Source: Hadesarchaea archaeon (GTDB lineage Archaea; Hadarchaeota; Hadarchaeia; Hadarchaeales; WYZ-LMO6). From it: 20,931 nucleotides of DNA. The translations under genes were made by a program, and so were the position numbers. Position 1 is the stretch's first letter. Each line of letters begins with the position of its first letter. This document shows positions 1 through 20,931 of this stretch, piece after piece. The stretch covers positions 1 to 20,931 of the forward strand of contig JAPDJF010000018.1 of the NCBI GenBank assembly GCA_029259185.1, read 5' to 3'. Below the pieces are notes generated by a model. That model had not been told where the DNA came from. It did not search any database and saw only the letters and a program-made list of their open reading frames with translations.

Positions 1-198
1 GTGGTGTTCGTGGATTGCTTCGAGGAGCTCGTCACCGCCAACGGGTTCGAGCGGGCCATGGGTTTCCTGGTGGAGATCGCGGGGCTCTGCTCCAGGAGGA
101 ACTCGAACCTGCTCGTGAGGGGCGATCCGGCCGAGTCCTCATGGAGGAAACTGGTTTCGGTAAGGCATTTGAAGTGCAAAGTGTTGGTTCATACCTAA
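1..198 (+). CDS. 3' end of a DUF835-like (RecA/KaiC-fold-related) domain protein, partial
   Basis: Frame is open from the window edge. VVFVDCFEELVTANGFERAMGFL...NSNLLVRGDP resembles the DUF835 pattern VVhhDxhEyLhxxNGFExxhkFL...hhhhxxDP. Confidence 0.6.
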   Translation: MVFVDCFEELVTANGFERAMGFLVEIAGLCSRRNSNLLVRGDPAESSWRKLVSVRHLKCKVLVHT

Positions 199-305
199 AC
201 TCGGCGGTCTTCAGCGGGTCCGTTCCCTTAGGTTCGTCTCGTTTAGCGGTCCGGAAGTCCTGGAACGAGAAGTGGACGTGCTAGGGTTATCTCGAACCAT
301 CGATG

Positions 306-421
306 TGCCGGGGGCGGGATTCGAACCCGCGATCTCCGGATTTCCCACATCATCTTTCGGTCAGCACTCATAGCCCCCGAGGCTATGAGTCCGGCGCTCT
401 AACCACCTGAGCCACCCCGGC
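306..421 (-). tRNA. tRNA-Met(CAT), elongator type, with 42-nt intron (342-383) at position 37/38
   Basis: Minus strand reads GCCGGGG TG GCTC AGGTGGTTA GAGC G CCGGA CT CAT A [intron] A TCCGG AGATC GCGGG TTCGAAT CCCGC CCCCGGC A. BHB central helix is CUCA/UGGG with bulges UA^G and AA^A. The acceptor stem is not initiator-like or Ile2-like. CCA is not encoded. Confidence 0.95.
342..383 (-). ncRNA. Candidate intron-encoded box C'/D' guide element in pre-tRNA-Met
   Basis: Intron has GGCUAUGAGU-G-CUGA-CCGAAAG-AUGAUGU: a 10-nt antisense to the anticodon/exon-intron junction, then box D' CUGA, then a 6/7 match to box C. Confidence 0.6.
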
Positions 422-504
422 CTCAAATTTTCGAAGTCTTGAATCTTAAGTTTAACTCGGTGCTTCCGTCCCGAAATTCGGTGCTTGGAGAGGTCAAAAG
501 GGGT

Positions 505-1221
505 TTAAGATTCAAATCTTTCGATGAACCTCAGAAGTTCGCCCTTTCTCTTGATCGTTTTACATCCCCCCTCATACCCCACCAGCACCATATCGGTCAT
601 GCCCGCGAATATTCCATTTTCGATCACTCCACTCGTGGAGTTGATTTTTCCCTCCAGTTCTTTAGGTTTTAGGATTCTCTTGAATCTCACATCAACTATG
701 TAGTTGCCGTTATCGGTAATGAAAGGTTTTCCTAGTTGGGTCATCCTTAGCTTGGGTATTCCCCCCATTCTCTCTAGCTCCTTGTTGACAAATTTCCAAC
801 CGAAGGGGAGCACCTCGACTGGTACGGGCATCCTCTCTCCAAGCCGTCTAACGAGTTTGGTCCTGTCGATCACTATCACGAGTCGATCCGAGGCCTTGGC
901 GATTATTTTTTCCCGAGTGTGTGCTCCCCCTCCCCCCTTTATGAGATCGAAATTTGGATCGACTTCGTCGGCTCCATCTATCGTGAGATCGAGCATTGGA
1001 TACTTCTCCAAAGCATCCGTTCGCAACCCCAGCCTCTTGGCCAATCTCTCGGTGGCTTTGGAGGCCGGAACGAAGACGGATTTCGGTTTGATCTCAGCAA
1101 TAGCTTTCACCACTTCGGCAACCGTTGTGCCTGATCCTATCCCCGCCACCATTCCGTCTTCGATAAGTTCCGCTGCTATCCTAGCTGCATTCCTCTTCCA
1201 TTTTTCAGTGCCCGTTTCCAT
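505..1221 (-). CDS. rpiA: Ribose 5-phosphate isomerase A
   Basis: Motifs GIGSGTT, DGADEVD, KGGGGA, REKI, PVEV, TDNGN. Confidence 0.97.
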   Translation of the reverse strand: METGTEKWKRNAARIAAELIEDGMVAGIGSGTTVAEVVKAIAEIKPKSVFVPASKATERLAKRLGLRTDALEKYPMLDLTIDGADEVDPNFDLIKGGGGAHTREKIIAKASDRLVIVIDRTKLVRRLGERMPVPVEVLPFGWKFVNKELERMGGIPKLRMTQLGKPFITDNGNYIVDVRFKRILKPKELEGKINSTSGVIENGIFAGMTDMVLVGYEGGCKTIKRKGELLRFIERFES

Positions 1222-1326
1222 ACCTCCATTCTAGGATGGAGTCGATCTTATCGTTTCCTCAAGCTAGCTAAAATAAAGCTTTTCGTAGGTAAAGTTAAAT
1301 AGAAGAGGCAAAATGTGAGAAGGGGA

Positions 1327-1860
1327 ATGTACTTGAAAAAAACAGTACCGGTCAAGGAGATAATGACGGAGAACGTGCTTACGTGTTCGCCGAACGTGAG
1401 CGTTGCCAAAGCTGCTAAGCTCATGACCGAGAGGGGTGTGGGGTGTGTGGTGATCACCAGGAATAGAAAACCCGTTGGGATCTTGACGGAGCAGGACATA
1501 CTCACGAAGGTGGTGAGCGTGGATCAGAAGGCTAGTAAAGTTTTGGTTCGAGATGTAATGTCTAAGGGGCTCATAACCGTGGATCCGGACACGGACACGC
1601 TGGAAGCCGCTAGGATCATGGCGAAAAACAAAATAAGGCGTCTCCCGGTGGTTAGAAAGAATATCCTCATCGGCATACTCACAGCGTCGGACATAGCTTC
1701 GTTTTCGCCCGGCGTCGCAGAGGCTCTTGAACACTCCGAGACATTAGGGGGGGAGGAAGTGGGGAGGAGTGTTTGCGAACTCTGTGGCGAGGTGCGAGAG
1801 AGGCTCTACGAAGTCAATGGAATGTGGGTGTGTGAGGATTGTAAGGAAACGATGGGATGA
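1327..1860 (+). CDS. CBS-pair protein with C-terminal zinc ribbon
   Basis: Two CBS repeats (VKEIMT...GILTEQD; VRDVMS...IRRLPVV...GILTASDI) and CELC...CEDC. Start is ATG 1327 or GTG 1315. Confidence 0.9.
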   Translation: MYLKKTVPVKEIMTENVLTCSPNVSVAKAAKLMTERGVGCVVITRNRKPVGILTEQDILTKVVSVDQKASKVLVRDVMSKGLITVDPDTDTLEAARIMAKNKIRRLPVVRKNILIGILTASDIASFSPGVAEALEHSETLGGEEVGRSVCELCGEVRERLYEVNGMWVCEDCKETMG

Positions 1861-1933
1861 TGTCGTTCACACCCCATTTCGCACTCCAGAGGCTCAGTAA
1901 GAATTAAACGATTTTGAGCCAACTCAGATTTGT

Positions 1934-2030
1934 GCGGCCGTGGTCCAGCCTGGTTAAGACCCGGGCTCCCCGTGAGTCCCGTGCTCGGGGATGGCCCGTG
2001 ACGCGGGTTCGAATCCCGCCGGCCGCACCA
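1934..2030 (+). tRNA. tRNA-Gly (anticodon CCC, atypical C33) with 20-nt intron (1973-1992); CCA encoded
   Basis: GCGGCCG/CGGCCGC-A acceptor (Gly identity), anticodon stem CGGGC/GCCCG, T arm GCGGG TTCGAAT CCCGC. Strict BHB: helix UCCC/GGGG, bulges CG^U and AU^G, outer helix GAGU/GCUC. Confidence 0.88.
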
Positions 2031-2174
2031 CTCGGTGTTGTTGTGCCTCCAACTCCTTCGCCCCAAAATCGGAGTGATGACAATTTTGATCCTCTTGCTG
2101 AAGAATACCTCGAAGTGGGGTAGGGCTCTTCTATGCACCGATCTTCTTGGACTAAAGCGCAAAGACGGTGGATC

Positions 2175-2585
2175 TCAGCCCCCGTGTCGTTTGGGTTTCT
2201 TCCATCTCCCGGTTGGGATCAAACGTCTCCCACTCAAGTCGCCATTATAAAAATAGACCATCGCGAGCATCCTTCTTCCATCCTCCATGAAAACTACCGA
2301 AATCTCCCGGACGAACTGGCTTTTTGTGGGTTCCGCTGGATCAAACTCTTCGTACTCGTCTACCAGCGGTAAGATCTCATCGGAGATCCGGTGTACCTCA
2401 CCATGGACGTAGCTTTTCCCATCTTTCACCGCCCCCGGGGTATCTTCCCAAATCGTAGAGCTTGGCGCGGATCTTTCCTTTCCCCACGTATTCTATCTTT
2501 CCTCGATGTATCAGATCAATGAACGGTGTATACTCTCTCATTAAGGTTCCGTAGACGAAGATCTTGTTTGTTCTCTCCCTTTCAA
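2175..2585 (-). pseudogene. Frameshifted gamma-glutamylcyclotransferase (AIG2-like) family gene
   Basis: KIFVYGTLM...LYDLGRYPG in one frame continues as AVKDGKSYVHGEV...VDEYEEF...IPTGRW in another. There is one extra base in C4G5 at 2432-2440. The TTG after GGTGA (2585) is also out of frame with the FVYGTL segment. Confidence 0.8.
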
Positions 2586-2698
2586 GTCGATCACCTATCG
2601 AATAGTTTAGAGAATTTGAGATCCGGAGAACAAAAATTAATATGAATGAAAGTGGGATGGTCTGTGGAGGGATCAGCGAGATTTTTTGGTGATGTTCG

Positions 2699-3511
2699 AT
2701 GTCAGCGAACTTGATAGCTCTCCTTTCAGACTTGGGAACCAAAGATTACTTCGTTGGGGCCATGAAAGGGGTGATCCTAACAATAAATCCCGAAGTTAAG
2801 ATAATTGACATCTCCCATGAACTCCCCAGGCATGATGTCAGGATTGCCGCTCTGACATTGTTGAATGCCGCGATCACTTTTCCGAGGGGATCCATCTTCG
2901 TTGTCGTGGTCGATCCGGGCGTAGGGACCGAACGCAAGTGCATCTTGCTGGAGACGAAAAACACGTTGCGATTCGTGACCCCTGATAATGGGGTTTTAAC
3001 GCTCGTTGCGAGAGAGTTCGGTATCTCAAGCGTACGTGAGATAACCAACAAATCCTTGATGAGGGCGGAAGTTTCCCCGACTTTTCATGGACGTGATATT
3101 ATGGCACCCGTCGCAGCCCACCTGAGCTTGGGTGTGGATCCATCGGAGGTCGGCCCTGAGCTGGGAAGCATTCAGACGGTCGATTTTCCGAGTCCTGAGT
3201 GGCTGGGAGATCGTCTGAAGGGCCATGTCCTGAGTGTTGACGGTTTCGGTAATCTGTTGACCGATATCGGTTCCGAATTGGTACATCGGTTCGCGAAACT
3301 GGGTAACGGGTTGCGGATTAGGTTCGAGAGTGGAGAGATCAGAGCAAAGCTCGCTCGCACCTTCGGTGAGGTCGGGAAGGGCGAGTACCTGTGTTACATA
3401 GGTAGCACGGGTATGCTGGAGATTGCGAAGAACATGGGCGACTTAGCGGGCGAGGTGGGGGTTGGGGTCGGAAGTGAATTGGTCTTGATGCGGGAAAACG
3501 ATGAGATTTGA
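2699..3511 (+). CDS. SAM hydroxide adenosyltransferase (DUF62, SAM-dependent halogenase/hydrolase family)
   Basis: Motifs SDLGxxDYFVGAMKG, VVDPGVG, PDNG, TFHGRD, DGFGN. GGTGA RBS upstream. Confidence 0.93.
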   Translation: MSANLIALLSDLGTKDYFVGAMKGVILTINPEVKIIDISHELPRHDVRIAALTLLNAAITFPRGSIFVVVVDPGVGTERKCILLETKNTLRFVTPDNGVLTLVAREFGISSVREITNKSLMRAEVSPTFHGRDIMAPVAAHLSLGVDPSEVGPELGSIQTVDFPSPEWLGDRLKGHVLSVDGFGNLLTDIGSELVHRFAKLGNGLRIRFESGEIRAKLARTFGEVGKGEYLCYIGSTGMLEIAKNMGDLAGEVGVGVGSELVLMRENDEI

Positions 3512-3563
3512 GCCACCCCTTCGTATCGCGTTAGTGGTGGTGGCCATCATCGTCTGGTGGTGA

Positions 3564-3739
3564 GATCTTCCTCGGAATGCGTGGTGAACTACCCACAGCT
3601 CTCGCAGGGGGCTTCCTGCTTCATCCACCAGACTCGATTCCCTTCACAGGTGCGGTCATCCGCTTTCAGCCTTGCGGACCTGCGGGAGGTTACGGAGGTC
3701 TTGACCTCACAGGCGTTCGTTCGGGCCGTCCCAGCCCTA
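3564..3739 (-). ncRNA. Putative TnpB omegaRNA (reRNA/sotRNA) scaffold plus ~20-nt flanking guide
   Basis: Begins with hairpin GGGCTG-GGA-CGGCCC followed by GAACGAACGCCTGTG (translates VGLGRPERTPV, like TnpB C-terminal tails). Runs to the TCAC end at 3584. The guide would be CACGCAUUCCGAGGAAGAUC. Boundaries are inferred. Confidence 0.6.
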
Positions 3740-3819
3740 CTCAAGAGAGTTTTTATCACCAACTATAGCGTTCCGCCTCTCATCCCCTCCCTTTCGGAAG
3801 GGACTTCCCGGCGGTGGAG
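3584..3819 (-). mobile_element. Non-autonomous IS200/IS605-family element (PATE-like, 236 bp)
   Basis: On the minus strand it is preceded by TTTAA. Left-end hairpin is GGAAG-TCCCTTCC-GAAA-GGGAGGGGA and right end is GGAAG-CCCCCTGC-GAGA-GCTGTGGGT-AGTTCAC. It has no tnpA or tnpB ORF. Confidence 0.8.
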
Positions 3820-4027
3820 TTAAAGAGGAGTTCCTTATCCCATCGAGCATCCGACGACTGATCCCCACTTTGGCGCGGATCCTTCGTGGAGCCCGGATGG
3901 AGCAAAACTGGGGGTTCGGTCTGAGAGGAGTTGGAACAAGGACATCTGGGTGATGAATGCTGGTGACTCTGGCAGAGCGCAAAAAATCCCGCGCCAAGAA
4001 GGTATGGGATTTTAGGACGGTTTCAAC

Positions 4028-4960
4028 TCAATCCTGCACAGCTTTCCCTGTGAGTTCTAGCATACGTTTAATACTGGCTCGGGCCCTTTCGGCTATGGGT
4101 TCCGGAACTTTCACCACGTGCTCTTCATCCTTGAGGGCTCGGTATACCTTTTCAAGCGTATGTCTTTTCATCTCCCGGCATACCGCAGTGTTTAAGGCCG
4201 GAATGAATTCTCTGCTCGGATTTTCTCTCCTCATCCGCTCTACCAGACCTATTTCAGTCGCAATTATGAATCGCTTTGCGGGCGACGCTTTGGTTCGGAG
4301 CAACATCTGGCTCGTACTGCACACATGGGTGGCGAGTTGTTGGACTTCCGGATCGCACTCAGGGTGAACGAGCACCTCAGCGTCGGGATATCGCTCTTTG
4401 AGCAGCGCGATGTCGGCCGCTGTGAACATCTTGTGGACGTAACAATATCCGTTTTCGGGGATGGGAATGATTTTTTTGTCAGAGCGTCGTTGTGCGAACC
4501 AAGCCAAATTCTTGTCCGGCCCGAAGAGAACGGTGTCCTCTTCGAGAGCATTGACGATCTGGGGGGAATTCGCTGAGGTGCATATCACATCCGACTCCGC
4601 CTTGGCTTCGGCCAGAGTGTTGACGTAAAGAACTACTGCAGCTCCTTCGTGTTTTTTCCTGGCTTCCCGGATGACATCCGGTGGGAGCTGGGCCGCCATC
4701 GGGCACCTGGCCCCCGGATCTGGAATCACTACCTTTTTGTCCGGGTTCAAGATAGCTGCGGTTTCCGCCATGAAGTCAACTCCAGCGAAAACGATGAGAT
4801 CAGCATCCGTTTTGGCAGAGGCCATGGCGAGTTCGAGTGAGTCCCCCAATATGTCGGCCACCAGTTGCACTTCTGAGAGTTGATAGTTGTGGGCTAAGAT
4901 GATAGCATTTTTCCTCTCTTTTAGCTCGGCTATTCTCAGCTTTAGGTCAGAATTCATCAA
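4028..4960 (-). CDS. nadA: Quinolinate synthase A
   Basis: ILAHNYQ, GDSLELA, GVDFMAETA, three Fe-S cysteines (RCPMA, YCYVH, VCREMK), YVNT, HPEC. Confidence 0.97.
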   Translation of the reverse strand: MMNSDLKLRIAELKERKNAIILAHNYQLSEVQLVADILGDSLELAMASAKTDADLIVFAGVDFMAETAAILNPDKKVVIPDPGARCPMAAQLPPDVIREARKKHEGAAVVLYVNTLAEAKAESDVICTSANSPQIVNALEEDTVLFGPDKNLAWFAQRRSDKKIIPIPENGYCYVHKMFTAADIALLKERYPDAEVLVHPECDPEVQQLATHVCSTSQMLLRTKASPAKRFIIATEIGLVERMRRENPSREFIPALNTAVCREMKRHTLEKVYRALKDEEHVVKVPEPIAERARASIKRMLELTGKAVQD

Positions 4961-5037
4961 TAACTTTCTTTTTGAATACTTAAATGACTTCGAAGATATC
5001 CTGGTGAAGCGATTCGAACGGGGGCGTGCCCGGATGT

Positions 5038-6327
5038 CTAGTAGTTCCTGATTAGATCTCCAGCCCCTTCCAAGCTCAGGACCTCCACGGTCCCGTCCTC
5101 GATGAGTTTCACCCTGGCATCTCGGTAAAGCTTCTGGATCAGGAAATCGTCCGTTATCCCGTACCCCCCGAATATCTGAAGCGCATCGTCCGCTACCTCG
5201 TAGGCTATCCGCTTGCAGTAAACTTGGGCGGCGAGCGCGTGTCTATACGAGGCCTTGAATGTGAACTTCTCGAACAGCTCTCTCCACACGTGTTCCATGA
5301 TCCTTCTCGAGTATGCCCTCGCGGTTTCGACTTTCACGAACATCTCGAACAGCTTCTTCCTCACGAGCTGGTGCTCGCAGATCGGTCTTCCCCCTTGGAT
5401 CCGCTCCTTGGAGTACTTCAGGGCTTCCTCGAAAGCCGCCCTCGCTAAACCCGTCGAGGAGGCGGCCATCCACGAACTCGTTACGCAGAGGATTTGGTCC
5501 ATGGACATCAAGCCTGTCGAGGGATGAAGGGCCTCCGGCTCCAAGGTCATGTACACCCCCGGGATCCTCACGTCCTCGAACGCCAGCTCTCCTTGGGGGC
5601 AATCTTTTTGACCGTATTTAGCGATCGGTTTTCCTTTGGTTACCCCCGGTGAGTCTAAGGGAACCACACACCCTCCACCCACGCTTCGCTTGGCGAGATC
5701 GAGGTTAACGTGCAAGGCCACGTGGGTCGCCACGGGTGCGGAGGAAATCCAAGATGATTTGGCCCCGTTTATGATCCACTCGTCTCCATCTTTTTTCGCG
5801 GTCACCTGTCCGGGGGTTATCCGCTCACGCTCCGGGCGATCGTCCTCGAGCACGAAGTCGCATCCGAGGAGCCAGTCAGAGCCATGTTCGGGCTCCGTGA
5901 CCCCCCAACAACCGTGATACTTCGCGCGGTCATCCTCCAGCCAAGGTTTGACGAACGTTTCGTTCAGGTACTCGTCGAAGGTGGGGGCGGTGAAGAGGAT
6001 TGGGAAGAGATCGACGCCGAACGCTATGGAGAATCCCGAGCTGCCCCACGCTACTTCCTCCACCAGTATGTGGACCATCCGGGCTGGAAGTCCCTCCCCA
6101 CCAAACATTTCTGGAACCGGGCCCCTGTGGTATCCGAGTTTCTTCCACTCCTTCAGAACCCTCCAATACGGAGAGTCCTTTTTCACAACTTTTTCGGGGT
6201 ATTCGTTGAGCGGCATCCTATCTATCTCGATGGAGGCGGGCCGTATCACCTCCTCGGCGAACCTGTGAACCTCTTCCTTCAGCAGGGTTTCGTCCTCTGA
6301 GATCTCCTCTATCTCCGCATAGCCCAC
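5038..6327 (-). CDS. Acyl-CoA dehydrogenase family protein
   Basis: TEPEHGSD, INGAKSSWIS, FEDVRIP, ERIQGGRPI, ALQIFGGYG, KLYRDAR. Confidence 0.95.
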   Translation of the reverse strand: MGYAEIEEISEDETLLKEEVHRFAEEVIRPASIEIDRMPLNEYPEKVVKKDSPYWRVLKEWKKLGYHRGPVPEMFGGEGLPARMVHILVEEVAWGSSGFSIAFGVDLFPILFTAPTFDEYLNETFVKPWLEDDRAKYHGCWGVTEPEHGSDWLLGCDFVLEDDRPERERITPGQVTAKKDGDEWIINGAKSSWISSAPVATHVALHVNLDLAKRSVGGGCVVPLDSPGVTKGKPIAKYGQKDCPQGELAFEDVRIPGVYMTLEPEALHPSTGLMSMDQILCVTSSWMAASSTGLARAAFEEALKYSKERIQGGRPICEHQLVRKKLFEMFVKVETARAYSRRIMEHVWRELFEKFTFKASYRHALAAQVYCKRIAYEVADDALQIFGGYGITDDFLIQKLYRDARVKLIEDGTVEVLSLEGAGDLIRNY

Positions 6328-6338
6328 CGGAGTGCCTC

Positions 6339-7136
6339 CTAGATCCTGTACTCCTTCTGAACCTCGGTTATTCCTAGCGTCATGTCGAACTGGAAGTAGA
6401 GGGCGGCCACGATGTCCTTTATCTCAAGCTTGTGGACAGGATCCACGACCGATGGGGAGTCATACCTCAGGGATGCAGATCCTGCCCAAATCACTTCCCT
6501 CCCCCTTGGATCCTTGTGGAAGTCTATGTCTGCATACCATTTCACCAATTGGGTCAGCCCGTCACCCCCCTTTATGGGTGGCAGGTGTCGGACGGAGAGG
6601 AGGGGTGTAGGTTTGGGGAGGGTGGCAGTTATCAGGTCCATCGTTGCTCTCTCTTCCGGCTTGAAGGTGAAAGTCACCAGCCTCTTCCCCGATGGTCTCT
6701 CCAGGGTGGCTTGGATCACATCGACCTCCTTCCGAAACTCTATGTGGGCAAGCTTCTTCGGTGCCCCGGCTAGTTCCCTGCCCGCGGCCATTGCCGAGTC
6801 GTTCGTTACGTAGATGTAGGGGATGTAGTACCCCATCTCCCCTCTCACATCCTTGACTTGGATGACCGATAGATACTCGTTGTACTCCCCCAGCGTGGAA
6901 AAGGAATACCTCGAAATCCATATCCCCGCGTAGGGTGGATCGGAGAAGAGTTCAGTTCCGATCGGGATTAAAGCTTCCACATCCTTGGTGGTCTCGAAGA
7001 GGGCAACCAAGCAGTCGCAGTTTCTGTATTCGATCTTTATTCTTTCGGCAGGCGTGTCCGGTGATGTCATCGAACCATAAAGAGCGGAGTCGAACGGAAT
7101 CGAGTACCCCTCTTTTCCTCCTCGTAGTATCATCAT
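6339..7136 (-). CDS. Acetoacetate decarboxylase (Adc)-like family protein
   Basis: LGEYNE, YIYVTNDSAMAAGRELAGAPKKLA (GRExxGxPKK Schiff-base lysine motif). Confidence 0.9.
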   Translation of the reverse strand: MMILRGGKEGYSIPFDSALYGSMTSPDTPAERIKIEYRNCDCLVALFETTKDVEALIPIGTELFSDPPYAGIWISRYSFSTLGEYNEYLSVIQVKDVRGEMGYYIPYIYVTNDSAMAAGRELAGAPKKLAHIEFRKEVDVIQATLERPSGKRLVTFTFKPEERATMDLITATLPKPTPLLSVRHLPPIKGGDGLTQLVKWYADIDFHKDPRGREVIWAGSASLRYDSPSVVDPVHKLEIKDIVAALYFQFDMTLGITEVQKEYRI

Positions 7137-7203
7137 TTTAGTTTGGAGGGACCCTAAAAATGTTTTTTAGTCGCGGGGTTAGGCACCCTGGAGGTCGGGG
7201 TCA

Positions 7204-7407
7204 TCACCACTTCTTGAACTTCGCTATCTCGTCCGTAAGGTCTATGCTGGTGAGCATCACGGTCCTGCAGCAATAACGCCTTATTCCCATCTCGTCCAGC
7301 ACGACTTTGGGGTTCTCGCCACTCTTCACTCTCCGATCGAATTCCTCGTACTTATCCGCGAGCAGTTTTCCACAGGTGATGCAGCGTATCGGCCTCACTC
7401 CCATCAC
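7204..7407 (-). CDS. rpo10: RNA polymerase subunit Rpo10 (N)
   Basis: PIRCITCGK...RYCCR; directly follows rps9. Confidence 0.97.
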   Translation of the reverse strand: MMGVRPIRCITCGKLLADKYEEFDRRVKSGENPKVVLDEMGIRRYCCRTVMLTSIDLTDEIAKFKKW

Positions 7408-7802
7408 CTATAGCTCTTCTGAAATTTGGCCCTAGCCCCGGGCCCCCCTGGTTTCTTGGGTTCTTTGAATCTCGTATCGCTTTTGATTAGGGCCCAGTCG
7501 TATTGTCTGAACGTTTCCCTCAGTTGTGGATCTTGGGACCATTCTATCAAGCCCCTAGCTATAGCGGTTCTTACGGCATCTGCTTGTCCCATTACCCCTC
7601 CCCCCTTGACTTTGACTCTTATGTCAACTCTCTTCGCCATGTCCGGTGCGAGGGCGAGGGGTTCCATTATCCTGAGCTTGGCGAGTTCCGGTTGGTATAT
7701 CTCGATCGGTATCCCGTTGATGTACACCTTCCCGCTTCCTTCCCTTATCACCGCACGGGCCAACGCGGACTTCTTCCTCCCACTAACTTGGACTGTCTTC
7801 AT
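7404..7802 (-). CDS. rps9: 30S ribosomal protein uS9
   Basis: GRKKSALARA, GGGVMGQADA, C-terminal GARAKFQKSYR. Confidence 0.98.
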   Translation of the reverse strand: MKTVQVSGRKKSALARAVIREGSGKVYINGIPIEIYQPELAKLRIMEPLALAPDMAKRVDIRVKVKGGGVMGQADAVRTAIARGLIEWSQDPQLRETFRQYDWALIKSDTRFKEPKKPGGPGARAKFQKSYR

Positions 7803-8240
7803 TCAGAACCTCGCCCCCAGGTGTCTACTTAATTCTCCGACTTTAATAAAACGTCTTGTGCCCAACTTCTCGGCATCCGCCTGGGGGATCCTCTTTACCT
7901 CTTTTCCATCCAGCTCAGGAGGAATGCCTACGTACACCCTCAACCTGCGATAAGCCTTCCTTCCCTTATCCTTGTCTATGGGGAGCATACCCCTTATCAC
8001 CCTCCTCACGAGATCATCCGGACGTCTGAAGTGAAAAGGTCCCTTTCGGGGATTGGCGATGTTTCTAGTCTCGAACCAAGCGTCGTACATGTCGAATATC
8101 CGCTTTCGTTTCCCCGAGATCAGGATCTCTTCTGCGTTCACTATCGCTACACGCTCCCCTTCGAGTAAACGCTTGGAGACAACGCTTGCGAGTCTTCCGA
8201 GCACATGGTTTTTACCATCGATGATCAGCATCACGGTCAC
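7803..8240 (-). CDS. rpl13: 50S ribosomal protein uL13
   Basis: IIDG...LGRLAS, IVNAE, GPFHFRRP, RGMLP, VYVGIP. Confidence 0.98.
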   Translation of the reverse strand: MTVMLIIDGKNHVLGRLASVVSKRLLEGERVAIVNAEEILISGKRKRIFDMYDAWFETRNIANPRKGPFHFRRPDDLVRRVIRGMLPIDKDKGRKAYRRLRVYVGIPPELDGKEVKRIPQADAEKLGTRRFIKVGELSRHLGARF

Positions 8241-8608
8241 TCCATTATCCTGAGGTTTTTTCCTCCGGGGTTCCGTTCGAGCAGCTGTTGGATACTCATG
8301 GCTTCCCCTCCCGCGCTCAATATCTTTTTGCGTGCTGATTGGGAGAATTTGAAGGCCGCGATTTTAATAGACTTGGTCAGTTTTCCAGCCGCTAGCACTT
8401 TTCCGGGTACCACTATCGTCTCTCCGTTTTCAGAATACCTGTTCAAGTGGCTGAGGTTAACTTCGGCCCTCCTTCTCCGTGGTTTGGAGAGCCTCTCCGC
8501 TAAATCGATCCATACCCTCACATTCTTTTTCTTTCCCTCCTCACGCAGCTTACGGATGAGCCTCCGCAGCGTTGGGTTTGTTGGACCCGTTGGACGCATC
8601 TCTGACAC
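8237..8608 (-). CDS. rpl18e: 50S ribosomal protein eL18
   Basis: TNPTLRRLI, AEVNLS, VVPGKVL, FSQSA. Confidence 0.97.
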   Translation of the reverse strand: MSEMRPTGPTNPTLRRLIRKLREEGKKKNVRVWIDLAERLSKPRRRRAEVNLSHLNRYSENGETIVVPGKVLAAGKLTKSIKIAAFKFSQSARKKILSAGGEAMSIQQLLERNPGGKNLRIME

Positions 8609-8632
8609 CCGCTAAACAACTCCCGAACCTGC

Positions 8633-8647
8633 AATTAAATCTTTACC
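8633..8647 (-). promoter_or_regulatory. BRE/TATA promoter of the rpl18e operon
   Basis: Minus strand GGTAAAGATTTAATT, about 25 nt upstream of the rpl18e start. Confidence 0.55.
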
Positions 8648-8659
8648 CCGGTTTCCGTG

Positions 8660-8811
8660 GCTGGGCTTTGCGCGAAAATAGCCCCTGAGGCCAATCCCCG
8701 TGCTTGGGGTTCGGGGTCCCCCTCAAGGGCCGAAAGCCATCCTCGTCTTGGAGGCCAACTAACCACGATCTTTTGGATCCATTTGCTTTTGCGGTATTTT
8801 TGTGCGAGGCG
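8660..8811. repeat. MITE-like dispersed repeat, copy 1, with imperfect terminal inverted repeats
   Basis: Left end GCTGGGCTTTGCGCGAAAATAGC, right end GGTATTTTTGTGCGAGGCG. Positions 8735-8811 align at about 80% (hand count) with 20714-20794. Confidence 0.65.
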
Positions 8812-8889
8812 TAAAGGTTCGAAAGAGTTTTTTAGTGAGCGGATAAATAGAGTTCGGCTGGCGGGGTGAAGGGTTAGGGTAGGTGAAAG

Positions 8890-11124
8890 TTGCCGTACGC
8901 CAGCAAAATAGAACTGCGGGGTTTCAAGTCCTTTAGGGATAAGACTGAGATCCCCCTCTCCCGGGGTTTGACGGTCATAGGGGGCCCCAACGGGTCGGGG
9001 AAGAGCAATATCGTGGATGCTCTCTGTTTCGTCCTCGGGTGGATGAGCGCAAAAACGATGCGCGCTGAGAGGTTCTCTGACCTCATATTCAAGGGAGGTG
9101 ACGGAAGGCGCTCACCCCGCTTCGCAGAAGTTTCGTTGTACTTCAATAACGAGGATGGTGGGATAGAGGTGGATTCCAAGACCGTAGTCATCACGAGAAC
9201 GGTTGACGAGGAGGGAAAGTCGGTTTATAGGTTGAACCGACGGCGCGTGAGCAGACAAGACATAGTGGATCTCCTAGGTAAGAGTCTCAGTCTAGGGGAG
9301 TACAACTTCATCCTTCAAGGAGATGTTGAGCACTTCGTGAGAATGGACTCGATCGACCGGAGGAAAATAATAGATGAACTCGCAGGGATAGCGGAGTACG
9401 ATGTGAAGAAGGAGAAGTCGATGTCGGAGCTCCAGAAGGTGGAAGCGAATCTCCGCTCCATGCAGGTCGTCTTGGAGGAAGTTCGGAGTCAGCTTGAGAA
9501 ATTGGAGGTCGAGAGGGAGAACGCGATCCGATACCGAGAGCTTAAAGATCGGCTAGGCGCTGCTAGGAGAGAGTTGCTCCGGGTGAGGTTTGAGAGGTGT
9601 GCGTCTGAGTTAGAGAGGGTGGAGGAGATGAAGGAGGAGCTCGAGAGGCGGATCGGGGAGGAGATGGAGACCCACCGGAGGCTTGTGGAAGAAGTCTCCT
9701 CGTTCGAGGAGAAGGAGAGACGGTTGAGCGATCTCATCGAGGAGAAGCAGAGTACCGAGACCATGGTCTCGGAGAGAATAAGGCAGAAGCTGGAGACACT
9801 CATTGAGCAGTTGAATTCGCTTGAGGGGGTCAAAGAAGAGCTTAGGGCGGAGATGCGAAGGGTGGAGGGGGAGTTCAAAAGATCGAGCACTTCGGTTCGA
9901 GATCTCATTTCAGAGTTTCAAGGAGCATGTGAGCGGTTCGTCGAGCTTAGCTCCAAGTTCCTCAGACGGAAGCACGAATCACTTGAGGAAGTCCGGGCGG
10001 ATCTAGAAAATTTGAGGAGAGCGGTTTGGGAGATGGAACTGAAAGTGGAGGAATTGAAAGAAAGGCTGGAAGTTTTCGAGATCTCGGAGAAGCTCCCTGC
10101 GGATCCTGCCACTTTGAGGGAGCGATTGATCCACCTTCGGGCTAGGCTCCTTCAGCTCGAGAGCAATGGGAGGGAACTCAGAGAGAGGATATGGCGCACG
10201 AAAGAGGAGCTTCGAAGGGTTTCTTCTAGAGAATCTGAGACGAGGGAAGCGATCAGCAAGATGCGGGAGGAAAGAGAGCGGGTCAGGGGGAAGATAGCTT
10301 CCGTCAAGAGGAGGGCCAACTCGATTGGGGAGAGACTTCGAACCATGGAATCCAAGCTGAGCGAGCTGAGGGTTGAGGAGGCGAAACTGCGGACCAAGTT
10401 AGAGGAGTTGAGAGAATCTCTAGGTGAAACCGGGTTCAAGCGAAGGGGTTCAGGGGAGAGCTTGGGAGAGAAAAAACTTTCCAAGCTGGTGGAGGAGATC
10501 GAGGATGAGCTTCGAGAATTGGAACCGGTGAACATGAGGGCCATCGAGGAATTCCGGAGGGTAGAGGAGAGATATCTCTCCCTCCGAGGCAGGTACGAGA
10601 AACTCCAGCGGGAGAGGGAGCATGTACTCGGTTTCATAGAGGAGATCGAGCGAAAGAAGAAGGATGCGTTCATGAGAACGTTCGAGGAAGTTTCGAGGAA
10701 CTTCGGGGAGATATTCAGGGAGCTCTCTCCCGGGGGGGAGGCTAGACTCGTCTTGGAGTGTGAGTCGAATCCTTTTGAGGGCGGAGTGGAGATAGAAGCC
10801 AGACCGGGAGGCAAGGAGATCCGAAGGGTGGAATCGATGTCAGGGGGGGAGAAGTCGCTCACCGCCCTCGCTTTCATACTGGCCCTTCAGAAGATGAGGT
10901 CAGCCTCGCTCTACGTTTTCGATGAGATAGATGCTCACTTAGACGATGAGAAGGTGCCCAGGGTTGCGAGGCTGATTAAGAAGTATTCTCAGAACTCCCA
11001 AGTGATTGTGGTTACCCTGAAGGACTCTATAATGAGCGTCGCCGATAGGCTCTTCGGGGTGACGATGAAGGACGGTGTTTCCGGGATAGTGTCTCTGGAG
11101 TTAGCGGAGTATGGGGGGGATTGA
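8890..11124 (+). CDS. smc: Smc-family ATPase, unusually short (744 aa), no recognisable hinge
   Basis: Walker A GPNGSGKS, MRAERFSDLIF, Q-loop FILQGDV, EPVNMRAIEE, signature MSGGEKS, Walker B/D-loop VFDEIDAHLD. AGGTGA RBS before the TTG start. Confidence 0.92.
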   Translation: MPYASKIELRGFKSFRDKTEIPLSRGLTVIGGPNGSGKSNIVDALCFVLGWMSAKTMRAERFSDLIFKGGDGRRSPRFAEVSLYFNNEDGGIEVDSKTVVITRTVDEEGKSVYRLNRRRVSRQDIVDLLGKSLSLGEYNFILQGDVEHFVRMDSIDRRKIIDELAGIAEYDVKKEKSMSELQKVEANLRSMQVVLEEVRSQLEKLEVERENAIRYRELKDRLGAARRELLRVRFERCASELERVEEMKEELERRIGEEMETHRRLVEEVSSFEEKERRLSDLIEEKQSTETMVSERIRQKLETLIEQLNSLEGVKEELRAEMRRVEGEFKRSSTSVRDLISEFQGACERFVELSSKFLRRKHESLEEVRADLENLRRAVWEMELKVEELKERLEVFEISEKLPADPATLRERLIHLRARLLQLESNGRELRERIWRTKEELRRVSSRESETREAISKMREERERVRGKIASVKRRANSIGERLRTMESKLSELRVEEAKLRTKLEELRESLGETGFKRRGSGESLGEKKLSKLVEEIEDELRELEPVNMRAIEEFRRVEERYLSLRGRYEKLQREREHVLGFIEEIERKKKDAFMRTFEEVSRNFGEIFRELSPGGEARLVLECESNPFEGGVEIEARPGGKEIRRVESMSGGEKSLTALAFILALQKMRSASLYVFDEIDAHLDDEKVPRVARLIKKYSQNSQVIVVTLKDSIMSVADRLFGVTMKDGVSGIVSLELAEYGGD

Positions 11125-11787
11125 GTGGAGATAGTGGTGGACGAGCCTTTTGAGATCCTCCTGCATCTAGTCCAAGAGCGAAAGTTGGATCCGTGGGAAG
11201 TGGACATAGGTAGGGTGATGGATGTTCTCTCGAAGCGCGTGTTTGAGGAGGGAGTAGACCTCAGGCTCTCGGGTAGGGCCGCTCTCTCCGCGTCCACCAT
11301 CCTCCGAATAAAATCGGAGAGGATGAACAACGGAAACGGACATGTGGGGGGGTTGGAGGACATCCAAGAACCCCCGGAGTTCGACATACCAGACATCGGT
11401 CCGCTGGTGCTTATCCAGCACGAGGGGAAGAAAATAACGCTGGCAGAGCTCTTGGGTGCGCTACGTGAGGCTTTGCGTGAAATCCCCACCCATGAGGTAT
11501 CGAGGAGGAGGAAGATCGAACGAATCGTCAAGAGGCTCGACGAATTTCGGGTGAGAATAGAGGAGCGCATGGAGGAGCTCTATTCCAAGATCCTCGCCCT
11601 CTCGGGAGGGGGGGAGGTTAAGTTTTCCGATTTGTTGGAGGAGCGGAACAGGATGTGCGCGGTCAGGACTCTGTTGCTTCTCCTCTTCCTCTCGGCGGGA
11701 GGGAAAGTAGAACTGGTGCAGGATAGACCCTTCGGGGAGATACGTGTTTTGCCGGTGAGGGAAAGAGATGGGGATGGAAAAAGATAA
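11125..11787 (+). CDS. scpA: Kleisin ScpA
   Basis: LDPWEVDI, AS-ILRIKSE, C-terminal LLFL...VELVQDRPFGEI; abuts smc. Confidence 0.92.
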   Translation: MEIVVDEPFEILLHLVQERKLDPWEVDIGRVMDVLSKRVFEEGVDLRLSGRAALSASTILRIKSERMNNGNGHVGGLEDIQEPPEFDIPDIGPLVLIQHEGKKITLAELLGALREALREIPTHEVSRRRKIERIVKRLDEFRVRIEERMEELYSKILALSGGGEVKFSDLLEERNRMCAVRTLLLLLFLSAGGKVELVQDRPFGEIRVLPVRERDGDGKR

Positions 11788-12301
11788 ATCGATCGTTCAT
11801 GCGGCGCTGTATGCGAGCGATCGCCCCTTGAGTATAGCTGAGCTCCGGAGGTTGCTGGGGACATCCTCAGAGACCTACGTGGTGAAGTTGTTGGAAGAGC
11901 TGAAGAGAGACCTCGGCTCGAGTTCCCCATTCGAACTCGTTAACACAGCCAAGGATGCTTTTATGATAAGGTTGAAAGATGAGTACATCCCCAAACTGAA
12001 GGGGTTTGTGAGGAGGGTCAAGCCTTCTAGGGGTGTACTTAAAACTTTGGCACTTATAGCGTACGAGCAACCGATCTATCAGACCAAGCTAGCCAAGCTC
12101 AGGGGAGGCCACGTGTACGAACACGTGAAGCAACTGATGACTTTGGGGTTCATCGAATCGAAGCAGGCCGGGCGGACGAAGATTCTCCGCACCTCCAAGA
12201 AGTTCGCCACCTACTTCGGACTTGAGGATGACATGGAGGCGATACAACAGAGACTCGGGGGAAGCGGCCTGAGGGTACTCAAAGACAACCCCAGAGGTTA
12301 G
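11768..12301 (+). CDS. scpB: Kite subunit ScpB
   Basis: [30 protein letters not shown]...[11 protein letters not shown]. Confidence 0.93.
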
Positions 12302-12332
12302 CCTTTTTAGTCCGGACGTGAAGGTATGTTGC

Positions 12333-12734
12333 ATGGCCAAGTGGCAGGGGAGATCTCTGAAGAAGCCCAGTGGCGGAAGGATATGGCCGAGGAGGGAGAA
12401 ACGGAGGAGGGAGCTCGGGAGCGAGTTCGTCCCCGTGACGGTTGGGGAAGAAAAGAGAGAAGTCCGGAAGACCAAGGGAGGGGACAAAAAACTCAGGCTA
12501 AGGAGGGCTGAGAGAGCGAACGTGCTGGATCCCCGAACCAAAGAGTTCCGAGTTGTTAAGATCCTCGGTGTGGTGGAGAACCCCGCGAACCCCCACTTCG
12601 TGAGGAGGAACATCTTGACCAAAGGTGCAGTGATCCAAACGGAGATCGGAAAGGCTAAGGTCACGAGCAGATTGGGCCAACATGGGGTGGTGAATGCCGT
12701 GCTCGTGGAGACCGGGGAAGGGAGCCTTAATTAA
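12333..12734 (+). CDS. rps8e: 30S ribosomal protein eS8
   Basis: [51 protein letters not shown] 12333 preferred over GTG 12318. Confidence 0.97.
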
Positions 12735-12747
12735 TTTTTAAACATTT

Positions 12748-12764
12748 CGAAATGCTTAAATATA
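12748..12764 (+). promoter_or_regulatory. BRE/TATA promoter of gar1-tfb
   Basis: CGAAATGC-TTAAATATA in an AT-rich gap upstream of gar1. Confidence 0.6.
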
Positions 12765-12801
12765 AGTAGTTGGAGGTCCATAAAAATATTTGGGGAGTGG
12801 G

Positions 12802-13041
12802 ATGTCTAAGGTCGGAAAAGTTTTGCACACGACTCCGAGGGGGATAATAGCAAGGCTCGATGCAGCCCCGAAGCTCGGGGAGGTCCTCTGGAGGAGCAAC
12901 AAGAGGCCGATTGGGAGGGTGTTAGACATCTTCGGTCCTGTGAGGCGACCCTACGTGCTCGTGCGGCCGGCGAAGGATCTAGGTGAGAAGGATCTAGTTT
13001 CCTTGAGTGGAGAGGAGGTATACCGGAGGGGAAAGTCGTGA
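12802..13041 (+). CDS. gar1: H/ACA RNP protein Gar1/Naf1
   Basis: [22 protein letters not shown]; conserved position upstream of tfb. Confidence 0.9.
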
Positions 13042-14012
13042 AGTCGAGATCCATGGAAGAGATGGCTGGAAGGGAAGAGAGAGGTGAGGAAGAGACCAAG
13101 AGGAGAAATGCGTGTCCCGTTTGTGGGAAGAGTAGACTCGTTCGGGACTACGAGCACGGGGAGCTCGTGTGTGCTAGCTGTGGGTACGTGATAACCGAGC
13201 GCATAGTCGACTTGGGTCCGGAGTGGAGAGCGTTCGATCAGGAACAGCGGGACAAACGGGGGAGAGTCGGAGCGCCCATGACGTTCACCATTCACGACAA
13301 AGGCTTATCAACGATGATCGATTGGCGGGATCGCGACTCCTACGGGAAAGATTTGACCCCGAAGCGGAGAGCCCAGATCTACAGGCTACGCAAGTGGCAG
13401 CGGAGGATCAGGGTTTCCGATGCGATCGAGAGGAACTTAGCTTTCGCCCTGTCGGAGATAGATCGGATGGCATCCCATCTCAGCCTACCCCGGAATGTGC
13501 GTGAAACGGCCGCGGTAATTTATAGGCATGCGGTGGAGGAGAGGCTCATAAGAGGACGCTCCATAGAAGGGGTGGCTGGAGCGGCCCTCTACGCCGCCTG
13601 CAGGGAGTGTAAGGTCCCGCGCACGCTCGATGAAATAGCAGAGGTCTCCCGGGTAAGCAAAAAGGAGATAAGCCGGAGTTATCGCTTCATCGCTAGGGAA
13701 CTCCTGATCCATCTCCATCCCACCTCCCCAGCTGACTACGTCCCTAGGTTCGCGAGTGAGCTCGGTTTGAGTGGAGAGGTCCAGTCGAAGGCAATAGAGT
13801 TGCTGAAAGAAGCGATGAAAAAAGGCTTGACCTCGGGGCGCGGGCCGACAGGAGTAACGGCCGCGGCCATTTACATCGCGGCCTCCATGTGCGGTGAGAG
13901 ACGAACCCAGCGTGAGGTGGCGGACGTGGCGAGGGTCACGGAGGTCACCGTACGCAATCGCTATAAGGAGCTATGCGAGAAGCTCGGCCTAAATTGTGAG
14001 AAGCTCGGATAA
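13038..14012 (+). CDS. tfb: Transcription initiation factor B
   Basis: Zn ribbon CPVC...CASCG, GPEWRAF, HDKGLST, two cyclin repeats ([22 protein letters not shown]). True start may lie a few codons downstream. Confidence 0.98.
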
Positions 14013-14198
14013 CGGTTTCTAGGTTCTCACCTCGATAGGGGTAAGGCCCAGCTGGGGGGCGGATAGTTCATCCAACCGCTGGTGGATACAACTAAAGGTG
14101 AGGGTCCGTAGCTCAGGAACCGAGAAAAACCTCCCTCTAATTTTGCTGCTGGATTTCAGGACGGTTAGGTTAAAATACTCCGAAGAATTTGCGTAGAT

Positions 14199-15251
14199 GT
14201 GAGCCATCGAGATGTGAAGTTCGGAGTACACCTCCCGATTCCCTCCGTCCCGACCGACAAGCTGATCAAAGTGGCTCAGCTCAACGAGGAGGCGGGTTTC
14301 GATTCCGTGTGGGTCCCGGACCATATCCTCTTCATCCCGCCTGGAATAGTCCCGGAAGCGTGGAGTGTTTTGGCAGCGATCGCGGCGGTGACCAAGAGGG
14401 TAACCTTGGGTACGTGCGTGACAGATCCCCATCGATATCATCCGGCGGTGCTCGCCCAGAAGGTTGCCACCGTTGATCAACTCTCGGGTGGGAGAGCCAT
14501 TCTGGGGCTGGGCGCGGGGGAGAGCATGAATTTGGATCCGTTTGGGATAAAATGGGACAGACCCGTTTCGAGGCTCATCGAGGCGATTTCGATCGTGAGG
14601 AAGCTTTGGTCGGGTGAGATTTTTAGCTATGAAGGGAAGTTCTGGAATCTCAAGGATGCTTTTTTGCACATCCAGCCGGTTCGGAGGAATGTACCGATAT
14701 ATCTCGCGGCCAATGGTCCGCGCACGCTGAGGCTTACGGGGGAGATCGCCGATGGGTGGTTGCCAACCCCTTTGACCCCGGAGCTTTATGCCAAGCGATT
14801 AAGGCTCGTGAAGGAAGGAGCGACCAAGGCCGGGAGATCGATCGACGAAATAGATACTGGGATCTACCTCTACACTAGCATCGCTGACAGAGCGGAAGAG
14901 GCGTATGAAACACTTGAAAAATTCAAGCCGATGATAGCCCATCTCGAGCTCCTCCGAGAGGCTGGATACGAGGTGAAGATACCTTCCGCCCTCGAAAACC
15001 TGTCCTACTTCAAACTCCTCCCCACCGGGGATTTCCTGGACAGAATGTCGGAGTACGGGGACCTCATCCCGCTAGAGGCGGCCAGGGAGTTCTCGCTAGC
15101 GGGAACGAAGGAGGAGTGCATACAGAGGATAGAGGAGTACATCAAAGCTGGCGTGAGACACTTCGATCTCATAAACATCGGACCCGACCCGAAGAAAGTC
15201 ATGGATACGTACTCGAAGGAGATAATACCATGTTTCCGAGAGGATGGCTGA
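14199..15251 (+). CDS. LLM-class flavin/F420-dependent oxidoreductase (Mer-like)
   Basis: GFDSVWVPDH, HPAVLAQKVATVDQLSGGRAILGLGAG, PIYLAANGP, GEIADGW. Confidence 0.92.
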   Translation: MSHRDVKFGVHLPIPSVPTDKLIKVAQLNEEAGFDSVWVPDHILFIPPGIVPEAWSVLAAIAAVTKRVTLGTCVTDPHRYHPAVLAQKVATVDQLSGGRAILGLGAGESMNLDPFGIKWDRPVSRLIEAISIVRKLWSGEIFSYEGKFWNLKDAFLHIQPVRRNVPIYLAANGPRTLRLTGEIADGWLPTPLTPELYAKRLRLVKEGATKAGRSIDEIDTGIYLYTSIADRAEEAYETLEKFKPMIAHLELLREAGYEVKIPSALENLSYFKLLPTGDFLDRMSEYGDLIPLEAAREFSLAGTKEECIQRIEEYIKAGVRHFDLINIGPDPKKVMDTYSKEIIPCFREDG

Positions 15252-15338
15252 GTTCGCCATTTGGGTCAAATGTCCATGGGTCACTCCCCTTCCCCCTTAA
15301 ACTTAAATATTCGGAGTGGAATGGAAAAGGGTAAGAAA

Positions 15339-15701
15339 ATGGGAAGAGTTGCGGAAGGCTGGAAGACGTTCGTGGAACTTGCGAATAGCATCGAGGAAGC
15401 GAAGAAGTTGATGCAGGGATGGGATAAGGTAATCCAGTTCGTCGTGGATGGCGAGGACACTCCGGAGTTTTACATCGAAATAAAAGGAGGGCAGGCGACT
15501 TTTAACGTCGGTAAGCACGAGAAGCCCAACTTCACGATGAAGGGGGGCGAGGAGATCATGTGGAAACTGTTGACGAGAGAGGAGGATGCTACTAGGGCAT
15601 TCATGGCGAAGAAGTACACGATCGAAGGCTCGCTCGCGGATGCGATGAAATTTGGCAAGATAGGTCAAGAAGTCGGTAAGAAAGCACCGAAGTTCGAGTA
15701 G
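15339..15701 (+). CDS. SCP2 sterol/lipid-binding domain protein
   Basis: IQF...FYIEIKGG...PNFTM...DATRAFMAKKYTIEGSLADAMKF. TTAAATA at 15303-15309 supports ATG 15339. Confidence 0.85.
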   Translation: MGRVAEGWKTFVELANSIEEAKKLMQGWDKVIQFVVDGEDTPEFYIEIKGGQATFNVGKHEKPNFTMKGGEEIMWKLLTREEDATRAFMAKKYTIEGSLADAMKFGKIGQEVGKKAPKFE

Positions 15702-15726
15702 TTCTTAATCTTGGGCGAAGCGTGGA

Positions 15727-16515
15727 TCAATATTTTTTTTCTTCGGTTCCAGAACCCAATTTGCGGACCTCTTCCACGAGTTTGGGGAGTATCACTCCAG
15801 TTTTCCCCCTAAACACGTGGGATGCGAGGGTGTCCATATGGGTGCTCTCAGCGTTAACGATGATGAGTTCAGCCCCCGCCTCTCTGGCAACCATCGGAAT
15901 GAGGTTGGCGGGTGAAACTGCTAGAGAGCTACCGGCGACCAGCATGAGGTCACACCTCTTCGCGTGTTCAAATGCTGACTCGAGGGCTTCCTTGGGGAGT
16001 TGTTCCCCGAAGAACACCACGTTCGGCTTCAGTATCCCCCCGCACCGGTCACACCTCGGGGGTATCTCCCCTTTTTGCAGGGTTTTTTCGGCTAAAATCG
16101 CTATCGGAAAGACCGCATAGCACCCAAGACATTTGGCCTCCCGCAGGTTTCCGTGAAGTTCTATGACCTTCCTAGATCCGGCCGCTTGGTGGAGTCCGTC
16201 TATGTTTTGGGTTATGGTGGCTTTGAGAATCCCCATCTCCTCCAGCTCGGCTAAGGCCTTATGCCCCTGGTTGGGATCGGCGGTGAATACGGAGAGGAAC
16301 TCACCCGCTGCCTCATAAAATCTCGTCGGGTTTTCCATGAATGAGGATATCGTTCCAAACTCGTTGGGATCGTATCTGGACCAGATCCCCCCGGGGGACC
16401 TGAAGTCCGGAATTCCCGACTCCGTGCTGATTCCCGCCCCCGTGAGCGCGATCGCGTGTCGGGAGTCTATCAAGAGCCTAGCCGCGTCCTGGAGTTCTTT
16501 CTCTCCCATCTTCAT
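15727..16515 (-). CDS. cobB: NAD-dependent protein deacylase (sirtuin, Sir2 family)
   Basis: TGAGISTESGIPDFR, TQNIDGLH, ELHG, CxxC...CxxC, KPNVVFFGE, GSSL. Confidence 0.95.
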   Translation of the reverse strand: MKMGEKELQDAARLLIDSRHAIALTGAGISTESGIPDFRSPGGIWSRYDPNEFGTISSFMENPTRFYEAAGEFLSVFTADPNQGHKALAELEEMGILKATITQNIDGLHQAAGSRKVIELHGNLREAKCLGCYAVFPIAILAEKTLQKGEIPPRCDRCGGILKPNVVFFGEQLPKEALESAFEHAKRCDLMLVAGSSLAVSPANLIPMVAREAGAELIIVNAESTHMDTLASHVFRGKTGVILPKLVEEVRKLGSGTEEKKY

Positions 16516-16556
16516 TTTTTTTTGCGACGGATGGTTAATTACTTGTTGGGATTCGG

Positions 16557-17711
16557 TTGAGAACCCAGATCGTAGCCGAGGGCGGGATAAGACTGGAAGT
16601 CCCTGAGCTCGACGGGTTCAGGACCTCCACCGGAGACTTCGCTCCATCCTTGACGCCAGTCTTTTACAACCCCCAGATGGAGGCGTGCAGGGACATATCG
16701 GTTGGTGTTCTCCACGTATTAGCGGGGGAACTCGGGGAGCTGAGAGTGTGTGACCCACTCGGTGGGGCGGGGGTCAGGGGTCTCAGGTACGCCAAGGAAG
16801 TGAAGGAAGCGAGGGAGGTGGTCATCAACGATCTCTCGAAAGAGGCTTTCAAGATGATCGAGAGAAACGTGGCCCTGAATTCCCTGACCAACGTGCTCGT
16901 CAGGAATGAGGATGCGAACGTTTTGCTCAGGAGCGACAGACGCAGGTTTCATGTGGTCGATCTGGATCCCTTTGGTTCTCCTGCCCCTTTCCTAGAGTCT
17001 GCATGTTCGTCGCTTCTCCGGGGTGGGATACTTGCCGTGACCGCCACCGACACCGCCCCCCTTTCCGGAACCTATCCGAAAGCATGCTTGAGGAAGTACG
17101 GTGCGAGGTCCATCAGAACCGAATATGGACACGAGCTGGGAATCAGGATCCTGATAGGTTTTTGTCAGCGGGTGGGAGGAATCCATGAGCTAGCCCTCCT
17201 CCCTATCCTCTCCCACGCCACTAGACATTATTTCAGGATCTATCTCAAGGTTACGAAGGGGTCACGCAGGGTTGATGAAGTGTTGGCCAAACATGGATAC
17301 GTAATGGACTGCTCCTGCGGACGAAGAGTCATCACGCGGGGGATGCGGGATCCCACTTGCAAGTGCGGAAAGGAGTTCAGGGTCGCGGGTCCCCTCTGGC
17401 TAGGAGATTTGGGGGACGCGAAGTTCATCAGGAGGATCATAGATTTCCTGAAGGGCTCGCAGTTTAGGTTAAAGCATGTGGAAATCCGCATGCTGGAATT
17501 GTGTGCAGAGGAGGCGCACGCTCCCCCAACCTTTTACGACTCTCATAAACTCGCTAGGAGGATGAAGACATCACCCCCAAAGATGGAGAGGATCTTGAAG
17601 GAACTTGCGGAGAGGGGCCATTTCGTCTCGAGGACCCATTTCTCGCCGGTAGGGTTCAAGACCGATGCTTCATTCGAAGAGCTCTCATCGATACTCTCGG
17701 GGGGTGGATAA
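16557..17711 (+). CDS. trm1: tRNA (guanine-26-N2)-dimethyltransferase
   Basis: VFYNP, GVRGLRY, DLDPFGSP, TATD, GPLWLG, SRTHF. Confidence 0.96.
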   Translation: MRTQIVAEGGIRLEVPELDGFRTSTGDFAPSLTPVFYNPQMEACRDISVGVLHVLAGELGELRVCDPLGGAGVRGLRYAKEVKEAREVVINDLSKEAFKMIERNVALNSLTNVLVRNEDANVLLRSDRRRFHVVDLDPFGSPAPFLESACSSLLRGGILAVTATDTAPLSGTYPKACLRKYGARSIRTEYGHELGIRILIGFCQRVGGIHELALLPILSHATRHYFRIYLKVTKGSRRVDEVLAKHGYVMDCSCGRRVITRGMRDPTCKCGKEFRVAGPLWLGDLGDAKFIRRIIDFLKGSQFRLKHVEIRMLELCAEEAHAPPTFYDSHKLARRMKTSPPKMERILKELAERGHFVSRTHFSPVGFKTDASFEELSSILSGGG

Positions 17712-17730
17712 CCGCTGGTTCATAAATCTT

Positions 17731-18333
17731 TCATGTCCGATGTCCGATGCCGATCACGTACACTTCGGCGCTCCCTTTACGCGAGGCGTGGGGCTTTGAG
17801 ATTTTGGTAAAAAGAAATCTTCTTTTGAACTTTCGCAGGAATTCTTCAAAGGTTCTCCCCTGGAAGACCTTTACGAGCATCCTCCCGTTTGGAGCCAGCA
17901 CTCTATCGGCGATCGCGATGGCGGCCTCTGCGAGTTCTATTGAGCGAGCGTGGTCTACGTCCCACACCCCCGTTATCTTGGGGGAGGCATCCGAGAGGAT
18001 GACATCAGCTTTTCGAGGGAGTTTCTCAGAGATGAGGGTGGTGGTCGAGGGATCCAAAATGTCACCGATGATGGTTCTGAGCTGGGGTAAGGGGAGTTCC
18101 TCTATGGGTTGGATATCGACTCCGAGCACGAACCCTCTCTCCCCCACGATCTCACCGGCCACTTGGAGCCATCCACCCGGAGCGGCGCCCAAATCAAGCA
18201 CGATGTTCCCACGCCTCAGCAACGCATAACGGTCGTTGAGTTGCTTGAGCTTGAAGGCGGACCTAGCTCTATATCCCATTTTTTTGGCCAGCCTGTAGTA
18301 AGGTTCCATCTTCCTGTGTTTTTTTCCACCCAT
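17731..18333 (-). CDS. rlmE: 23S rRNA 2'-O-methyltransferase RlmE/FtsJ
   Basis: GYRARSAFKL, DLGAAPGGW, SDASP, KVFQG, KPHASRKGSAEVY. Confidence 0.96.
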   Translation of the reverse strand: MGGKKHRKMEPYYRLAKKMGYRARSAFKLKQLNDRYALLRRGNIVLDLGAAPGGWLQVAGEIVGERGFVLGVDIQPIEELPLPQLRTIIGDILDPSTTTLISEKLPRKADVILSDASPKITGVWDVDHARSIELAEAAIAIADRVLAPNGRMLVKVFQGRTFEEFLRKFKRRFLFTKISKPHASRKGSAEVYVIGIGHRT

Positions 18334-18400
18334 AGTTGGCCCCCTCTCAAGTCCCGTGGTGAGGTGGAGTAGTGTTTGGAAGCACGTTCTCCGTGATAAG

Positions 18401-18832
18401 CTATCGATTTGGTGGTATTTTTTTAATTGGTTTCAGCCCACAGCTTTTGAAAGCTTTGACCACACGTTCCAAGAGCTCATGGTAACTAGGGGAGTAAAAC
18501 AAGTGACAAGTGCATCTGCAGTCTCCTGATCCGAACCCTCTCACTCCTTGGAGAGACTTTCCCAGTTCTTTTGCCACATCACATTCCCTTCGCGTGGAGC
18601 TCTCAGCCACAACCAAGTCGACCACGGCGGCCCTCATGGTGAGGTAGTCTATGTGCCAGTGGGTAGTTTTTTCCTTCCTCAGATGGTGGGCTATTCTTCC
18701 CCCGAGTCCGCTCAGGGCGGAGCCGACATACGCGTAGTACCCCCTTTCAAAACTTCTCATCCCTAAGCCCCCTATTTTTAGCTGGATGTCGTATGGAACG
18801 TAGAGGATGAGAACGTAAGTGCCGGGTGGCAT
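18401..18832 (-). CDS. GIY-YIG (DUF123) family nuclease-like protein
   Basis: GTYVL, GYYAYVGSA, HWHIDYL, GFGSGDCRCxxHL. ATG 18832 preferred; ORF extends to 18883. Confidence 0.88.
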   Translation of the reverse strand: MPPGTYVLILYVPYDIQLKIGGLGMRSFERGYYAYVGSALSGLGGRIAHHLRKEKTTHWHIDYLTMRAAVVDLVVAESSTRRECDVAKELGKSLQGVRGFGSGDCRCTCHLFYSPSYHELLERVVKAFKSCGLKPIKKIPPNR

Positions 18833-18920
18833 ACTCACGAGTTCTTTAATGACTGAGCTAATAAGCGATACTAGGTCTCCCAAAAGTAAAACTTAAGTTC
18901 GAGGTCTCTCTTCTCTTGGG

Positions 18921-19607
18921 ATGGGTCCGGTGACCGTATTCGTGGACTATGACAACACGTTGCATGATTCTGATTCTAAATTCATAGCTGGTTTCGATGG
19001 GCCTGCCAGAGCACTTGGGATAGATGGGAGGAAATTGTGGAGACTCTATCTGTTCGATGTGCACAGGGCCGTTGTCCATGAATTTTATCCCGAGAGGCAC
19101 GATGACAAAGAGTTTCACTGCAGACTCATCTTCGAAAAGCTCGGCAAACCGTACGATGCGGAGCTCGCTGCATGGATCACGAAAGCCTTCGACAGGGCTA
19201 TGGAAGAGTGCTGGAAGAATCCGTCGTTCTTTGAGGATACATTCGTTTTCCTGGATGAGATTCTTGGAAAGTACAAGGTATGTTTGGCCACATCGGAGAA
19301 CGCTCTGGAGAAAGCGGCATCCGTGGAGAGGTTCGGGGGGAAGAAGTACTTCGATTGTGTGTTGGGGGATCACAACGTGGGCATCAGGAAGACCAAAAAG
19401 GATTACTATCTCAGAGCGCTCGAGCTTTCGGCCTCAAAACCGGAGGAAAGCGTGATGATCGGGGATAGTGTGAGTCATGACATCCTCCCCGCCAGCGAGG
19501 TGGGGATGAAGACCATTTGGGTAAATCGAAAGGATGAAGCCCCTCCCAAAAATCTCAGATCGACCCATGAAGTCAAGAGCCTCATAGACGTGCTGAAATA
19601 TATCTGA
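18921..19607 (+). CDS. HAD-superfamily hydrolase
   Basis: DYDNTL motif I, K motif III, MIGDSVSHDI motif IV. Confidence 0.92.
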   Translation: MGPVTVFVDYDNTLHDSDSKFIAGFDGPARALGIDGRKLWRLYLFDVHRAVVHEFYPERHDDKEFHCRLIFEKLGKPYDAELAAWITKAFDRAMEECWKNPSFFEDTFVFLDEILGKYKVCLATSENALEKAASVERFGGKKYFDCVLGDHNVGIRKTKKDYYLRALELSASKPEESVMIGDSVSHDILPASEVGMKTIWVNRKDEAPPKNLRSTHEVKSLIDVLKYI

Positions 19608-19652
19608 AAATCAAATCAACAGGTTTTTTAAGCGTGTTGACTACCTTTTTCG

Positions 19653-19943
19653 ATGCCGACCTACATTTTGCTGTCGGTTCTAACCGCTGAGGGGAGGAGG
19701 ACCCTGAAGGAGAAGCCACATCGAATATTAGAGGTCAACAAGGAGATAGAGGCACTCGGGGCAAAGGTGATCAAGCAGTACGCGGTGCTGGGACCCTATG
19801 ATTTCGTGAATGTGGTTGAGGCACCCGACAACGAAACGATTACACGCGTTTCGGTTGAGCTTGGGTCGCGGAGGACAATAAAAATAATGAGTCTTCCAGC
19901 CATCCCGGTCGAAGACTTGGTCAAGAGTATCAAGAAGAAATAG
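19653..19943 (+). CDS. GYD domain protein
   Basis: MPTYILL...YAVLGPYDFV.VVEAPD. TTTTTAAG about 25 nt upstream suggests a leaderless mRNA. Confidence 0.88.
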   Translation: MPTYILLSVLTAEGRRTLKEKPHRILEVNKEIEALGAKVIKQYAVLGPYDFVNVVEAPDNETITRVSVELGSRRTIKIMSLPAIPVEDLVKSIKKK

Positions 19944-19963
19944 AACTCCCCTTCTTTCCCTTT

Positions 19964-20629
19964 TTACGACTTCACGTATTTCCCGAACCATTCCACGGTC
20001 TTGTCCACAGCCTTCCTCCTCTTCCATTCGTCGGTGAACCGGTGATCTGCACCGCCCACTATCAGGAGTTCTTTCGGTGCCCGCGCGTTCTCGAATAATT
20101 CGTACGCGTGGGTGACGGGCACGAGTTCATCCTCGCTTCCGTGTACGATCAGGATCGGGCGGTCGAGTTCGCGAACGGAGTCGATCACGTCATACCTTTG
20201 GACATCCCGTTTGAGTTCCTCTAGTCCCTCAGCTTGAAGGATCCCTTTGAACTTGGAGGGAGTTGCCCACGTGACCACGGATTCCACCGAGTCCTCTTGG
20301 ACAGATGTCAGAATGGCGACACATCCACCCAGACTGCTTCCCATCATGCCGATCTTCTCGTACCCAAGATCTTTCAGGAAATCAATCGCTTCCCTCGAAT
20401 CCTCTATCCGCTGGGTGAGGGTGGCAACGATATTTTCCCCCTTCCTGAAATCGAACCTGAAAACCGAGAACCCAAGCCGGCAGAGTTCCTCAGCGAGTTC
20501 GATGTACTTCGGGCTGTCTTTACTTCCGAACAGTCCGTGACACGTCACGATGCATGCCTCGTGGTCGGGGGCGGAGTGGAGAACCCCATCTAATCCGTTT
20601 TTCCCAAACTTTACACGCTTTTCACTCAT
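19964..20629 (-). CDS. Alpha/beta-fold hydrolase
   Basis: CHG, RFDF, GSSLGG nucleophile elbow, HGSEDELVP, GADH. Confidence 0.92.
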   Translation of the reverse strand: MSEKRVKFGKNGLDGVLHSAPDHEACIVTCHGLFGSKDSPKYIELAEELCRLGFSVFRFDFRKGENIVATLTQRIEDSREAIDFLKDLGYEKIGMMGSSLGGCVAILTSVQEDSVESVVTWATPSKFKGILQAEGLEELKRDVQRYDVIDSVRELDRPILIVHGSEDELVPVTHAYELFENARAPKELLIVGGADHRFTDEWKRRKAVDKTVEWFGKYVKS

Positions 20630-20705
20630 CGTAATCCCTAAGGCTTGAGCGCGATCCCATCCTTGGAGGCCATCTAGGAACTAGCGCTTGAACCGGGCGA
20701 GGCCG

Positions 20706-20798
20706 TGGGGTTCAGCCCTCCTCGTCTTGGAGACCAACTCAACCATGGTCTGTTGGAACCCATTTTAAGTTTTGCGATATTTTTGCGCAAAGCGCAGC
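20706..20798. repeat. MITE-like dispersed repeat, copy 2 (right part)
   Basis: Aligns with 8705-8811. Its end (reverse complement GCTGCGCTTTGCGCAAAAATATC) matches the left end of copy 1 at 20/23. Confidence 0.65.
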
Positions 20799-20826
20799 TT
20801 GGTAGGTTCTGTTGCGTAATCGGGAG

Positions 20827-20931
20827 CTACGCAACTGATGGGGTCGCAATCATCCCCCACCAATCCGGGCCGAACCTCAGCCCTTCATCTTCGAGTTTGG
20901 CGATGTTCACACAAGCTATGCGATCCCTGTC
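20827..20931 (-). CDS. tnpB: C-terminal end of a TnpB/Cas12f-like RNA-guided nuclease, partial at window edge
   Basis: Minus frame reads DRDRIACVNIAKLEDEGLRFGPDWWGMIATPSVA*. DRDxxAxxNI is the RuvC-III motif. It is followed by hairpins typical of an element right end. Not in the ORF track. Confidence 0.65.
   Translation of the reverse strand, partial: DRDRIACVNIAKLEDEGLRFGPDWWGMIATPSVA

Follow-up and report, generated by a model that had tools for sequence, protein, structure and literature searches.

The 42-nt intron of an elongator-type tRNA-Met gene in a member of the Hadesarchaea is probably a natural C/D guide built on a single K-turn motif, one that would direct 2'-O-methylation of C34 (Cm34) in its own transcript, with the unspliced precursor as its substrate and the BHB fold excluded. 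The reading is drawn from sequence, covariation and comparison among archaea, and what appears to be new in it is a half-size, self-targeting C/D-type guide within a tRNA-Met intron. The window, by which is meant the whole stretch of 20,931 nt that was analysed (contig JAPDJF010000018.1 of assembly GCA_029259185.1), belongs to a genome of 1.27 Mb that is 94.9% complete (designated G000), and reads covering it were found in five DNA metagenome runs from two studies, marine and hydrothermal-vent, and in no RNA run.

The tRNA gene and the layout of its intron

The gene and the elements that can be placed within it are given below, with the basis of each placement in brackets.

306..421, minus strand: tRNA(CAU) gene of elongator type, with no encoded CCA (Rfam RF00005, 62.6 bits, E 1.1e-11)
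384..421, minus strand: 5' exon, tRNA positions 1-37, with C34, A35 and U36 at 387, 386 and 385 (sequence, Rfam)
342..383, minus strand: intron of 42 nt at the canonical 37/38 site (sequence, Rfam, parse)
306..341, minus strand: 3' exon, tRNA positions 38-73 (sequence, Rfam)
381..390, minus strand: target strand ACUCAUAGCC, A31-A37 plus intron nt 1-3, crossing the 5' splice site (sequence, fold, homologues)
376..380, minus strand: hairpin loop UCGGG, reduced to a 3-nt loop if G376:U380 pairs (fold)
366..375, minus strand: guide (antisense) GGCUAUGAGU (sequence, covariation, RNAalifold)
365, minus strand: unpaired spacer G (N+1) between guide and CUGA (sequence, alignment)
361..364, minus strand: CUGA, box D'-type (invariant in the alignment)
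354..360, minus strand: CCGAAAG, the D'-C' spacer (sequence)
352..360, minus strand: predicted K-loop CCGAAAGAU, with a hairpin and 3-nt bulge at the equivalent place in DPANN-labelled introns and in N. equitans (homologues)
347..353, minus strand: AUGAUGU, box C'-type (AUGAU invariant in the alignment)
344..347, minus strand: UGGG, 3' strand of the BHB central helix, pairing with C32-A35 and having U347 in common with box C' (sequence, fold)
341..343, minus strand: AAA, the BHB's 3' bulge, which contains the 3' splice site at the 342/341 junction (sequence, alignment)

The acceptor stem opens with G1-C72 and the anticodon stem is CCGGA/UCCGG, features that rule out an initiator tRNA, and the gene is called here an elongator-type tRNA-Met, with tRNA-Ile2(CAU) as the remaining alternative. 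ARAGORN at its default setting (no introns) missed the gene, and with introns allowed it mis-placed the intron; the program also reported a second CAU tRNA in this genome (C2:342-450) that has no confident parse. An initiator-type tRNA was not recovered from the genome, the sole regex match being a candidate on contig C22. Introns are present in many of the tRNA genes of this genome when ARAGORN is allowed to place them, in line with the increased tRNA gene disruption that has been linked to Hadesarchaea (PMC5829648).

Read along the minus strand, the guide (375..366) is a perfect complement of the target strand (390..381), with G376:U380 as a possible 11th pair. The duplex of 10 bp covers N+2 to N+11 and sets C34 (387) at N+5, opposite G369, which is the fifth nucleotide upstream of CUGA. 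Box C' carries U, not A, at its final position, and GAUG (351..348) would be able to form G.A, A.G, U.U and G-C pairs with CUGA, the non-canonical stem of a K-turn. A preliminary description of this locus had reported a 10-nt complement, a 1-nt gap, CUGA, a 7-nt spacer and AUGAUGU, with G369 facing C34 at the D+5 position; direct reading of the minus strand shows that all of its coordinates are correct, that the order and spacing of these elements are exact and that the G369:C34 pair is where it had been placed.

This arrangement is not a product of chance. The intron was subjected to 300,000 mononucleotide shuffles in which CUGA in the N+5 register and a UGAUG or GAUGA box downstream were sought; none of the 300,000 combined these boxes with a duplex of 8 bp or longer around C34, while lowering the minimum to 7 bp let one shuffle through and lowering it to 5 bp let through 13. 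Searching the whole 1.27-Mb genome with the regex RUGAG-NN-CUGA yielded no second site with more than a pentamer complementary to the Met anticodon loop, and with the same regex no stand-alone guide for the tRNA(CAU) anticodon loop was found. Neither a terminal box C (RUGAUGA) upstream of the guide nor a second CUGA downstream of box C' is present in the intron of the window or in its Hadarchaeota homologues, and inspection of the intron and its flanks revealed no second K-turn. The architecture has a single motif and is not the bipartite, pseudo-symmetric one of C/D RNAs; because of this single K-turn motif the element is not filed as a standard archaeal box C/D sRNA. Against Rfam the tRNA model alone passes, the best C/D match being sR41 at 8.7 bits (E 9).

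Distribution in the Hadarchaeota

BLAST with the whole pre-tRNA gave a match running through the intron in 29 of 40 relatives from the same order, four of the 29 matches being partial or cut by a contig end. A search with the 5' exon in 10 of the other 11 relatives uncovered five more genes, three of which contain the element (in G013, G022 and G026) and two of which, both from family f5, are intron-less. With a relaxed motif (CTCATA, gap, TGAG-NN-CTGA, gap, ATGAT) the element is detected in 53 of 66 Hadarchaeota genomes, including 22 of the 26 of high quality, and the reversed-pattern control gave 0 matches in the same 66 genomes. By family, the motif is distributed as follows.

Family f1: 4 of 5 genomes, plus G000
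Family f2: 40 of 46 genomes
Family f3: the 1 genome
Family f4: 7 of 9 genomes
Family f5: 0 of 3 genomes
Family f6: 0 of 1 genome

In f5 a candidate stand-alone guide at G015:C29 was discarded as a weak match with no box C and poor complementarity, and a search of the three f5 genomes with one exact pattern found no stand-alone guide. With an intron-less tRNA-Met and no stand-alone guide found, Cm34 in f5 may be dispensable or made in some other way.

A wide scan of all prokaryotes, with a stricter pattern and one genome per species, matched 54 stretches, of which 48 are labelled Hadarchaeota or synonyms and three Micrarchaeota, in a search whose pattern fixes the boxes and the register so that conservation of these features is ascertainment, as it also is in the DPANN survey described below. 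One further match comes under the label Methanobacteriota; the intron motif of this match is identical in every letter to the one in the Hadarchaeota genome G063. Two matches, in a Burkholderiaceae MAG and an uncultured archaeon, lie outside tRNA genes and are taken as chance. Evidence on boxes and register that is independent of the patterns is confined to the rows of the Hadarchaeota alignment found by tRNA similarity and to the N. equitans RNA. The preliminary description had named retention in relatives of the guide, CUGA and UGAUG spacing as a check on its reading, and both the Hadarchaeota survey and the alignment support that retention strongly.

Evidence for the guide duplex and its register

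Of 84 loci, 75 could be parsed, giving 44 distinct anticodon-arm-plus-intron sequences, and 45 distinct Hadarchaeota sequences were aligned with MAFFT; 29 of the 45 rows had been found by whole-tRNA or 5'-exon similarity and not by the motif. The ten pairs of the duplex are paired in 99.1% of cells across the 45 sequences, which are related, so that counts taken from them are of non-independent events. The part of the duplex that lies within the intron is the most informative, and its pairs are constituted as follows.

Pair at intron nt 1: AU 20, GC 17, GU 7, CG 1
Pair at intron nt 2: CG 42, UA 2, AU 1
Pair at intron nt 3: CG 34, UA 4, AU 1, GC 1, GU 1, with four gaps

All three pairs change on both sides, and unpaired cells number 0. 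The covariation score was reached by 0 of 500 column shuffles, and pairing falls to 34-44% in the control in which the partner is slid by 1-3 columns. Since these three pairs are N in every search pattern, their covariation is not ascertainment. RNAalifold, working de novo, returned an identical guide helix stacked on the anticodon stem.

The dimensions of the element are fixed where a guide would need them to be. Counted from A31, 32 of the 44 sequences have a duplex of exactly 10 bp, four have one of 9 bp and three one of 11-12 bp, and in the other five it contains one internal mismatch. CUGA is invariant in 45 of 45 rows, including the 29 found by similarity, and so is AUGAU (45/45), the last G of box C' being U in one lineage (L018). 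The N+1 spacer is one nucleotide in every one of the 45 rows (41 with G, 3 with A and 1 with U), and a register with the antisense pentamer shifted relative to CUGA, whether by -1 or by +1, was seen in none of the 66 genomes, a control that covers the Hadarchaeota only. By comparison, intron length varies between 37 and 50 nt, and the length of the hairpin loop, in those homologues whose duplex is unbroken, between 3 and 12 nt. Frozen spacings set against freely varying loops and spacers are what a C/D ruler predicts, to judge from the sequences.

The predicted K-turn motif and its versions in other archaea

Every row of the Hadarchaeota alignment (45/45) has an internal D'-C' motif capable of forming a K-loop or K-turn, with an interval of 6-9 nt from CUGA to AUGAU, or 5-8 nt from CUGA to GAUGAUG. 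A mini C-stem of two base pairs within this spacer was considered and set aside as unspecific, being paired in 87% of cells against 81-83% in slid controls. On its sequence the Hadarchaeota motif reads as a K-loop.

Introns from other lineages strengthen this assignment. The phylum of one of the Micrarchaeota-labelled matches was surveyed through a sample of 301 genomes, of which nine matched, eight of them in tRNA(CAU) genes. In six of these eight DPANN-labelled tRNA(CAU) introns a hairpin lies directly 3' of CUGA, with stems that differ by lineage and co-vary (GGC/GCC, GACA/UGUC, GACAA/UUGUC, GC/GC and GCCA/UGGC), and it is followed by exactly three nucleotides (GAU, UAU or AAU) and then by GAU. 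A canonical K-turn consists of a C-stem, a 3-nt bulge and tandem sheared G.A and A.G pairs followed by U.U, and the hairpin, 3-nt bulge and GAU of the DPANN-labelled introns are, we presume, such a K-turn. It is this K-turn that fixes the register of the window as CUGA (364..361) against GAUG (351..348). The interpretation of the D'-C' interval as a K-turn or K-loop in the preliminary description is thereby reinforced, the spacer being a true hairpin with a 3-nt bulge in the DPANN-labelled versions. A possible second box D in these introns was rejected, as it is CUGG in place of CUGA in three of five and coincides with the BHB strand.

The closest published counterpart comes from Nanoarchaeum equitans, in which the intron RNA of the elongator tRNA-Met was described as a potential C/D box sRNA (Randau, 2012; PMC3491384), and the supplement of that paper records a coverage of 31,500 for this RNA and 'no prediction' as its PLEXY target. 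Like the intron of the window, the N. equitans RNA derives from an elongator tRNA-Met and contains, by eye, an antisense to the CAU loop and intron start, then CUGA, a spacer or hairpin and a GAU-type box. Also by eye, its antisense ends two nucleotides before CUGA, which puts C34 at N+5 as in the window. The two differ in that in N. equitans, again by eye, CUGA leads into a 3-bp G-C stem capped by a GAAA loop and then into a 3-nt bulge and GAU, whereas the window has a loop only, and in that the N. equitans intron is longer (63-66 nt versus 42) with an extra G-C hairpin downstream. The stretch CUGA-CCGAAAG-AUGAUG of the window looks, by eye, like a decayed copy of the N. equitans element. In the portions of PMC3491384 that concern this intron, the authors name no target and describe no self-targeting. 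The novelty that the preliminary description had attached to the locus is therefore reduced, as a C/D-like RNA from an elongator tRNA-Met intron had already been published for N. equitans; the part that stands is the target, which those portions of the paper do not name.

Relation to the C/D machinery and to known guides

The genome in which the intron resides encodes the proteins of C/D methylation: fibrillarin (316 bits) adjoins Nop5 (222 bits), and an L7Ae-family protein is also encoded (100.9 bits). It contains at least one canonical two-motif C/D sRNA sequence, present in two copies, as counted by a strict regex that undercounts. Its tRNA-Trp gene (C12:9626-9760) has an intron of 59 nt that looks homologous to the euryarchaeal tRNA-Trp intron guide and has the classical intron-borne layout: a box-C-like GUGAAGA precedes a guide of 12 nt, after which come CUGA, 9 nt and UGAUGA, and the D' guide sets position 39 at N+5.

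The tRNA-Trp intron of euryarchaea is the established precedent for a guide of this type, directing Cm34 and Um39 (Clouet-d'Orval 2001 and Singh 2004, as cited in PMC7994747, PMC4033218, PMC7714728 and PMC11408192), and it is reported to work in trans (PMC7994747, PMC11408192). The Met intron resembles it in occupying the 37/38 site, in targeting its own position 34 and in using the precursor as substrate. They differ in extent: with its four boxes (C, D', C' and D) and its pair of guides, the tRNA-Trp intron amounts to a whole sRNA, about 60-105 nt long, whereas the Met intron is limited to a single guide and a single K-turn motif. Among the guides treated in the pertinent sections of a 2024 review of intron-dependent tRNA modification, the tRNA-Trp intron is the only one named (PMC11408192).

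The modification itself also has a precedent. In haloarchaea a C/D RNP guided by sR-tMet introduces Cm34 into elongator tRNA-Met (PMC4033218, PMC6601510), and in Pyrococcus a C/D guide for position 34 of tRNA-Met has been predicted (PMC7994747). Both share with the proposed Met intron guide the target, Cm34 of elongator tRNA-Met, and the C/D enzyme system, but they are stand-alone genes acting in trans, whereas the Hadarchaeota guide lies inside the intron of its own target. The pairing of sR-tMet in Haloferax volcanii, studied by Joardar in 2011, is said to use precursor exon and intron as well. A full-text literature search turned up no paper in which the intron of tRNA-Met is said to be the guide for C34 of the same tRNA, a point on which Joardar 2011 and Clouet-d'Orval 2001/2005 may bear.

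The single motif is the feature that sits least easily with what is known. Natural C/D complexes have been described as always pseudo-symmetric, and single-site 'hemi' complexes assembled by Hardin and Batey (2006; PMC1635284) were active but wholly site-non-specific, specificity being restored by a second K-turn motif and not by a second guide. On these grounds a natural one-motif guide is unexpected. The hemi RNPs, like the Met intron, have one K-turn closed on the C-stem side and a single guide 5' of CUGA, and they assemble with L7Ae, Nop5 and fibrillarin into catalytically active particles, though they are artificial and their site specificity is lost. The Met intron differs from them in that its substrate is tethered by a loop and its 10-bp duplex is stacked on the anticodon stem. 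A crystal structure of a half-mer C/D complex is mentioned in PMC6239191. The description of the element as a minimal guide with a single K-loop, made in the preliminary account, is accordingly upheld as to the one motif and its conservation, and qualified by the finding that engineered single-site complexes are not site-specific (PMC1635284).

Competing folds and alternative readings

The guide hairpin, with 11 pairs, is the minimum free energy fold of the precursor and also of the anticodon arm plus intron. At 37 C it is computed at -21.3 kcal/mol against -18.3 kcal/mol for an enforced BHB fold, and at 70 C at -7.9 against -4.7 kcal/mol. The BHB itself is present in the window as a 4-bp helix of CUCA (389..386) with UGGG (347..344) and 3-nt bulges UA|G and AA|A, and across the 45-row Hadarchaeota alignment the helix CUCA/UGRG is paired in 87.8% of cells. 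Guide hairpin and BHB helix are mutually exclusive, as had been proposed at the outset, since C32-A35 is common to both. An outer helix h' of a strict hBHBh' was rejected as a conserved feature, being 64% paired, with one pair unpaired in 42 of 45 rows. A further hairpin (hairpin 2, YCAC/GUGR) encloses box C' and is 83.7% paired, with UA16/CG13 at one pair, and thus has some covariation and moderate support; it would be in competition with the K-loop. The overlap of both hairpin 2 and the BHB strand with box C' suggests a conformational switch.

These folding properties would also suit a K-turn structural or chaperone module that carries out no methyl transfer. In that reading L7Ae, by itself or with further partners, would bind the intron K-loop and, together with the anticodon:intron hairpin, keep the precursor protected and unable to splice, the N+5 position being a relic of a guide ancestor. 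We regard this as rather unlikely. It draws on the guide hairpin being the most stable fold and excluding the BHB, on the switch suggested by the shared use of box C', and on anticodon-intron pairing, which is common among pre-tRNAs. The single K-turn also speaks for it, single-site C/D complexes being poor rulers (PMC1635284). A module of this type leaves unexplained, however, why the one-nt spacing is invariant, with shifted registers in 0 of 66 genomes, why the duplex is 10 bp long and why the register is retained in N. equitans and the DPANN-labelled lineages; spacing, length and retained register are the needs of a C/D ruler, which argues against a purely structural role. Such a module might control folding, shield a thermophile's anticodon loop or time splicing.

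The excised intron, linear or circular, might instead be a trans-acting sRNA whose main target is another RNA (another CAU tRNA or rRNA), or might bring about imprecise methylation of several riboses in the anticodon loop. The tRNA-Trp intron guide does act in trans (PMC7994747, PMC11408192), the N. equitans intron persists as a stable RNA (PMC3491384) and hemi complexes methylate non-specifically (PMC1635284), yet PLEXY found no N. equitans target in the supplement of PMC3491384, and the 5' three nucleotides of the guide co-vary with the first three of its own intron. From this covariation the selected partner appears to be unspliced pre-tRNA-Met, not mature tRNA or rRNA, and the trans-acting reading is quite improbable.

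That this is an ordinary BHB intron, whose anticodon complementarity and box-like words arose by accident in one lineage and were then inherited, is very improbable indeed: all Hadarchaeota copies are homologous, so that conservation counts related sequences, and most have the BHB helix CUCA/UGRG at the frequency given above, but such an accident does not account for three pairs that change in compensation and are never unpaired, for invariant boxes beside variable loops and spacers, for the same architecture in distant DPANN-labelled lineages with different stems and in N. equitans, or for its recurrence in 0 of 300,000 shuffles, and the h' helix of a strict BHB is itself poorly supported (64% paired, one pair unpaired in 42/45).

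A working model

The reading of the intron as a guide for its own C34, put forward in the preliminary description, agrees with the geometry, conservation, covariation and register of the element and with the presence of C/D protein genes; the caveat concerns the specificity to be expected from a single motif. Protein binding, methyl transfer, the site of methylation and the order of events would follow from it in this way. CUGA and GAUGAUG would fold into the K-loop, L7Ae would attach to it, and Nop5-fibrillarin would dock onto the L7Ae-bound K-loop. The 10-bp helix, seated on the anticodon stem, would present the ribose of C34 to fibrillarin, which would 2'-O-methylate it to Cm34. The guide could be the precursor's own intron in cis or the intron of another molecule in trans. 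As the duplex needs intron nt 1-3, only the unspliced precursor would be a full substrate, and as it sequesters C32-A35 and blocks the BHB, methylation should precede splicing; the BHB fold would form, and splicing proceed, only after the guide is released.

Two aspects of this model call for comment. A loop of just 3 nt closes the hairpin both in the window and in genus g2, for which reason a cis duplex may load poorly into the RNP. In place of a second motif, the fixed 10 bp, the loop tether and stacking on the anticodon stem are candidates for the ruler, and two half-guides could share one Nop5 dimer, in the manner of the half-mer crystal structures (PMC6239191). A broader proposal, which is offered tentatively and may well prove too strong, is that a natural hemi C/D RNP exists in Hadarchaeota, Nanoarchaeota and other DPANN, that it acts in cis with the tethered 10-bp duplex as its ruler, and that it also serves as a conformational checkpoint at which splicing is licensed only after C34 methylation and release of the RNP.

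Concluding remarks

According to the prevailing view, every natural C/D guide is bipartite and owes its site specificity to the second motif. If the reading preferred here, of the Met intron as a single-K-turn guide for Cm34, is true, that view would have a natural exception, a conserved guide with one motif and a tethered substrate, which would serve as a minimal model system as well. It would provide a function and a target for the abundant tRNA-Met intron RNA of N. equitans, an organism that can be grown in co-culture, so that mapping of Cm34 is feasible there. tRNA-Met would become the second tRNA, after tRNA-Trp, with an intron that guides modification of its host, and these archaea would offer a concrete case in which modification gates splicing.

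Structure within and around the tRNA-Met(CAU) intron

The guide, CUGA and AUGAU that make up the proposed self-guide for C34 (the element) are accompanied by a small helix that holds box C' (AUGAUGU) in its loop.

Alignment columns 42-47/56-60 (360-357/348-344 in the window): small helix, box C' in its loop

In the MAFFT alignment of 45 distinct Hadarchaeota anticodon-arm-plus-intron sequences (A1), this helix reads YCAC/GUGR in families f2 and f4, with only CC/GG in the window, and it co-varies with the choice of UGGG or UGAG as the 3' strand of the splicing bulge-helix-bulge (BHB) helix, one pair being UA in 16 and CG in 13. At three loci (L019-L021, from three genomes) it is retained as CUAC/GUAG, at the cost of a C34·A mismatch in the BHB helix.

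Four DPANN-labelled tRNA(CAU) introns (L096, L097, L100 and L101) carry, in their 3' part downstream of box C', the sequence GGCGCUC or a close variant of it. This stretch is the complement of GAGCGCC at exon positions 22-28, which take in the 3' strand of the D-stem, position 26 and the first part of the anticodon stem. The complementarity may represent a second pairing, or else a lock into a misfolded state; the CUGA or CUGG that follows GGCGCUC occupies the same site as the BHB strand.

Other intron-bearing tRNA genes and a repeated element

1934-2030 (+): the window's second tRNA gene with an intron; CCA is encoded
Contig C12:9626-9760 of the window's own genome (G000), outside the window: tRNA-Trp gene with a 59-nt intron
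G000 C1:~117520-117650 (-), C9:~10950-11080 (+) and C13:~17160-17290 (+), outside the window: three-copy element of ~90 nt

The 1934-2030 gene (Rfam tRNA, 46.3 bits) holds a 26-nt insertion in its anticodon loop. The ARAGORN call switches between Arg(CCG) and Gly(CCC) with the options chosen, so that its intron position looks non-canonical. The tRNA-Trp intron runs GUGAAGA, a 12-nt guide, CUGA, 9 nt and UGAUGA, and its D' guide sets position 39 against the fifth nucleotide upstream of box D' (N+5). Box D 3' of the second guide deviates from a clean CUGA, which leaves the C34 register ambiguous.

The three near-identical copies contain CUGAUGC, GUGAGGGCUGA and another CUGA, and showed no complementarity to the Met anticodon loop; they may represent a small-RNA gene present in several copies, or a segment of a repeat.

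Genomes without the intron or with two copies of the element

G054 C1:703-747 and C76:7103-7146: two differing element copies in one Hadarchaeota genome
G012 C3:41107-41181 (L092) and G015 C4:38427-38501 (L091): intron-less tRNA-Met, family f5

The paired copies in G054 could reflect gene duplication or a mixed bin. In family f5, which belongs to the same order as G000, the tRNA-Met exons are the same and the intron is absent (L091, L092); the intron has therefore been lost, or was never gained, in this family.
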